Source: Polyangiaceae bacterium | GTDB lineage: Bacteria; Myxococcota_A; Polyangia; Polyangiales; Polyangiaceae | Direction: 5' to 3' | NCBI GenBank assembly: GCA_050287085.1 | Contig: JBNKBE010000012.1 | Coordinates: 1-64,000 of the forward strand | Length of the DNA stretch: 64,000 bases | In this document: one piece after another, positions 1 through 64,000 of the stretch | Layout: each line of letters starts with the position of its first letter | Position numbering within the stretch: the first letter of the stretch is position 1 | The notes under the pieces: model-generated | Told to the model about the DNA's origin: nothing | Seen by the model: only the letters and a program-made list of their open reading frames with translations | Database searches by the model: none | Translations under genes and position numbers: made by a program

Positions 1-247
1 CGGGAGGAGGAGGCAACACCATGCCACCACCGTTGCTCGTCCCAGCCGAATTCCCGGCGGCGCCACCGGCTCCGGCCTTATCCCCACCGCCACCGGCTGT
101 TGCGCTTCCAGCGCTGCCCGCCTGCGGACCGACAGTACCGGGATTGTCCGTTTTGCCAGAACAAGCCGTCAAGGAGCTTGTCCCGAGCACCACAAGCGCG
201 GCGCTCAGGGGTGTTTTGATGCCCTGCCTGGGTTGTTGCATCCTCAT
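1..247 (-). CDS. Lipoprotein with Gly/Ala-rich linker, N-terminal part only (runs off window start)
   Basis: Not in ORF track. Manual translation gives MRMQQPRQGIKTPLSAALVVLGTSSLTACSGKTDNPG...GSAGSATAGGGG, with lipobox LTAC, a GGAGGGAG RBS before ATG 247 and no stop before the edge. Confidence 0.75.
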   Translation of the reverse strand, partial: MRMQQPRQGIKTPLSAALVVLGTSSLTACSGKTDNPGTVGPQAGSAGSATAGGGGDKAGAGGAAGNSAGTSNGGGMVLPPPP

Positions 248-514
248 CCTCTCCCTCCAATCGTTAACTCGAAGGCTCGGCCACGCTAAAAAAGCAGCGC
301 GACCGAAAGACACTCAACATGGTCCATCAAATCGTCCTTCCGCCTTCTTCCCAGGCAACTAATTTTCGCAAAACTCTCAATCAGCACAAATCTCAAGCAC
401 CAACGTCGTTCACCCCCCACAGTCTCTAGGCCCCGCGCATGGGAAGTTCATACTGCGCCGGCCGCTCCTCTCGCTGCGGCGGGCGGGCTCGTCGCTGTCG
501 TTCTGCAAGCGTTC

Positions 515-2077
515 CTAAACGCCGCCCCAAGCGCCCTCGATAGGCGCTGCGCCGCTCTTGTTGAACACCTCGTCCTGCAGCGTGGACAGCGGATCCGCCC
601 CCAGGAAGGGCTGCGCTGTCGTCAGCCAAATGCTGTTGTGATGGGTCGTTACCCGCTGAAACCCACCCGGCTTCATGCCCAACTTGGAACCGCCGATGAT
701 GAGCCCCGCGGCGCCGTTGCGATCGACAGACGGGTTACCCACCTCGCTGACCATCGTGATGACGGTTCGATCCAGTAGGCTGCCACCGTCTGAGGCCAGT
801 GGATCGGGCGTTGCCAGGAAGTCCTTGATGAACTTCGCCGTGTGCTCAAAGTACCAGCGCTGAACACTGACCATGGCATCCCAGACGTAGGTGCTCTCAG
901 TTGGGCGCGGACCCTGATAGAAAGGGGAGCTCGGGACGCGATGGCTGAGCGGGTGATGCTTCCAGATGCGTTCCGGCTCGTTCGGGTCGATGCCCTTGAA
1001 GCCTACGTGATTGGTTCCGGGTGACCACTCGAAGGTACCGACGCGAATCAGGTCACACGCCATGGCCGAACGGATGATGCTGGCGTGCGCCGCCCCTACC
1101 TCCGCATGTAGCGGGGCGTCGTCCTTGATGCTCTCCGGATTGCCGTAGTCCGGGTTCACGTTACTGCTCTCTCCAACCAACTCCGTCGGCGGCATCAAGG
1201 GCACCTCGCATGCGGCGGCCGCTGGCGGATGGTTGATTTGCTCCGAAAGCTGCATTTCCAACTTCCGGATGATCTCAGCATGCGCGTCGATCTTGGAACG
1301 CTCATTGGCAGGAGCCAACTGTGACAGGCGCGCAAGCTCCCCTTGCGCATGGTCCAGCACGCTCCTACGCTGCTTGAGCAAGCGCAGAGCGTCCCTATCT
1401 GTCATGGCACTGCCCGCCTGAAAGCCGCCGAATAGGTCGTTGTATGCCGCCAACGGACTCAGCGTCGGAAGCAGCGGCTCGTTTTCCAAGATCATTCCCC
1501 CGGGAAAGGCCGATTCGATCGATTGCTGCCGGTAGCCGTACGACAGACAACGGGTCGAAGTCTCGTAACTGTCAACCCGTGCGTCGCAGATGACGTTGTA
1601 GTATTCACGACCGCCGCTCTTGAGACTGTCGGCGTGTTTGAGCAGAATCTGGTCCCAAGACGGTCCGCCCGCGCAAGCGTCGTCAGTTTCACCGCCGTTG
1701 GCGCGCGTTCCAGGACCGCTGGCACCGGTTGTCGAGAACGGTGTCCCCGCTTCATGACCCCCGCCACCAGGACATTGCATCCCAGTCATGTTGAAGCCCA
1801 AGAAGATGTGGGTGAGGGGCTTCAGCTCCGGCGTGGCAAAAGGAGCGATGATGTACCCCGCTTCGCCATGGGTCTCCGATACGGTGTAGTCAGCCCCAGT
1901 ACCGGTCGGGACCAATGCATATTGGAGCGACCCACAGGGCCAACTGACCATCAGAAAACGAGCCGCTGAACCCGCGCCCTCGGCAGCGGCCTCCATATTG
2001 CGAAGGATAGCACCGTAGCCAACAGCTCCGCCGACAGCGGCGAGAAACGAGCGCCGCGCGACGCGATAAGATCTCAT
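515..2077 (-). CDS. DUF1552-family protein with Tat signal
   Basis: Tat motif RRSFL; family-like motifs GGGHEAG, GPSWDQ, RRSVLD, KIDAH, ACDLIRV, SLLDRT; GGAGGGAG RBS. Confidence 0.8.
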   Translation of the reverse strand: MRSYRVARRSFLAAVGGAVGYGAILRNMEAAAEGAGSAARFLMVSWPCGSLQYALVPTGTGADYTVSETHGEAGYIIAPFATPELKPLTHIFLGFNMTGMQCPGGGGHEAGTPFSTTGASGPGTRANGGETDDACAGGPSWDQILLKHADSLKSGGREYYNVICDARVDSYETSTRCLSYGYRQQSIESAFPGGMILENEPLLPTLSPLAAYNDLFGGFQAGSAMTDRDALRLLKQRRSVLDHAQGELARLSQLAPANERSKIDAHAEIIRKLEMQLSEQINHPPAAAACEVPLMPPTELVGESSNVNPDYGNPESIKDDAPLHAEVGAAHASIIRSAMACDLIRVGTFEWSPGTNHVGFKGIDPNEPERIWKHHPLSHRVPSSPFYQGPRPTESTYVWDAMVSVQRWYFEHTAKFIKDFLATPDPLASDGGSLLDRTVITMVSEVGNPSVDRNGAAGLIIGGSKLGMKPGGFQRVTTHHNSIWLTTAQPFLGADPLSTLQDEVFNKSGAAPIEGAWGGV

Positions 2078-2307
2078 GCCTGTCTCCCTCCGACACCTGT
2101 CATTTTTCGCCCACCCTGAACTTGCCGTGTCTCGACGCCACTGGCTACTGGATGCGGCCCACCAACACTAATTCGGTTAATCGTCGCATCAGCGCGGTCT
2201 CAGGCAAAAAAGTCGGCGGGCCGCCGCTGGGCCCGCGACAACGTCGTCTAGGTCGAGCGGCAACCTTGCTCGAGCGGCAACTTTCTGGTGCCACAATAGG
2301 ACCCAAA

Positions 2308-2487
2308 CTAGGGCGACGCGGCTTCGCTTCGAGCTGCCTCGAGCTGCCGCTTGACTTCGCTCATGTCGAGCGCCTTGGCGAAAGCCACGTCCGCGTGGAC
2401 GTTCGCGGCCTTCTCGAAAATCGGAGCAAACCTGCGACAGGGGCCGCACCAAGGAGCCCAGCATCGACCAATACGACGCCCTCCTGG
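2308..2487 (-). pseudogene. Degraded thioredoxin
   Basis: QEGVVLVD is one base out of frame with [19 protein letters not shown]; the 5' end is missing; FAK joins directly to the C-terminal [11 protein letters not shown], implying an internal deletion. Confidence 0.75.
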
Positions 2488-2538
2488 GAAGTCCGGCCTA
2501 GCCCTGCCGCTCACCACGCCGGGAGACGTGACCCGACA

Positions 2539-3627
2539 CTATAGGCGATACCTCCGAATCCCCGAGCTCAGATTGTAGACGGCTCCGTCATGGAGTCCCA
2601 GTACCCAATCGGCCTGCCAAGAACTACACGCGTCCCAAACGCGGGCCTCGAGTTCACCGTCAACGCCCAGAAGGTAGCAGACGTTGCTATCGCTGAACAT
2701 CACCTGGCTCCCGGACGCCATTACGATGTCCTGGCTGAAACACCCAGGACGGTCCACCTGTTCGGGCTTGCCCCCCGCTTTGGCAACCCGCATGACTTTC
2801 GTTATCTCACCGCTGCGGTCTAGCCCATAGACGTACTTTCCCTGAGTCACCATTTGAGCCCAGTGGGCGCTAGCAACACGCTCAACGGTGCCGTCGCTCT
2901 TGGCCACCCGCCACAACGTAGCGTCCGGATGTTCGTCGGTCTCTGGGTCGAGCTCACCCCTCGCCATCACGAATACGGAATCATCATCTTGCGCGAGATT
3001 GTCCGGGCAAAGAAATCCGCTGGCCAGCTCCGAACGTTCGTCGGATTGCAAGTCAATCGTCACCAGAATTCCATCCTCGAGATCGCAGAAAACGCTGGGT
3101 GCCGCGATGGTGTAGGCGTGTGTCTTGTCGGTGAGCACGGTGCGCCCCACGGATAGAGGATACCCCCCGACATGAACCGAACGCATCTCGCCCCCATCTT
3201 TGGGGAGAATGTAGAGCGATTCGCCTCCCCTTGCGTACACGGCCTCGGGTGCCACCTCAAAGTCTGACCAGGTGTCACCGTCGAACTCTCCAACGAGCTC
3301 AACAGCTCCGCCTGCGAGCGGCGCACGGTACACGGCCGTCTCGTCCGACAACACGTAGATGTAGTCTGCGTCGAAACGCGGATAAGAGGGGTCCACAAGC
3401 TCCGACTCTTCTTCGACAAGCACCTCCTCTTCCGGCTGCAACTCCACCAGGTCGTCGTAGAGGCACGCTGTCATCAAGTCGTCGCTGTCCGCTGCGCCAT
3501 CGCTCCCGACAGACGTTTCGCGCGTCTCCTCGCCCACCTCGACGTCGTGCGGCGTGCCGCCGCCGTTACCGCAACCCGTAGCCAGCACTGCGGCGACTCC
3601 CAACACACCCAACGCTGCTCGATCCAT
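2539..3627 (-). CDS. Lipoprotein, probable beta-propeller (DUF5050-like)
   Basis: Start re-set to MDRAALGVLGVAAVLATGC (lipobox); repeated DxxxVY / xxRxxKxGG blade-like motifs. Confidence 0.65.
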   Translation of the reverse strand: MDRAALGVLGVAAVLATGCGNGGGTPHDVEVGEETRETSVGSDGAADSDDLMTACLYDDLVELQPEEEVLVEEESELVDPSYPRFDADYIYVLSDETAVYRAPLAGGAVELVGEFDGDTWSDFEVAPEAVYARGGESLYILPKDGGEMRSVHVGGYPLSVGRTVLTDKTHAYTIAAPSVFCDLEDGILVTIDLQSDERSELASGFLCPDNLAQDDDSVFVMARGELDPETDEHPDATLWRVAKSDGTVERVASAHWAQMVTQGKYVYGLDRSGEITKVMRVAKAGGKPEQVDRPGCFSQDIVMASGSQVMFSDSNVCYLLGVDGELEARVWDACSSWQADWVLGLHDGAVYNLSSGIRRYRL

Positions 3628-4156
3628 ATCGTCTTCCTGCTCCTTGAATGCCCGCGTCTTCCCTGCTACCTCTGTAGGTGCCTGGCGCCGGCAGCTGCAT
3701 GGCCCCACCTGTGCACCCACCCGCCATGACCTGTAGCGCATCTGACGCCTGATAACCACTCCAAGGACGCCTTGGGTGTCTCATCGGTCTTGGGAACTGC
3801 GCCGCCTCCGACTCGATGCACAGGGGCGTGGTCGGCATTCCTGATTGTTCATCACTCAGACCTAGCAGCCCCGTCCGCATGCACGCCCAAACGACTATTC
3901 ATGAACAGGAGCCGAGCGTCCGAGCCCGCCCCAAACAAGAAGCCAATGCGCGCCGATTCAGAGGGCCATGCGCGCGCCAAGTGCCGCTTGCTTCGAACTC
4001 CCATGGCGTCACAGTCGAGCGTTGGAACAATTCGGTCAGTCTCTTGCGAGACGCCCGGCGAAGGCCAGCTCCACCCTGTGCACCTGGCTCTTTGACGCCT
4101 CTGAGACTAGTATTGTCGACGGCTCGCCAGCTACGGCAGGCCAAGAATGCACTGCC

Positions 4157-4516
4157 ATGATGAATCGGTTCACAATCGCGTTCCTGTTGCTCTTGGTCTC
4201 GAGCTGCCGCTCTTCGCCTGCTGTGCAAGAACCGCAAGAAGAGCAAGAACCGCAACGGACCGGGGCCTATTCCGAAGTTCCTTCAACCGACGAGGACGTC
4301 GTTGCCGCCGCCAAACAGGCCCTGGAACTCCTGCGCGTCCGAGCGAATGATGATTCGCTCACGCTGCGTGCCATCGTTCATGCGGAGCAGCAGGTGGTCG
4401 CTGGACTCAACACCAAGCTGACCTTGCAACTGAGTAGCGCAACCGGTGAGCAAAGAGTCACGGTCGTAGTCTACCGCAACCTGCGCGACGAATACGTGCT
4501 CACCAGTGTGGAGTAG
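4157..4516 (+). CDS. Cystatin-domain lipoprotein (cysteine protease inhibitor-like)
   Basis: MMNRFTIAFLLLLVSSC signal and lipobox; N-terminal Gly motif TGAYSEV; cystatin signature QQVVAG (QxVxG). Confidence 0.75.
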   Translation: MMNRFTIAFLLLLVSSCRSSPAVQEPQEEQEPQRTGAYSEVPSTDEDVVAAAKQALELLRVRANDDSLTLRAIVHAEQQVVAGLNTKLTLQLSSATGEQRVTVVVYRNLRDEYVLTSVE

Positions 4517-4748
4517 CCTCAGTCCGTCTTTGGTCTAAATCGGCGCGTTCACCTGTGAGGCTTCCGCGCGACCTTACACGCAGCGCAGGAGCTCTTCCTG
4601 GCTGCGACTAACACATGAGCTCGGTACGCCGGTCCCAATGGGCTCGCTGTGGCTGGGCGCGAGCCCATTGAAGGCAAGCTCTGAAAGCGTAACCGACTTC
4701 ATGCAGAGCTTGCCTCGTCGGCGTCCAATGAGGTGCCGACTCGAGTGC

Positions 4749-5798
4749 CTACAACACCTCCCAGCGCTGCGACTCCGCAGAACGGAATAGGGCGTCGATG
4801 ACCTTCATGTTCGCGACGGCACTCGCCATGTCGTTCTGGATAGGCGCCCCCGTACGAATTGCCTTGGAAAAGGCCTGCCACTGCTCCGTGTAGTGGTTGG
4901 TATTGGGTAGCTCGATGGTCTCTCGACGCTCGCCCGAGTCTTCCGCTACTGTGAAGTCCGGCGCGCCCACGAACCCGCCGTCGACGTAGATCTTGCAGGG
5001 ACGGTTGTGCGGCGCATTGAAGGGAATCTCAACCTCGATATGCCCAGTGGTACCAAAGATGTGCACACGCTGGTACGGGACATGCTGTGTGCCCACGACA
5101 AAACTGGCTTGACCGGTACCGAAGTCCAGCAGAGCGCTAGATAGGCGATCACATTGGCTCGCCGGGTCGAGGTCACACGCGCCCACCACACGCTTCGGCT
5201 CGCTCCCGAATACGAGCCGCGCGGTGTTGATGCAATAGCTGCCAATATCGTAGAGCGCGCCGCCCCCGACGGCTCTTTGATTGCGAATATTGTCCAGGTC
5301 CGTATTGGTGTAGGAAAACGCACTTTGGACGGCGCGAACGTCGCCAATGCGCCCCGCAGCGATAAGTTCCCGCACCTTCGCCCACTGAGGATGGTAGCGC
5401 ACCATCACGCCTTCAGCGATGAGCATGCCCGTCTCACGTTGCACCTGAGCCAGTTCTTGTGCCTCTGCAGCATTCATGGCGATGGGCTTCTCGCACAGGA
5501 CGTGTTTGCCAGCGCGGGCCGCGCGGCTCGACCAGGGCACGTGCTGATTGCCCGGCAGCGGAATGTAGACAGCCTCGATCTCAGGATCGGCGAGCAGTTC
5601 TTCGTAGCTGCCATACGCAACAGGAATCGCAGCCGACTCGGCCGAAGCTTTCGCCTTGTCGAGAGAACGCGAAGCGATCGCACGAATCTCAACGCACGGC
5701 GCGTTGCGCATGCCTGGAATGGCTGCCATCAGCGCAAAGTGGCTCGTCCCAAGCACTCCCCAGACAACGGGCTTTTCATCACAAGTCTCTTCAACCAT
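4749..5798 (-). CDS. Gfo/Idh/MocA family oxidoreductase
   Basis: WGVLG Rossmann start, GKHVLCEKP, GGGALYDIGSY. Confidence 0.92.
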   Translation of the reverse strand: MVEETCDEKPVVWGVLGTSHFALMAAIPGMRNAPCVEIRAIASRSLDKAKASAESAAIPVAYGSYEELLADPEIEAVYIPLPGNQHVPWSSRAARAGKHVLCEKPIAMNAAEAQELAQVQRETGMLIAEGVMVRYHPQWAKVRELIAAGRIGDVRAVQSAFSYTNTDLDNIRNQRAVGGGALYDIGSYCINTARLVFGSEPKRVVGACDLDPASQCDRLSSALLDFGTGQASFVVGTQHVPYQRVHIFGTTGHIEVEIPFNAPHNRPCKIYVDGGFVGAPDFTVAEDSGERRETIELPNTNHYTEQWQAFSKAIRTGAPIQNDMASAVANMKVIDALFRSAESQRWEVL

Positions 5799-6093
5799 GC
5801 GCGCATGGTAGCCGCACTTCGCCTCGAGACCAACAGGCTAGCTCCCGAGACGCAGCCCCTCGGTAGCACCCCAACCGCGCGGCCCGGGCCCAAAGCCCCT
5901 GCCCCCGGATAGCATAAACGCGCTAGTCCCAGTGCAGCGTGGAACCGATCCGAAAACGCTACGCGCTCGTATCGCCCCAAGCGCTGAGGCCGCCCCGCCC
6001 GGCGAACTACCGCGTTGCAGTGGGCCTGCCCCCCCTCGTCCGGTGCCAGCGCTCTCGCAGTCCACTGCGCCGTTTCCCTCAGGCACGCGCCCA

Positions 6094-6876
6094 CTAGGGC
6101 GTGGGAGGGTCTTGCGATACGCCGGACGCTGCACTCGACGGCGGAGCCACGTTTGCTGGCGCAGCGCTGGGGTCCGTCGTACCCGCCCCACTACTAGCCC
6201 CTTGCTCCGCCACCAAAGTGGGCGCGGACGCCGAAACGGGCGTCGCTACGGGCGTCGCTAGCGACATAGGATCAACCCGCGCTGTCCCTAACCCTTCACG
6301 ATCCTGAGAATGGCGCGAGATCAAGTAACTCCAGCGCGTCTTGTTCCCGTAGATCGCCTTGGTGTGCGTTAGCATCGACGTCTCCGCCCAGGGATTGCTC
6401 ATCGGAACGTAGGGCTTGTGTATCGACGCCGGTACATCCACTCGGACGAGGCATGCCGTGCTTCGACACGCGACCGATTGCAGGCTGGCCCCCTGCGCTT
6501 TGATGTGCCCAATGGCGAACTGCAGCAGCGGGCCCTGGCGCAGACGAATCCACTTCTTATCATTCGGTTCCTGCTCAAAAGCGTCGATACGCTCCTGCCA
6601 GCTCGGCTCTACCGTGGCCGCTGCGCTGCTAGGCGGGCTGGCTTCAACCGAGCTGACCGGCCCTTCCTGCGCCCTTCGGCTTTCCTCAGCCTGGCGATCT
6701 GCGACTTTGAGTGCGTCAATCTCGTGGCGGAGCGCAGTGATCTCGGCTCGGAGCCGCGCCATCTCGTCTGGATGTTGCGAGCACCCCAACACTGAGCACG
6801 ACGCGACTGCGGCCAATACGCCGATTCCGATTCGAGAGCCCCGCAGCGCAGCGCCCATGGCATTGTCCAGAGTCAT
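6094..6876 (-). CDS. Hypothetical lipoprotein with coiled coil
   Basis: Lipobox VLGC, heptad segment, EPNDKKW...CRSTAC motif, low-complexity tail. Confidence 0.65.
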   Translation of the reverse strand: MTLDNAMGAALRGSRIGIGVLAAVASCSVLGCSQHPDEMARLRAEITALRHEIDALKVADRQAEESRRAQEGPVSSVEASPPSSAAATVEPSWQERIDAFEQEPNDKKWIRLRQGPLLQFAIGHIKAQGASLQSVACRSTACLVRVDVPASIHKPYVPMSNPWAETSMLTHTKAIYGNKTRWSYLISRHSQDREGLGTARVDPMSLATPVATPVSASAPTLVAEQGASSGAGTTDPSAAPANVAPPSSAASGVSQDPPTP

Positions 6877-7097
6877 CGTTTCCCTCCAGCCTCAGTTCCG
6901 CCGCCAGGCTTCGCTTCCGCTGCTTGCATTCCGCCGCTTGCCTTCCACCGCCAGGAGCTACAAAGGTACTCGTCTATCCTAGGAGCACGGCGCAGGGTCT
7001 GCAACGCTGAACAGCCATTGCGGTACTCATGGGTACCCCTTGACCAACACTGTCCATGTGCCCTCCAACTGCTGGGAAGACGACCCGGCGCGCGTGC

Positions 7098-8684
7098 TCA
7101 GGCGCGCTTGCGTTCTAGCTCAGGTCGCTCTCGAGTCAACGCGTCCCTCAAGCGCTTGAGGTTGATGGGCTTCGTTAGGTAGTCGTTCATGCCAGCTGCA
7201 AGACATCGTTCGCGTTCTCCCTGCAGAACATGGGCCGTCATTGCAATGATATGAAGGTCGCAGGCGGGGGGACTCAATTGTCGAATGCGGCGTGTAGCCT
7301 CGTAGCCATCCATTTCGGGCATCTGGCAATCCATGAAAACGACGTCGTAGCTGCGCGTTCGCACTCGTTCCAGCGCTTCAAAGCCATTGCCAGCAACGTC
7401 CACCTGCCAGTCTAGCTTCCGCAAGAACCGCGTCGCAACCAGCTGATTGGTCGCGTTGTCCTCCACCAGCAGAGCAACACCAGCTGAAACCGGCCGAGTT
7501 GTGGACAGGACCTGGCAGTCCTCAAGCTCCGACTCTTCGTCGTGCGGGCCAATTGCAGTTGGCGCGTGCCAATCGAATGTGAATACGGAACCGACCCCGC
7601 TCTCACTTGCAACCGAGACGGTGCCCCCCATCAACTCTGCCAGACTTCGACTGATCGAGAGTCCCAGACCGGTCCCGCCGAAACGACGAGCCGTGCTCGC
7701 GTCTTCCTGAACGAACTGCTGAAACAGACGAGAAGGGTCGGCAATACCGATGCCGGTGTCTCTCACAGCAGCCGTTAGTCGTTCGCTTGCTCCATCATAC
7801 GACACGCGAACGCGCACCGCTCCGTCACAAGTGAACTTAATGGCGTTTCCTATCAAGTTCGTGAGCACCTGCCGCACCCGGGTAGAATCCAGTTTCACAA
7901 ACTGCGGAACGCTCGGCTCAATACAAAGCTCGAAGCTCACGCGAGCACTATTGACGCGTGGACGGAGAAGCTCCGTTACCTGAAGCAGAAGACGATGTAG
8001 ATCTGTCACCAGCGGTTCGATTGCAAGTTTGCCCGCCTCAATCTTCGAGAAGTCGAGCACGTCGTTGATCACAGCGAGAAGTGCCTCACCCGACTCGCGG
8101 ATAGTCCGAACATACTCGGCTTGCTCGGTGCTGAGTCCGGTGTGGGTAAGGAGCTCCGCCACGCCGAGCACTCCATTCATCGGCGTACGGATCTCGTGGC
8201 TCATGTTTGTCAGAAAGGCTCTTTCCGCATTTCTCGCATTTTCCGCCTCGATGCTCTTCGCTCTCAGCCGCTGCTCGCGATGCACACTCGCCGTCACATC
8301 CTCAATCTGAAGCACACAGTGGCGCTCACCCTCCGAGTCATTGACCGCATACAGCTTGATCGCCTGTTCAACGGTTCGAGCGCCGAAAGCGTCGGCCGGG
8401 TCTCGCGGATTGAATAGAGGCAGAGCGTGCTTGTGCAGTGCTTGCGAAAAGACCACGGGCTGCCCGGTTGCCAGGACTTGCTTCGTTGCAACCGCCAGCG
8501 GACTGCCCGCGAAACCCTCGAACAAGTCTTCCAGCGCGGTACCCAAAGCACGCTCCCGTCCGATCCCGGCGTGCGCACACATCCAGTCATTCCACCCCAC
8601 GACCACGGCGGATGTATCCAATACGACAACGCCGATTGGCATCCGAGAAATGATTCCTAGCGCCAGATCACCGCTTGTATCCAT
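7098..8684 (-). CDS. PAS-domain hybrid sensor histidine kinase/response regulator (cytoplasmic)
   Basis: N-terminal PAS; H-box MSHEIRTPMNG; N-box NLIGNAIKFT; DTGIG and GGTGLGL boxes; receiver VEDN...MDCQMPEMDG...KP. Confidence 0.93.
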   Translation of the reverse strand: MDTSGDLALGIISRMPIGVVVLDTSAVVVGWNDWMCAHAGIGRERALGTALEDLFEGFAGSPLAVATKQVLATGQPVVFSQALHKHALPLFNPRDPADAFGARTVEQAIKLYAVNDSEGERHCVLQIEDVTASVHREQRLRAKSIEAENARNAERAFLTNMSHEIRTPMNGVLGVAELLTHTGLSTEQAEYVRTIRESGEALLAVINDVLDFSKIEAGKLAIEPLVTDLHRLLLQVTELLRPRVNSARVSFELCIEPSVPQFVKLDSTRVRQVLTNLIGNAIKFTCDGAVRVRVSYDGASERLTAAVRDTGIGIADPSRLFQQFVQEDASTARRFGGTGLGLSISRSLAELMGGTVSVASESGVGSVFTFDWHAPTAIGPHDEESELEDCQVLSTTRPVSAGVALLVEDNATNQLVATRFLRKLDWQVDVAGNGFEALERVRTRSYDVVFMDCQMPEMDGYEATRRIRQLSPPACDLHIIAMTAHVLQGERERCLAAGMNDYLTKPINLKRLRDALTRERPELERKRA

Positions 8685-8842
8685 GCCACCGACAAGACGA
8701 CCGAGACGGCCGTGGATGAAGGTATTTTCACCGATTTTCCCTAGCCGAAACCGATTGTCATTAAGAAGCGCTCCCCTCGGCCGCTTTGCCTGGCAGTCGC
8801 GGCGTCAGAAGCGTCGATCCACCTGCGCCAACCCGCAGCCTC

Positions 8843-9208
8843 ATGAGCAACCTTCGAGCACTTATTGTTGACGACAGCGCTTTTTCACGCTCCATCGTGG
8901 CCAAGTTCCTGCAAGAGGAACGTCCAGCGTGGAGCCTAGACCAAGCCGGTGATGGGGAGGTCGCTCTGCAGCAGTGCGTGACGAATGCATACGACCTGAT
9001 CACCATCGACATGCACATGCCGAAGATGAACGGTCTCGCCCTTGCCCAGGCGCTTCAGGAGCGGGACCCCACAACGCCTCTGGTGCTCGTCACCGCCAAC
9101 GTGCAGAACGCGGTCCGGGAGCGAGCTGAAGCCATGAAGCTTAGGTTCGTCGCAAAGCCCCTTACAGCCGTCAAAATCGCGTCCGTTCTTGCGGAGCTCT
9201 CGCTATGA
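8843..9208 (+). CDS. Single-domain response regulator (CheY-like)
   Basis: LIVDDS, IDMHMPKMNG, VTAN, KP; start re-set to MSNLRAL. Confidence 0.9.
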   Translation: MSNLRALIVDDSAFSRSIVAKFLQEERPAWSLDQAGDGEVALQQCVTNAYDLITIDMHMPKMNGLALAQALQERDPTTPLVLVTANVQNAVRERAEAMKLRFVAKPLTAVKIASVLAELSL

Positions 9209-9816
9209 CCTCGCTCGGCGAAGAGTCGCTGAACGAAAGGGAGCGCGACGCCGTTCAAGAAGTCTTCAATATCGGGGTTGGTGCGTCCGCTTCAGCTTTG
9301 TCCATCCTGCTGGGGGAAGAGGTGCTTGTTGGCGTTCCGCGAATGGACGTCCTCGGCGTAGATATGCTCCCTGCCGTATCGGTGCGCTCTCGCGTCGTCT
9401 ACGCCATCGACCAGCAATTCGCGACGCCCTTCGGAGATGGCACCGCTCTGCTCATGTTTCCCGAAGAGCAGTGTCTCGAGCTTCTCTTCGCATTGACCGG
9501 AGAAGCGTCCGTCGATGCCGAACTTTCTGAGCTGGAGCAAGAAGCCTTGAAGGAAACCGGCAACATCATTCTCAACGCATGTATCGCGGCCCTCAGCAAC
9601 ATGGTCGGCCGGGAACTTGAAGTGCAGCTGCCGAACTTTTTCCGCGGCCCCCGCGACACCTTGCTGAACCCCAGCGGCGACACCTACAATTCAGCGTTGG
9701 TGCTGGCCATTCGCCTCGAGCTCCGAGAACGCCAAGTCTCCGGCGAGCTAGGATTCATTCTCACGCTCGAATCAGTGCGGGGTCTTGCTCGCAACATCCT
9801 CGCGCAATCAGCCTGA
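9205..9816 (+). CDS. cheC: CheC-family CheY-P phosphatase
   Basis: Two E-x2-N motifs (QEVFNIG, KETGNII); 4-bp overlap with the receiver gene. Confidence 0.85.
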   Translation: MTSLGEESLNERERDAVQEVFNIGVGASASALSILLGEEVLVGVPRMDVLGVDMLPAVSVRSRVVYAIDQQFATPFGDGTALLMFPEEQCLELLFALTGEASVDAELSELEQEALKETGNIILNACIAALSNMVGRELEVQLPNFFRGPRDTLLNPSGDTYNSALVLAIRLELRERQVSGELGFILTLESVRGLARNILAQSA

Positions 9817-9896
9817 GAAGCGCCCGCGCGACGACGGCGCTACCAGGGCTCCCACTTGAATCGCACAGAGGCTCAGATGAAGCTCAAATCGATGCC

Positions 9897-10895
9897 CTAG
9901 AAGTGAGCCAAGAGCGCAATCCGCATGAAGGCGCCCCGCGTCTGCACGTCTCCCAACGGCACGGCTGGCGTTCTGATACGACCGCCAGTTTCCGCTGGCA
10001 ACTCGAAGGTCACAGCCGGAGCCAGGCGATAGCCACCGTCCACCATCAGTGCTGCGCCCAGGGAATTCGCCCTCCGTCGCGTTGCGCTCAGGCGGATCGG
10101 ACTGGAGAAGAGTGCCAGCCCGCCACCTGCCGTCGCGAAATAGCGTGCCTTGTCTACTTTGGCCACCCCGTCCAAGGTATCCAGCAGCCCATCTGTCAGG
10201 GTCGCGCCCCCAGAAAGACGAACGTAGGGCGCAAACCATCGCCACAACGGATAACGCAACTGCACACCAAGGCCCAGGTCAGTTTGAGTGAGACGCCCCT
10301 CATAGATTTCGCCACGCTGACCGACTTGTTCAGACTCACCGGAAGCCAGCAGCGCCTCCAGCGACAGAACCGAAGCTCCCAGCTCCGTCGCATCCCACAT
10401 GAGCATGAGACCGAAACGCTGATCCACATCGTCCGTTGAGAAGTAGTCCCAAGCAGCGTCCTTGTTGTAGGTCGAGTCAAGAGCCAAACCCAAGAAGTAG
10501 TGAGCCGACAGCGGTACTTTGGGTCGCTCCGCATCGGTGGTCGAGCGAGGGGACGCTGCAGACGGCTGCGCCAGAACGTCTGGCGTCGCTACCGAGTTGC
10601 CTCCATCCGTCGGCGCAGAGAGCGGAGCCGGCTGAGTCGCTTCGCCCTCGCCGGCCGCCGCGTCTTCCTTGACATCAGTCGGGATGGCCTCTGGCAACGC
10701 CTCCGATACCGGAGCCGTCGCTTGCCCCTCCGGAACGGCTTTGGCCAGGGACGTCGCGGGGGCAGCAACCGGTTCAGCTCCAGCCGCCGGCGGGTTGGCT
10801 TCTTGGGCAAAGGCGCACACGCCCAAGGCGTGTACGAACAACGTTGCGGATGCGCCCAAAGCGAGACGGGGCGACCGAATCATTCGAGTCTTCAT
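9897..10895 (-). CDS. Putative outer-membrane beta-barrel protein with Pro/Ala-rich N-terminal linker
   Basis: Signal peptide ending AFA-Q, amphipathic strands (FAPYVRLSGG, DGGYR), C-terminal Phe. Confidence 0.65.
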   Translation of the reverse strand: MKTRMIRSPRLALGASATLFVHALGVCAFAQEANPPAAGAEPVAAPATSLAKAVPEGQATAPVSEALPEAIPTDVKEDAAAGEGEATQPAPLSAPTDGGNSVATPDVLAQPSAASPRSTTDAERPKVPLSAHYFLGLALDSTYNKDAAWDYFSTDDVDQRFGLMLMWDATELGASVLSLEALLASGESEQVGQRGEIYEGRLTQTDLGLGVQLRYPLWRWFAPYVRLSGGATLTDGLLDTLDGVAKVDKARYFATAGGGLALFSSPIRLSATRRRANSLGAALMVDGGYRLAPAVTFELPAETGGRIRTPAVPLGDVQTRGAFMRIALLAHF

Positions 10896-12424
10896 TGCTG
10901 ATCCAGAGGTGCAGGGTAAAAGAGTCCGCGCAGCGCTACCGCATCACCGTTTCGCGGCTCGGAAGCGTCCAACACTGTCACGCGACCAGCCGTTGATGAG
11001 TGCACCAGCACAACGCGCTTGTACTCACCTTCGGTAAAGAACAAGACATGCTCAAAAGCGCCATCGACCTTGACCTGATTGGTCTTGTTGGAGTCCGACG
11101 AGTAGTCGACGTAGCCCAGAATACCTGCGCCCTTGTCGGGCACCCAGATCCGGCGCAGGTCGGGGGTTGGCACTACCGCAACGTTCGAGATGGCGGTCAG
11201 TTCCGACGTCGCCCGTCGTTCAAGATTGAGCAGGGACAGACCATTGCTTCGTGCGAGCAGTACGAGCCCGTCATCGAGGCGAGAAACCGCAGTCTGACCC
11301 GGGTGCACGCGCACAGACTCCAGGTTGCGGCTCGTTCGTTCTTCAATGTTGTCCAAATCGACAAACGTCACTCGATCGCCGGAGCTTCCGTATACCAGCG
11401 CCCGCTGCCGAACGGCGCTGTCGCTGGGTGATGTCCCCTGAAAGAGCAAGACCGACTGCGCCCGATGTTCCAAAGCGATGGGGGTTACCCGGTTAGCGCC
11501 CGCTTCAATGATCAGCAGCGCGTTGTCGCTCACAGCCAGCAAACGCGCCTCCGCGCCTTCCCCGTAAGGCACCATGTCCGTGGGTCTGGCTCCGGCGCCG
11601 AGTTGATTCAGCGAGGGCTCGAAGTCGTTCTTTCGATTGCTGCCCGCTGGGGAAAGACTCACAACGAATACGTCACTCGAGTTCTGCGCTAGCAGGTAGA
11701 ACTTTCCTTCTTTGCTCCCGAATACGACGCGGTTCAACCCAATACCCTGCTGCGCACTAAACTCAACCGTGTAGGCTGGCCTCTCGGGATGCTCAACGTC
11801 GATAATCACCACGTGTGAGTCGTACAACACGAGGGCCAAGCGGTGGCTCTTATCCCCCACCTGCATGGCTGGCGAAAAGATCACGCCGCGGGGCGCCGCT
11901 CCCAGCCCGCGCAGCGATTGTGTCGCTACCGCTTGGTCTGGACTATTCTCGAGATCGACAATGGCTATCTCATTTGGATTGAAGAGAAGGCTGTCGTCCG
12001 CTTCGTCGCGATTGCCCGAGAACCACGCGATGGCGTAGCGTCCGTCGCTCGACTGCGAAACGACATCGAAGCGCGCGCCAATGGGAAAGCTCGCTACGAC
12101 TTCCTTATCACTGATACGGCTCAGTTCAGCCTCCCCGGCATCGCCGCCATAAGATAACAGCAACAGCTCGTTGTGCTGCGCGCGACGCCACACGCGCTTC
12201 GGGGAAGTCGGGAGCTGATAGCGACTGAGCTCCGACGACACGGACTTTTTGCCGACGTCGAGCACAAGCGCCTGCTGGCTTGCCTCGTCAATCCAAACGA
12301 CATGCGAGTCGAGCGCCACTGGCGCATCCAAAAGCTCCACACGCTGCACGGCGTCCTGTCCACCACATGCAGGTAGAAGCAGTGCGCTCATTGCGCACAT
12401 CCAACCTAATACGACGTTCTTCAC
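10892..12424 (-). CDS. Beta-propeller lipoprotein
   Basis: Lipobox LPAC; repeated strand-rich blades (SSDGRYAI, VTFVDL); overlaps the next gene. Confidence 0.7.
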   Translation of the reverse strand: MKNVVLGWMCAMSALLLPACGGQDAVQRVELLDAPVALDSHVVWIDEASQQALVLDVGKKSVSSELSRYQLPTSPKRVWRRAQHNELLLLSYGGDAGEAELSRISDKEVVASFPIGARFDVVSQSSDGRYAIAWFSGNRDEADDSLLFNPNEIAIVDLENSPDQAVATQSLRGLGAAPRGVIFSPAMQVGDKSHRLALVLYDSHVVIIDVEHPERPAYTVEFSAQQGIGLNRVVFGSKEGKFYLLAQNSSDVFVVSLSPAGSNRKNDFEPSLNQLGAGARPTDMVPYGEGAEARLLAVSDNALLIIEAGANRVTPIALEHRAQSVLLFQGTSPSDSAVRQRALVYGSSGDRVTFVDLDNIEERTSRNLESVRVHPGQTAVSRLDDGLVLLARSNGLSLLNLERRATSELTAISNVAVVPTPDLRRIWVPDKGAGILGYVDYSSDSNKTNQVKVDGAFEHVLFFTEGEYKRVVLVHSSTAGRVTVLDASEPRNGDAVALRGLFYPAPLDQQ

Positions 12425-12426
12425 GC

Positions 12427-14382
12427 TTACTCCCTAATTCGACCGTTGAGTTCGAAGCCGGTGACAGACTCGGTTTCTGCGGTGGTCCAATCCACAAAGG
12501 TGATGCGCCCATCTGGATGGTCCTGAGAGACAAATACCTTGTTGGCGCCCGGCACTACCCCGAGGCTTATCGGTCTACTTCCGAGCGAAATAGAATCTAC
12601 GAGGAACGACTCGAGTCCGACGCGCTGGACCTCGAAAGGTCCACCCGTTCCCGCGTTCAGAAGCAGGAACAAATAGGAGCTATCGGGCACGACCGTAAAC
12701 ATTCCGGGCTCGGTTGGAGTCAGCTGCAACTTGTAGAAGCCGCTGCCCAACTCCAGGACGGAGAAGCCGTAGGAAAAGTCGATCAACTGATCGCCCGTAA
12801 GACCTGCCGCGTTCGGATCGCCGGGCAGCTTCTGATGCATCAGCAATGCGGACCGCCCATCAGGCGCAATTGCCGCAGCTCGTACGGCTTTGGGCAGCTG
12901 AACATGCCGCAGCATGCGCTCCTCTACGTTCAAGATCGTCACCCGCTCGACGTCACTGGCCGCCGTCGTGTAGAGCAGCGCGTACCTTCCGTCCTTGGCG
13001 ATGCTTACGGATCCAACGATCTCGGCGCCAACCGCAATCGGTACAACTTGCTCAGGATCGGTGAAGGCTTCCGGCAGAGGAACGTAGAGGACCGTTCGCC
13101 TATCGCGCACTACGGCCAGGGCGTAGCTGCCGTCTGGCGCCATGTCGACGTCGGTCACATCGGTAAACGGAGGAGGCGCAACATTGGTGGGCGGCTCGGC
13201 GACCTCTGGCTCGCTCTCGGCGCCCATGGCCGCACCGCCATCCGGGGCGCTCGCCCCCCCGTCCAGAACGCTCGCGTTGTCCCCCTGAGCTTCCTCTGCG
13301 AGACGCGCCGCCGCCTCAGCGTCGGCTTTGGCGAAGATATCTCTCAAATCCAACGTCAACGGCTCGCCCTCCGCGGCTTCGAGATCGAGCAGGCGTAACA
13401 CCGCATCCTCCGGCAAACGCGACAGTGCGTAGCTGCCGTCCGGGGAAACCGAGATATCGAGAGTGGTTGCCTCACCCTCGGCACCCAAGCCATAGGTCGG
13501 CGCGATATGGGGTCCTCGCTTCAGCACGTCAGCGAAGTCGAGCACCGAGACGCCGTCCTCCGTGATGACGTAGCCGCGCTCACCCGTGGAATCAAAGTGC
13601 ACAGCACTCGGTCGAAAGCCGACGGTCATCGGCACCGAAACCTCCTCGTCCGCAAAAACCACGCTGATGTCCTGGAAGCTTCCCGCAGGTCCGCTCGAGC
13701 GCAGGCGAGCATCAAAAAAGACGACGGCGTGGTGCCCCCCCGGCGCAATAGCAATCGCGTTCGAGCCGGCAACAACCGGTAGCTCCGTCGTCGTCGATAC
13801 CCCTCCCTCCGTACGAATGAGGGTCGCGTCCTCAGACTCAACGTTGAGGACAAGGGCGGCGTCTGCGTCCGGCATCGTGCGGACGTAGGTGGGCCCGTTG
13901 CCCGCCTGCACGCTCTGAATGGCCAGCGTCTGGGAGTCGATCACCGAGACGCTATCGCTCGCTGGATTGGCGGCGTACACATAACGCTGCCCCGCTGCCG
14001 GCAGATCAAAGCTCAGCGACACCTCCTCCTCAGCCTCCAACTGAGGCACAGGTTCCTCGATCACATTGCCCTGACCATCTGCGATCACCGGAGTCGGGGG
14101 TGACGAGCCCATCTGCTGGCTCTGCCCGCCAGTGACCGCAGCGGCCCCCCCGCTGGCCACGGAAGGCGCCTCGGGAGCGAAATCCCCACGGTTTGGATCA
14201 TTCGTGTCCGAGCTGGAGCCCAAGAGCAAATTCCCCTCGCTTGCACCTGAGTCGCAGCCGCCCCCCGCGACGCAGGCTGCACCTAAGACGAGCCAAGCGA
14301 AACGCAGACGGCCCCTCCCTTGTCCCACGCGAGGCAGGTGAAACGAAGTGGCATTGCGCAAATAGGTAGGAATGGGTGCCAT
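12427..14382 (-). CDS. YVTN/YncE-like beta-propeller lipoprotein
   Basis: Lipobox-like GGGC; YVYAANPASDSVSVID blade; repeated SPDGSYAL / APDGRSAL. Confidence 0.75.
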   Translation of the reverse strand: MAPIPTYLRNATSFHLPRVGQGRGRLRFAWLVLGAACVAGGGCDSGASEGNLLLGSSSDTNDPNRGDFAPEAPSVASGGAAAVTGGQSQQMGSSPPTPVIADGQGNVIEEPVPQLEAEEEVSLSFDLPAAGQRYVYAANPASDSVSVIDSQTLAIQSVQAGNGPTYVRTMPDADAALVLNVESEDATLIRTEGGVSTTTELPVVAGSNAIAIAPGGHHAVVFFDARLRSSGPAGSFQDISVVFADEEVSVPMTVGFRPSAVHFDSTGERGYVITEDGVSVLDFADVLKRGPHIAPTYGLGAEGEATTLDISVSPDGSYALSRLPEDAVLRLLDLEAAEGEPLTLDLRDIFAKADAEAAARLAEEAQGDNASVLDGGASAPDGGAAMGAESEPEVAEPPTNVAPPPFTDVTDVDMAPDGSYALAVVRDRRTVLYVPLPEAFTDPEQVVPIAVGAEIVGSVSIAKDGRYALLYTTAASDVERVTILNVEERMLRHVQLPKAVRAAAIAPDGRSALLMHQKLPGDPNAAGLTGDQLIDFSYGFSVLELGSGFYKLQLTPTEPGMFTVVPDSSYLFLLLNAGTGGPFEVQRVGLESFLVDSISLGSRPISLGVVPGANKVFVSQDHPDGRITFVDWTTAETESVTGFELNGRIRE

Positions 14383-14399
14383 GGGTCTAGACGCCCCTT

Positions 14400-14416
14400 A
14401 GCAATTAGCACGCCAA
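14400..14416 (-). promoter_or_regulatory. Sigma-54 (-24/-12) promoter
   Basis: Minus strand TTGGCGTGCTAATTGCT has exact GG-N10-GC spacing with TTGC, immediately upstream of the 14382 operon. Confidence 0.7.
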
Positions 14417-14573
14417 GGTGCGAATCGACCCGATACGTGGCTCGCTCACCAAGAACGTCGGCGCAGCGGATGAGCGGCACGTGCCATCTTGTGCCAAATC
14501 TGTAGGCTGATGTCAGAGCTGCGCGGCACGGGTATGGCACGAAGGCGGGTAACCCCTCGGGGGGTCCCCACCC

Positions 14574-15803
14574 TCAGCGTTCCAGCGCCAGGAGTTCCTC
14601 GACGGTCTGTCGACGACGGATCAGGCGCAACTGCTCACCATCCACCAGCACCTCGGCACACAAGGGACGCGTGTTGTAATTCGAACCCATGCTCGCGCCA
14701 TAGGCCCCCGCATCGAGGAAGGCCAGCACATCCCCAACCTCAGCTCGCGGCAAGAGGCGTGGAACGACATCTCCGCCCGCGGTCTGGGTGAACACGTCTC
14801 CGGACTCGCACATAGGGCCGGCCACCACGGTTGCGCGGGGCTCCCTCGCAGCGGCTTCGCCGAGCAGTTCAATATCGTGATGAGCCCCGTACAGAACGGG
14901 TCGCATCAGATCGTTGAAACCAGCGTCGACCAGCGTGAAGTGCTTGCCTCCCATAGGCTTGGTCGCACGCACTTCGGTCAAGAGATACCCCGCCGAGGCT
15001 ACGAGAAAGCGACCCGGCTCGAGCTCCAAAGACACCGGATGCCCCAGGTGTTCCTCGATGCGGCGGCGAGCGGAGTCCCAGCGGTCGAAATAGGCTGCAG
15101 TGTCAACCTCCGGCTCGCCTGGGCGATAGGGAATGGACAACCCGCCCCCGCCCGATATCGCGCGTACGTCACGCCCCAGCGCCACGACCTGCTCGACCAT
15201 CGCATCGCAAACGCGTTCCAGGTGACTCATTTCCGTCCCCGAACCGATGTGCATATGAAGCCCCACGAGATCCAGCGCGTACTTGTCTACAGCGGCTAGC
15301 GCCGCGTCGAGATCAGCATGCCAAATACCGTGCTTGCTGTTTTCGCCACCGGTATTGGTCTTCTTGCTATGGCCGTGCCCAAACCCTGGGTTAACACGAA
15401 GCCAAACGGGATGCCCGCGACGGACGCGTCCCAACTGCTCCAACATGTCAGCCGAGCCAGCATTCACCGGGACCCCCAACTCGACTACCCGTGCCAGGGC
15501 CGCTTCCGTTAGAATGTCGGCGGTATACACCACCGCCGCGGGCTCACCTTGAACCCGATAGCCTGCAGCCACGGCGCGCTCGAGTTCACCTAGCGACACA
15601 CAATCCACCAGGGCGCCCTCCGCCTTCAACAGCTCCAGCACATGGATGTTGGGACAGGCTTTCTGAGCAAAACGCACCACATCAAACATCCGCAGGCGCC
15701 GAAACTGGCTGCGAATGGTCGCCGCATCGTAGACGTAGGTCGGAGTCCCGAAGCGGTTGGCTACCTCACGAAGGCGCGCCTGGAGTTCGTTGGATAGTCT
15801 CAT
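14574..15803 (-). CDS. lysA: Diaminopimelate decarboxylase
   Basis: RFAQKAC (PLP Lys), HMHIGSG, EPGRFL, GPMCESGD, GAYGASMGSNYN; start re-set to MRLSNEL. Confidence 0.95.
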   Translation of the reverse strand: MRLSNELQARLREVANRFGTPTYVYDAATIRSQFRRLRMFDVVRFAQKACPNIHVLELLKAEGALVDCVSLGELERAVAAGYRVQGEPAAVVYTADILTEAALARVVELGVPVNAGSADMLEQLGRVRRGHPVWLRVNPGFGHGHSKKTNTGGENSKHGIWHADLDAALAAVDKYALDLVGLHMHIGSGTEMSHLERVCDAMVEQVVALGRDVRAISGGGGLSIPYRPGEPEVDTAAYFDRWDSARRRIEEHLGHPVSLELEPGRFLVASAGYLLTEVRATKPMGGKHFTLVDAGFNDLMRPVLYGAHHDIELLGEAAAREPRATVVAGPMCESGDVFTQTAGGDVVPRLLPRAEVGDVLAFLDAGAYGASMGSNYNTRPLCAEVLVDGEQLRLIRRRQTVEELLALER

Positions 15804-15989
15804 GGTGTAGTCCTGTCTTCCCGCCGCGAGGGGCAAGCGCGGAGGCGGCGGCTCTTTGTGGGGCCCAGCCCACCGGGAGCGGTGCCGCAATAGTCGGAGA
15901 GACGCCCTATGTCTACAATGGGGCTATCTCGTCTCGAAGCTCGCGCTTCGGCCCGCGTCAGCAGGCGTCTGCGCCTTCGCAAGAGGGCC

Positions 15990-16997
15990 TCATGCGCCAC
16001 CCAACAGCCGTCGCGCCATGGACATCGCAGCCCGCATGCCAGCCGCGTCCGCGCACCCTTGCCACGCGATGTCATAGGCCGTGCCGTGATCTACGCTCGT
16101 GCGCACGCAGCTCAAGCCCATCGTCACGTTAACCGCGGAGCCAAAGTCGAGAAGCTTCATCGGCACGGTGGCCTGGTCGTGATACATGGCCACAACCCCG
16201 TCAAAGTCCCCCGCACGGGCATAGCGAAAAGCCGTTTCAGCCCCTATCGGGCCTTGAACGTAAGCGCGCCGACCAAGCTTCCGGCGCGCCGCTGCAACCC
16301 CCGGTACTATGACACGCGCTTCCTCCGACCCGAGCAGCTCATCCTCACCGGCGTGCGGGTTGAGAGCCGTCACGGCGATGCGAGGGACCCGACCGAGTCG
16401 CTCGAGGGCCTCGACCAGATGAACAGTCGCCCGGGTTACACCATCCGAGGTGATGTGCGTCGAGACATCAGCCAATCGCAGGTGAGTGGTCACCAGCGAA
16501 GAGGCGAGTCGCTTGCCAACGAAGCACATCGTCACGCTCGGCGCGCCATCGAGCGTCTGCAGCCACTCGGTATGGCCCCTGAACTCCTCGGCGCCCGGCA
16601 CGCCAGAGCGGGCGATCACCGCTTTGCTCACTGCCGCCGTGACCAGCGCACCGCCCGCGGCGCTCGCCAAGCGGTACGCTGTCTCAACATAATGGAGCTG
16701 TGCTGCACCTGCAGCCGCCGAGGGAGCCTGCGGCCGGCAGTCCCCCGCTCGCAAGCGCGGCCCCGTGTCCAATACGTAGAGCTTGGCTCGACGTGGCCCC
16801 TGGCAAACCGCTTGTTCGGTGATCGGCTCGAGCATTGCCGGATCGGAACCCAAGAGCTTGGCGGCCCGCGCCAACACGCGGGCGTTGCCCACTAAGACAC
16901 GAGCCACCCCGCGCGTGCGGAGCGCTGCGGCCAGCGAAACCTCAGGCCCGATGCTGGCAGGGCACCCCGTCGAAACGACAAGTAGCGGCGGGCTCAC
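15990..16997 (-). CDS. pdxA: 4-hydroxythreonine-4-phosphate dehydrogenase
   Basis: GHTEWL, LNPHAGE, AMYHDQ, RTSVDHGTAYDIA. Confidence 0.93.
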   Translation of the reverse strand: MSPPLLVVSTGCPASIGPEVSLAAALRTRGVARVLVGNARVLARAAKLLGSDPAMLEPITEQAVCQGPRRAKLYVLDTGPRLRAGDCRPQAPSAAAGAAQLHYVETAYRLASAAGGALVTAAVSKAVIARSGVPGAEEFRGHTEWLQTLDGAPSVTMCFVGKRLASSLVTTHLRLADVSTHITSDGVTRATVHLVEALERLGRVPRIAVTALNPHAGEDELLGSEEARVIVPGVAAARRKLGRRAYVQGPIGAETAFRYARAGDFDGVVAMYHDQATVPMKLLDFGSAVNVTMGLSCVRTSVDHGTAYDIAWQGCADAAGMRAAMSMARRLLGGA

Positions 16998-17755
16998 TCG
17001 TCGTCAGCTTCTTCTTCTTGCGGAGACTCTGGCGTGCGCAACTTGTAGCCCGAACCACGTAGCGTTTCGAGCGGCAGAGCGTCCCCTAGCTTGGCGCGCA
17101 GGCGGCGAACATGAATGTCCACCGTGCGAGGTCCGCCGTCATAGCGATTGCCCCAAACGCGCGCCAACAGGTGATCGCGAGAAAGCACCTTGCCCCGACG
17201 CTCACATAGATAGGCCAATAGTGCGAACTCCTTGGCCGTCAGCGTAACGGGCCGCCCGTGAACCGTGACCTCGTGAGCCGCCTTGTCGACGAGAATCGGC
17301 CCGACTTTGTGCCGCTCGTCTGTCGCGAACTCGCTGCGCCGCCATTCCACCGCGCGAATGCGGGCGTAGACCTCCTCCGGCACGTAGGGATGAAGCACAA
17401 AGTCCTCAAACCCGCTCGACGGATCTACACGCGCTATCTGTCCGATCGTGACCGAGATGATCGCGCCTACATTGTCAAAAACCTGCTCCTTGCGCACCGC
17501 ACGCAGGGCGGCGATCGCAAGGTCCGGACGGTCAAGCGCCTCAAATAAGAGCGCACGAGGTCGCGCTTCCGCCTCAACGTCCTCCTCAGAAAAGAGATTG
17601 ATGGGATCGTCCCAGAGATCCAGCGTTCGAACTTCGGCGCCAAGCTGGCGAAGAGTAACGGCAGCTCCGTCTTCTCGTTCGAGCAAGGGGCCATGTCCAA
17701 CGACGGCCACGAACGCTGGTCCACGGGGGTTTCTTTGATCAGAGTTGAGTGCCAC
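16994..17755 (-). CDS. OmpR/PhoB-family regulator with atypical receiver (GlnR-like)
   Basis: Canonical winged helix (LTAKEFALL, RTVDIHVRRLRAKL, RGSGY); the receiver lacks the acidic pair and has Glu at the expected phospho-Asp position. Confidence 0.85.
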   Translation of the reverse strand: MALNSDQRNPRGPAFVAVVGHGPLLEREDGAAVTLRQLGAEVRTLDLWDDPINLFSEEDVEAEARPRALLFEALDRPDLAIAALRAVRKEQVFDNVGAIISVTIGQIARVDPSSGFEDFVLHPYVPEEVYARIRAVEWRRSEFATDERHKVGPILVDKAAHEVTVHGRPVTLTAKEFALLAYLCERRGKVLSRDHLLARVWGNRYDGGPRTVDIHVRRLRAKLGDALPLETLRGSGYKLRTPESPQEEEADDE

Positions 17756-19175
17756 CTACAGTTATCCGGTCTATTTTTATGGTCGGGCAACCGACGCCAA
17801 CGGGAACGCTCTGGCCCTCTTTGCCGCAGGTCCAGATGCCATCACTCAGTTCCACATCGTGCCCCAGCATGGATACCTGCTGGAGTGTTTCCGGGCCATT
17901 TCCGATCAAGTTTACGCCCTTCAGCGGCGCGGTTATTTTCCCGTCCTCGATCAGATAGCTCTCGGTTAACGAAAACACAAAGTCGCCATTGGCGATGTCA
18001 ACCTGCCCCCCGCCGAAGGATTTCGCGAGGATGCCACGCTTGACGCTGCGTACGATTTCCTCCGGATCGTGAGGTCCAGCGGTAAGAATCGTGTTGGTCA
18101 TGCGAGGCAGCGGAACGCTTGAAAAGTCCTGACGCCTCCCGTTGCCACTCGGTGGCAGGCCGAAATGCCGAGCGCTCAAGCGGTCGTGCATATAGCCACG
18201 CAGGATGCCGTTCTCGATCAGAACGTTGCGCCGCGGCTCGTTGCCCTCGTCGTCGACGTTGAGGGTGCCGCGACTCTGCACAATCGTGGGATCGTCGACC
18301 ACCGTGCACAGCTCACTCGCAACGCGCTCTCCAATCATACCGGAGTAGTTGCTGGTCTGCTTGCGGTTGAAATCCGCTTCTAGACCGTGACCCACCGCCT
18401 CATGAAGGAGAATCCCACTGTCACCGGGGGCCAACACAACCGGCATCTGCCCCGCGGGAGCTTCGCGTGCGTCCAGGAGCATCAACGCCTGGCGCGCGGC
18501 CCGTTCCGCGTGCCAGGCCGGGCTCTTGCCTTCGAAATAACCCAGACTGGTACGGCCACCACCCCCGCTGCTACCCGACTCGCGACGCCCTCCCATCTCA
18601 GCGATGGCGCGGATCGAAAAGCGCATGAGCGGCTGGCGATCGCGAACAAAACGTCCATCGCTTGTGGCGATCAAGATCTCCCGAACCTCCTCATCGAACG
18701 ACGCCATCGTCTTGATGATGCGCGGATCGACCGCGAGCGCAGCGGCGCTGGCCGCCTCCAACAACGCGCGCTTCTCCAACCCCGAAACGTCCAGCGTGAG
18801 GCGCTCCAGCTCGTAGCGCTGAGCCACCAATCGAGGCTGCAACGCTTCGACATGTGCCGGGGCTCCGGACCGCGCGATGGCGGATGCCGTCCGAGCCGCG
18901 CGGGTCATCGCCTCCAAAGACAGGTCCTCGACGTGAGCCAAGCCGGTCGCGTCCCCAATCTGCACACGGATGCCAACCCCTAAGCTGACCCCACGAGAAG
19001 CTGACCTCGTAATACCCTCTTCAAACGAGAGCGAACCACTCGCACAATACTCGAAGAACAGATCTGCGTAGTCACCGCCATGCGCCAGCGCCACCGACAA
19101 CACCCGGCTACAGACGGCTTCGTCGATGCCCGCCGGGCCCCCAGGCGCAAATGGTGCGGTGTATGCCGTCATCAC
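17739..19175 (-). CDS. tldD: TldD metalloprotease (TldD/PmbA family)
   Basis: HEAVGHGLEADF, DDEG, GNGRR, PRMTNT, CGKEGQSVPVG. Confidence 0.93.
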   Translation of the reverse strand: MMTAYTAPFAPGGPAGIDEAVCSRVLSVALAHGGDYADLFFEYCASGSLSFEEGITRSASRGVSLGVGIRVQIGDATGLAHVEDLSLEAMTRAARTASAIARSGAPAHVEALQPRLVAQRYELERLTLDVSGLEKRALLEAASAAALAVDPRIIKTMASFDEEVREILIATSDGRFVRDRQPLMRFSIRAIAEMGGRRESGSSGGGGRTSLGYFEGKSPAWHAERAARQALMLLDAREAPAGQMPVVLAPGDSGILLHEAVGHGLEADFNRKQTSNYSGMIGERVASELCTVVDDPTIVQSRGTLNVDDEGNEPRRNVLIENGILRGYMHDRLSARHFGLPPSGNGRRQDFSSVPLPRMTNTILTAGPHDPEEIVRSVKRGILAKSFGGGQVDIANGDFVFSLTESYLIEDGKITAPLKGVNLIGNGPETLQQVSMLGHDVELSDGIWTCGKEGQSVPVGVGCPTIKIDRITVGGTQL

Positions 19176-19294
19176 AGGGAGCTTCAGCCGGCAGCAGACC
19201 TATTGGCAACGACAAAGCGCGCAATCGCAGGCCCGACGCAGAGCCGCTTCTGGGCGCGCAACTTCCTTGACCCAGATGGCCCGCGGACACTAAG

Positions 19295-22135
19295 TTGCTA
19301 AGGTTGTCCGGACCGCTGTTCGGACAACGTCGCTCCCCGCGGGAAAGCTCAGAATTGCACCAGGACACATTGGCCAACTCTCGAGATCAGAGGCTGCACG
19401 CGGCCGACCAGCACGCGGCCGGTGGGCGCCTTTCAGAAGCGCTGCATGACTACAGCCAGTTGCTCGCCGAAACGCCAGCGGACGTTCGCGTCCTGCTGCG
19501 GGTGGGCGACGTGCAGGCACGAGCGGGCGACTTTGGCGCTGCGGTAGCTACCTATCAAGAAGTCGCAGAGCTCTACATCGCCCAGGCTGACCCTGAAAAG
19601 GCAGCCGCGGTCTACCGACAGGTGTGGGAGCTGGCGCGGAGCCACCCCGAGGCCGCTGGAGCCGCCCACAACTACGAAGCCGCAATCGACGAGCTTGTGC
19701 GGCTCTTTCGTCAAGAAGGACAGCTCGACGCGGCCCTTGCACTGCTCGACGAAGAAGCGGTGCAGCTACGGGAAGCCGACCGCGAGGAGGCCGCGATCGC
19801 GCTCTTCCGCAAAATGACGAAGGTGGCCGCAAACATTCCACTCTCTCACCTGCGACTGGCCGAAGGCTTGTGTCGGCTCAACCACGTCGATGAAGCGATG
19901 GGGTCTTTTGGCAGCGCTGCCGAGTTGTTGCAGGTGGCCGGGCGATTCGACGACGCGCTGCGCGTCATCGAGCGCATGTTGCATTTCAAGCAGGACCCAA
20001 AGGTTGCCAAGCGCGCCGCTGAGCTATACCTGAGAAAGGGAGGCGATGCGGAGGGCATGCAGGCGCTTTCCCGATTGCAGATTTGCTTCCAAGCCGATGG
20101 TCGTGATCTGGAAACCCTGCAGCTTCTGGCCCGAGCCTTTGAGGTTATCGGGCAACATGACAAGAGCGTCGAGGTGAAGAAGGAGCTGGCGCGTCAAGCT
20201 CACGAGCAAGGACATGTCGAGCTCTTTCACGCGACGCTCAGCGTGCTGCGAAACCACGCGCCCGAAGATGAGCAGATACAGGCCCTGAGTGAGCTGCCGC
20301 CGCCGGGAAGCTCGCCGGTCGCTACTTCGGAGAGCACAAGCCACGCCGCGGGTCAGGCCCGCTCCGAGTCCGCTGTCCGCGAAGAAGCACTGCCAGAGTC
20401 CGTCGAACTTCACTCCGTGGTGCCCGCCGCCGCAGCCGTCGAAGAGAGCTCCAGCCCAAGGCAGCAGGACGGCCTCGAGCCCCTTGCCGCGGCTGCCCCC
20501 AGCGTGAACCCGTCGGCGGAGCTCTTGAGCGAGCCGACGCAGGAGATCCCGTCGGAACGCATCGCCACGATGGCGCCGCCCACCGCGAGGCGTGGCCCGC
20601 CACCTTTGCCGCCGAACGCCTTCGCCGCCAATGAGGCAGGGCCTGCACCCAGTGCCATAGCGCTAAGCTCCGACTCGGAAGCGGCCCTGCTTGCCGCCAG
20701 CAACGTTGGAGTCACGGCGACAGACGAGAGCTCCGCCGCCCAACAAGCGGACGCAGCCGAAAGCACCAGCGTAACCTCGTCGCCGCCGCCCAAACCTGGG
20801 TCCCGGGCAGGGAGGGTTTCCAGCGGTCCGCCCCTAAACGTACCGCGCACCCAGCCTGCCGCCGTCGACGAGGCGATAGAACTCGATGAATACGACGAAG
20901 AGCTCGAACTCATCGAGGCCGAATCCGAAGACGCCGACCTTGCGCTGCTCGCGGAGCCCGGAGACGTCGATTCGACGGCGCAGCGCGTTGCAGACCTGAC
21001 GCGCTCCGCGCTCGCCGACGCGCGCACTTTCGCGGGCTTGAAGCTCTACGACAAGGCCATCGAACGACTGCAGAGTGCGCTGGAGTTCGACCCCCGCTCT
21101 ATCGAAGTGCGAGAGCTGCTGCGGGACATCTACGCGGAGACGGGTGATCGCGAGGGCGCCATCGAGGAGATGCTCACGACGGCGGCGATCTACCTGGAAT
21201 ACGATCACCCGGAACACGCGCGCACGGTGCTGCTCGATGTGTTGGCCGCTGAACCCGATCACGCGCTCGCCAAGCGCACCTTGGCTCAGTTGGGCGGCAC
21301 CGCCCCAACGGCCCCCCCGCGTCTCCCCCAATTCGAAGAGCCTGAGCCCGACGAGAACGACAGCGCGCGCCGCCTCGCTGACGAACGTCGCAGCGTCGAG
21401 GAAACGCTGGAGCAGGTGGAGATATTGCTAGCCTCATCGCGCAACGTCGAGGCGCGCGATCTGCTCGAAGAGCAACTGAAGCGGCACCCGAGTCACCCAC
21501 TACTGCTAGAGGCAGCCGGTGAATTGGACGCGCGCGAGGACCAAGACGACTTCGATTTGCGTGCCTCGCTCGACGCACTCGAACAAGCGGTACGCGAGTC
21601 ACAACAGCCGCCGCCGCCAGGTTCAGACAAGCCGCCGTCAAAAGTCAACGTTGAGCGCGTCTTCGAGAAGTTCAAAGCCAAGGTCAAAAGTCAGGTCGCG
21701 GAAAACGATAGCGGAACGCACCATGACCTCGGAGTCGCCTACAAGGAGATGGGCTTGCTCCCCGACGCGGTAACCGAGTTTAGTCTCGCGGCGCGCGATC
21801 CAAAGCGCGCGTGTGCCTGCTACTCCATGATTGGACATATCCAGGCGGAGATGGGTGATTGGCACGCTGCTGCGGAGAGCTTCGGCCAGGGCCTCAGCGT
21901 GGTTGAGCAGACCCCCGCACAGTCGCTCAGTCTGAACTACGATCTCGGTATCGCCTACGATGAGCTAGGAGACGCGCCCCGCGCCCGGGAGCAGTTTGAG
22001 CTCGTGGTCGACGCCGACCCCAACTACCGCGACGCGCGACAACGACTTGACGCCTTGGGTGGGCCCAGTTCCGGACACAACGTGGGCGACGATGAACTGG
22101 ACCGTGCCTTTGAAGAACTGCTCGGCAGCGACTGA
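19295..22135 (+). CDS. Large TPR protein, SgmX-like type IV pilus/polarity factor
   Basis: N-terminal TPR array, Pro/acidic linker and C-terminal TPRs with VERVFEKFK...THHDLGVAYKEMGL as recalled for SgmX homologs; start uncertain (TTG). Confidence 0.7.
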   Translation: MLRLSGPLFGQRRSPRESSELHQDTLANSRDQRLHAADQHAAGGRLSEALHDYSQLLAETPADVRVLLRVGDVQARAGDFGAAVATYQEVAELYIAQADPEKAAAVYRQVWELARSHPEAAGAAHNYEAAIDELVRLFRQEGQLDAALALLDEEAVQLREADREEAAIALFRKMTKVAANIPLSHLRLAEGLCRLNHVDEAMGSFGSAAELLQVAGRFDDALRVIERMLHFKQDPKVAKRAAELYLRKGGDAEGMQALSRLQICFQADGRDLETLQLLARAFEVIGQHDKSVEVKKELARQAHEQGHVELFHATLSVLRNHAPEDEQIQALSELPPPGSSPVATSESTSHAAGQARSESAVREEALPESVELHSVVPAAAAVEESSSPRQQDGLEPLAAAAPSVNPSAELLSEPTQEIPSERIATMAPPTARRGPPPLPPNAFAANEAGPAPSAIALSSDSEAALLAASNVGVTATDESSAAQQADAAESTSVTSSPPPKPGSRAGRVSSGPPLNVPRTQPAAVDEAIELDEYDEELELIEAESEDADLALLAEPGDVDSTAQRVADLTRSALADARTFAGLKLYDKAIERLQSALEFDPRSIEVRELLRDIYAETGDREGAIEEMLTTAAIYLEYDHPEHARTVLLDVLAAEPDHALAKRTLAQLGGTAPTAPPRLPQFEEPEPDENDSARRLADERRSVEETLEQVEILLASSRNVEARDLLEEQLKRHPSHPLLLEAAGELDAREDQDDFDLRASLDALEQAVRESQQPPPPGSDKPPSKVNVERVFEKFKAKVKSQVAENDSGTHHDLGVAYKEMGLLPDAVTEFSLAARDPKRACACYSMIGHIQAEMGDWHAAAESFGQGLSVVEQTPAQSLSLNYDLGIAYDELGDAPRAREQFELVVDADPNYRDARQRLDALGGPSSGHNVGDDELDRAFEELLGSD

Positions 22136-22170
22136 AAGCGACGGGGAAGACAGCTCGCGCCAAGGACGCC

Positions 22171-22800
22171 ATGCCCCGTCTTCTCCTCACCGGCTTTGAC
22201 CCATTCGGCGGGTGTGTCGTCAACTCGTCGTGGCAACTCGCGGCGCAGGTGAAGCTTGACGGTGACCGAGTCACGACAGCACTGCTGCCGACGTCGTTTG
22301 CAAGAGCACGCAGCGCACTGATCACCTTGCTTGCCGAGCAGCACCCGACCGTCGTTCTACACCTCGGACTGGCCGCCGCACGACAGCGCCTGACATTTGA
22401 GCTGATGGCACGAAATCGGGACCATAGCGCGGCGCGCGACAACGACGGCGAGCTTCGACAACACCAGCCCATCCTCTCCTCGGCGCCCGATGCGTACCGC
22501 AACACGTTGCCGCTGGAGATGATGCAACAACTCAGTGAAGAACGCGGGGAACCCCTCGACACCTCGGACGACGCTGGCGGGTTCGTCTGCAATCACGTGT
22601 TCTTCCACAGCGCCCACTGGTGCGCGTTGCGCTCGCTCCCCCCCTCCATATGCCCCGAATCTAAGCCCCATCCGGACTCCCAGCTGCGCTCATCGCCGCG
22701 CTGCGGCTTCGTGCACGTACCAGCGCTTGCGACGGACTCTGAGCGTATGACAAGGGTCGCCGGGATCGTATCGGCGTGGTGCGACGCGCTCTCGCGCTAG
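22171..22800 (+). CDS. pcp: Pyroglutamyl-peptidase I
   Basis: LLTGFDPFGG, catalytic Glu (TFE), DAGGFVCN (Cys), GFVHVP (His). Confidence 0.9.
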   Translation: MPRLLLTGFDPFGGCVVNSSWQLAAQVKLDGDRVTTALLPTSFARARSALITLLAEQHPTVVLHLGLAAARQRLTFELMARNRDHSAARDNDGELRQHQPILSSAPDAYRNTLPLEMMQQLSEERGEPLDTSDDAGGFVCNHVFFHSAHWCALRSLPPSICPESKPHPDSQLRSSPRCGFVHVPALATDSERMTRVAGIVSAWCDALSR

Positions 22801-23925
22801 CTAGGCCCACACCGCGCCGGGCCAATCGACACCGTGACCTAGATCAATCGCTGCAACCGATAGGGCCGACCCGTCGCGCGTCATACCTCCGCTAAACGGG
22901 CAGTCGCGGATGAACAACGGCGTATCCAGGTCCACGAACTCAACACCGCCAAGCCCTGCCGCGAGGCATGCCGACGTCGTCATCGCCAGGGTCGACTCGA
23001 CCATTCCCCCTACCATCAGTCCCAGCCCTTCGCGACGAGCGAGCGCTGCGATTTCCAGCACGCCAACAACGCCCGACTTCATGAGCTTCAAGTTCACCAC
23101 ATGAGGCGCGCCCAGCTCGCGCGCTGCGCGCTCCGCGTCCGCCGGGGTGACCACGCTCTCATCCAACGCGACACGACAACGTTCAGCCACTGCACGCAGC
23201 CCCCGCCAGTCGTCTTTGGCCACCGGTTGCTCGAAGAGCGCTACACTTATTCGCTCGCCCTCGAGCGCCTTCAGCAGGCGCAAGGCCTCCGCCCCGGATA
23301 GGCCAGCATTGGCGTCGAGCAAGAGCTCCGCATCTGGCGCTCCCGCCTTGACCGCACACAAACGCTCAAAATCCCCCGGCAAACCGACTTTGAGCTTCAA
23401 TTGTGAGAAGCCAAGCTTGCGCCAGCGAGCGGCGGCTTCCTGCGCCTGCGCTGGAGTCGTTATCGGGATGGTGACATCCGAGGACAGGCGTCCGCTGCCT
23501 TGCCCACCGAAAAAGCGATACAAGCTCTGACCTCGGCTGCGCGCCAGGCCGTCGCAGATCGCCATTTCGACGGCGCACCGCGCCGCCGGGCTTACGTCGC
23601 TGACGGCCCTCAAAGAGCTCGCCCAAGCGCCGAGGGTGCGTGGCCCCGAAGACAGCAGGTTGAGCGCAAGTCCGAGCGCCCGCAGCGTCCCCGCGATGGT
23701 ATCGCCGTTGTAGGCCGGCAGCGGCGCTGCCTCCCCGAGACCCCATGTGCCGTCCGCCAGTTGGACCCGCACCACCACGATCGGAGCTGCGTCGTGGCTG
23801 CCCCCCGCAATGCCGAAAGGCTCCGTCAGCTCGAGCGGGAGCGTCTGATACTGAAACCTGCGAACCTCCACGACCGCGTCACGAACGGTCGCGAAACTCT
23901 GCTCAGCCGCGTCGGTGGCGTTCAA
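22801..23925 (-). CDS. Dipeptide epimerase (L-Ala-D/L-Glu epimerase, enolase superfamily)
   Basis: GLGEAAP, KLKVG, LDAN, FEQP, DES, NLKLMKSG, DLD. Confidence 0.88.
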   Translation of the reverse strand: MNATDAAEQSFATVRDAVVEVRRFQYQTLPLELTEPFGIAGGSHDAAPIVVVRVQLADGTWGLGEAAPLPAYNGDTIAGTLRALGLALNLLSSGPRTLGAWASSLRAVSDVSPAARCAVEMAICDGLARSRGQSLYRFFGGQGSGRLSSDVTIPITTPAQAQEAAARWRKLGFSQLKLKVGLPGDFERLCAVKAGAPDAELLLDANAGLSGAEALRLLKALEGERISVALFEQPVAKDDWRGLRAVAERCRVALDESVVTPADAERAARELGAPHVVNLKLMKSGVVGVLEIAALARREGLGLMVGGMVESTLAMTTSACLAAGLGGVEFVDLDTPLFIRDCPFSGGMTRDGSALSVAAIDLGHGVDWPGAVWA

Positions 23926-24038
23926 ACTTAATACCTCGCGTTACCATTCGAGCCGAGCTGCGAGGCGACGCTCCGTGTCGCCCCTGGCTCGACCTACACA
24001 AAGTCAACGCGGACCCCAGCCCCGGGGACTTCTCGCTC

Positions 24039-24554
24039 TCAGTGGCTGGCGTTGTAGGCGGCAATGACCTTGTCGGTCAGGTCCAAATCACTTCTGACGT
24101 AGGGCACGGCCTGCTTGTCGACCACCAAAGCAAAGCCCTCTTTGGTGGCGATGCTCTTCACGGTGCCCAAAGCCTTTTGCAGTATCGGCTGCATCAGCTC
24201 GTTCTGCTTCTGCTGCAATTCCTGATTGTACTGCATGAAGCGCTGCTGGACGCCCATAGCTTCCTGCTGCCACTTCTCGACGCGCGCGGCGAGCGCTTGT
24301 TGGCTCAATACGCTGCGCTGCTTGTCGATCTGCTCTCGCTCTTTCTGCATTTCGTTCTGCTTGGCGTCGAGTTCCTTCTGACGCTTGTCAAAGAGCTGCT
24401 TCAAGGTGGCCTGCATCTGAACGCCGTCCTGGCTTTCCATGACGGCACGCTGCGTATCGACGACAGCCACCTTCATCTGCGCCTGCAACAACGTGGGGAC
24501 GGCGCTGAGACAGAGCGTGGCGAGAGCGACGCGTGCGAACTTGTGATTAAGCAT
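24039..24554 (-). CDS. skp: OmpH/Skp periplasmic chaperone
   Basis: Signal peptide, KVAVVD, long Q/K/E coiled coil, DLTDKVI; start re-set to MLNHKF. Confidence 0.88.
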   Translation of the reverse strand: MLNHKFARVALATLCLSAVPTLLQAQMKVAVVDTQRAVMESQDGVQMQATLKQLFDKRQKELDAKQNEMQKEREQIDKQRSVLSQQALAARVEKWQQEAMGVQQRFMQYNQELQQKQNELMQPILQKALGTVKSIATKEGFALVVDKQAVPYVRSDLDLTDKVIAAYNASH

Positions 24555-24902
24555 AGCAATGGTGGTAGTGGTGGTCGAAGCCAGGGTCAAGCCGCGGCAG
24601 CCCGGCCGACGCACTGTTGCGACCAACCCGCAGGGATTACAAGTCACAAAAAGGTCCAATCACGACCCTAACGACACACCTGGACGCACGGTCGAATGCT
24701 CCTCAGCGGATGTTTCGGTGTGAGGTGCAGCGGCCCGAACTCAGGCTACAATCCCTTCCGACACACACAACTTTGTCGAAAGTTGGCCGTATGCGCCGCC
24801 AAGTGCTGGAATATTGAGCAAAGCTTGCAACACTGCATTCCCCATCAGTCAGACGGTGCGCAAAGGGTCGCATCGAGCGCGTGCCCATTGGGTACCCGCT
24901 AC

Positions 24903-24985
24903 CCCTCAACCCGCGCTGCCCTCAACCCGCGCTGCCCTGCGCCACAACCGCGCGGCGTCTCAACCGCCCTGCGCCTCAACCCGCT
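24903..24985. repeat. Tandem 16-bp repeat (CCCTCAACCCGCGCTG x2) plus degenerate copies upstream of romR
   Basis: Two exact copies at 24903-24934, then partial CTCAACC copies. Confidence 0.7.
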
Positions 24986-25021
24986 CCGTAGCACCAGCGA
25001 ACACTCCCGGGAGGCTCGATC

Positions 25022-25957
25022 TTGACCACGCTCCTAGCCGTTGACGACAGCAGCACCATGCGCAAGGTGCTCGAAATTACCTTCGCAAGCGAACCCTACG
25101 AAACGGTGCTGGCAACATCTGCTGACGACGCCCTATCAAAACTGGGCCAGCAGCACGTCGAAGTAGCCTTGATCGACATCACGCTCGGCGCCGAAGACGG
25201 CTACCAGCTGTGCCAGAAGGTCAAGGCTGAGTTCCCGAGAACACGCGTTGTCCTGCTCTCGAGCAAGCAGCAGGGTTATGACGCCACGCGCGGCGGAGAA
25301 GTGGGGGCGGACGACCACATCGACAAGCCCTTCGAAACACAAGCTCTGCTGGACAAGGTGGCGGCCGTGCTCGAAGCACCGGCGCTCGAGGTGCCAGTAC
25401 CGGAAGCTCCGGTGCCCGCGCCGCAGCGCGTCCCCGAGCCCGCCATGACGGCGCCCGCTCCAGCTCCGATCTCTTCTCACAAGCCCTGGGCTCCCGCTTC
25501 GAACCCCATTCCGAGCCTCAATCTCGCGCCTCGCCCCGCAGCCGCGGCAGAGCCCGCGAGTGCGCCTGGCTACAGCGCCGCTGGATACGGCGCTGCCGGA
25601 CACGGCGCTGCCGGACACAGCTCCCCCGCCTACGACGCTCCCGCGCAGAGCGCCCCAGAGCCTGTCGCCGCGCCAGCCGCGATTTCGATCCCCAGCAGGC
25701 CACAACCCAACGCAGCCAGTGGGCATCATCACCCGCAGACGAAACCCGCCCCCTCTGCGCTTGCTTCGTCGCCGGCTGTCCTCCCAACCCTCGGCGGTCT
25801 AGAAACGCGACTCGAGGCGCTTGGCCTGGGCAAGACTCAAATCGAAGGTGTCCTGGCCTTGTCCAAGGAGATCGTCGAACAGGCGGTTTGGGAGGTAGTC
25901 CCGACCTTGGCGGAAACGTTGATCAAAGAAGAGATCGCGCGACTGACGAAAGCCTGA
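25022..25957 (+). CDS. romR: RomR polarity response regulator
   Basis: N-terminal receiver, Pro-rich linker and conserved C-terminus EIVEQAVWEVVPTLAETLIKEEIARL. Confidence 0.85.
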   Translation: MTTLLAVDDSSTMRKVLEITFASEPYETVLATSADDALSKLGQQHVEVALIDITLGAEDGYQLCQKVKAEFPRTRVVLLSSKQQGYDATRGGEVGADDHIDKPFETQALLDKVAAVLEAPALEVPVPEAPVPAPQRVPEPAMTAPAPAPISSHKPWAPASNPIPSLNLAPRPAAAAEPASAPGYSAAGYGAAGHGAAGHSSPAYDAPAQSAPEPVAAPAAISIPSRPQPNAASGHHHPQTKPAPSALASSPAVLPTLGGLETRLEALGLGKTQIEGVLALSKEIVEQAVWEVVPTLAETLIKEEIARLTKA

Positions 25958-27585
25958 GCCTGGGCCCTCCCCGCACCCCCGAGTTCATCGCGTGGCTCGG
26001 CTCCACACCAGCGCCTGAGCTGCTGCGTTGCGCCGCCTCTTTCGGAGCCCCGCAGCGATTCGGGGCCTTCTGGCTGTGGAGCCACACTGCGAACGCTGAG
26101 CGCTTTGGGGTATCGAAGTGTGCCACCGGCCAAGACGAGCCCACGACCGTCCAGCTAACTAGCCGCGGGGGCATCTTTGACCGCGCCGTAGGCGGCGGCG
26201 CGCCCGTCCACTACGCCGAGGTACCCAGTGGAGTGTTGGTCGCCTCCACGTTGTTGCCTTTCATCCAAGGTCTTGGGCTCGCTCAGGCCCATGAATTGGC
26301 GACGGCCTTCTGGTTCGGGGGCAGACCCACGTTCCCCCAGGGTCAGACGCCCCTGGCGGGCGTCAAGTCGCTGCCGCCGGGCACCATCCTTCACGTCACA
26401 AGCGAGCGAAAGCTGTGGGTCGAGGCTTCCTTCCATCCGCCCGCTCAGTCCCGACGGCCCCCTCGCCGAGAGCTCTTCCTGGAGCATGCCGCAGCCCTGC
26501 GCGAAGAGCTGAGTGGTGTCATCGCCCGCGAATGCCCGCGCGACGAGACCCTCGTCTTCTACTCCGGAGGGGTGGACTCAGGCCTGCTTGCGGCGCTGGC
26601 AGCAGCCCAAGGCAAGCGCTTGCAAGCGCTCAGCGTTGTGCCCTCGGGCTACGCGGCGGATGCACCCTGGGAACGGGCGCTGGTCGAACGCCCCTTGTTG
26701 ACGCGTTCTTTCCGGGCCCACTCGGTGCTCGAGCTGGATCAAAGGCGCTGGATAGACGCCCTTCAGCAGGCACCTGCGGCCCCATTTCCCATCGTTTATC
26801 ACCCCTCATTGCTCTTGCTCCAGACGTCCCCGAGACACCCGCTCAACACGGTGTTGCGAGGCGAGTTCGCGGACGAGGCCTTCGGGTCCAGGCTGCGAGT
26901 CGGCGATTGGCTGGACGCCCATTCCGTGCTGCAGATACTGAGCACCACCCCAGACCGCTGGCCCCTTGGGTGGCGCACCCCGCTGAGCAAGCTCAAGCGT
27001 CAATGGCTGGCGCGCCGCAGCGCTGAAGCGAGCCCAATGCAAACGCTCCCCCGCTGCTTTCGCGGCGATCTTCGCGATGAATACGCCGCCTGGCGCCGCG
27101 CTCTAGGAGGCGCCCGCAGGGCGCTGGGCCTGCTCGATCTGCGGGATGGCATTCTCACTGAGGCGTGGGAATCCGCGGGACAAAAGGGGTATCATAGCGT
27201 CTTTCCCTTCATGCACCGGCGGGTCTTGGAACTCGCCTACTCGCTGCACCCGGCGGAATTGCTCGGCTCGGGCACCAAACGAGTGCTGCGCGTTGCGGGC
27301 CGAGGAGTGTCGCTAGAGGCACACCGCTTGCGGGCCGACAAGGGCGTGCTGCGGGCGGCATCCCCGCATCGTACCTTCCCGCTGCCGCGCTTATCTGCGG
27401 AAAGCGAGGCCTTGTTGTGCCCACGCTGGCTCGACGACGCCAGCGCGAACGGGGTCGGACCCGCCGACGCGTTGCGACTCAGCGGAATCGAGCATATGAT
27501 GAAAAGCTATCGCAGCCTGAGGGAGCAATACGAAGATGACGTCGACGCCGGTGCAGCAGGAAAAACTCGAGAGCCAAAGCGCTAG
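25888..27585 (+). CDS. Asparagine synthetase-like protein, probable lasso peptide cyclase (C protein)
   Basis: GVKSLPPG, PP-loop YSGGVDS, GEFADEAF, FPFMHRRVLELAYSL, KRVLR, RADKG; no N-terminal glutaminase Cys; a lasso-type precursor follows. Start uncertain (TTG 25888 or CTG 25954). Confidence 0.75.
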   Translation: MGGSPDLGGNVDQRRDRATDESLSLGPPRTPEFIAWLGSTPAPELLRCAASFGAPQRFGAFWLWSHTANAERFGVSKCATGQDEPTTVQLTSRGGIFDRAVGGGAPVHYAEVPSGVLVASTLLPFIQGLGLAQAHELATAFWFGGRPTFPQGQTPLAGVKSLPPGTILHVTSERKLWVEASFHPPAQSRRPPRRELFLEHAAALREELSGVIARECPRDETLVFYSGGVDSGLLAALAAAQGKRLQALSVVPSGYAADAPWERALVERPLLTRSFRAHSVLELDQRRWIDALQQAPAAPFPIVYHPSLLLLQTSPRHPLNTVLRGEFADEAFGSRLRVGDWLDAHSVLQILSTTPDRWPLGWRTPLSKLKRQWLARRSAEASPMQTLPRCFRGDLRDEYAAWRRALGGARRALGLLDLRDGILTEAWESAGQKGYHSVFPFMHRRVLELAYSLHPAELLGSGTKRVLRVAGRGVSLEAHRLRADKGVLRAASPHRTFPLPRLSAESEALLCPRWLDDASANGVGPADALRLSGIEHMMKSYRSLREQYEDDVDAGAAGKTREPKR

Positions 27586-27754
27586 CGGCAACGCCGAATC
27601 GGTCAGCGATCCTGCCGTGACGATCGGAACGGACGCCGGCAAGCTGCCCTACAGCAAGCCCACCGTCAGCCGCTTGGGAACTGTGCAGGAGCTGACCCAG
27701 TTCACCAAACAGGGACCCGAAAACGAGTTCCCCCAGGGCGGCAGCGGCGGGTAG
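27536..27754 (+). CDS. Lasso RiPP precursor peptide
   Basis: Leader YSKPTVSRLGTVQELTQ matches YxxPxL/VxxxGxxxxxT with Thr at -2; predicted core FTKQGPENEFPQGGSGG has Glu at 7 and 9; GAGGGAG RBS 10 nt before ATG. Confidence 0.8.
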   Translation: MTSTPVQQEKLESQSASGNAESVSDPAVTIGTDAGKLPYSKPTVSRLGTVQELTQFTKQGPENEFPQGGSGG

Positions 27755-27787
27755 GGCGAGCGTCGTACGAGTTTCCCGTCGCCACCT

Positions 27788-28129
27788 TCACCGAGCCAGC
27801 AGCGAAAAGCGCGCCGGCGTAATGCGCTCGGACTTGCATCGGGGACATCGGCTCGGACGACTGAAGCGCGTTCGCTCTTGGAATTCGAAACCGCAGCCGA
27901 GACAGCAAGCAGGCACGGTGGCGAGTTGCTCCCCCCGCTGCAAAGAGCGCTCCAGGGAAGACAAGAGCTCCGGAAGTTCCTTCTCTGAACGCCTCAAGGC
28001 GCGCGATAGGTCCTTGAGGGTGTACGTATTGTTTGCCGGCGCGCCGCTGGCCGGAACGCCGCTAGCCGGAACATCGCTGGCCGGCGTACTGTTAAGCAGC
28101 ACCTTGCGCAGCTGCTGAAGCACCGTCAT
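27788..28129 (-). CDS. Small HTH + Zn-ribbon protein (COG3357-like putative regulator)
   Basis: HTH TLKDLSRALRRSEKE followed by CLGCGFEF...RPSRCPRCKSERI; start re-set to MTVLQQL. Confidence 0.75.
   Translation of the reverse strand: MTVLQQLRKVLLNSTPASDVPASGVPASGAPANNTYTLKDLSRALRRSEKELPELLSSLERSLQRGEQLATVPACCLGCGFEFQERTRFSRPSRCPRCKSERITPARFSLLAR
28035..28085. repeat. In-frame 15-bp tandem repeat (PASxx x3)
   Basis: GCCGGCGCGCCGCTG / GCCGGAACGCCGCTA / GCCGGAACATCGCTG. Confidence 0.75.
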
Positions 28130-28313
28130 CTCGCACACGGTCTTAGGGTAGTCCCCCAAGCGAGCTCGAGCCAAGCACTTTCGCCGGCGAACCCGACCCT
28201 GAGCAACGCATATCGTGCGCGCAGCGTCAATGCATCCGGTCACGATCTCGTGCGGCAGGAAACACGCGTCGCGCTTGCAGCGAGGGGCGCGAACACGCGA
28301 TAACCCGAGCGCG

Positions 28314-29024
28314 ATGAGTGTCGAAGCTGTGCTGCGAGCCGAGCAAGTCACCAAAGTCTACCAGATGGGTGATGTTCGAGTGGACGCTCTTCGTGGCGTA
28401 GACTTTCAGCTATACCGGGGTGAACTCTTGGTTCTACTGGGCGCGTCTGGAAGTGGCAAGTCCACGCTCCTAAACATCGTAGGCGGACTCGACACTCCCA
28501 GTTCAGGTCACGTCTTCTACGAGCAAGCGGACTTGAGCGGTGCTGAAGATGCCGTCTTGACGCGCTATCGGCGTGAACACGTTGGATTCGTTTTCCAGTT
28601 CTACAACCTTATCCCCAGTCTGACGGCTATGGAGAACGTAGCACTGGTTACCGACATCGCCGCCAATCCGCTTTCGCCGCGCGAGGCACTTGCGCTGGTG
28701 GGCTTGGAAGCGCGAGCGCACCACTTTCCGGCCCAGCTATCTGGTGGGGAACAGCAGCGCGTTGCCATCGCGCGCGCCATCGCAAAGCGTCCCGATATCC
28801 TGTTATGCGACGAACCAACAGGTGCGCTGGACTACCGTACCGGAGTGCAGGTGCTGTCGGTATTGGAGCGAGTGAACAAGGAACTGGGCGCCTCCACCGC
28901 CGTGATCACCCACAACGCGCCGGTAGCCGAAATGGCCGATCGCGTGGTCTCACTATCAGATGGACTGATCGTCAGCGATGAATCAAACCCGAATCGCAAG
29001 AGACCCGAGGAGTTGAGTTGGTAG
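28314..29024 (+). CDS. ABC transporter ATP-binding protein (LolD/MacB type)
   Basis: [37 protein letters not shown]. Confidence 0.93.
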
Positions 29025-31390
29025 GCGCGTTGCAGAAAAAGCTGCTGCGCGAGCTGCTGCGCTTGCGTGGGCAGGTGGTCACCATTTCGCTCGTGGTGGC
29101 CTGTGGGATTAGCAGCTATCTTGCGATGCAGTCCGCATACGACTCGCTCGTACACTCTCGTGACGCCTACTACGAGCAATACCGCTTTGCCGATGTCTTT
29201 GCGACCTTGCACCGCGCTCCCAGAGCCGTAGCGGCGCATATTGAAGCGCTAGCGGGCGTTGCCCGCGTCGACACGCGCGTGGTGGAGAAGGTGTTGGTGC
29301 CCATGCCGGACTCGCCGCGGCCTGCGAGCGGCACGCTCATCGGACTGGCGCCCGACGCCGCTGGCGGTCGCTTGAACGACGTTCACATCAAGGTGGGTCG
29401 CGCGCTGGATCCGGCGCGCGCGGACGAGGTCCTGGTACTGGCGGCCTTTGCCGAAGCGCACGGCCTGCAACCGGGTGACTCTTTGGACGCGGTGCTCAAC
29501 GGAACGCTGCGCACCCTGCGCATCGCGGGCCTGGCTCTCAGTCCCGAGTTCGTGATGGCCATCTCACCAGGCTCGCTCAGCTATGACCCCGCTTTGGTCC
29601 CTGTGTTGTGGATGAATGGGGACGCGGTGGAGGCTGCATTTGGCATGGCAGGAGGCTTCAACGACGTAGCCCTCCAGCTGGATCAGTCAGCCAACGTGAC
29701 CGGAGTGCTGGCCGACGTGGATCGTCTGATCGCGCCCTACGGCGGAATTGCCGCGGTATCCCGCGACAAGCAGATCTCAAACTACATGCTCCAGGGCGAA
29801 CTCACGCAATTGGCCAGTATGGCCAACTTCGTCCCTTTCTTGTTCCTGTTTGTGGCGGCATTGCTCGTCAATGTGGTGCTTTCCCGACTCGTCCAATTGC
29901 AGCGTATACAAATCGCGACCCTGAAGGCGATTGGCTACCGCGACTTTGCCATTGGTCTGCACTACCTGCTGCTCGTAAGCGTGGTCGTCTTGCTCGGGGC
30001 CGCACTCGGGGTGTTGCTCGGCGCCTACGCGGGCAAGGCCATGACCAACATGTATACGGGGCAATTCTTCCGCTTCCCGGAGCCACGCTACCGCCTGCAG
30101 TGGCAAGCCATCGCCTTTTCCGTGGGAATAAGCCTCGCATCGGCCGCAGTAGGGGCCCTCATCACCGTGCGGCAAGTAGTGGGCATGGCACCTGCCGATG
30201 CTATGCGCCCCCCGAGTCCGCCATCCTACAAGCGCTCGGTGCTGGAGACGGTTGGGTTGTGGCAGCTGCTAAGCCCCGCGACGCGCATGATTTGGCGCGA
30301 ACTATCGCGACGCCCTCTTCGCCTGGCCCTTTCAGCGCTGGGTATCGCTCTCGCAACAGGCCTCATGGTGCTAGCTCGTTCCATGTGGGACGCGATGGAC
30401 GACCTCGTCACAGTGCAATTCCATCGGGCCATGCGGGAGGATATCACCGTCACGTTTCAGCGGCCCGTTTCGCCCGAAGCAGTGGCCGAGCTCAATCACC
30501 TGCCGGGCGTCTTGCTCGCTGAAGGACTGCGTGCGGTACCAGCACGGGTTCAGGTGGGCCATCGCTTTCGCGACGTCATCGTCAATGGCTACCCCGAAGT
30601 GACGCGTCTACGGCGTGTGCTCGACACACGAGGCAAAGAGCACCCCATCCCCGATAGCGGTGTCATGATGACAGAAACCCTAGCCACCTTGCTCCACGTC
30701 GCCCCCGGCGAAAGAGTGCACCTCGCGCTTCGCGAAGGATCCTGGCCCGAGTACGACATCGTGGTGCGAGAACTCGTCAACGAGCCTTTTGGATTGCAGC
30801 TCCACCTTCCAATGGCCGAACTCAATAGGTGGCTCGGGGACCGAGGTGCGCTCACGTCGGCGCTGCTGCGCGTCGACATGAACGAGTTTTCCAATGTCGA
30901 GCAGAAGCTCAAGCAGTTGCCCTGGATTGCCAGCGTGAGCAGTCCGCACGACTTCCAACGACAGTTTGATGAACAGAGCGCCGCGATGATGAACTTCTTC
31001 ACGTTGATCATGACGCTATTTTCGGCGGTCATCGCGATCGGTGTAGTCTACAACAACGCCCGGGTAGCGCTATCTCAGCGCAGCAGGGACCTGGCCAGCT
31101 TGCGAGTGCTCGGTTTCACCCGCCGCGAGATCGCGAGCATCATCTTCGGCGAGCAGGCGGTGCAGGTAGTTCTTGCTCTGCCCATCGGACTCGTCATCGG
31201 CGAGTGGCTAAGCCAAGCCATGATGTCCAATGTCGATCCTGAGGCCTATCGCTTCTATGTGCGCATTTCGACGCAAACCTATCTATTCGCGATCGGGGTA
31301 ACGATCGCCTCCGCCGTGTTGAGCGCCTTCATTCTGCGGCGCAAGATCCACCGCCTCGATCTCATCGGGGTACTCAAGACCCGCGAGTAA
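29018..31390 (+). CDS. FtsX/MacB-like ABC permease (duplicated domains)
   Basis: Two MacB/FtsX repeats with IATLKAIGY and LASLRVLGF motifs; multiple TM helices. Confidence 0.9.
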
Positions 31391-31395
31391 CTGCC

Positions 31396-32625
31396 ATGAC
31401 AGACAAGAATACCTCCTCGCAAAAAACCGCTCGCAAGTGGAGCAAGCGGCTGGTTCTACTAGCGCTGGGACTGGCTGTTGTGGCCGCTATTGCCTTGGCG
31501 GCAGCTCCCAAGCCTGTAGCCGTCGAGATCGGCCGCGTCGAAGCCGGAACCCTCGTGGTCACCGTCAACGAGGACGGGCGCGCCCGGGTCAAGGATCGCT
31601 TCGTCATCTCCGCGCCCCTGTCCGGGAACCTGGCTCGCATCGAACTGCACCCGGGCGATCCGGTCAAACAGGGTGATGTCCTGGCGCGCCTCGTTCCGGT
31701 GCGAGCCCCACTGCTGGACGCGCGCAGCCGTTCAGAGGCTGAGGCAAGGGTCTCCGCCGCATACGCAGGCGTCCGGCAAGCCAAGGCACAGATCGCTCGC
31801 GCCGAAGCGGCGTCGACCTTCACCAGGACGGAAGTAGAGCGCGTTCAGGCATTGGTGAAGGGGCAGGTTATCGGGCGGGAGGAGTTGGATCGCGTTCTGT
31901 TCGACCAACGGACGCGCGACGCTGAACTGACCTCCGCTCAGTTCGGAGCCAAGGTGGCGGGACACCAACTCACGATGGCGCAGGCGGCGCTCGGTCACCT
32001 GGACGGCACGGAGCCTAGCAACGGTCCAACGCTCACCGTCACGAGTCCCATCAGCGGGCGGATTCTTCGGGTCATCCAGGAGAGCGAAGGAGTGGTCGCC
32101 GCCGGCACCCAGCTGGTGGAACTCGGCGACCCTAGGGCGCTTGAACTCGTCGTCGACGTACTCACCGGCGACGCCGTTTCCATTCACTCCGGCAGCGCAG
32201 TCACGGTGGACGGCTGGGGCGGAAAGCCATTGCCGGCGGTGGTACGGCTCGTAGAGCCGAGCGCCTTCACGCGCGTTTCGGCCCTGGGCATCGACGAGCA
32301 GCGCGTCAACGCCATCATCGATCTCACCGCTCCGTACGAGGATTGGCAGGCGCTCGGTGACGGCTACCGCGTGGAAGCAAGAATCGAAGTCTTTCGCGCG
32401 GACAACGCAGTGCTCGTTCCACAGAGTTCACTATTTAGGCTGCGTGATGCCTGGGCCCTCTACGAAGTCGTGGAGGGCCGGGCAGAGCGACGCATCGTCG
32501 AAATCGGTCGCCGCAACGACATCCACGCTCAGGTGCTGAAGGGCATTGCGCCCGGTGCCGAAGTCGTCATGCACCCAAGCGATAAGGTGACGGACCAGGT
32601 CGCGCTGGCGCGCCTCCAAGACTAG
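31396..32625 (+). CDS. HlyD-family periplasmic adaptor (membrane fusion protein)
   Basis: N-terminal TM, lipoyl halves ISAPLSG / VTSPISG, alpha-hairpin, VSALGIDEQRV. Confidence 0.9.
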   Translation: MTDKNTSSQKTARKWSKRLVLLALGLAVVAAIALAAAPKPVAVEIGRVEAGTLVVTVNEDGRARVKDRFVISAPLSGNLARIELHPGDPVKQGDVLARLVPVRAPLLDARSRSEAEARVSAAYAGVRQAKAQIARAEAASTFTRTEVERVQALVKGQVIGREELDRVLFDQRTRDAELTSAQFGAKVAGHQLTMAQAALGHLDGTEPSNGPTLTVTSPISGRILRVIQESEGVVAAGTQLVELGDPRALELVVDVLTGDAVSIHSGSAVTVDGWGGKPLPAVVRLVEPSAFTRVSALGIDEQRVNAIIDLTAPYEDWQALGDGYRVEARIEVFRADNAVLVPQSSLFRLRDAWALYEVVEGRAERRIVEIGRRNDIHAQVLKGIAPGAEVVMHPSDKVTDQVALARLQD

Positions 32626-32656
32626 GGGGCTGGCCCAATAGGCAGCGCACTAGTCC

Positions 32657-34036
32657 CTAGAGTGAACCTGCCCCAGGCTTCGGCTCCCCCACGGCAGCAC
32701 TCAAAGCGGGTTCTGCCCAATCACAAGTGGTCCTCTCGTCAACGGATTCCGATGCAGCACGCTCCTCGAGCTCGATCGCATTCGATTCTTCTCCAGCATC
32801 ACACGGCTTCGAGACAAGGGTGTTTATCTCGAGCTGCCCTGTGGGCTCTCCGTCGGACGGGTACTCGAGCGACAGGGTTATGCTGATTCGCTCGACCCCA
32901 TCTAGCTCAACGTCCCGAAGTAGCGCTGCCAGCTCCCGGGCGCGGGCCTCGAACTCCCCATAAGCCGTCAACGACGCGGACTCGCTTGGAGCCGATTCTG
33001 CACGCGAGACAACCGTCAATGCGGCCGGAAGCGATAGGTTGACGCGTCCGTCCGCGCTCTTGAGAGCTATCTGCGGCGTCCCATAGAGAACGTCGTCGGA
33101 CGAGGCCCAATCCGCCTGCCAACACAGCTCAGTCGCGGGGACAGCCGAGATCTCTAGAGTCGTTGACGCCCCAGGGCCCCAATCAAGAGCCAGCGACCGG
33201 CGGTCTAGCCCGAGCTGCCACTCGCGAGCAGTACGCCCGCGCCACTGCCTTTTCCCGGCAAGCGAGCCCCCGCCGACGCAGCGCTCACTCTTGGGCCAAT
33301 AAAAAACTGGAGCACGGCTTTCGACGTCTTCCGAGTCCACAGCCCCGAAGACTGCATCCAGCTGCCCGTAGCTGCCCCTGTCGCTGAGCACACCGGTGAG
33401 CTGAAAGCCAGTCAACACCTGCTTCGGGGACAAGTCCACCTCGAGAGCTGCCGGCGGCAATGATGCTTCGAAAGCCACAGCTTCGGGGCGGGTTGTACGA
33501 ACAAGAACTGCAACCCTTTGCTCCACCTGCCCAAAAGCGCGGACCGTGCCCTCGTACTCGAGCTCCAAATACGGCGCACATGCCGGCACCTCGTTCGCGC
33601 TTTCGTAGGTCACCCAATACGCCGCGCTTGGCTTGGCCCGAAAGGTCACGTCCAGCTCAGGCGTCGTGGCCTTCTCGCTGAGCGAGACCCCCTGCTCGCC
33701 GGCGGCAAAGGTCCCTTCGGCGTGGACCCCACCCGCAAGCAGTAGAGCCACATCTTCGCTCAGACGCTCGAGCTCCGCGGCGTTCGATGCTTTGTCCGCA
33801 GGCCTGCGCCTTCGTATGCCTTCGCAATCCGGAACGTCATTCGGGAGCGCCTCCACGGTATCGAAGCCAGTGCCATCTCCCGTCTGTCCCCCCAACACGT
33901 CTTCGCCAAACGGTGGCTCCGTTCCCTCGAGCGGCTCGAGCGAACTGTAGTTGCACGCCGCGAAGGCAGCGCCCAAGCACCCAAGCAGACGGCGGCAACG
34001 GGCCGACGAACGGGGAAGCACGGAGGAGCAAGACAT
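32657..34036 (-). CDS. Hypothetical lipoprotein
   Basis: Long acidic ORF; LLGCLGAAFAAC lipobox; start re-set to MSCSSV. Confidence 0.6.
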   Translation of the reverse strand: MSCSSVLPRSSARCRRLLGCLGAAFAACNYSSLEPLEGTEPPFGEDVLGGQTGDGTGFDTVEALPNDVPDCEGIRRRRPADKASNAAELERLSEDVALLLAGGVHAEGTFAAGEQGVSLSEKATTPELDVTFRAKPSAAYWVTYESANEVPACAPYLELEYEGTVRAFGQVEQRVAVLVRTTRPEAVAFEASLPPAALEVDLSPKQVLTGFQLTGVLSDRGSYGQLDAVFGAVDSEDVESRAPVFYWPKSERCVGGGSLAGKRQWRGRTAREWQLGLDRRSLALDWGPGASTTLEISAVPATELCWQADWASSDDVLYGTPQIALKSADGRVNLSLPAALTVVSRAESAPSESASLTAYGEFEARARELAALLRDVELDGVERISITLSLEYPSDGEPTGQLEINTLVSKPCDAGEESNAIELEERAASESVDERTTCDWAEPALSAAVGEPKPGAGSL

Positions 34037-34490
34037 CGGTTCACTATGTCGATGATGGTCTCCCCTGTCCAGGGTCGCTACGCACGTACTGTCCAGGCAG
34101 GACGCGCCCCAATGTGCGAATTGACCCCATGATCCGGGGGCAATTTTCACAACGTTGACATCGCTGGTCCGAATCCAACGGCGCCCACCGTGCTCCGGCT
34201 GCGCCGCCACCCCCGAGAATCGCGACCCGATTCGCTCAAGGGAAACGCGGCGTAGCGACGGCTGGCGCGGGGCTCCAAGACCGTCGCCCAAGTCGTCGGT
34301 GTGGCGACTTTCAGGCGCGGTACAGACCTGGGACTACGCCGTCCTCATTCTCAAATGGCAGCACACCGCCCAACGCCCAGAGGTAGGACTTGGTTTCGTC
34401 AGCAGCGGCAGAGCGGGCCGCCTCCCAGTCGGATCGTGCTCGGAACGCGGCACCTTCGCGAGCCCGCGAAGACCCACAGGGTACGAGCGC

Positions 34491-35786
34491 TCAACCCGCC
34501 GCGACCCAGCCAGAGTGTCGACGGCGCGACGGGATAAGACCCATCAAGTGCTTAAAAACCACGTGCCGGTCAAAGCGCAACGCATGGCCCAGCGCGCGCT
34601 GGGCCAGCTGCTGCTTGGCGCTGTGGGTCATACCGTAAATGGCATAGTCAAGCGCCCGCGCAATCGCGTCCGGACTCCCCGCTTCGATCTCAATGGCCGT
34701 ATCCCCCACCGCCTCCGGAATCCCTCCGGTTCGCGTCGTGATCACGGGTCCCAGACCTCCGACCAGCATCTTCTCGGCCAGCGCAATCCCAAATGTTTCC
34801 ACGAACTCCGGACGGGGCTTGCTCGGGAGCACGTACGCAAGAGCTCCCCGCATCAAGACCTTCTTCTCTTCATCGTCGACATCGAGCAGGAGACGAATAT
34901 TGGGATCCTCGGAGGCGATCGCTGTCACCAGCTCCCGCGCGGGACCGTTGCCCGCAATGACAAGGGGAAAGCGGCCATAAGCGGCGCTCAGCTGATAGCC
35001 CCGAATCAGATCGTCGACGCCCTTGGCTAAGGCGATGCGCGATAGGAAGAGCACATAGCCCTCGGACTGCAGACCCCGACGCGACAACACGGATCCTACC
35101 TGGTCACTGTCGAGTTCGACAAACGAGCGCGTATCAATGGCTGGATAGCTCACCGATACGCGCTCTCGGCAGCGCGCCGCAAAGGTCGTTCCACAGGCCG
35201 CATCTACCTGCTCCGCGGATCGGATAATGAGCTCGCGGGTGAACTCGGAAACCGCAACGCAGACGTCTTGCGCAAGGTACATCGAATAGAGCAAAATGGC
35301 CGGACCGAATCGTTGTTCGCGAACGGCGTTGCGAACGACATTCGTGATGTCCGAGCCAACGGCCTCCGCGATGGTCACGACGTCCACCGGCAATCCCGTG
35401 GCGCGTGCCGCGTTGACCGCGTTGTCAACAATCGAAAGGTGCGGCAAAAGGTACATCGACATGACCACCGTTTCCACGCCTTCCAGCAGCAGCTCCACGA
35501 GACGCCCTTCGAGCCCAGTGCAGAAGCGACCGTCAGGAACTTTATAGTCCCCCACGGGAGCCGGCCGCTCGACGGTGATTGCCGAACTATAGGGCAGTAT
35601 CGCTCCCTCCGGTTTCATTGGAAGCCCCGCCGCACGGATCGCATCTATCGGCCAGGTAAGAATACGGACGTCGGTAAACCCTAGCTCCAACGCACTTTCG
35701 GCGAGATTGCGAGCTTCTGAAGAATGTCCACAAATGACGGGATCTGCGCGAACGACGATAATGAGACGTCTCGTATTGCGGGCCAT
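34491..35786 (-). CDS. Glycosyltransferase family 4 (GT-B)
   Basis: FLSRIALAKG, IAGNGP, ETFGIALAE (EX7E), TGGIPE. Confidence 0.88.
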   Translation of the reverse strand: MARNTRRLIIVVRADPVICGHSSEARNLAESALELGFTDVRILTWPIDAIRAAGLPMKPEGAILPYSSAITVERPAPVGDYKVPDGRFCTGLEGRLVELLLEGVETVVMSMYLLPHLSIVDNAVNAARATGLPVDVVTIAEAVGSDITNVVRNAVREQRFGPAILLYSMYLAQDVCVAVSEFTRELIIRSAEQVDAACGTTFAARCRERVSVSYPAIDTRSFVELDSDQVGSVLSRRGLQSEGYVLFLSRIALAKGVDDLIRGYQLSAAYGRFPLVIAGNGPARELVTAIASEDPNIRLLLDVDDEEKKVLMRGALAYVLPSKPRPEFVETFGIALAEKMLVGGLGPVITTRTGGIPEAVGDTAIEIEAGSPDAIARALDYAIYGMTHSAKQQLAQRALGHALRFDRHVVFKHLMGLIPSRRRHSGWVAAG

Positions 35787-35824
35787 GAGTCCTTCCCGCC
35801 GCAGTCTCCTAGGAACATGCGGCA

Positions 35825-38005
35825 TCAAGTGAACGATGGTGGACGATGCACGCTACCCCATGCACCGGGAGCGGTAGAAAGCTCGACGACGAGTTCCCCC
35901 CCAGCGAGCAACTCGTCACCAACCAGATAGCTTCTGTCCAACTGGACGCCATTCAACGTGACACGAGTGACATACCTGGCGTTTTCACCATTGTTTCGTC
36001 TAGAAATTTTGAGGCTTCGAGTCCCAACACGAAGGACGATGTGGTCAAAGCGGGGCGCTGCAATCAGGAAGACACACTGCCCAGCAACCGGAAACAACCC
36101 AATGCAGACCCATACATACCAAGAGGACAATCCACCTGAGTCGTCGTTGCCGGCAAGCCCGCCCCGCCCGTCTGCAAACTGATAGTTGATGATATCATGC
36201 AGCACGTCCGCCGTGCGATCGGGACGCCCCGCGTAGTAGTACGCAAAGGGCACCTCCATGTCGGGCTCATTGTTCAGCCCCTCGAAGCGGGCCAATGCAT
36301 ATCCTCGCTCCAAAGCATCGCCAAAGGGCGGTTGTCCGAGTTGGACAACCGGTGGCGCGCCATACCCGAAAAACGCATCAAGCTGAGCGACGAAGCGCTC
36401 GTCCCCTCCCGATAGCTCGATGCGTCCAGCCATATCGTGGAGCAATCGAAATGAATAATTGTGGCGCGTCCCTTCGTAGTAGGTCGAATCGACAAGCAAG
36501 CCCGTGGCCGGATCGTAGGCGGCACGCCACTTGGCCGCGTGCACATCCATGCGTGCGGCCAGAGCCTCATCGTCGAGTTCACGCGCTACCCGCGCCGTAC
36601 AGAAATACCCATAGGCGAGATCCAGTGTGTGAGTGATCGGGTGAACGATACCCTTCTCGAAGAACTCCTCGCCGTAGGTTCGAGCCAAATCACCGTGCAT
36701 ATGCGAAAGCGCCCACTCCCAATCGATTCCGGGAAGACGTAGCCGCCTGGCATCTGCAAGTGCCGTATGTGCCAAGGCGCTGGCTTGACGAAAGAACCGA
36801 TCAGCGCCGCGCGCCATCCGATAGCCGATGGGGAAGTTGCCCTCCTCTTCACGAACACGCAAGAGTGCGTTGAGCAGTTGCGTGCTCTTCTCCGGATAGA
36901 CAACGCTTAGCAACGGAAGCTGCGTCTTGTAGATATCCCACATCGTGCAGATATCGAATACGAAGGGCCCTGCGCTATTCCAAAACGGGCTCTCGTCATG
37001 AGCAAAGCAGGGCTTTATCAGGGAATGATAGAGCGCTGTGTAAAAGACTTTGCGCTCTCGCTCGCTCCCTCCATCTATGCCGACGCGCGTGAGATGCCGC
37101 TCCCAGCTGCGACGAGTGCCCGCTCGCACCGCATCGAACCCTCCGCTTGTCTGAGCCTCGCAATTCGCACGGGCTTGCTCTACGCCCCGCAGAGAGAAGC
37201 CGATCCGCAGCTCGATTTGCTCTCCCGCCCGAAAGGGCCCCGAGAACACCAGCCCGAATGACCGCAACGTCGTTTCTCGGATGTAGTCAAAGACAAGACG
37301 CGTGCCTCCTTCAACAGCCTGCCTGTCGTACCACAGCGACTGACGCATATCGCTTCGACTGACGTGGATGAACACACTGAGCGGCACGCCCTCCATGACA
37401 ACCGTACCCTGAGCGAGCCCGGGACCCAACAGTTCCATATCAGCGCGGCTTGGCAACGTCCGACCGTGTTCCAGAGCAAGCCCACCACAGCTGAAGTCGA
37501 TCGCGATCCGGGCCGGGCCCGTCTCCGGGAACGTGTAGCGGTGTACCGCTGCCTTCTCCGAAACTGTGAGCTCTGCCAGCACCCGCGTCTCCCGTAGCGT
37601 TGCGCTGTAGTAGCCAGGCTCGGCGCGTTCTTCGTCGAGCGTGTATCGGCGCCCCAATTCCCCGAGCCCTTCGAGCATGGGGGTCACGCGGAAGTAGTTG
37701 TAGTACTTGCGGATAGCGCCCGTTCCAGACTGCTGGAAGTGAGTGAAGCCGGTTGCCGAGTATTCGTCAAAAAGCGGGACTGGAGCCCCCTCCGTACCTT
37801 TCTGATAGAGTCCGTAGCCAGTGGGATAGGCGCCCGAATAGGGGCACGCCGAAACCATGCCGAAAGGTGAACATGCGCCGGGATGTGTGTTGCCCACCTG
37901 CGGCTTCGGCCACCACCAAGTCCTGGCCAGCCCTTGGGGCTCAGGCAGCTGTGCTGCGGCGCAGCCAATAAACGGATCGACCTCCGAGACAGGGCTTCTG
38001 GGCAT
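35825..38005 (-). CDS. Glycoside hydrolase family 92 (alpha-mannosidase), cytoplasmic
   Basis: VDPFIG, GNTHPGACSPFGMV, PGYY, FYTALYH, MWDIYK, NNEPD, GNDDSGGLSSWYV; no signal peptide. Confidence 0.9.
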   Translation of the reverse strand: MPRSPVSEVDPFIGCAAAQLPEPQGLARTWWWPKPQVGNTHPGACSPFGMVSACPYSGAYPTGYGLYQKGTEGAPVPLFDEYSATGFTHFQQSGTGAIRKYYNYFRVTPMLEGLGELGRRYTLDEERAEPGYYSATLRETRVLAELTVSEKAAVHRYTFPETGPARIAIDFSCGGLALEHGRTLPSRADMELLGPGLAQGTVVMEGVPLSVFIHVSRSDMRQSLWYDRQAVEGGTRLVFDYIRETTLRSFGLVFSGPFRAGEQIELRIGFSLRGVEQARANCEAQTSGGFDAVRAGTRRSWERHLTRVGIDGGSERERKVFYTALYHSLIKPCFAHDESPFWNSAGPFVFDICTMWDIYKTQLPLLSVVYPEKSTQLLNALLRVREEEGNFPIGYRMARGADRFFRQASALAHTALADARRLRLPGIDWEWALSHMHGDLARTYGEEFFEKGIVHPITHTLDLAYGYFCTARVARELDDEALAARMDVHAAKWRAAYDPATGLLVDSTYYEGTRHNYSFRLLHDMAGRIELSGGDERFVAQLDAFFGYGAPPVVQLGQPPFGDALERGYALARFEGLNNEPDMEVPFAYYYAGRPDRTADVLHDIINYQFADGRGGLAGNDDSGGLSSWYVWVCIGLFPVAGQCVFLIAAPRFDHIVLRVGTRSLKISRRNNGENARYVTRVTLNGVQLDRSYLVGDELLAGGELVVELSTAPGAWGSVHRPPSFT

Positions 38006-38209
38006 ACACCAAGATTAGTGCAAACTCGACGCCGCTCCCACTACTTGAGCGACCACGAGCACTGGACGCGTTGCCTCCATCTCCTTCGCCGCCTCCGGAA
38101 ACGTGTACGATACGCGGCCGCACTCGTGCTGAATCGGAGTTGGCTCGCACCGGAAGAGCTATCCTAGCTCCTGAGCCCAGTCGCAGCTCGCAAGAACGCA
38201 GGAGGGGTC

Positions 38210-39523
38210 TCAAGCGCTGGCTTGAGTCACCGCTTGACCCATGCTCGCGAGAGCTCGACGCAGCTCTGCGATCGACGCAAAGCCATAGGAAAGGCGCAGC
38301 GAGCGCGACGCCCGTTCTGCACCGCTGCTGCGCGGATGAACGCAAAGGCTGCCGGGCAGGTACAGCACTCGAGGCGCGCCGTCCGGGGTCGATCCCTCCC
38401 CACCGGTCATGAGCCGAAAAAAGGGTGAACCCTCATCCGTGCGCAAGCGGGCAAACGTAAGATACAAGTAGAACCCCGCCTGTCCACCGCAGACGCTCTC
38501 GACGTGGGCACCTAGATGTTCGTCGACGAGGTCGCGCACCAAGCGCGCTCTGTAGCGATAACCCTCATTCACCTGGCGCATGTGTTCATCAGCCTCAACG
38601 TCCAGCATGCGCGCCGCCACGGCCTGCGCCAAAGGAGGTCCGCTGAAGCCGACGTCGTTGACGCGCGAGCGCAACGCTTGCATCAATGGGCCTTCGCTTC
38701 CCATGGCATAACCCACCCGCAGTCCCGGACACAGCAGCTTGCTGAGCGTCCCAAGCTCGAGCACAACGCCTGCTTCGTCAAACGTCAGTGCTGAGGCGGG
38801 CGCCTTGAGTTCGGGATCGTGCAGCAGGAACTCGTAGGCGGCATCACAGACCAAGGCTAGAAGCTGCCCATTGCGATGCGACGCCCGAGTAACGAGCTCA
38901 ACGGCTTCCGCTCGGCGCTGTTCACTCCACAGCGCCCCCGTAGGATTGCCGACCGTTACATGGTAGACAAAGCGCAGGCGCGAACCGTATTGCAAGAGTG
39001 CCGACGCGAGCGCATCAGTCCGCATGCCCTCAGCGTCACTCTCGACCGGCACCACCTCGAAACCCATGCGTTCAAGCAAGTGGCAGTAGATGTAGTACTG
39101 AGGATCGGTCGTCAGCACGACGCCGGGCGCCATCACAGCACCGATCGCTTCCAGCAGGCTGGTGGCACCGCTAGCCCCGACGAGATAGGACAAGCGGGCC
39201 AGTTGCTCCTCACCCAGCGCCCCGATGCGATTGCGAACGAAGAAGCGCTGCAGCGCCGCCACGAAGGCCGGCTCCCCCGCTGGCATGCCGTAGTTGAAAC
39301 AATGTGGATAGTCCGACTCGTGCTCGGCCACATGCTGCAACGCGCGCGTGAGCGCGACCTTAGGCATGCTAGCTTCGTTCACATAGCCAACCCCCAAATT
39401 GACGTCGACCCCAGGACGGAAACGTCCCGAGAAGTCCGCCATCATGCGCCCAACGGGTGAAGGCATCACCGCTCCTTTTCCGTATGCAGAAAAGGAGGGT
39501 TGGAGGGCGGAGAGCTGTGTCAT
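38210..39523 (-). CDS. PLP-dependent aminotransferase class I/II
   Basis: NPTG, DAAY, GTLSKLLCPGLRVGY, LRLSYG; start re-set to MTQLSAL. Confidence 0.88.
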   Translation of the reverse strand: MTQLSALQPSFSAYGKGAVMPSPVGRMMADFSGRFRPGVDVNLGVGYVNEASMPKVALTRALQHVAEHESDYPHCFNYGMPAGEPAFVAALQRFFVRNRIGALGEEQLARLSYLVGASGATSLLEAIGAVMAPGVVLTTDPQYYIYCHLLERMGFEVVPVESDAEGMRTDALASALLQYGSRLRFVYHVTVGNPTGALWSEQRRAEAVELVTRASHRNGQLLALVCDAAYEFLLHDPELKAPASALTFDEAGVVLELGTLSKLLCPGLRVGYAMGSEGPLMQALRSRVNDVGFSGPPLAQAVAARMLDVEADEHMRQVNEGYRYRARLVRDLVDEHLGAHVESVCGGQAGFYLYLTFARLRTDEGSPFFRLMTGGEGSTPDGAPRVLYLPGSLCVHPRSSGAERASRSLRLSYGFASIAELRRALASMGQAVTQASA

Positions 39524-39546
39524 CGGAGCGGAGTCCGTAACTGCGT

Positions 39547-41136
39547 TCAGCCTGAGTCGCGCTTGCCTTCGCGCAGCGCCCGCTGCACAACGGCCGCGGC
39601 CTCGTCCACCTTGACGCGCTCCTGGCGTCGACTGTCGCGATACCGAATCGTCACGCAGCCGTCGTCCTTGGTGTCCCCGTCGATTGTCAGGCAATAGGGC
39701 GTCCCGATTTCGTCGTGTCTTGTGTAACGCTTGCCAATCGTATGCTGCGAATCCAGTTTGGCGTTGATACCAGACTGAAAGAGTTCGTCCGCAATAGCGC
39801 GAGCCGTCTCCGGCATGCCTTCCTTCTTGACAAGCGGCAACACGGCCACCTTGTACGGTGCAAGGCGCGGGTGCAAGCGGAGAACGGTACGCGCCCCCTT
39901 CCCATCGGCATCCGCAGGCTCTTCGTCGTAGGCGTCACACAACAATGCCAATAAGCCGCGCGTGGCGCCCGCAGCCGGCTCTATTACGTGGGGCACGTAC
40001 CGCCATCCCTTTTTGCCCGTTTCGGGATCGATCGCTTCCGGATCGTGGTAGGTCAACTTCTTGCCGGAGCCGGCCGAATGTGCCTTGAGATCATAGTCGG
40101 TGCGGGAGGCAATGCCCTCGAGCTCATCCCATCCCCACGGAAACTCATACTCGACGTCAAAACAACCATTGCTGTAGTGAGCCAGCTCGTCGGGATCGTG
40201 CGGCCGTAGTCGTAGTCGTTCGGGGCGCAGGCCCAAACTCTGCCACCACGCGCGGCGCTGCTCCTTCCAGTACTCCAGCCACTTGGGCCCCTCGCCAGGC
40301 TCTACGAAGTACTCGAGCTCCATCTGCTCAAACTCGCATGAGCGAAAGATGAAATGCTCAACCGTGACCTCGTTGCGAAAACTCTTGCCCATCTGGGCAA
40401 TCCCAAAAGGAACCTTCAACGATAGGCTCTGCTGCACATTCTGAAACTGCACGAACATGGCCTGTGCGGTCTCGGGCCGCAAGTACACGCTCGAGTCCGA
40501 TAGCGCGCTCTCGACCTTCGCGCGCAAAGCTGCATCGTCCAATCCCTCGTTCACCCCGGCCTTAACCTGTTCGATGACCCCCCCCACGGGATCGAGCGGA
40601 CCTAGGCTAGTTCGAAACATCAAGTTGAACGCCCGCTCCGAACTCAGCAGGGGCGAACCGCAATTGCTGCACACGTACCCGCGCTCATTGCCGGTGGCGC
40701 CCAATAGCTCGGCGCCCTGCCGCTGCAATTCGATGCCTTGCCGAGCTAGCGATTCTTGTGCGACCTTGGCCCTGCCCTTGTCGCTCAGGGTGATCGGAGC
40801 GGGTGCTCCCGGGGCTAGGCGCGGGGCCTTGTCCGCGCGAAAGCGCTCCCCACAGACTTTGCAGTCGACAAGCGGGTCACTGAAGTTCGCCAGGTGCCCA
40901 CTCGCCCGCCACACGTTGGGATGCATGATGATGGACGCATCGATACCGACGATGTCCTCGCGCTGATGCACCATGGCGCTCCACCACTCCTGCATCAGGT
41001 TGCGCTTCAACTCGGCCCCCATGGGCCCGTAGTCGTAGGAGCTCTTGAGTCCCCCGTAGATCTCGGAACTCTGAAATACGAAGCCGCGACGCTTGCACAG
41101 CGACACGATTTTCTGCATCAACTCGGGCTCAGCCAT
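39547..41136 (-). CDS. glyQS: Glycine--tRNA ligase (homodimeric alpha2 type)
   Basis: KRRGFVFQSSEIYGG, YLRPETAQ, GKSFRNE, EFEQME, ELEGIASRTDYDL, VIEP, anticodon domain DEIGTPYC. Confidence 0.95.
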   Translation of the reverse strand: MAEPELMQKIVSLCKRRGFVFQSSEIYGGLKSSYDYGPMGAELKRNLMQEWWSAMVHQREDIVGIDASIIMHPNVWRASGHLANFSDPLVDCKVCGERFRADKAPRLAPGAPAPITLSDKGRAKVAQESLARQGIELQRQGAELLGATGNERGYVCSNCGSPLLSSERAFNLMFRTSLGPLDPVGGVIEQVKAGVNEGLDDAALRAKVESALSDSSVYLRPETAQAMFVQFQNVQQSLSLKVPFGIAQMGKSFRNEVTVEHFIFRSCEFEQMELEYFVEPGEGPKWLEYWKEQRRAWWQSLGLRPERLRLRPHDPDELAHYSNGCFDVEYEFPWGWDELEGIASRTDYDLKAHSAGSGKKLTYHDPEAIDPETGKKGWRYVPHVIEPAAGATRGLLALLCDAYDEEPADADGKGARTVLRLHPRLAPYKVAVLPLVKKEGMPETARAIADELFQSGINAKLDSQHTIGKRYTRHDEIGTPYCLTIDGDTKDDGCVTIRYRDSRRQERVKVDEAAAVVQRALREGKRDSG

Positions 41137-41257
41137 GGCGCCCTATTACCAGCTCTGCGCGCGCCTGTAACCCGCGGAGCAGCGCAACCCTCGGCGTCGG
41201 GGCGGGGCCAGAGGCCAAATGGTTCGACGACCGGCCTCTCCGAGCGAACTGAGATGC

Positions 41258-42994
41258 CTAGGCGACCGCTCCCACGGCCCGCCGAAAGGACTGGGGCATC
41301 CCGGCCAGCTGCGCAGCGCCCACTGCCGGCACCGTGAGCTCGAAGCCTACGCCCTCGCGCCGCCCTGACAGCAAGCGCAGGTCTCCGCCTCGGGCCCGCA
41401 GCAAGGTACGCGCCGCGGCCAAACCTTCGCCACGCCCGGCGAGTTCACAGACGTCGTCGCGAGAGCTGATTCCAGCCTCAAATACGAGTTCCAAGCGATC
41501 TCGCTCGCTAGCACGCTCAGCCTGTTCCTCCGTCCAGATACCATTGGCGACGGCACGGCGCACCAACCTGATGTCATCGATACCGGAGCCGTCGTCCCGC
41601 ACGCACACGCTGCACATTTCCGGGGTCCGCTGGCCACTGACGGAGAGCCGCAGCTCGCGGCGCCCGCGGGCGCCGTGCGCGAGCGCGTTGTTCAACACAT
41701 GCACGAGCGCGGGCTCGATCATGTCCATTTCCTCGCGGGAAAAGAGGCCTTCGTTCGGGTCGTATTCGAAGGTGAGAGAGATGCCCATCCGCTGCGCCAC
41801 ACGCTCCAGGCGTTGTTGTTGCAAACGCAGACGCTGACTCAACGGCAGCCGCAGCAAGCTCGCAACCAGTTCGCTCAGATGCGGCTCACCCATTGCGCGC
41901 GCATGGCTCTGCAGAGCGCTGAATGCGTGCGCATGAACGATGCGATATGACAGTTCGTCCAAAGAGAGCGTCTTGCGCACATCCGCAACCTGCTCTTGGA
42001 ACAACAACGCCACTTGCTCCAGCCTCGGGGCGAAGTCGGCGGGTTCCTCGTCCAGTAGGGCATCCTCGAGCTCGTGAACGCTCCTGGCGACGGCGCAAAA
42101 GCCGAAGACGGACGTGGTGCCCTTGAGGGTGTGCAGCTCGCGCTTCAGCTCTGGCGCCGCTACCGGGAGCAAAGCGGCCTCAGCAAAGCGCTGGTCCGCC
42201 TCTAGCGCAAAAGAGGCAAAAGCCTCTGCGTCGCCAGCTGCGGCCGCGAGGCGCCCGACGCGCTCGGCCTCGAGCTGGGCACGGCGTTGTTCTGCGCTCT
42301 CGCGGGTCTTGTCCTCCACGATCACGAGAACGCCCTCCAGTGCCAAATCATCCCCTCGCACCGCCGCGTACCTGACGCGCAGGTCGCGCCCCTGGGCGAC
42401 CTCCGGGAGCGCCCGCGTCCCCAGCATATTCGCCGTTGGTTCAAAGGGGCTGTCAAATCCGGACTCGTCCCAGAGGAGCTCGAGAATGGACGCGGTGTCT
42501 TCCACCTGAGTACCCAAAAAGCGCAAGCAGAACGCGTCCAAATGGGTGCAGTCGCAGGCGCCTGGCAAGAGCGACTCGAGCGCGTCCGAGCGAGCTCCCA
42601 CCAACGCCCCCCCGGGCTCAAACAGTAGGATCCCTTCGGGAAGAGCCCGCAACAACGCCGCCCGATGGTCGTTCTCTCGAGCCAGCTCGGAGAGCGCGGC
42701 GCTCAGGGCGGCGGTGCGTTGTGCCACGAGCTCGGCCAAATTGTCAGAGAACAAGCGTACGCGGTCGTTCTGACGCCCACCGAGCGCTGCAAAAGCACCC
42801 AGGAAAATGGGCGCAGACGCGATAACCCAAAACAATGGGTCGCTTTGCACAATGAGCCAAGCCGCTTCGCTACCGAGCTCTGCCGTACGAATTGCGGCTG
42901 CAAGCAGCGGAAAAGCGACACCGAAGACCGCGCCATATACGGCCCATCGCAGAGTCGAGGTCACGGAGTCCTGGAACGGCCACGCCAAACACAT
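41258..42994 (-). CDS. Membrane-anchored CheA-like histidine kinase (TM-PAS-like-HPt-HATPase)
   Basis: Two TM helices; HPt RELHTLKG; CheA-type HVLNNALAHG, DDGSGID, ISSRDDVCELAGRGEGL; no CheW domain. Confidence 0.8.
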   Translation of the reverse strand: MCLAWPFQDSVTSTLRWAVYGAVFGVAFPLLAAAIRTAELGSEAAWLIVQSDPLFWVIASAPIFLGAFAALGGRQNDRVRLFSDNLAELVAQRTAALSAALSELARENDHRAALLRALPEGILLFEPGGALVGARSDALESLLPGACDCTHLDAFCLRFLGTQVEDTASILELLWDESGFDSPFEPTANMLGTRALPEVAQGRDLRVRYAAVRGDDLALEGVLVIVEDKTRESAEQRRAQLEAERVGRLAAAAGDAEAFASFALEADQRFAEAALLPVAAPELKRELHTLKGTTSVFGFCAVARSVHELEDALLDEEPADFAPRLEQVALLFQEQVADVRKTLSLDELSYRIVHAHAFSALQSHARAMGEPHLSELVASLLRLPLSQRLRLQQQRLERVAQRMGISLTFEYDPNEGLFSREEMDMIEPALVHVLNNALAHGARGRRELRLSVSGQRTPEMCSVCVRDDGSGIDDIRLVRRAVANGIWTEEQAERASERDRLELVFEAGISSRDDVCELAGRGEGLAAARTLLRARGGDLRLLSGRREGVGFELTVPAVGAAQLAGMPQSFRRAVGAVA

Positions 42995-43220
42995 CGTGAA
43001 TGCGTTTATTCCGAGCGCCCCCTAATTGGCACACAGCTCGAGCGCCCTTCACAACGGAAGCTCAGAACGGTCCAGAGCGGCTCGCTAGCAAGCAGCCCCG
43101 GAGTGAGCTAGTATCTCTTCACATGACGCCGCTTCGTCGACAACACTCGATGTGCCTCATCCGGCTCAGCCGGAGCTTGCACGGCGCATTCGCGGCAGCT
43201 TGGAAAGCGCGGTATCCGCT

Positions 43221-43871
43221 ATGACCCTTCCTACTACAGACCCACCGGATCTCAGCGCCTACCTCGCCATTGATATCGTCGCGGAAATACTGGGTGCACT
43301 CGACCGCGACCTACCCCCGTCGCTGTATTACCACGGGCCATCCCACACCCGTGAGGTGTTGTCGGAAACCCTGCGCTTCGCCCTCGCCGACGGCGTTGCC
43401 CCGAGGGACCTAGAGCTGCTCGCCATTGCTGCGGCCTACCACGACGCGGGCTTCTTGGAGCGCTATGAGCGAAACGAAGCGGTTGGCGCTGCCATGGCCC
43501 GGGCCGCGATGCGCAAAACGCAGCGCTACGGCGAGGCGGAAATGCTCGAGGTCGAAAACATGATCTTGTCGACCGCTGTGGAAGACACGGAAGCAGGCCC
43601 ACGTCGCACGCAACGGACAGAACTCGCCGCCTACTTGATGGATGCGGACTGGGGCTCTTTTGGACGCGAAGATTTCTTCGAGAAAGTGGAACAGCTGATA
43701 GGCGAGACCGGCGCGGAACGACACGCCTTCATGCGCACAGCTGCGCTGTACGTGACAACCCAACGCTGGCTTACACCCGCGGCAGAGCGCCTGCGAGCGG
43801 CGGGCAAAGAAGCCAACCTGCAACAGCTCCAGACCCGTCTCGCGGCCGACCACTCTGCGCGCAGCGCGTGA
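43221..43871 (+). CDS. HD-domain metal-dependent phosphohydrolase
   Basis: YYHGPSHT, AAAYHDAG, DAD motif; start re-set to MTLPTT. Confidence 0.85.
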   Translation: MTLPTTDPPDLSAYLAIDIVAEILGALDRDLPPSLYYHGPSHTREVLSETLRFALADGVAPRDLELLAIAAAYHDAGFLERYERNEAVGAAMARAAMRKTQRYGEAEMLEVENMILSTAVEDTEAGPRRTQRTELAAYLMDADWGSFGREDFFEKVEQLIGETGAERHAFMRTAALYVTTQRWLTPAAERLRAAGKEANLQQLQTRLAADHSARSA

Positions 43872-44003
43872 ATCCCACGAGGTCCCCCAGCTTCTCCCTT
43901 TTCGACTTGGGTCTGGCCAGCGCCTCCGCCTTTGAGGCGAGCGCCAGCTGCTAGCTCAGAAAGTGGGTCGCATTCTCGGCCAGAGCATGGCATGCGGGAA
44001 GTG

Positions 44004-45263
44004 ATGTTTGCTCGTCTGAGACTCCACCTTCCTGCTCGCCCTCTGGCCAGACCGTGGCTTCGCTCCTTGCCATCCCTCTCGCCGCAGCCCCTTGCACCCC
44101 GCTTGGCGCGTCCCCTGGCAGGTCTGCTCTTGCTGGCGGGAACGGCTTGCAATCAACACCAAGACACCGAGAAGCGCTCCGAAGCCCAAGCCACCGAAGC
44201 GGCGCCCGCGAGCGCAGCCCCCACGACCACAGCCGCACCCACGGCCGCGTCCTCCCAGGCCCCTGGCGAAGCGGCGCGGGCGACGGCGAAACGACGCCTG
44301 CCCCTGGCTGCGCTCGGAGGCATGCTCTACGCGCAGTACTGCAAGCTCTGCCATGGTCCGACGGGCGAAGGCTACGTGGCGGACAATGCGCCGTCCCTCG
44401 TCTCGCAATCCTTTCTCGAAAGCGCTAGCGACGAGTTCATCGCTAGTGGGATCCGCATGGGTCGTCCCAATACTGCAATGGCAGCCTACGGCCGCGATCG
44501 CGGGGGCCCTCTCTCTGACGTAGACATCAAAGCCATCGTGCAGTTCATCCGCTCCCGTGGCGCGGATGTGAAGACCTTGCCTACTCCGCAGCTGACCGGC
44601 GACGCCAAACGGGGCCAACAGGTTTACCTGGCACAGTGCGTAAAATGCCACGGCGACTCAACCCATCGCGGAACAGCACCCGCCCTGCACAACCCAGAGT
44701 TCTTGGCCGCCGCCTCCCCCGCCTTTCTGCAGCACGCCATCGTGAACGGCAGACCTCCGACGCCCATGCTTCCATTCGGCAAGACCCTGCGCCCGGAGCA
44801 GATAGCCGATATCCTGGCCTACCTAAAGAGCCTCGCACCGACGGCACCTACACAACCCATCAAGGCCGGCGTCCCCAAGGACTTGGCGATGGTGATCAAC
44901 CCCAAAGGGGCCGCCCCATCATTCACACTGCGAAGCGACCGCTTCGTGAGCGCCGACCAGGTCAAGACCGCCCTTGACAAGAAACAACGCCTCATACTGA
45001 TCGACGCGCGTTCGCCCGCAGACTGGATTCAGTTTCACATCCCTGGCTCCGTGCCCATCCCCTACTACGACGCGCAAGCCCTAGCCAAAATCCCAGACGA
45101 TGGCACCTGGGTGGTCGCTTATTGCGCTTGTCCCCACCACGCTTCAGGGGAGGTTGTCGACGCCCTACGCAAACGCGGCTACAAGCACACGGCCGTCCTG
45201 GACGAAGGGATCCTCGTGTGGAAAGACCGCGGCTACGCGCTTGCTGGAGAAGCCGTCAAGTAG
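44004..45263 (+). CDS. Diheme c-type cytochrome-rhodanese fusion lipoprotein
   Basis: Lipobox GTAC; heme motifs CKLCH and CVKCH with distal Met motifs (PNTAM, PTPM); rhodanese DARS...HIPGS...YCACPH; start uncertain (43992 or 44004). Confidence 0.85.
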   Translation: MFARLRLHLPARPLARPWLRSLPSLSPQPLAPRLARPLAGLLLLAGTACNQHQDTEKRSEAQATEAAPASAAPTTTAAPTAASSQAPGEAARATAKRRLPLAALGGMLYAQYCKLCHGPTGEGYVADNAPSLVSQSFLESASDEFIASGIRMGRPNTAMAAYGRDRGGPLSDVDIKAIVQFIRSRGADVKTLPTPQLTGDAKRGQQVYLAQCVKCHGDSTHRGTAPALHNPEFLAAASPAFLQHAIVNGRPPTPMLPFGKTLRPEQIADILAYLKSLAPTAPTQPIKAGVPKDLAMVINPKGAAPSFTLRSDRFVSADQVKTALDKKQRLILIDARSPADWIQFHIPGSVPIPYYDAQALAKIPDDGTWVVAYCACPHHASGEVVDALRKRGYKHTAVLDEGILVWKDRGYALAGEAVK

Positions 45264-45297
45264 GCGTCGCAGCAGCATCACCTGGCCCGTGGCAACT

Positions 45298-45342
45298 GCG
45301 ACTTGGAACAAAGCGACTTGGAACAAAGCGACTTGGAACAAG
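45298..45342. repeat. Intergenic 15-bp tandem repeat x3
   Basis: GCGACTTGGAACAAA x2 plus GCGACTTGGAACAAG, with no spacers. Confidence 0.9.
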
Positions 45343-45400
45343 GCGTCGCGGGCCACGGGCGGTAGACATCACGCGGCTGGCAAACGCATAACGCGTGGCC

Positions 45401-46681
45401 TCACTGAGCGCAGTGAGTGCGGAACAATTCTCGAATGTGTTTCCCGCTCTCGGTGAGGTGCCCCTCGTCCCATGCGCCGGAGCCCGGGGCCCCCGGCTGC
45501 AGAACGGAAATGGTCTCACCTTCCTTGTCAGCGACGGCATAGTTCACCCAGCTGACCTGATGCTCATCCAAGAAGTCGAACCAGGCCTGCCACTCCGTGA
45601 AGTCATTGGGTCCCGTGCCCGCGGCTTCACTGCCACCGGATTCACTGACAAAAATGGGAAGTCCTCGACTCATGGCGTCGGCCGCTCGATCCCGCAGATA
45701 CTGCCCATGGGTAGCTGCGTAGAAGTGTAGTGAATACACCACGTTGCTGTCCGTGGTGATAGGGTCGTCGGCCGCCTGATCAACGCGCTGATCCCACTCG
45801 GGGCTACCCACGATCACAACGTTGTCGGGGTCGTGCTGACGGATGGCCGCGATGACGGCCTCCGCATACGCCTTGACCTCAGACCAGGACTGCATTTCGG
45901 GTTCGTTGAAAACCTCGTATAGGACGTTGGGCTTGTCGCCATAGGTCTGGGCCATTTCGGTGAAGAACTCGATCGCTTCGGCCTGATGGAGCTCATGCGA
46001 GTGCCAGTCGATGATGACGTAGATGCCTTCCTGAATCGCCGCGTCGACGACCGCGCGGATCCGGGCTTTGGATTCCGCAGGATTCGCCAAGTACGCGCCG
46101 TCGGGATCGATGCCCATCGCGGGACGCACGAGGTCGACGCACCAATCATTCCGCAACCAGGAAACCACATCCGCGTTGTAGTATTGGGGCCACCAATTGT
46201 CCCAGCCGAACCCTTGACCCCGCAGCATTGCGACCTTGTCGTGCTCGTCGAGCAGCTCGCTACCGGAAACGTGCAATTGTCCATGACGCGCCACCGGGGA
46301 CATCCCGGGTTCGAGGCCCGACTCCGGCGCCCCCCCTGAGCCGCCCGGGGCTCCCGCTGAGCCGCCCGGGGCTCCCGCTGCACCGCTCGGTGTCCCCGCT
46401 GCACCGCCCTCGTTGCCTTCCCCTGCTTGGCCCGCTGCCCCCACGTCCGCGCCCCCCGAATCGGGCTGAGCTCCGGCGCCGCCGGCCCCGTTGGCGACCC
46501 CGCCAGGCGCCGCGCCATCGTCAGGCTGCCCCGGCGACACCGCGCCCCCGACTCCCGACGTGCCGCCACCGTGGGTGCCCGCAGTGCTTTCCGCGTTCCG
46601 CGGAGCAACACCGCTTGAGCAGGCCACACAGGCCAATTGAAGGAGCCAAGCTCCTGCCCAAGTTCGTCGTGATCGATACAT
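45401..46681 (-). CDS. GH5 endoglucanase/cellulase lipoprotein with Gly/Ala linker
   Basis: Lipobox CVAC; HGQLHVSG, IIDWH, YEVFNEP (acid/base), LHFYA, FVSESG (nucleophile). Confidence 0.92.
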   Translation of the reverse strand: MYRSRRTWAGAWLLQLACVACSSGVAPRNAESTAGTHGGGTSGVGGAVSPGQPDDGAAPGGVANGAGGAGAQPDSGGADVGAAGQAGEGNEGGAAGTPSGAAGAPGGSAGAPGGSGGAPESGLEPGMSPVARHGQLHVSGSELLDEHDKVAMLRGQGFGWDNWWPQYYNADVVSWLRNDWCVDLVRPAMGIDPDGAYLANPAESKARIRAVVDAAIQEGIYVIIDWHSHELHQAEAIEFFTEMAQTYGDKPNVLYEVFNEPEMQSWSEVKAYAEAVIAAIRQHDPDNVVIVGSPEWDQRVDQAADDPITTDSNVVYSLHFYAATHGQYLRDRAADAMSRGLPIFVSESGGSEAAGTGPNDFTEWQAWFDFLDEHQVSWVNYAVADKEGETISVLQPGAPGSGAWDEGHLTESGKHIRELFRTHCAQ

Positions 46682-46752
46682 GTGTTGTCGCTCCTCGCCG
46701 GCCCAAGAAAGTCCGCTCTTGAGGCCACCAAAAGGCCCCTTCCAACGGCGTT

Positions 46753-46768
46753 TGCATAGCAACGTCCA
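46753..46768 (-). promoter_or_regulatory. Possible sigma-54 promoter for the GH5 gene
   Basis: TGGACGTTGCTATGCA has GG-N10-GC spacing but weak flanks; about 70 nt upstream of ATG 46681. Confidence 0.3.
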
Positions 46769-46887
46769 TCCGCGAAGCAAAGAGTATAGCCCCAATCGAA
46801 ACCCGCGTCGGACCACAAGGGGTACCCGTGAGCATCGGAGCTCGCCAGATCTTAGCGCGCATCCTTGCCCCAGCGCTCGCTACCAGG

Positions 46888-49035
46888 CTAGGGCTCGCGG
46901 CGGCAGTAGCGAAGCAACGAGCCGTCTTCCGCGCCAGCAAGAATATCCCCGCTGGATGAGAATAGCGCGGCCGTGACGCCCGTTCCGAACGTCATGCTGG
47001 CGCCTGTGGGCAGATGCAAGAGCGTCTCGCCAGAGACCAACCAATGCCCTTCAGGGGAGTAGCGAACGGCAGGGCCCGCTAGAGCTGGCACTGAGCCCAA
47101 CAGCTGACCGTCGGCAACCGCATAGCGATACGAGGAGCAATCGCGAACAAGCTCTTCGCATCGGGTGACGATCAGTTCGCTGCCGTCGGGAGAGAAGACA
47201 ACCGCGTCTTCGGTGCTCCACGGAGCCTCGCGAGCCTCATAGCCCCAGAGCTCTTTCCGGGACTCCAGCACGATCAAAGAAGGGCTTGCGGTGGCCAGGT
47301 ACGCACCGTCCGGAGAGAACGCAACTCCCTGGTTGCAGCCGCGCATTGGAAAGGCGCGTTCAAGAGTGAAGCCTTGGGTCGATCTGAACTCGGGAGAGCC
47401 GTAACGGTTGCCCGCAACCCATTGTCCATCGGGAGAAAAGCTCCAGTCCGGAGACAAACAGTCAGTCGAAAAACCAGCAGGAGGACTTTCGGTCATCTCA
47501 TGCCCGTCATCTAGGAGCAGCAAAACGTTGTCTCCGCTAGCTACGCTGGCGCTACCGTCCGGGGCGATCGCCACGTTCCAGGGCGGGCCCGCACCCTCGC
47601 TCTGAACGATTGGTCGCGATGCCGCAAAGTCCGAGCCGACCTCCCACATGATAACCGTATCTGCGTCGGTACTCACCAACGTCGTTCCATCCTCACTCAG
47701 GTCAAGATCGAACACCCGTTCCGCGTGACTTCCGTACAGAGCCCCCAGCGCCTTGCGAGCAAGATCCCGCTCCTGCACAACGGAGTATCCACGGGTTAAC
47801 AGACGGCGCCCGTCCCTCGATACATCAGCGGGAGTGCCGACGGGGATATCGATCCAATCATCAACGACCCGTCCACCGTCGACCGCGTCGAAAACCCCTA
47901 CCCCTGTCAGGCCGACATATCCCCCTCGAAAGGCCCGCAGCACCATTGGGGCTGTCGGCTGCGCGAAAGAATCGCGCCAGCGCTCCACCCCAGTCTCACT
48001 GTCGAGCGCTAGCAACATCTGCTCAACGGAAGCCGCCCCGCCTGCGCTGAGCCCAGAAACATCACGCCCCAAAACGAAGAGGGAGCGCGCGTCGCTTCCA
48101 AAGGCAAGAGCTTGCACTTCCACGGTACTTGCCGCGCCCCACTCAAAGGTCGAGACGAGCTCGCCCGCTAGCGTATAGCTGTACAGAGCTTCACCCGCAG
48201 CCACACGCACCGGAGCCTGCCCCGTCGCAACCCCCACGGCGGACGGCGCCGTCCGCGGCGCTTCCGCCGTGACGTACGGGATCTCGAAGTCGGAGACTTC
48301 CTCTCCTGTTCGCCAATCCCAAATGCAGATTCGTCCCCCCTCGGATCCAAACAGCAACGCCCCATCCGCGGAGAACGACACCGCCCCCTGACAGGCCGTA
48401 GCCCCACGTTTGACACTTCCCACAACGCCGAGCTGACCACTGCTGGGCCCAATGGGTGACTCGTCCGCAGCCCGCAAGATCGTCAGCTCGGAATCTGTCC
48501 AGCGAAGCCAATATTGCCCGTCCCGAGACAACGCCATGCCCAAATTGCCGAGCGGCGTTTCAGAAATCGGTGGGCTCATGGGCTGCGCCTGGGCAGCTCC
48601 GCTCTCAAACCCCACAAGTCCCCCCTGCTTATCCAAAACCAAGACCGAATCGTCAGCCCCAAAGAACGTCTGCTGCACCACCGGCGACGCTGATATCCTT
48701 CCGCACTCCTCGAAGCGGTATTGCGCGGATATCTCCGGCGAGACCTGCGGCCCCAAACGGGGCCGAGGCGGACCTGCATCGTGGTCCGTGGCGGCAACTC
48801 CACCGTCGGCAGCCCCCCGAGCCGCGGGGGTGGTGTGCAGACCTGCATCGGAGTGGTTCGTGACGGCGACGCCACCGTCCGCAGCCCCCCTCGCCCTCGG
48901 GGTAGCATGCCCCTCTTCGTCGGCGGCTGACTGATCGCTGGCCAATCGCTTGCCGCCGCACGCAACCACCAGCGCAGCAATCAGCGCGATTCGCGGCGCA
49001 CCCGACAACCTCAAGACACAATCCCACTTCGTCAT
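46888..49035 (-). CDS. WD40/PQQ-like beta-propeller lipoprotein
   Basis: Lipobox VVAC; many FSPDG / LSxDG repeats; duplicated ARGAADGGVA linker. Confidence 0.8.
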   Translation of the reverse strand: MTKWDCVLRLSGAPRIALIAALVVACGGKRLASDQSAADEEGHATPRARGAADGGVAVTNHSDAGLHTTPAARGAADGGVAATDHDAGPPRPRLGPQVSPEISAQYRFEECGRISASPVVQQTFFGADDSVLVLDKQGGLVGFESGAAQAQPMSPPISETPLGNLGMALSRDGQYWLRWTDSELTILRAADESPIGPSSGQLGVVGSVKRGATACQGAVSFSADGALLFGSEGGRICIWDWRTGEEVSDFEIPYVTAEAPRTAPSAVGVATGQAPVRVAAGEALYSYTLAGELVSTFEWGAASTVEVQALAFGSDARSLFVLGRDVSGLSAGGAASVEQMLLALDSETGVERWRDSFAQPTAPMVLRAFRGGYVGLTGVGVFDAVDGGRVVDDWIDIPVGTPADVSRDGRRLLTRGYSVVQERDLARKALGALYGSHAERVFDLDLSEDGTTLVSTDADTVIMWEVGSDFAASRPIVQSEGAGPPWNVAIAPDGSASVASGDNVLLLLDDGHEMTESPPAGFSTDCLSPDWSFSPDGQWVAGNRYGSPEFRSTQGFTLERAFPMRGCNQGVAFSPDGAYLATASPSLIVLESRKELWGYEAREAPWSTEDAVVFSPDGSELIVTRCEELVRDCSSYRYAVADGQLLGSVPALAGPAVRYSPEGHWLVSGETLLHLPTGASMTFGTGVTAALFSSSGDILAGAEDGSLLRYCRREP

Positions 49036-49255
49036 TTCCCGGCCTCCGGACTTGAAATCATGCTCGCCATGGGGCGGTGCCACAAGGGCGTTCCGCGACT
49101 GATATCGCAACTTCGAGGTGAGCTTGGCGACAAGGCCCGAGTCGTCTTGTAGACCCGCAGTCAGGACGGAAAGCTCCGTGCACGTCGTTCACAGTCCCGA
49201 TGCCCCCGCAGCGCCTCCCCGCGGGTGGGCTCTGTCAGTGGTAGCCTGTCAGAGC

Positions 49256-50857
49256 ATGACGCCTGCGCTTCAACCCTCCGTCACACCCTTGATAGCCCTG
49301 CTAGCGCTGGGTTTCACCTTCGCGTGTGACTCCACGGGAAGGGCGGGCCCCCCCTCGGCGCCGACCAACACCGGAGCGGGTTCCAGCGCTGGCAGCTCCG
49401 AGCTTGGGGAGGGAGGCGCCGCTGTCCTAGACGCCATGCCGACTGCGTCGACTTCCGGCAGCACGTCGGCGCCGACTTCGCCGACGTCTGCACCGAGTGA
49501 GCCAGAGACGCCCCCCATCAGCCCAACAGCGGATTCAGGCATGCCCGAAACCGAGCCTCCTTCAGCGCCCGACGCAGGCGCCGGCGCCCCGGACGCGAAA
49601 CTCGACGACATCGTACTCGAGGTCGCTCCGGTCTGGGCGGGACATCCCGTACCCTTCGCGCTCGCAACCGCGGGAGGATGGCAGTTCGTCGCCTACTACA
49701 ATGCCGAACGACGTATGACGGTGGCCTCTCGGAAGCTTGGCGAACCGGCCTGGGAATACCAGACCCTGGACTCGACCGTGGGCTGGGATAGCCACAACTC
49801 GATCGCCATGGCGGTCGATGAGGCGGGACAGGTGCACGTCAGCGGCAATATGCACAACGTCCCGCTCGTGTACTTTCGAACAACGGAACCCTACCAGATC
49901 ACTTCCTTTGCAAAACTCGCCAACATGGTGGGTCAGAACGAATCGAGTGTGACCTACCCGGAGTTTTTCACCGGTCCTAAGGGCGCCTTGGTATTTGCCT
50001 ATCGCGATGGCGGAAGCGGCAACGGCAACCACGTTTTCAACACCTACGATACCGCTGCCAATCGCTGGACCCGAGTGCTCGATACACCGCTGACGGACGG
50101 TGAAGGCGTCCGCAACGCCTACCCCGTTGGGCCCATTCAGGGACCGGACGCGCACTGGCATCTGGTTTGGGTGTGGCGCGACACGCCCGACGCCGCAACC
50201 AACCACGACCTATCATACGCTCGAACCTCAGATCTCGTACAGTGGGAAGCTGGCGCCGGAACCTCCTTACCCCTGCCCGTCACGCTAAGCGCCAGTGACA
50301 TCGTGGATCCCGTTCCGGCGCAAGGCGGCATGATCAACAACAACACCAAGGTCGGATTTGATGCCCAAGGTCGACCTTGCATCGCCTACCATAAGTACGA
50401 TGCGCAAGGCAACACGCAGCTTTACAATGCACGACTTGAAGAAGGGCGCTGGGTCGTGCACCAAACATCACAATGGAACTACCGCTGGGATTTCGGCGGC
50501 AATGGTACCCTCGTCTTCGAAATCGAGGTCGAGGGGATCCAGGCGCAATCCGATGGAACCCTGACGCAAAGCTTCTATCACGCCCAATACGGTGGTTGGG
50601 GTGCGTTTCGTTTGGACCCCGAGTCGCTCAGCGCGCTCGAAACGATCGAAGCGCCGCTGCCCTATCCGTCAGAATTGGATACGCCCGAATCCGAACCCCC
50701 CGAAATGCGCGTTCGCTGGGCCGCGGATTGGGGTAGCGACGACCAGCATCGCTACATGCTGCGCTGGGAAACCCTAGACTCCAATCGCGACATGGCTCGC
50801 GACACTGCACCTCCCCCTAGCGCCCTGCGTCTGTACGGCTTCGCCATGAGCGAGTGA
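49256..50857 (+). CDS. BNR_4-repeat lipoprotein (beta-propeller, possible polysaccharide lyase/glycosidase)
   Basis: Lipobox TFAC, S/T/P linker, DSHNSIAM, SGNMH, VTYPEF, YRDGGSGNG, WVWRDT, NHDLSY. Confidence 0.75.
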   Translation: MTPALQPSVTPLIALLALGFTFACDSTGRAGPPSAPTNTGAGSSAGSSELGEGGAAVLDAMPTASTSGSTSAPTSPTSAPSEPETPPISPTADSGMPETEPPSAPDAGAGAPDAKLDDIVLEVAPVWAGHPVPFALATAGGWQFVAYYNAERRMTVASRKLGEPAWEYQTLDSTVGWDSHNSIAMAVDEAGQVHVSGNMHNVPLVYFRTTEPYQITSFAKLANMVGQNESSVTYPEFFTGPKGALVFAYRDGGSGNGNHVFNTYDTAANRWTRVLDTPLTDGEGVRNAYPVGPIQGPDAHWHLVWVWRDTPDAATNHDLSYARTSDLVQWEAGAGTSLPLPVTLSASDIVDPVPAQGGMINNNTKVGFDAQGRPCIAYHKYDAQGNTQLYNARLEEGRWVVHQTSQWNYRWDFGGNGTLVFEIEVEGIQAQSDGTLTQSFYHAQYGGWGAFRLDPESLSALETIEAPLPYPSELDTPESEPPEMRVRWAADWGSDDQHRYMLRWETLDSNRDMARDTAPPPSALRLYGFAMSE

Positions 50858-50863
50858 AGGTAC

Positions 50864-53278
50864 TCAAGGCTCGGTGGTAACCTGTAGTTCTCTGCTGCGC
50901 GGGCTTTCTCCCCATTTGTTGAACGCCGTGACGACGTAATAGTAGTCCGCACCCGACTCGAGCCCTGGGTCCTTGAACTCTGACAAGTTGCCGCTCGCCA
51001 CCACTTCGTATTGTCCGCCGCTCGCGCGCGCCCTCAGCACGCGGTATTGCTCGGCGTCCTCGACGGCTTGCCACTGAACCAGCGCTTCATCCGCCGCGGA
51101 CAGTTCGGCCCCGACTTCCGTAGGACTTAGGGGAGCCGACGCACCACTCACTACTCCGAGGAATTGAATCTCGGCGACGTTCCCGAAACCTTTGCTCTCC
51201 GAGATATACCGAAAATAGCGATAGGACTGCTCCCCCTGGACCGGCGCAAACGTAAGTTCTCCTTCTTGCGGCCCCTGCTCGACGACAAATAGGTCCACGA
51301 CATCAGTGGCAAAGTCTTGGCTATTGGATGCCTGAAAGCGGCCACCCACCATGCGCTCCGCGAAGTGAGATCGCGGCGCATAGCCAACGCCGGTCGGGAC
51401 CGCTCTACGTTTCTCTCCCAAGTCTAGCCCAACGAAAGATACCCCCTCGGGTCCGTCAAAGAAGTTGTGGAGAGAGCCATCGAGAGCGAGCTCCCGGGTC
51501 GCGCCGATGTCGCCGTGGGAACCAGTCGTTCCGATCGTCACTCCGAATATCTGCTCCGTTGGTATGGCCAACGCCTCCTCACTGTCTACGCTCTCTCCGT
51601 CAGGGGTGAGCGCGGACACAACATAGTAGTAGCGGCGATTCGGACTCAGCCCAGGGTCGACGTAGTAGGTGCGGCCGTTGCCAAGAGTCGCGATAAGCTG
51701 ATAGGGGCCCCCGCTCTGCTCGGCGCGTTTGATGCGATAGCCCGTCGCATAGGCCGAACCTCTGAAAGAAAGCGTGACTTGCGGCCCCTCCGCATAAGGG
51801 CGCAGTTGACTCGGCACGGCACCCTGCTCGATCGGCTCCAGCGTATGCGTCAAGGTAGTGAAACCAAGCGAATCGTAGCCGCCGCTAGTCGAACCGTAGT
51901 CGCCCCCGCCTCCTTCTGGGCGCACCCGCGCTGCGTAATCCGCCGTAAATGGAGCCGCAATGCCCCGCCGGTGTGTGTAGTGATTGTAGATCAGGTCGAA
52001 CCCGGCACGAAAAGAGCCCCGTCCCGAAGCCGAAATGGTGGCCTGAACCCCTTGTCCGCAGGAGCCCGCGCGCCCCGAAAGCCAGCTGTAGGCCACGTAG
52101 GGGACTTCATGGTCCAGGTTGTAGGCTGCGACGTATTCACTCCCTACCAACAGACGATTATCCGCATACCCGTACAAATCGATGCCCTGATTCCAGGCGA
52201 TTTCACACACGACGCCCAGCAGCATCGGTCCAAGGGTACTATGCCCCTGATCGCGGCCGGCTTCTTGCCACTGCCCGCTGCCGTCGGGGTGAACAAAGTG
52301 CACCGCCTGTTCTATCGCCCCCTGACCGTCGCCGTGCTTGAAGTACTCGATCCCCTCATCGAAGATGTCGTCGCGATCGGCAAACACACCGATCGCAAGC
52401 ACCGCAGCCATATTCGCGAGATCCCAATTGGCCCAGTAGTTACTCTCACACGCGCCGTTATGACGTTTCAGAAAATCGGATTGGAGCGGATAGAAGACCT
52501 CTGTAAGCAAAGTCTGAAGCGGCGCGCGGTCCCAACCCGTGTAGGTGCGCAGCAGCTCGCCGGCCAACGCCAATTGATAGCCATACAACGCCGCGCGCAG
52601 CCCCGCGTTCGAGTCGCCTCGAAACTCAGTGAGGGACGCCGCCCATGCATCCAGAACTTCCGCGGCCTTGTCGGCGAAAGCTGAGTCTTGCGAAATCTGA
52701 TAGCGCAACGCAAGCTGGTAGGCTGCGGCGGCATCACGCGCCAAGAGAATGTAGTTCTCTCCATCGCATTCCCCACCAGCGCAGATGAATGTTTGCGCCC
52801 GCGGCAAGTAGTCCAGCTGCGCATGAGGGTTTCCGAGTAAACGCTCCCAACTTCCCTGCCAAGGCTGCAGCTCAGCTTGCACTTTGCGCCGCATGCGTTC
52901 GAGATCACTAGCGGTCGAAAGCCCTCCCGGATGGGTAAAACGCCTCGCCCCCGGTTCGTTCTCTGCGCCGGCTTCCCGCGGCGAGCTCGCATCCGGCTCA
53001 CCCCCTGGTGCGCTCGCATCCTGCAGCGGGTTCGGCTCCTCATCCCCCGCATCTCTGCCCGCGAACGCTGCGCCGCCCGTGCCCGGCACCGCTGGCCCTC
53101 CTTTCGGGGGCGAGCCACCCGCGTCCGCAGCGCCTGCGCTTGACCCTGCCGCACCCCCCGTAGCGGCGCCGCTATCGGTCCCGCCGAGGCGCTTGCCTTC
53201 GGCCTGGCAACCCAGAACGAACGCAGCGATCATCCCAAGCTGCGCCAGCAAAGGGGACCCAAAGACGCGTTTGTGCAT
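50864..53278 (-). CDS. Alginate lyase-family lipoprotein with FN3 and discoidin-like domains
   Basis: Lipobox VLGC; FTHPG, YWANWD, QWQEAGRDQGH, YDSLGF; two FN3-like YYYVV modules and a carbohydrate-binding-like domain. Confidence 0.8.
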   Translation of the reverse strand: MHKRVFGSPLLAQLGMIAAFVLGCQAEGKRLGGTDSGAATGGAAGSSAGAADAGGSPPKGGPAVPGTGGAAFAGRDAGDEEPNPLQDASAPGGEPDASSPREAGAENEPGARRFTHPGGLSTASDLERMRRKVQAELQPWQGSWERLLGNPHAQLDYLPRAQTFICAGGECDGENYILLARDAAAAYQLALRYQISQDSAFADKAAEVLDAWAASLTEFRGDSNAGLRAALYGYQLALAGELLRTYTGWDRAPLQTLLTEVFYPLQSDFLKRHNGACESNYWANWDLANMAAVLAIGVFADRDDIFDEGIEYFKHGDGQGAIEQAVHFVHPDGSGQWQEAGRDQGHSTLGPMLLGVVCEIAWNQGIDLYGYADNRLLVGSEYVAAYNLDHEVPYVAYSWLSGRAGSCGQGVQATISASGRGSFRAGFDLIYNHYTHRRGIAAPFTADYAARVRPEGGGGDYGSTSGGYDSLGFTTLTHTLEPIEQGAVPSQLRPYAEGPQVTLSFRGSAYATGYRIKRAEQSGGPYQLIATLGNGRTYYVDPGLSPNRRYYYVVSALTPDGESVDSEEALAIPTEQIFGVTIGTTGSHGDIGATRELALDGSLHNFFDGPEGVSFVGLDLGEKRRAVPTGVGYAPRSHFAERMVGGRFQASNSQDFATDVVDLFVVEQGPQEGELTFAPVQGEQSYRYFRYISESKGFGNVAEIQFLGVVSGASAPLSPTEVGAELSAADEALVQWQAVEDAEQYRVLRARASGGQYEVVASGNLSEFKDPGLESGADYYYVVTAFNKWGESPRSRELQVTTEP

Positions 53279-53385
53279 GCCTCACTCTAGCGGGTCCCCT
53301 GGGCTGCGACGAGGCTGCAAAGCCGGCGTCTCAGAACGGCGCTGCAGGATATGATCTGAGCTCGCGAATACGACCCGATCCGAGC

Positions 53386-54588
53386 TCACTCTAGGATGGA
53401 TTGAACCCAGGGCAGCAGCTTGTCGGGCCAATTGCGACCTTCCATGCTCGCATCACCCGGATGACACGTGGAGTGCCCGCCGCTTCGATAGATGTCGAGA
53501 TTCGTTTCGGCCCCCTTTGCGCTCACCTGCATATCGACCGTGCGCGCCAAAGCAATCGGCGCAATCGTGTCATCTTCTGCATGGCAGAAGTAAACGGGAG
53601 GCACGCCATCGGGGAAGGTGAAGGGGGACTCCGGCCTGTAGAAGGCCCAAGTCGACATCGAACCTACAAACGCAGGCCGACTATCATGTGTCTCAATCGG
53701 ATCCGCTGAATTGGGGTCCCCTTCGTCGAAGTTGGCCGCAAGATTGAGCACGACATGGGATCCCGCGGAATAGCCGACGATGCCTAAGTGCTCGACGTCG
53801 ACGCCCCAGTGTGCGGCGTTGTGCTTCACGATACGAACAGCTCGCTTGGCGTCGAGCAGCGCATCGCGCGGAGCATCCGTCGAACCATCTCCGACGCGAT
53901 ACTTCACGGCGAACACCGCCACCCCCTGCGGCCCGACGCGTTCAGCCAAACGCGTTGCATGCGTGTCCATATCGAGGCCGGTATAGCCGCCCCCAGGAAA
54001 GACGATGTACCCGTAGCCGGTGCGCTTGCTATCGTCCATCGCGAAACGACGAATCGTGGGCACACTCACGTTGCTTATCGACCCTTGGCCGTTCACCGTT
54101 TCAGCTGGGGCGTTGGCCTTGAAGTTCGGGGGATTGCCCTCAAAAAGTGGCATCTCGTCGAAGACGTCCGCGCTTATCGGCTCATAGGTGATCTCGGGCT
54201 CCGGGGCTCCACCAGCGCCCGCTTCCCCGGCGCCGCCCGCCGAGTCCGTCCCTGAGCTGCCACCGACCGAGTTCCCAGCGGCGCCGCCAACAGCTTCCCC
54301 GCCGGCGGCTCCAGCCGCCCCCCCATTGTCTTCGCCCGCGCTGCCAAGCCCACCGCCGCCGCCAGCGCCCCCTGTCTGCGCGTCAGAATTCGCCCCCGCC
54401 GAAGCACCACCGCCAACGCCCGCGGCCGCGTCGCTTCCGGCTTGGCCCATCCCAGCTGGAGCCTGACCACCCGTTCCCGCTGGCGCGCCAGCGCCCCCTC
54501 CCGCGCTGGGCGAGGGGTCCGGATCCGTGGTGCCACATCCCGCTACCACCATGATCCAGCCAATGCGCGACAAGTTTCTCCAGCTCAT
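53386..54588 (-). CDS. Alpha/beta hydrolase (carbohydrate esterase-like) lipoprotein
   Basis: Lipobox VAGC, Gly-rich linker, FPGGGY, GYSAG nucleophile, HAEDD, GGH. Confidence 0.85.
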   Translation of the reverse strand: MSWRNLSRIGWIMVVAGCGTTDPDPSPSAGGGAGAPAGTGGQAPAGMGQAGSDAAAGVGGGASAGANSDAQTGGAGGGGGLGSAGEDNGGAAGAAGGEAVGGAAGNSVGGSSGTDSAGGAGEAGAGGAPEPEITYEPISADVFDEMPLFEGNPPNFKANAPAETVNGQGSISNVSVPTIRRFAMDDSKRTGYGYIVFPGGGYTGLDMDTHATRLAERVGPQGVAVFAVKYRVGDGSTDAPRDALLDAKRAVRIVKHNAAHWGVDVEHLGIVGYSAGSHVVLNLAANFDEGDPNSADPIETHDSRPAFVGSMSTWAFYRPESPFTFPDGVPPVYFCHAEDDTIAPIALARTVDMQVSAKGAETNLDIYRSGGHSTCHPGDASMEGRNWPDKLLPWVQSILE

Positions 54589-54989
54589 ACAGACCTCAGC
54601 AAATAGTTCCAAGAGCAACTCCGATTGGCCTCAGCAGCCAAGCAGTAGTCGCCACCAATTCAGACAGTCGGAAGACTCGACGGGGGGGAAGTCCACCGAC
54701 GTTGGGGCTCGATTTCAAGGAGTGCGTGACTGAAGTCTTAGCCCAAGACTACGCGACGGGAAGCTCAAAAATGGGCTCTCGAGCTTTGCTGGGGCGCGGT
54801 CGCCTCCCGATCCAAGCGCAAAGCGGAAGCTCTGCCTTGCGATCCGGCGGAAGGACGACACGCGCTTCGTCTCAGACTCGGCGCGAAGCCGCGTGAGTGG
54901 AAGTCTTTCTCTTGGCTTCAACAGCACCCCAGACGTCTTCCACCTCGCCGGGTTTCGGGCGTTCTAAGACGCGGCGCTGAGAGCGCTGC

Positions 54990-55043
54990 GACCTGAGCCC
55001 AAGGAGCGAGCTCAGCCCAAGGAGTGACCTGAGCTCAAGGAAA
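54990..55043. repeat. 18-bp imperfect tandem repeat x3 spanning a stop codon
   Basis: GACCTGAGCCCAAGGAGC / GAGCTCAGCCCAAGGAGT / GACCTGAGCTCAAGGAAA. Confidence 0.75.
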
Positions 55044-56315
55044 ACCGGGGATGCTCATGGTCAATTCACGCAGCTGGGTGCCGGGCCCCGTAACAAGCAC
55101 CGTCTTGCCGTCCTCACCCCCAAAGGCCAAGTTGGTACCACTGCCCCAATTGCCAATGTTTTGGCCTCCCGGATTGTAGATATTGCCGTCCGCGTAGACA
55201 TTCCCCGCACAGTCCACCGCCATGCCGTCGCCTCGCGTAAAGATCGTCTGTCGATTGGATGGCGCGCCCTGCGCGTCCAGATCCCACATGTCCATGAGGA
55301 TTACGTAGAGACGGCTTTCGTCGGGCGATAACCCGATACCGTTGCAGTTGCCCTGGGCTATCCGGTTCACGGTTCCATCCGGAGATACGCTGAAGGCTCC
55401 GGGGCCAACACCCACGGGACGCCCGGCGAGCTCATTCGTTGGGTTGGTAAAATAGACAGTGCCGTTCGAGTGCTGAATCAGGTCGTTAGGGGTGTCCAGC
55501 ATCTGCCCCATGTAGCTGTCAGCGACCGTGGTGCGCTCTTTCGTCTTCAGGTCGATGTGCAGGATCGACCGCGTTTCTTGGCACGCGGCAAGTAGGCCCC
55601 CATCGTTCGCCACGGCCAAGCCATTGCAACCGATGTCGTCGATGAAGACTTCACACCCCTCGCCGGGAGTGTACTTGATCATCTGCCCACCGTTGGCTGA
55701 CAGGGCGACAAAGTTGGAGAAGAAGAACGCACCTTCGGATGCAACCCAAGTGGGTCCTTCATTCCAAGTGAACTTGAAGTTGAAGTTCCCACAGATGTTG
55801 CGGCTCGAAACCACTTCGGGCTGCCCCAAAGGCCCGTCCGGGCAGGCAAAACGTTCTGACTCTTCTGTCGGGGCCCCCCCAGCTCCCGCCATCTCGCCCC
55901 CCGCGCCTTCTCCCGCAGCACCACCGACCTCCGCCCCAGAGGCGCCACCTCCATTGTCGAGGCCCCCGCTGCCACCTTCAGCGCTCGCGCCGGCTCCGCC
56001 GGTGGTCCCGCCGGAGCCGGCTCCTCCCGAAACCGCATTACCACCGGCGTTTCCACCGGCCGTGGCGACGGGCATGCCTCCAGCGCCGAGCTCCGAAGTA
56101 CCCCCACCCCCGCCCACGCTTGTCGTCGACTGCCCAGCACTGGCTCCATCGCCCGCAAGTCCACCCTGCGCACCTGCGCCGCCAGCCCCCACTCCGCTGG
56201 GACTCTCCGCGTCAGAACCGGCGCATCCGCATAGCTCTAGCAGCGCGACCGCGGCTATCGCCACCGGGCGAGATCGAAAAACGGGCCTCTTAGGGTACAT
56301 CATGCGATCCCGCAT
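55035..56315 (-). CDS. SMP-30/gluconolactonase family lipoprotein
   Basis: Lipobox LCGC, Gly-rich linker, EGPTW, PNDL, NGIGLSPD, DGMAVDCAGN, TNLAFGGEDGK. Confidence 0.9.
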   Translation of the reverse strand: MRDRMMYPKRPVFRSRPVAIAAVALLELCGCAGSDAESPSGVGAGGAGAQGGLAGDGASAGQSTTSVGGGGGTSELGAGGMPVATAGGNAGGNAVSGGAGSGGTTGGAGASAEGGSGGLDNGGGASGAEVGGAAGEGAGGEMAGAGGAPTEESERFACPDGPLGQPEVVSSRNICGNFNFKFTWNEGPTWVASEGAFFFSNFVALSANGGQMIKYTPGEGCEVFIDDIGCNGLAVANDGGLLAACQETRSILHIDLKTKERTTVADSYMGQMLDTPNDLIQHSNGTVYFTNPTNELAGRPVGVGPGAFSVSPDGTVNRIAQGNCNGIGLSPDESRLYVILMDMWDLDAQGAPSNRQTIFTRGDGMAVDCAGNVYADGNIYNPGGQNIGNWGSGTNLAFGGEDGKTVLVTGPGTQLRELTMSIPGFP

Positions 56316-56509
56316 CCTAGCCCAGACCCCTTCCTCGACTCGCGACAATCAACACCTCACCCCAGGGACCCCGTCGCTCGGTGCAAAAATTGGCGCCCGC
56401 AGGAATGCTCGTTCGAATGCCCAGCCGCAGCGACCGAACCCACCACTCACCACCTGCTCGACGCTTCCTCCTCCAATCACGACGAGGCGGCGACGCGCTC
56501 CGACTTCAG

Positions 56510-57127
56510 CTACTCACTGAAGCAGCTGTCGTATGATAACACGTCGAAGGCAAGTGACAGCTCGAGTGGCGGGGCCTCCGCATCTACTTCGTCGATGAGG
56601 ATGGCGTCGACCTCGCCCACAAAACGTGGTCTAACGCTGTCTACGTGCAGCGTGATGTCACCTATTGACATGTTGCCATCATTCGCCACGAACACACGCC
56701 CGTCCTGGGTGACCACACGCATGTAGAGAATGTAAAGCGAGTCCCCCTCGTAGTCGCCAGGCTCAAAAACGAAAGCGCTAAATTGCACCCTCAGTCCGTC
56801 AAGCGCTGCGGTGAAACCCGAAAAACACGGGATGTTCTCCATCGAGTTGGCAAGCTCGTCAACAGCGCCCGTGCCGTCGCGGAACCCCACAGTATTGGGC
56901 TTCGTATCGGGTGACATTGTGCCGGTCAGAACATCGGAGCTCGGCGCGGAACTCGGGACCGGTTGCTCAGGTCGATGGCCCTCGGGGAGCACGGCGGCAT
57001 CGCCGGCGGGGGGTCTGTCACCTACTTCGGAGGCACTGGTGCTGGAGTGCTCGTCCGCCACGCGCCCTCCGCAGGCAAGAGCAAGCAACCCCACGACTCC
57101 GATGGACAATATGACAGGGCCCCTCAT
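56510..57127 (-). CDS. Hypothetical lipoprotein
   Basis: Lipobox ALAC, Pro/Ser linker, small beta-rich domain. Confidence 0.65.
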   Translation of the reverse strand: MRGPVILSIGVVGLLALACGGRVADEHSSTSASEVGDRPPAGDAAVLPEGHRPEQPVPSSAPSSDVLTGTMSPDTKPNTVGFRDGTGAVDELANSMENIPCFSGFTAALDGLRVQFSAFVFEPGDYEGDSLYILYMRVVTQDGRVFVANDGNMSIGDITLHVDSVRPRFVGEVDAILIDEVDAEAPPLELSLAFDVLSYDSCFSE

Positions 57128-57265
57128 ACCACCGCTTCGCTCCAAGTCATGACAGTGCGGATTCTAGCGCCGAGGCGGGATATGCCGCCACCAATAGCTG
57201 ATGCTACCCGCTACGTCGCCCCTTGGGAGCGACTCGGCCAGGGCGAATCACGTCAACAGCATGCT

Positions 57266-58621
57266 TCACTCCTGCCAGACCAGTTCCCGCTCAACGACCT
57301 CCCCCCCGCTGCGCGCTATCGAAAAGCGCAAGCGATCCGGCGCCGTGAACTCAACGGCTTGAGGCCAGATATACGCGTACCAGACAAATGCGATCTGTTG
57401 TGGACTCAGGTCGGAGCGAGCAATCACAATAGGAGTGCCTCCGCCCACCGGCACCTTGAGCACGTTGGCCGCCCTATCCCGGCACAAGATCCAAGCGCCG
57501 CCAGGGGATAATGTGGGTGAAAAGCACGGCGCGAACGCTTGCCGCTCAAACGATGGGAGGGATATGCGCTCCAGGATTATCTCCGAGGAGCCGCCAAAGG
57601 GCGCCGCCCGCTTCGCTTCGTCCGGCGCCGTCAGCACCAGGTCCGTCAGCTCGCTCACGAAGAGGGCATCCCCCGCTGGACTCGCCGCAGCGCCACTGCC
57701 GAAGTCCCCCGGCACCGCCACGAGAACAGGGTGCCGAGCGCTGAGAACGTAGCTCGCGGTACTGCAGGCATCGCCCCCGCACTCCGTCGTCAACGTCAGT
57801 AGCAGCACGGAGCCGAGCCCCAGCTCTTCTAGCACACACTGCTCTAGGGGTTGGGGCTCAGGGTAATTAACCTTTCTACGGCACCAGTTTTTCAGCAACT
57901 CACCGCTACTACGCTTGGGGTCCAGCGCGCGCTGGACGCGAGGGGGCAGTTCCGCTTCCGAAGCGGCCCTCAGCGCGGCCTTCTCCGCCCACTCTTGCTC
58001 CTGCTGGGACACGGGCAGTACGTCAGCGTACTCGGCTAGCAACTCATCGCGCGCCGCAACCCACTCCGGGCTCCGCTCGTTGCGATCTGAGTCGTGGGTC
58101 GCTGACGGAGTGTTGAGCGCCGGCGGGAGCGCTGCCGACGAGCCCTGCGGCTCACCCCGAAGCGCGGTCTGGCACCGATGGTCGCGACATAGGACAACAA
58201 TGTCGTCGGAAGCCGCAGCGCTCTGCCCATTGTCGAGCAGCGTGTCCTCGGCCACACATTCGCACAAACCAACCCCCAGACATGTCGCAACGTCCCGCCT
58301 AAACTGGGACATGGCATGGCGAGCCACCCCGAGAGCCCGCAGCCTCCCACAACAGTCCGCCAGGGACCACTCGATGGCACAGTCGGAAGCGAGGGTGCAT
58401 TCCACTCCATAGCTGACTTGGCGCGTCCCTTGACCCACGCATGTGATGCTTGCCCTCTGTGGCGCTTGCTTTTCCGAGGCGGCGGGCGCGCGGGTTGTTG
58501 TGACGCAGGCGGGAACAAGGACTGCCAGCGCAACCCTCAGACTCTGCCTGCGCCACCATGCGCTTCGTAGTCGAGACTGCAGCTCGGGGATTGATTCTGC
58601 GTTGGCCAGCGCTCTTTGCAT
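57266..58621 (-). CDS. Hypothetical lipoprotein with Cys-rich domain and partial propeller-like C-terminus
   Basis: VALAVLVPAC lipobox-like; about ten Cys in CTLASDC...CCG...CEC...C; SPGG / SPAG blade motifs; start uncertain. Confidence 0.55.
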   Translation of the reverse strand: MQRALANAESIPELQSRLRSAWWRRQSLRVALAVLVPACVTTTRAPAASEKQAPQRASITCVGQGTRQVSYGVECTLASDCAIEWSLADCCGRLRALGVARHAMSQFRRDVATCLGVGLCECVAEDTLLDNGQSAAASDDIVVLCRDHRCQTALRGEPQGSSAALPPALNTPSATHDSDRNERSPEWVAARDELLAEYADVLPVSQQEQEWAEKAALRAASEAELPPRVQRALDPKRSSGELLKNWCRRKVNYPEPQPLEQCVLEELGLGSVLLLTLTTECGGDACSTASYVLSARHPVLVAVPGDFGSGAAASPAGDALFVSELTDLVLTAPDEAKRAAPFGGSSEIILERISLPSFERQAFAPCFSPTLSPGGAWILCRDRAANVLKVPVGGGTPIVIARSDLSPQQIAFVWYAYIWPQAVEFTAPDRLRFSIARSGGEVVERELVWQE

Positions 58622-58655
58622 CGTGCCGGTATGATGTGCCGCAACGCCCGGCTTG

Positions 58656-59597
58656 TCACTCCGTTCGCGGCTCAATGCCCGCGACTGGTCGAGTTGCCAG
58701 CTTTCGGGCAAAGTCTCGAAACACGGACGCAAACGGAGAGTTCCGCCGCCAAGCAAAGCCAACGGTCCGCCCCGCGCCCTCGGACTCCGAGACGAGCCGC
58801 GTCGCTAGGCGCGCTCGCTGGCACTCGATGGCCACCGCAGTCGCAGGGAGAAGCGTGATACCCCACCCCGCCGCCACCATCTGCGTGACAGTTGCCAAGC
58901 TGGTCGCGTCAAAAGCCGGCCGCCTGAGGGGCACACGGGAGCACAAGTGCAACGCCTGCTCGCGCAGGCAGTGCCCCTCTTCAAGCAATAAGATGGGGTA
59001 ACCCCGCAGCGCTTCGAGCCCGAGGGGCTCTTCGCCCCCGGTCAGAGGATGTCCCGCTTGAGCCGCGAGCACAAATGGCTCCCAGCCGAGCGGGGCCGTT
59101 TCCAGGTCCCCCAAGTCAGCCTCCAGCGCTAGCAGCGCCAAGTCGAGCTCCCCGCGCTGAAGCGCGGCTTTCAGGGACTCGGTGCGATCCTCGCGCCAGA
59201 TCAACGACAACGCCGGATACAACTCCCCGATCACAGCAATGAGCGGAGGTAGTAGATAGGGGGCAATTGTCGGGATCACCCCCACCCGCCAGCTCCCTTC
59301 GTAGGGGTTCTGGGCCAGCCGCGCGCTGGACTCGAAGAGCTCAACCGCCGACAGGACGGCCTTAGCCCGCTCCAGCAACACTCCAGCAGCTGAGGTCGGA
59401 AGCACCCGTCGCTTGTCCCGCTCGAAGAGCTCAACCCCCAACGTCTCTTCGAGCTGAGCAACTTGAGCACTGAGGGAGGGCTGTGACACGCCGCAGGCCT
59501 CCGCAGCCTTGCGGAAGCTTAGTTCTTCTGCAACGGCAACGGCGTACTGAAGCTGCCTCAGCGTGAAGTTATAGACGTTGCGCTTGGTGTGCGACAT
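58656..59597 (-). CDS. oxyR: Hydrogen peroxide-inducible LysR-family regulator OxyR
   Basis: LysR HTH (SFRKAAEACGVSQPSLS), GVIPTIAPYLLP, redox motif LLEEGHCLREQALHLC with both Cys; next to katG. Confidence 0.9.
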   Translation of the reverse strand: MSHTKRNVYNFTLRQLQYAVAVAEELSFRKAAEACGVSQPSLSAQVAQLEETLGVELFERDKRRVLPTSAAGVLLERAKAVLSAVELFESSARLAQNPYEGSWRVGVIPTIAPYLLPPLIAVIGELYPALSLIWREDRTESLKAALQRGELDLALLALEADLGDLETAPLGWEPFVLAAQAGHPLTGGEEPLGLEALRGYPILLLEEGHCLREQALHLCSRVPLRRPAFDATSLATVTQMVAAGWGITLLPATAVAIECQRARLATRLVSESEGAGRTVGFAWRRNSPFASVFRDFARKLATRPVAGIEPRTE

Positions 59598-59773
59598 AGC
59601 AATTGCCGGTTTGGGTCACCGCGACTATTGGCCACCGCGGTTCTGGAGGGTTCTGGACAGCGCGGTTCTGGCGCTGACACGCGTGCCAGAGCTCACGGCT
59701 CCTCAGGGCCGTTCGTTGTACCCCCCGCGGGCCTTGTCAGATGGAGCCATAACACCAAAAGAAGCCAAAACGT

Positions 59774-59806
59774 CAGAAAGCCCCCCGACATCGGAAGGGC
59801 ATTCTG
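59774..59806 (-). terminator. Probable intrinsic terminator of katG
   Basis: Minus-strand GC hairpin GCCCTTCCG-ATGT-CGGGGGGC followed by TTTCTGACGTTTT, about 30 nt after the katG stop. Confidence 0.6.
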
Positions 59807-59834
59807 CGTTCTCCAACAACGGAATCTTCTGCTT

Positions 59835-62156
59835 CTAGCGGGACGCCAAGTCGAATCGATCTAGCCGCATTACCTTCACCCATGCCGCCACGAAGTCACG
59901 CACGAATCGCTCCTTCGCATCGTCAGCGGCGTATACCTCGACCAGTGCGCGCAGTTGCGCGTTTGAGCCGAACACCAAGTCCACGGCAGTGCCGGTCCAC
60001 TTCACGGCCCCCGTCTTGCGATCGACGGCTTCATAGGTCGCGCCACTGCCTTTTCTCCACTCCACGCTGATATCGACCAGGTTCAGGAAGAAGTCGTTGC
60101 TCAACGTGCCCGGCCGCTCCGTCAGCACCCCCAAGCGGGAGCCGTCGTAGTTGGTGTCCAGCACGCGGAGACCCGCCACCAGAACGCTCATTTCCGGCGC
60201 CGTCAGGGTCAACGCGTCAGCCTTGTCCACGAGCATCGCGGCCGCGACCACGTCTTCAGCTCCCCCAAGGTAGTTGCGAAAGCCGTCGGACTTTGGCTCG
60301 AGCACAGCAAACGATTCCACATCGGTCATTTCTTGCGTGGCATCGCTGCGCCCGGGCGCAAACGGAACAGTCACCGGCGTGCCCCCTTTGCGCGCGGCCT
60401 CTTCAATCGCTGCACTCCCCGAGAGCACAATCATGTCAGCCAGCGAGATCTTCCGCCCTCCCGCCGCAGAGTTGAAGCGCTCCCGGATTTGCTCGAGCAC
60501 AGGCAGCACCTTGCCAAACTCTGCTGGCTGGTTGATGGCCCAATCCTTTTGCGGCGCAAGACGCAAGCGAGCTCCGTTCGCACCGCCCCGCATGTCGGTA
60601 TCGCGGTAGGTGGACGCCGAGGCCCAGGCCACTTTGACCAACTGCGGAATCGTAAGGCCGGAAGCTAGCACCTGCTGTTTGAGTGCAGCAACGTCCGCGG
60701 CGGTGACCAACGCATGCTCGACCTTGGGCACTGGATCTTGCCATAGCTGCGGCTCTGGCACGTCGCTTCCGAGCAGACGGCTTGGGGGCCCCATGTCGCG
60801 ATGGGTCAGCTTGAACCAAGCGCGGGCAAATGCCGCTTCGAATTGCTTGGGGTCGTCATGGAATCGCTGGGAGATAGCCCGGTACTTCGGGTCTTTTATC
60901 AACGCCAAGTCGGTGGTGAACATCATTGGCTTGTGAGTCTTGCTCGGATCGTGGGCATCCGGCACCACCGCCGCGGCCCCCTTGGGCGTCCACTGTTGCG
61001 CCCCTCCCGGACTCTTCGTCAGCTCCCATTCGTAGCGGAATAGGTTCCCAAAGTAGTCGTGGGACCACTTGGCAGGCGTCATCGTCCAAGCGCCTTCCAA
61101 ACCGCTGGTCACGGTATCTGCGCCATTGCCGGTACCGCACTTATTCTTCCAGCCAAGCCCCTGCTCTTCCAACGGCGCAGCTTCCGGCTCCGCACCGACA
61201 CATTCGCTCGGCTTGTGCGCCCCATGCGCCTTGCCCAGTGTGTGGCCGCCCGCGATCAGAGCAACGGTTTCCTCGTCGTTCATCGCCATGCGCCCAAATG
61301 CGATGCGGATATGCTTAGCTGCTGCCAGCGGGTCAGCGTTGCCGTGAGGGCCTTCCGGATTGACATAGATGAGGCCCATCTGCGTCGCGCCAAAAGGACG
61401 CTCCAACTTGCCGTCTTTGGTGAAGCGTTGGTCTGCTAGCCACTCGGTTTCCGGCCCCCAGTTGATGTCGGTGGGCTCGTATATGTCTACGCGCCCGCCT
61501 CCGAAACCCAAGGTCTGAAAGCCCATTGATTCGAGCGCAACATTGCCCGACAGCACCATCAGGTCGGCCCACGAGAGACTGCGGCCGTACTTCTTCTTGA
61601 TCGGCCAAAGCAGACGACGGGCCTTGTCGAGATTGGCGTTGTCCGGCCAACTGTTGAGGGGCGCGAAACGAATGGCCCCGTCCGCCGAGCCTCCGCGCCC
61701 GTCGGTGATGCGATAGGTGCCGGAACTGTGCCACGCGAGTCGTATCATCAGGCCACCGTAGTGCCCAAAGTCCGCTGGCCACCAATCCTGCGACGTCGTG
61801 AGAACCTGCTCGATGTCCCGCTTCAGCGCCTGAAGATCTATTTTCTCGAATTCCTTTGCGTAGTCAAATGCGGAATCTACTGGATCACCCTTAGGCGCGT
61901 TGGCTTTGAGGACCCGGAGATCCAGTCGATTCGGCCACCAATCGTCGTTGCCATACGCCCTATGCCCCTCGTAGTTCGGAGCCCCGTGCGCCACTGCGCC
62001 AGTCGCGGGCGTTTCGGGAGCGCTTTGAGCCGCCGGCGTACACGCCCACGGAGCTATCGCCAGAGCGACGACAAGGCTCCCAAGAGACGTTCGTGGAGTT
62101 CGTGAAGCGGCCCGAGTGCGCGAGCTGCCGATATTCGAGTTCGTCTTGTGCTGCAT
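59835..62156 (-). CDS. katG: Catalase-peroxidase with N-terminal export signal
   Basis: [57 protein letters not shown]; start re-set to MQHKTN. Confidence 0.97.
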
Positions 62157-62341
62157 GGTTCGACCCATTCTCCTTAGAATTTTCTCTTCACACCGCATAC
62201 AGTGCCCACCCCATCAGCAGATGGCGCGGCTGTTCATCTCAGGTGCGATCTTCCGGGGCAAAGCCAACGTTTGCCGTTTGCAGCCACCCAACGGCTGGGA
62301 GCTTGCTTGACGATAGTGTCAGCAGGGCGTCGCACGATCCA

Positions 62342-62378
62342 AGACATGATTCGGATGACGGTAATAGTCCTGGGCTAT
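62342..62378 (-). promoter_or_regulatory. Putative OxyR binding site upstream of katG
   Basis: Minus strand ATAG-N7-CTAT-N7-ATCC-N7-GTCT; first half matches the ATAG-N7-CTAT consensus exactly, second half is degenerate. Confidence 0.55.
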
Positions 62379-62619
62379 CAGGCGGAGCGGAGCTACTTGG
62401 CCAGCAGAAGGTTCACCATCGGAAGCCGACCGCCACAGCGCGCAGGCTGTCCTGCAGAAACGCCGAGAAAGGGCTGGGTGATGAACAGGCTCCGCGCCGC
62501 CGAAGGCGTCTTGGCCTTCGCTCTCATCCGCACCCCAGACGGTCGACGGACGATGCCAAGCAAGCGGAGATACGCAAAGCGGGGTTGCAACTTCAGGTTC
62601 AATATGCAACGGCATCGGC

Positions 62620-63051
62620 ATGCGGAGAGCAGAATCCAGCTTCCGGCGCAGGGCGGGGCTCTGCGCTGTTCTTGCAGCGGCGCTGGCTCACAGCTGCACC
62701 CTCGACGTGGATCCGATTGGCGAGACCGACGATGAGTCGGCTGCTAGCGACAATGAGTCGGCTACCAGCACCGGTGTCAAAGAACAGAAAGAGTGCGCCG
62801 ACTACTGCCGCGCTCGCGAGGCAAAGGGTTGCGCAGGCCTCACATCCACTTGCACAGCGGTATGCAATGCGTCTTTCTTCGCGGCCGAAAACCAGGGCGC
62901 GTGTTCGACATTGGCGCTCGAAGCAGAGCGGTGCTCGCACTCCGCCGAGGTCGTGGAGCTGGGATGCAAACCCAAATCCAGCGAGGTCGACGCGCTGTGC
63001 GAAGAATCAGAGAAGGCACTTGAGGCGTGCATGGCGGAGCGCGACGGCTAA
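62620..63051 (+). CDS. Small Cys-rich lipoprotein
   Basis: Signal ending AHSC; 10 Cys in the mature part with CxxxC spacing. Confidence 0.65.
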   Translation: MRRAESSFRRRAGLCAVLAAALAHSCTLDVDPIGETDDESAASDNESATSTGVKEQKECADYCRAREAKGCAGLTSTCTAVCNASFFAAENQGACSTLALEAERCSHSAEVVELGCKPKSSEVDALCEESEKALEACMAERDG

Positions 63052-63134
63052 CGCGGAACTTCGTTCGGGAGTGGCAGGCCCCGCCACGCTTTTTTCGTTG
63101 GCCCCCAGGCGTGCGTCGACTACCGGGGAAGCCC

Positions 63135-64000
63135 ATGGCGGTGCACATCGCGTATCCATCAACGCTCCCCGTATCACAACGAGCCGACGACATCCGAGCG
63201 GCGCTACGCGAACACCAAGTCGTCATCGTGGCTGGAGCCACCGGTTCGGGCAAGACGACGCAGCTACCCAAACTCGCCTTCGAGGTCCGGGAGTCTCTGC
63301 TCACGCCCGCGGCGCTGGATGTAGTCCCAGAGCCAAGGCCGAAGGCTGAAAGCGAAACGACGAGCGAGCCACAGCGCGGCCGACAGCGACGCGATGCAAC
63401 TGTTCCGACGCTGGTTGGCATAACTCAGCCCCGCAGATTGGCCGCCACCAGCGTTGCCGCACGCGTTGCTGAGGAGCTTCGATGTGAGCTGGGGCGCGAG
63501 GTGGGGTACCAGATCCGTTTCGAAGATCGGACGTCGCAGGACACGCGGCTGAAGTTCATGACGGATGGGATCTTGCTGGCTGAGCTCCAAAGCGATCCAC
63601 TGCTTCGACGCTACCACACGCTGATCATTGACGAGGCCCACGAGCGAGGACTGACCGTAGACTTCCTGCTCGGCTGGCTGAAACTCGTCCTTCCGCGGCG
63701 CCCGGACCTCAAGCTGATCGTTAGCTCAGCAACAATCGAGACGCATCGCTTCTCAGAGTTCTTTGGCCGGGCTCCCGTAATCGAGGTGATGGGACGCACG
63801 TTCCCGGTCGACGTGCTCTACGAGCCCCCAGATCAGGAACTCGATCTGGCGGACGCCGTCGCCAACTCCGTCTCCGAATTGGCGGCTCTCGATCCCGAAG
63901 GAGACTTCCTGGTGTTCCTGCCAGGTGAACGTGAGATATCGCAGGCCGAGCGCGCCTTATTGGCAAAGAACTTGCACAACACGGAGATCCTCCCGCTCTT
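63135..64000 (+). CDS. hrpA: ATP-dependent DEAH RNA helicase HrpA, N-terminal part only
   Basis: Not in ORF track (open at window end). Manual translation gives GATGSGKTTQLPK, TQPRRLAA, VGYQIRF, MTDGILL, DEAHER, SAT, GRTFPV, FLPGEREI. Confidence 0.92.
   Translation, partial: MAVHIAYPSTLPVSQRADDIRAALREHQVVIVAGATGSGKTTQLPKLAFEVRESLLTPAALDVVPEPRPKAESETTSEPQRGRQRRDATVPTLVGITQPRRLAATSVAARVAEELRCELGREVGYQIRFEDRTSQDTRLKFMTDGILLAELQSDPLLRRYHTLIIDEAHERGLTVDFLLGWLKLVLPRRPDLKLIVSSATIETHRFSEFFGRAPVIEVMGRTFPVDVLYEPPDQELDLADAVANSVSELAALDPEGDFLVFLPGEREISQAERALLAKNLHNTEILPL

Follow-up and report, generated by a model that had tools for sequence, protein, structure and literature searches.

The closest described relatives of the locus studied here are the paeninodin-type lasso peptide clusters (padC-A-K-B1-B2-D, with the kinases PadeK, ThcoK and SyanK), which bring together a precursor, an asparagine-synthetase-like cyclase, split B1 and B2 proteins and an HprK-like kinase, and whose precursors carry a conserved Ser at the C-terminal end according to the accessible portion of PMC9266682. 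The same portion is our source for the His-Lys-Asp-Asp motif of lasso kinases, and the available part of PMC13381572 describes paeninodin-type clusters as often lying inside capsular-polysaccharide loci. The pseudomycoidin cluster (psm), with its kinase PsmK and nucleotidyltransferase PsmN, provides a second point of reference, its authors having proposed, in the excerpted text of PMC6993621, that phosphorylation and glycosylation hold the thread. Citrulassin represents a case in which, as an excerpt from PMC8498205 has it, a lasso pathway depends for its completion on a gene at another genomic site. Here, we have analysed two overlapping genes in a 64,000-nt window (the whole stretch of DNA that was analysed, part of contig C12), and we favour, with some reservation, a reading in which they provide the cyclase and the precursor for a kinase-type lasso operon of five genes, the two halves of which act in trans to give a Ser-phosphorylated, paeninodin-like macrolactam peptide.

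Results

The larger gene lies at 25888..27585 on the forward strand, an open frame from TTG of 565 aa (PF00733, E 5e-13), and we read its product as the macrolactam synthetase (C) of a lasso-type pathway, belonging to a subfamily that has yet to be characterised. It carries an SGGVDS ATP-pyrophosphatase loop at 26563..26580 (+; residues 226-231), the same six residues being present in 103 of 130 family representatives, together with GEFADE at 26860..26877 (+; residues 325-330) and PFMH at 27205..27216 (+; residues 440-443). The initial annotation had taken the latter two motifs as specialisation or decay. Among the 130 representatives, GEFADE is the commonest form (33/130), the P and F of PFMH are near-invariant with positions 3-4 variable, GxGGD[EQ] is absent (0/130) and PFLD occurs twice. 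Judged by sequence, GEFADE and PFxx are the norm for a large uncharacterised cyclase subfamily, and motif deviation was therefore rejected as a sign of decay. The protein also keeps 16 of 17 near-invariant family columns.

Both the PF00733 match and the predicted fold are those of an asparagine-synthetase-like cyclase without a working glutaminase domain. There is no N-terminal Cys (among 131 family rows, a single one has Cys at position 2), the vestigial glutaminase domain has become shorter by about 35 residues, and the score against the glutamine-dependent asparagine synthetase model TIGR01536 is 27 bits, where 267 are needed. The AlphaFold model (pLDDT 71, residues 1-21 disordered) drew Foldseek matches to TsnB9, beta-lactam synthetase and AsnB. 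Curated lasso-cyclase models were not reached either, the best of them, NF033561, giving 38.5 bits against 300 and NF033535 giving 10.1 against 525; since six relatives also fall below these cut-offs, the curated models do not cover this subfamily, which comprises 273 clusters at E 1e-30 or better and is without a solved or curated close member. An atlas search returned generic asparagine-synthase clusters only. For dN/dS analysis no close relatives were found, the best homologues being 31-36% identical, and a metagenome scan found nothing. The genome's true AsnB-like gene is located elsewhere on C12.

The precursor gene (A; 27536..27754, +) encodes 72 aa, a 55-aa leader and a 17-aa core, and overlaps the cyclase frame by 50 nt. 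Both frames, this overlap, the SGGVDS loop and the absent glutaminase Cys had been noted in the initial annotation and were confirmed in the sequence, as were the core length, Glu7 and Glu9. Of the profile checks that it proposed, the leader passed (NF033521, 20.1 bits against a cut-off of 19) and the cyclase, as described above, did not. The leader motif, YxxP-x-V...LG...LT with Thr at -2 (27650..27697, +), is the predicted signal for B1 binding and B2 cleavage, and is followed by the predicted core FTKQGPENEFPQGGSGG (27701..27751, +), with Phe1, Glu7 and Glu9 as candidate acceptors, and Ser15 as the predicted kinase target. Of 25 family cores, 23 have Asp or Glu at positions 8-9, where shuffling gives a mean of 6.0. 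The precursor features of a class II lasso cluster, a YxxP or WxxP leader, Thr -2 and an acidic residue within core positions 7-9, are all present here. Ser falls within the last three residues of 24 of these cores, against a shuffled mean of 9.0; it is last in 6, penultimate in 13, third from the end in 5 and fourth in 1. With Ser15 third from the end, the studied precursor lacks the C-terminal Ser of the paeninodin type, and it likewise lacks the WxxP leader, all 25 precursors listed starting the motif with Tyr. No passage on Phe at core position 1 was found in the portions of lasso reviews that were available.

A precursor HMM built from 24 relatives, with the studied sequence left out, finds this gene among all six-frame ORFs of the genome at E 9e-6, the next match being at E 1.9. 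It is the only convincing lasso-type precursor in the genome, and there is no other cyclase of the family. AGGGAG stands 10 nt upstream of its ATG, and its codon adaptation is at the 100th percentile, for a gene that is short. One promoter-like site precedes it (27472-27500), where 0.5 would be expected by chance, and we gave it no weight.

Profile searches of the genome's contigs placed B1, B2 and an HprK-like kinase in an operon on contig C4, adjoining tsf. The lasso-type B1 and the sole B2-like gene are side by side at G000:C4:230494-231233, the kinase follows to 232180, and each gene runs 4 nt into the next. The initial annotation was thus right to see a lasso-type cyclase with its precursor, whilst its minimal two-gene system holds for the 64-kb window and not for the genome, the pair being the 3' half of a conserved B1-B2-kinase-C-A operon. 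The RRE (B1) and transglutaminase-like peptidase (B2) are both on C4; the first PDB match of the B1-family profile is TbiB1 (E 1e-27), and NF033537 is matched by all 15 B2 rows, the B2 studied here falling just under the cut-offs (31.1 against 33; 25 against 26) and keeping Cys and AHAW in the alignment. The kinase keeps the His, P-loop Lys and Asp-Asp, invariant in alignment A3 as H128, K149, D166 and D167, and an NTP_transf_5 nucleotidyltransferase gene lies 6 kb from B1. Each of the five lasso genes is present in one copy, and none contains a stop or frameshift. We considered a second locus, with PqqD, kinase and nucleotidyltransferase genes on C41, as the partner and rejected it; its PqqD tail differs, its family-profile scores are far lower and it sits among glycosyltransferases.

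It could be argued that C and A nonetheless work by themselves, with the leader taken off by a protease of the host, and that B1, B2 and the kinase serve another role at a polysaccharide locus. Pseudomycoidin was made without B1 and B2 in heterologous hosts, on the excerpted account in PMC6993621, which lends this some plausibility. We consider it quite improbable, given that the precursor retains the full YxxP leader, Thr -2 and kinase-site Ser, that the genome offers B1, B2 and the kinase no other lasso-type substrate, and that C-A without the other genes occurs in no same-family genome, bar one 84%-complete bin in which the contig ends inside the cyclase.

The lasso cluster is patchy, with 16 of the 383 family genomes and 5 of the 18 from the genus having it. 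Kinase and cyclase are both present in 15 of the 383; they are adjacent in 13, where the A, B and C genes share one locus, broken at contig ends in one, and split in the genome studied here (C12 and C4), which alone has them inside two long contigs. Four relatives (G097, G157, G163 and G009) keep the whole B1-B2-K-C-A operon beside tsf, and it is therefore the cyclase and precursor that moved. The site left behind, between kinase and tsf, is a 95-nt gap without a remnant of the moved genes, and neither junction shows repeats or mobile-element traces. Only this genome shows the split. G012 and G203 were rejected as further cases because of contig breaks, and G383 (Actinomycetes) was rejected as an unproven second split; there, repeated cyclase fragments come after B1-B2-K close to the end of a contig and an intact C-A contig starts with a cyclase fragment, a layout that fits one disrupted locus.

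A draft genome of 160 contigs from an uncultured-looking source, contained in a single sequencing run, invites the question of whether the operon is truly contiguous or the contigs come from different organisms. We regard such an artefact of assembly or binning as extremely unlikely. Both halves are deep in long contigs and the junctions are free of repeats, the C4-C12 tetranucleotide distance ranks at the 60th percentile among pairs within the bin, and contamination is 0.85%. Moreover, the RomR-cyclase and kinase-tsf junctions each lie inside one contig of the run (32.6 and 37.3 kb), with 0 differences and similar depths of 15.8 and 13, in a run that may itself be the genome's source sample.

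The gene upstream of the cyclase (25022..25957, +) encodes a RomR-like response regulator with a Response_reg domain, and its receiver, Pro-rich linker and Glu-rich C-terminus with Trp and Pro follow the layout given for RomR in the accessible part of PMC3441718. The presence of this gene points to a probable myxobacterial host. It is not part of the relatives' cluster, and none of its 16 same-genus orthologue loci contains a cyclase match. Its stop codon overlaps the probable cyclase start in a CTGA at 25954..25957 (+), in the register of the relatives' kinase-stop/cyclase-start overlap; at 10 of 16 of their kinase-cyclase junctions, a 4-nt ATGA, GTGA or TTGA overlap is accompanied by a homologous N-terminus. 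The first strand of the cyclase model starts at residue 23, the CTG 25954 codon. We infer that the cyclase probably starts at this CTG (543 aa), not at TTG 25888. A ribosome-binding site is absent for both the TTG (inside the upstream gene) and the CTG (in the overlap), and CTG-only starts in such an overlap position are rare in the genome (1/81). The poor start codon is the one real hint of decay, and it had been missed in the initial annotation.

Identities between the moved cyclase and three cyclases of the same genus are 28-31%, and those among the three are 28-35%; as it is as close to its kin as they are to each other, no extra divergence has followed the move. In pairwise comparisons it scores best against proteins from Gemmatimonadales and from other genera, not against same-genus ones, and one free tree put it away from its genus, as would be expected had the native cyclase and precursor been lost and a related pair, fitting the resident B1-B2-kinase or not, been acquired from another organism. 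We hold this replacement to be very improbable. The mixture-model and 143-row trees, two of the three, place the cyclase next to the clade of its genus with support of 87 and 90, a test of that grouping does not reject it (p-AU 0.85) and the constrained tree is better than the free one by 25 log units, and codon use across the lasso genes is ordinary and native. The mixture-model tree, the kinase, B1 and B2 trees and the p-AU analysis left out the frameshifted loci L047, L048, L049 and L052 and the unrelated L053, and the p-AU analysis also eight further near-duplicate or short rows. The kinase, B1 and B2 trees were weakly resolved and gave the kinase no firm place.

More serious, if still somewhat unlikely, is the possibility that the split operon is a fading relic, the pair having moved recently and lost its ATG or GTG start, so that it is barely translated and both halves are decaying. 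Besides the weak start without a ribosome-binding site, the cyclase has the longest branch of the 143 rows and keeps 0.77 of the conserved columns, near the bottom of 131 in a comparison set biased upward by consisting of the best-scoring matches; B1 (8/11) and B2 (9/13) rank lowest for conserved columns in their respective sets of 15 rows, and the patchiness of the cluster suggests that it is easily lost. Against this stand five genes without stops or frameshifts, catalytic motifs that are all kept, ordinary codon use, an old site without remnants and a cyclase no more diverged from its kin than they are from one another. In addition, the excess divergence of B1 and B2 is matched by that of the neighbouring lipoprotein gene, which did not move.

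Discussion

Returning to the split but working operon that we favour, a pathway can be proposed by analogy with paeninodin and pseudomycoidin chemistry. B1 would bind the YxxP leader and the kinase would phosphorylate Ser15 on the linear precursor, a phosphate that the nearby nucleotidyltransferase may extend. B2 would then cut after Thr-Gln, and the cyclase would adenylate Glu9 (the family norm being 8-9) or Glu7 and join it to the Phe1 amine. Given a Gly/Ser tail without a bulky plug, the modified Ser would hold the thread. It counts against this proposal that Ser15 is third from the end, whereas the lasso kinases described so far modify the final residue. As for its history, we infer that cyclase and precursor once lay between kinase and tsf, were excised there and were then inserted downstream of the RomR-like gene, and since the stop-start overlap was kept on re-insertion, they are probably read through from that gene.

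It may be that these genes represent a large unstudied lasso subfamily whose peptides are rich in Gly and Ser, start with unusual residues and are locked, in place of a bulky side chain, by a near-terminal Ser that is phosphorylated and then decorated further, the peptides forming part of the cell-surface polysaccharide machinery, here made in trans and newly placed under transcription of a RomR motility-polarity gene through a CTG-coupled start. Taken as a whole, this reading is rather doubtful. For genome mining, a lone cyclase and precursor or a lone B1-B2-kinase stub can be the halves of one pathway, which window-based tools would score as two broken clusters. The unstudied cyclases would tolerate Phe, Lys, Leu or Val as the first residue, and the kinases would modify a Ser that is not terminal; both traits are of use in engineering lasso peptides. 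Through the link to surface-polysaccharide loci, the question of what phosphorylated lasso peptides do extends to hosts other than Bacilli. Should the split copy be dead, it is merely a snapshot of operon break-up.

A literature search for lasso peptide genes at separate or genomically separated loci found none, and a broader search on split or in-trans systems gave unrelated papers. Among the titles listed for lasso peptides and myxobacteria, none concerned a characterised myxobacterial lasso peptide or this subfamily; predicted members or Phe1 precursors may already stand in mining tables.

Set beside the known systems, the operon shares its gene complement with the paeninodin type and differs in the order B1-B2-K-C-A, in a YxxP leader where the available text of PMC13381572 gives WxxP for paeninodin-like precursors, and in a Ser that ends no more than 6 of the 25 precursors, its usual place being penultimate. 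Its cyclases are far under the curated cut-offs, it has no exporter, its hosts are outside Bacillota and, in the studied genome, it occupies two loci. The pairing of a kinase with an NTP_transf_5 gene, and a tail without a bulky plug, recall pseudomycoidin, but there the terminal Ser is modified, the genes form one cluster and the first residue is Ala, as opposed to Phe here. For the cyclase itself, the best lasso-type profile match is to the albusnodin/ikarugamycin-family macrolactam cyclases, yet far below the NF033561 threshold, and the best structural matches are solved AsnB-fold enzymes (TsnB9, beta-lactam synthetase, CarA and AsnB) at 12-19% identity. Citrulassin is alike in having its pathway completed from elsewhere in the genome, but there only a tailoring deiminase is remote, whereas here it is the core machinery that is divided.

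Results

The cyclase-precursor pair in the window is genuine. An asparagine-synthetase-like cyclase frame of 565 codons (25888-27585, plus strand; Asn_synthase E 5e-13) overlaps by 50 nt a precursor frame of 72 codons (27536-27754, plus strand), and the initial annotation was right in this, in the glutamates at core positions 7 and 9, and in the lasso leader of the small frame, which passes the cut-off of model NF033521 (20.1 bits vs 19). The check by lasso models that it proposed held for the leader only, as the cyclase matches NF033561 weakly (38.5 bits vs a cut-off of 300). A lasso-precursor motif scan of the entire 6.2-Mb genome gave three matches, of which only the window precursor is convincing; a profile of 24 relatives, excluding the window sequence, recovers it at E 9e-6 and finds no second match in the genome below E 1.9.

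The pair had been described as a minimal locus, cyclase plus precursor only. The genome (G000) shows it instead to be one half of a kinase-type lasso operon that is split in two and belongs to an unstudied subfamily. Pfam matches in this genome include a single transglutaminase-like gene and two genes of the PqqD family. On contig C4 the transglutaminase-like gene, the leader peptidase B2 (230790-231233), lies beside one PqqD gene, the leader-binding protein B1 (230494-230793), and is followed by an HprK-like kinase (231230-232180), each junction being a 4-nt overlap; the operon spans C4 230494-232180 (locus L008:8495-10181). The top PDB match of a 15-row B1 profile is TbiB1 (E 1e-27), and all 15 B2 rows match NF033537, with that of G000 slightly below the cut-off (31.1 vs 33) and retaining the invariant Cys and AHAW. 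In the kinase, the lasso-kinase motif described in PMC9266682 (His, P-loop Lys, Asp-Asp) is intact. About 6 kb from B1 lies an NTP_transf_5 gene, whose neighbours are wzc and genes of the O-antigen ligase, DegT, glycosyltransferase and acetyltransferase types. The kinase is followed, 95 nt on, by the end of the opposite-strand tsf gene, and the sequence between them folds into a hairpin when read on the tsf strand (z -3.5). A separate module on contig C41 (L009:2413-6403) combines an HprK-like kinase and an NTP_transf_5 gene with two ORFs resembling glycosyltransferases and a PqqD-like protein whose C-terminal tail is acidic; it contains neither a precursor nor a peptidase nor a cyclase of lasso type.

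The split over two contigs is no obvious artefact. Contigs from sequencing run X1 carry each junction in one piece with no differences (32.6 kb at depth 15.8 for C12, of which the window is positions 1-64000; 37.3 kb at depth 13 for C4). As X1 is possibly the source sample, these contigs test the assembly and do not count as a second observation. No repeats were found at either junction, and both contigs have a composition ordinary for within-bin contigs.

Of 19 loci from other phyla, 16 have kinase and cyclase no more than about 2 kb apart, the remaining three being a disrupted locus, a short contig and an unrelated match. Across 383 same-family genomes, G000 included, cyclase and kinase each occur in 16 and both in 15, adjacent in 13 of these; in G012 each of the two genes is cut off by the end of a contig, and G000 alone has them inside different long contigs. 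The one genome with a cyclase and no kinase (G203) has a contig that stops within the cyclase, and the one with a kinase and no family cyclase (G376) carries a different lasso cluster (L117:3676-8716; order B2-cyclase-precursor-kinase, with B1 encoded on the other strand); the precursor of that cluster lacks Ser near its end. The complete operon, B1-B2-kinase-cyclase-precursor, stands beside tsf-rpsB in G097, G157 and G163, all of the same genus as G000, and in G009, which belongs to a different one, and G000 retains B1-B2-kinase at that site. The window cyclase directly follows a response regulator (25022-25957, plus strand) with the architecture described for RomR (PMC3441718), a gene that points to a myxobacterial host. 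At 16 same-genus loci of this regulator the downstream genes differ, and none gave a cyclase match within the 0-1.5 kb covered per locus. Since relatives keep the operon beside tsf and have no cyclase behind their regulators, we infer that the cyclase-precursor pair moved from the ancestral site to its present place behind the regulator. Elsewhere, an Actinomycetes bin (G383) has B1-B2-kinase followed by repeated short fragments of one cyclase part, separated by small unrelated ORFs (L115:5840-10996), and an intact cyclase-precursor-nucleotidyltransferase set on another contig (L036:1-5228), a pattern that suggests the cyclase gene was hit by insertion more than once.

The landing site bears on the cyclase start, which is probably CTG 25954, coupled to the regulator, with TTG 25888 as the alternative. 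Cyclase start and kinase stop share 4 nt (ATGA, GTGA or TTGA) in 10 of 16 relatives, whose cyclase N-termini align from residue 23 of the window frame onward; the equivalent register in the window is the regulator stop, reading CTGA. An AlphaFold model (8-row alignment, mean pLDDT 71) likewise predicts disorder over residues 1-21 and a first strand from residue 23, and it is this register and strand that favour CTG. No ribosome-binding site was found before either codon, and of the genome's 81 CTG overlaps all but one have a common start close by, the exception not necessarily being that of the window cyclase. The six bases at the junction also occur in two regulators of the same genus and at several cyclase starts of the family, which, speculatively, would permit short-homology exchange.

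The precursor fits its family. Among 25 family precursors, the window one included, 23 have Asp or Glu as residue 8 or 9 of the core, against a mean of 6.0 after shuffling, and 24 have Ser as one of their three C-terminal residues, against a mean of 9.0; neither value was reached in any of 20,000 shuffles, although the kin are not independent. The Ser is last in six, penultimate in 13, third from the end in five and fourth in one; first core residues are Gly (13), Lys (5), Ser (3), Phe (2), Leu (1) and Val (1), and 21 of 28 cores have no Phe, Trp, Tyr or Arg in the tail beyond ring+2. The window core, FTKQGPENEFPQGGSGG, agrees with this pattern (Phe1, Glu7, Glu9, Ser15, Gly-rich tail), keeping the presumed kinase site despite the kinase being on another contig. 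The same-genus precursor of G163 (L075:4149-4349; Val1, two Cys, terminal Ser) is a candidate disulfide-bearing lasso peptide.

A gene of about 1,270-1,410 codons runs divergently upstream of B1 in 9 of the 13 same-family loci that contain B1 (two others are cut by the locus end and two lack it); examples are L008:4305-8345, L054, L055, L059, L060, L061, L062, L074, L075 and L119. Those scanned have FG-GAP repeats, some have Ig/FN3 domains, and the G000 copy has a lipoprotein-like N-terminus. In the window, genes for a LolD/MacB-type ABC ATPase, an FtsX permease and a membrane-fusion protein (28215-32625) lie 0.5 kb downstream on the same strand, beyond an opposite-strand zinc-ribbon gene; they are a possible exporter, not seen as a cluster member in relatives' loci. 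A 544-aa ORF (32657-34291, minus strand) has no family match above cut-off. TldD/E removes the leader of microcin B17; a TldD-family metallopeptidase gene lies 7 kb upstream here (17739-19175), and no link between it and the precursor was found.

Discussion

It is rather likely that the C12 and C4 halves work in trans. The pair and its partner genes might instead be a fading relic, and the window cyclase does have the longest branch of 143 rows and keeps 0.77 of conserved columns (median 0.90), while B1 and B2 of G000 keep the fewest among 15 rows each. We consider such decay unlikely, as none of the five genes contains a stop, codon use is ordinary, and the cyclase retains 16 of 17 near-invariant columns. 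It is 28-31% identical to three same-genus cyclases, which are themselves mutually 28-35% identical, and the excess divergence of B1 and B2 recurs in the neighbouring lipoprotein, which did not move. Nor do GEFADE and PFMH, first read as signs of specialisation or decay, carry that meaning: a profile search reached 273 clusters at E 1e-30 or better, and in the 130 full-length cyclases among the best 150 GEFADE occurs more often than any other form (33), GxGGD[EQ] is absent and PFLD occurs twice. Two trees place the cyclase beside the same-genus clade (supports 87 and, with 143 rows, 90); a third, free tree sets it away from the genus, yet the constrained tree is better (p-AU 0.85). Kinase placement is weakly settled (p-AU 0.29), and long branches restrict both sets of trees. 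All remaining readings, taken jointly, are improbable.

If the halves do work in trans, analogy with paeninodin and pseudomycoidin, together with general lasso logic (PMC13352647), suggests that B1 would bind the leader, the kinase would modify Ser15, B2 would cleave after Thr-Gln and the cyclase would link Phe1 to Glu9 or Glu7. In paeninodin the kinase has the C-terminal Ser of the linear precursor as its substrate (PMC9266682). Pseudomycoidin is described as unthreading when unmodified, and its authors speculate that phosphate and hexose keep the thread in place (PMC6993621).

In the openly available main texts, we found no paper on lasso core genes split over two loci and, by title, none on this cyclase subfamily. 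In its proposed working the system resembles a paeninodin-type cluster. Paeninodin-like clusters often lie in capsular-polysaccharide loci, their role being described as unknown (PMC13381572), and same-family clusters here likewise lie among polysaccharide genes. However, that type, as described, has a terminal Ser, a WxxP leader and a single locus, and the window system has none of the three. The nearest precedent found is citrulassin, with its remote tailoring enzyme (PMC8498205), whereas here it is the core genes that are divided.

Follow-up and report, generated by a model that had tools for sequence, protein, structure and literature searches.

A short open reading frame directly downstream of an asparagine-synthetase-like gene encodes a predicted lasso peptide precursor in the 64,000-nucleotide stretch of DNA analysed here (the window; G000:C12:1-64000, G000 being the source genome). 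The features on which the argument rests are the following:

25954..27585, plus strand: lasso cyclase with an asparagine-synthetase fold; start uncertain (TTG 25888, CTG 25954 or GTG 26233)
27472..27500, plus strand: weak promoter-like site upstream of the precursor ATG, a consensus match only
27536..27754, plus strand: lasso precursor gene, 72 aa from ATG 27536; the alternative start GTG 27617 would give 45 aa
27650..27700, plus strand: conserved leader, Y(-17)-x-x-P(-14)-x-V(-12), G(-8), T(-2)
27701..27754, plus strand: predicted core, translating as FTKQGPENEFPQGGSGG followed by the stop, with Phe1 at 27701-27703 and a leader register that is gap-free against 47 homologues
27719-27721 (Glu7) and 27725-27727 (Glu9), plus strand: candidate ring-closing residues, read from the sequence
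27743..27745, plus strand: Ser15, the family-conserved serine and a predicted site of phosphorylation and locking

Precursor, core and cyclase

That the frame is a lasso precursor had been proposed in an earlier, sequence-only reading, and three lines of evidence bear this out. The leader scores 20.1 bits against the NCBIfam lasso leader model NF033521 (cut-off 19), an acidic residue falls at core position 7–9, and a profile of 47 homologous precursors, from which this sequence was left out, finds the frame as the sole precursor match in the genome (E = 1e-8, the next being 1.8, among 135,492 stop-to-stop segments). The family profile also matches the solved leader of TbiA (E = 3e-5). Third-position GC in the frame is coding-like (0.82–0.87), and the features of a class II lasso peptide are present: a YxxPx(L/V) leader, Thr(–2), Glu7 and Glu9, and no Cys. 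The leader P, G and T are invariant across 48 precursors, an invariance that is in part built into the search pattern. One promoter-like site was seen in 24500–28500, with 0.3 expected.

The Thr(–2) rule had been used to place Phe at position 1, and this placement held. The leader aligns without gaps to those of the 47 homologues, putting Phe in the usual Gly position, and the Phe1 start is the only Thr(–2) register that gives an acidic residue at core 7–9. Cleavage before Gly5, the alternative that the earlier reading had given as an example, leaves no Asp or Glu at 7–9, and neither does cleavage two residues after the core's own Thr2. Cleavage before Gln(–1) would give Glu8; it is unlikely because it requires Leu(–2) against the family's Thr register.

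The remark that Phe1 is unusual was also correct: position 1 is Gly in 41 of the 48 distinct family cores, Ser in 3, Phe in 2, Val in 1 and Leu in 1. The second Phe1 core belongs to G029, and placing the two Phe1 cyclases in one clade is weakly rejected (p-AU 0.023, with a long-branch caveat), so Phe1 may have arisen twice. No Phe start occurs among the 47 solved structures of LassoPred Table S5, counted by eye. Trp1 and Tyr1 lassos are known (bioRxiv 2020.11.25.399105; this and the papers given by PMC number are cited from the available parts of their text), and there is one characterised precedent, palassoptide A1, a Phe1-Glu8 lasso that its authors called unprecedented in September 2026 (PMC13632552). 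Phe1 is thus rare, not new.

The cyclase matches PF00733 above the cut-off (E = 5e-13), keeps the SGGxDS, GxFAD, PF and R-DKG motifs (ATP-binding motifs), and yields a predicted model (pTM 0.82) that resembles beta-lactam synthetase and AsnB folds. It scores far under the NCBIfam lasso-cyclase cut-offs, as do its intact homologues. The protein-database call (P0001) starts at GTG 26233. The CTG candidate overlaps the TGA stop of the preceding response-regulator gene as CTGA (window 25888–25960), a possible translationally coupled non-standard start.

Several other genes flank the pair. The response regulator (25022–25957), which we take to resemble myxobacterial RomR, has a Pro-rich linker and a C-terminal domain that is 65–74% conserved in five relatives, and the gene downstream of it differs between genomes. 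Directly after the precursor, on the minus strand, lies a PF0610-like Zn-ribbon ORF (27788–28354), which a search with this query did not find in five relatives. A MacAB-type exporter (28215–32625) was considered as part of the system and set aside, its only tie to other loci being a generic ABC ATPase group. Further upstream, a pyroglutamyl peptidase gene (PF01470) is convergent with an enolase-superfamily epimerase-like gene (22171–23925), with no link to the lasso genes.

A divided pathway and its homologous family

The 64-kb window contains no peptidase and no RRE. An operon of RRE, B2 peptidase and HPr-like kinase lies instead on another contig of the same genome, adjoining tsf (G000:C4:230.5-232.2 kb), and holds the genome's sole lasso B2 peptidase, its best RRE and its sole strong family kinase. 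With profiles built without the G000 rows, the genome yielded a single precursor, and likewise a single B2, strong family kinase and family cyclase. The RRE scores above the PF05402 cut-off. The B2 peptidase falls just below its cut-offs (NF033537, 31.1 against 33) and retains Cys79 and His110, and the kinase retains His131, Lys152, Asp169 and Asp170, the His-Lys-Asp-Asp motif of lasso kinases (PMC9266682). In four relatives (G026, G010, G014 and G006) the FG-GAP protein gene, RRE, B2, kinase, cyclase, precursor and tsf are contiguous, and the C4 site has the identical gene order minus the cyclase and precursor. None of the five relatives checked has a cyclase within 1.5 kb after the response-regulator gene. 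We found no cyclase remnant at C4, no DNA longer than 12 bases shared by the two sites and no informative repeats at the window site.

The split is known from this single organism, but an assembly error is an unlikely cause: at each site one contig runs across without joints (depth 15.8 and 13). The run that provided this check is the genome's probable source, which makes it a second assembly and not independent biology. Taken jointly, a real precursor, a Phe1 start and a split pathway are very probable, and we infer that the C4 RRE, B2 peptidase and kinase work in trans on the window's precursor.

About 6 kb upstream of the RRE, at C4:223.5–224.6 kb, lies a PF14907 (NTP_transf_5) gene, a putative PsmN-like nucleotidyltransferase; the genes around it are presumably of polysaccharide type. 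The C4 operon abuts a gene for a 1351-aa FG-GAP protein and this polysaccharide-type locus (L015:1-8400, G000:C4:210-230 kb), and the FG-GAP gene adjoins the lasso operon in six relatives too. A second NTP_transf_5 gene lies on C41 (L016:3200-11100), beside a second PqqD, an HprK-like kinase, two glycosyltransferase-like genes and an STT3/AglB-like oligosaccharyltransferase, and this is possibly a locus for peptide or protein phospho-glycosylation. Its PqqD and kinase were rejected as partners of the precursor: the locus has no B2, cyclase or precursor match, and no row of the tree is more distant than its kinase.

Homologues of the cyclase occur in 16 of 383 genomes of the source's family, in none of 210 sampled genomes from the order's other families (E 1e-60), and further in 33 GTDB loci and at least 20 metagenome loci. 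They extend over Polyangiaceae, Actinomycetota, Gemmatimonadota, Chloroflexota, Acidobacteriota, Verrucomicrobiota, Planctomycetota and WOR-3. A pattern based on the leader only found a precursor in 50 of 69 loci scanned (some being the same contig fetched twice), giving 48 distinct cores including this one; many of the 19 precursor-less loci end at contig ends, and in G289 the precursor lies 5 kb off. Asp or Glu stands at core 7–9 in all 48 cores, a feature absent from the search pattern. Per locus, a kinase homologue was counted in 44 of 69, B2 in 30, RRE in 30 and the NTP_transf_5 group in 26, with five members of the last confirmed by Pfam. The kinase is visible in 32 of the 50 precursor loci, most of the others being cut upstream. 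Three loci without a kinase within 4 kb carry one elsewhere: two have it 6–8 kb off and one has it on another contig, with an internal stop. No kinase was found in G156 (84% complete), and a single-protein scan of genome contigs gave no match.

At least one family member, the L075 core, is already listed in the LassoPred supplement as a predicted lasso peptide, so the family has been mined, yet is unstudied in the literature searched. That search, with most subscription papers and bioRxiv supplements outside its scope, returned no paper on the family or on an internal phosphoserine plug. Some loci carry variations of their own: a PRMT-fold methyltransferase stands beside 4 of the 69 (L084:7537-8883, L068, L053 and L107), and in L082:1964-2638 one cyclase is followed by three tandem precursor genes, all ending in Ser-Ala-Tyr. 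A Leu1 core in which Thr replaces the conserved Ser, with the kinase still adjoining (L102, L104 and L115), offers a natural test for Thr phosphorylation.

The tail serine and the ring

The tail of the core had been described as plug-poor, and comparison of the 48 homologous cores both confirms this and makes it a family trait. GGSGG is the richest in Gly among the last five residues of these cores. No medium or large residue stands at acceptor+4 or later in 11 of the 42 cores whose ring is unambiguous, and no Phe, Tyr, Trp or Arg in 31 of 42. In the present core the bulky residues at these positions are none with a Glu9 ring and only Gln12 with a Glu7 ring; the earlier statement that an unmodified Glu9 ring has no obvious lower plug is therefore upheld.

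What the tails do share is a serine. Ser occupies core position 13–16 in 44 of 48 cores and position 14 in 28, numbers never reached in 20,000 within-core shuffles (means 15.1 and 5.0, maxima 30 and 16), a test that ignores kinship among the cores. By eye, Ser lies at 13–16 in 4 of 47 solved lassos. The four family exceptions are one core with Thr and three same-genus cores with long tails, in which Ser is the last or next-to-last residue, and a 49th core found later (G289) has Glu9 and Ser14. In 42 of 48 cores the serine is one of the final three residues, and in nine it is the last; 1–6 varied residues follow it in 38, and five cores hold it at 14–15 with 3–6 residues behind. The residues past Ser vary freely, and the ending Ser-Gly-Gly occurs in two of the 48.

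Where this serine would lie relative to the ring can be gauged from solved lassos. Among the 19 solved 9-rings, residue 13 serves as upper plug in 1 structure, 14 in 6, 15 in 7, 16 in 3 and a later residue in 2, and lassos have a minimum loop of 3 and a minimum tail of 2 (PMC12214591). From these plugs and minima, the family's 9-rings of 15 residues must have Ser14 below the ring, and Ser15 of this 17-residue core falls at the crossing.

We favour Glu9 over Glu7 as the ring-closing residue, by a modest preference. Among the 42 unambiguous family rings 22 are 9-rings and 4 are 7-rings; all four 7-rings use Asp, and the eight Glu acceptors are all at 8 or 9. Cores of 17 residues have 8- or 9-rings in six of six cases, and the G151 core, which shares the Ser-Gly-Gly end, has Glu9 as its single acceptor. 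In quick and FastTree trees the cyclase clusters with same-genus cyclases (E9, E9 and E8; support 85–94), and a placement beside the Asp7 clade is weakly rejected (p-AU 0.034). A local profile centred on the acceptor does not separate Glu7 from Glu9 (0.40 against 0.04).

The leading alternative, and a close one, is a Phe1-Glu7 ring of xanthomonin geometry seated between Phe10 and Pro11, with Gln12 as the lock and Ser15 phosphorylated further down for another purpose, a reading that we consider rather doubtful. It draws support from the two solved 7-rings (2MFV and 4NAG), both of which use Glu7 though Glu8 follows and have the upper plug at 10 and a large residue at 12. A ring seated as these are, between residues 10 and 11, would have Phe10 above it and leave Pro11 or Gln12 as the only possible locks; the sequence-only reading had listed Phe10, Pro11 and Gln12 as possible holds of a tight Phe1-Glu7 ring, and that ring stays a live alternative with the last two residues as candidates but without Phe10. 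Within the family, Pro stands directly before the acceptor in 15 of 42 cores, against 2 with Asn. The most similar core (G014) gives six identities at a +1 shift that maps Glu7 onto its acceptor Glu8 (p = 0.013, uncorrected for 47 comparisons). Three of the five other unambiguous Ser15 cores are 7-rings, all three from one genus, and an extra acidic residue stands two after the acceptor in three cores and two before it in one. Against these points stand the scarcity of family 7-rings and the lack of any Glu among their acceptors, the position of the cyclase outside the Asp7 clade, and the want of a precedent in the literature searched for a 7-ring with a bulky Phe start, palassoptide A1 having an 8-ring.

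A proposed phosphoserine lock and its rivals

Lasso knots are known to be held by bulky side chains or by disulfides. In 2019 a post-translational group was put forward as a third means, for pseudomycoidin (PMC6993621), and the literature searched yielded no demonstration of such a lock. Our tentative proposal, held at well below even confidence, is that the core forms a Phe1-Glu9 ring locked by a phosphorylated, possibly glycosylated, Ser15. By analogy with PadeK, BsfK and PsmK/PsmN for the order of steps, the C4 RRE would bind the leader, and the kinase would first phosphorylate Ser15 on the linear precursor, as PadeK does. B2 would then cut after Thr(–2)-Gln(–1) and free Phe1, and the cyclase would adenylate Glu9 and close the ring around Gly13/Gly14, leaving Ser15 below it. 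The phosphate, perhaps extended with a hexose through the nucleotidyltransferase, would hold the Gly-rich tail in place. The calculated monoisotopic mass of the cyclised core is 1717.77, rising to 1797.74 with phosphate and to 1959.79 with phosphate and hexose; loss of Gly-Gly from the cyclised core would give 1603.73.

In favour of this lock are the complementary halves on C12 and C4, the occurrence of the same genes as one operon in relatives, the intact catalytic residues, the conserved Ser, and an upper plug at residue 14 or 15 in 13 of the 19 solved 9-rings. Other observations tell against it. Residue 15 is above the ring in 7 of those 19, and the three closest same-genus cores have Ser at 21–24, tracking the C-terminus and not the ring; the kinase may therefore measure from the C-terminal end. 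At acceptor+4 or later, 31 of the 42 unambiguous cores carry some medium or large residue and may have no need of a phosphate lock. Characterised lasso kinases target a C-terminal Ser (PMC9266682) or, at the other characterised site, Ser3 (PMC10368454); a sub-terminal internal Ser was not found as a lasso-kinase site in the available text of the literature searched. The reduced state of the cyclase, described next, also weighs against the lock.

It is conceivable, though unlikely, that the locus is a decaying relic, in which cyclase and precursor moved behind the response-regulator gene, no product is made, and Phe1 and the Gly tail are drift. The N-terminal domain of the cyclase is about 50 aa shorter than that of its homologues, the family's RYW motif is lost, and no ATG or GTG stands at the homologous start position. 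The cyclase branch is the longest in the ingroup (2.05–2.35), a long branch (1.72) leads to the C4 kinase as well, and the cyclase family is patchy, as its 16 occurrences in 383 genomes attest. However, none of the five frames is interrupted, and the catalytic residues are preserved on both contigs; the leader motif, acceptor window and Ser are all retained; the cyclase model has the full catalytic domain; same-genus cyclases from intact clusters are likewise long-branched (1.3–1.8); and Phe1 is found in G029 too.

The sequence-only reading had also suggested that a Phe1-Glu9 ring may form and the tail slip out, giving a branched-cyclic product, here a (phospho)peptide. We regard this outcome as quite improbable. 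It would fit the lack of bulk at 13–17, which 11 of 42 family cores share at acceptor+4 or later, and the branched-cyclic state of purified unmodified pseudomycoidin. It leaves unexplained a Ser at the ring crossing in the five cores in which 3–6 residues follow, and the available text describes the pseudomycoidin topology tests for material from kinase-less gene sets (PMC6993621). The weakest alternative, that trimming of the terminal Gly-Gly exposes Ser15 as the C-terminal residue for phosphorylation in the manner of paeninodin, is very improbable: it draws on the serine's place within the last three residues of most cores, the preference of known kinases for a C-terminal Ser (PMC9266682) and the shortening of lasso tails by host carboxypeptidases (PMC13352647), and has against it the varied residues after Ser in 38 of 48 cores with no common cleavage motif, the rarity of the Ser-Gly-Gly end, the conservation of Ser15 rather than of Gly-Gly, and no recurring trimming peptidase recognised among neighbour groups (some of the top 30 groups identified).

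The phosphoserine lock has its closest counterpart in the psm system of Bacillus pseudomycoides, which likewise combines a cyclase, split B1/B2, an HPr-like kinase and a nucleotidyltransferase with a plug-poor tail. There, the unmodified peptide purifies as a branched-cyclic form that one bulky substitution converts to a threaded one, and the authors speculate that phospho-glycosyl modification is a 'third strategy' of locking (PMC6993621). The pseudomycoidin Ser is the last residue of a long tail, whereas ours is internal, residue 15 of 17, and at the crossing; the Phe start and the placement of the genes on two contigs also set this system apart. Judged from its genes, the system is predicted to work like pseudomycoidin's, yet Ser15 is followed by Gly-Gly and so falls outside the C-terminal-Ser type of paeninodin and pseudomycoidin. 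Paeninodin, ThcoA/ThcoK and SyanA/SyanK share the His-Lys-Asp-Asp kinase acting on a linear precursor and the canonical leader, and differ in a strictly C-terminal Ser substrate (PMC9266682), an ending found in only the nine family cores noted above.

Other known systems resemble this one in single features. Palassoptide A1, from an oral Actinomyces, is a natural Phe1 lasso, and differs in its Glu8 ring, its Tyr17 lock and its phylum, with no kinase described in the available text (PMC13632552). Xanthomonins I and II (4NAG and 2MFV; LassoPred Table S5) prefer Glu7 over a following Glu and have a lock candidate at 12, and differ in a Gly1 start and a large hydrophobic residue at 12 where this core has Gln. 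The Bsf cluster of Bradymonas and the LPP peptides have an RRE-aided HPr-like kinase acting on a non-terminal Ser; their target is Ser3, Bsf has Ile(–2) and LPP lacks a cyclase (PMC10368454, PMC13381572). The present core has Lys3 and Thr(–2) and its system a cyclase, and Ser3 occurs in 1 of 48 family cores.

To mining based on gene clusters, this site would appear as a half without a peptidase and C4 as a half without a precursor. Were the ring closed at Glu7, or the pathway decayed, the locus would belong to a known kind, as an ordinary or a dead example of it. The association with genes for surface polysaccharides suggests that the product may be a phospho-glycopeptide rather than a plain antibiotic. 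More broadly, a widespread, multi-phylum lasso family may lock its knot by a phosphoserine, or phospho-glycosyl serine, at the ring crossing and not at the tail end, a generalisation that we offer as doubtful. An almost invariant Ser at the crossing, with nothing else there in this member under Glu9, allows a clean yes/no test of such a lock. If it is true, no natural member would test it more cleanly than this Phe1, Gly-tailed one, itself then a rotaxane that a phosphatase could switch; engineering would also gain a lasso kinase acting on an internal Ser and a second natural lineage of cyclases that accept Phe1.
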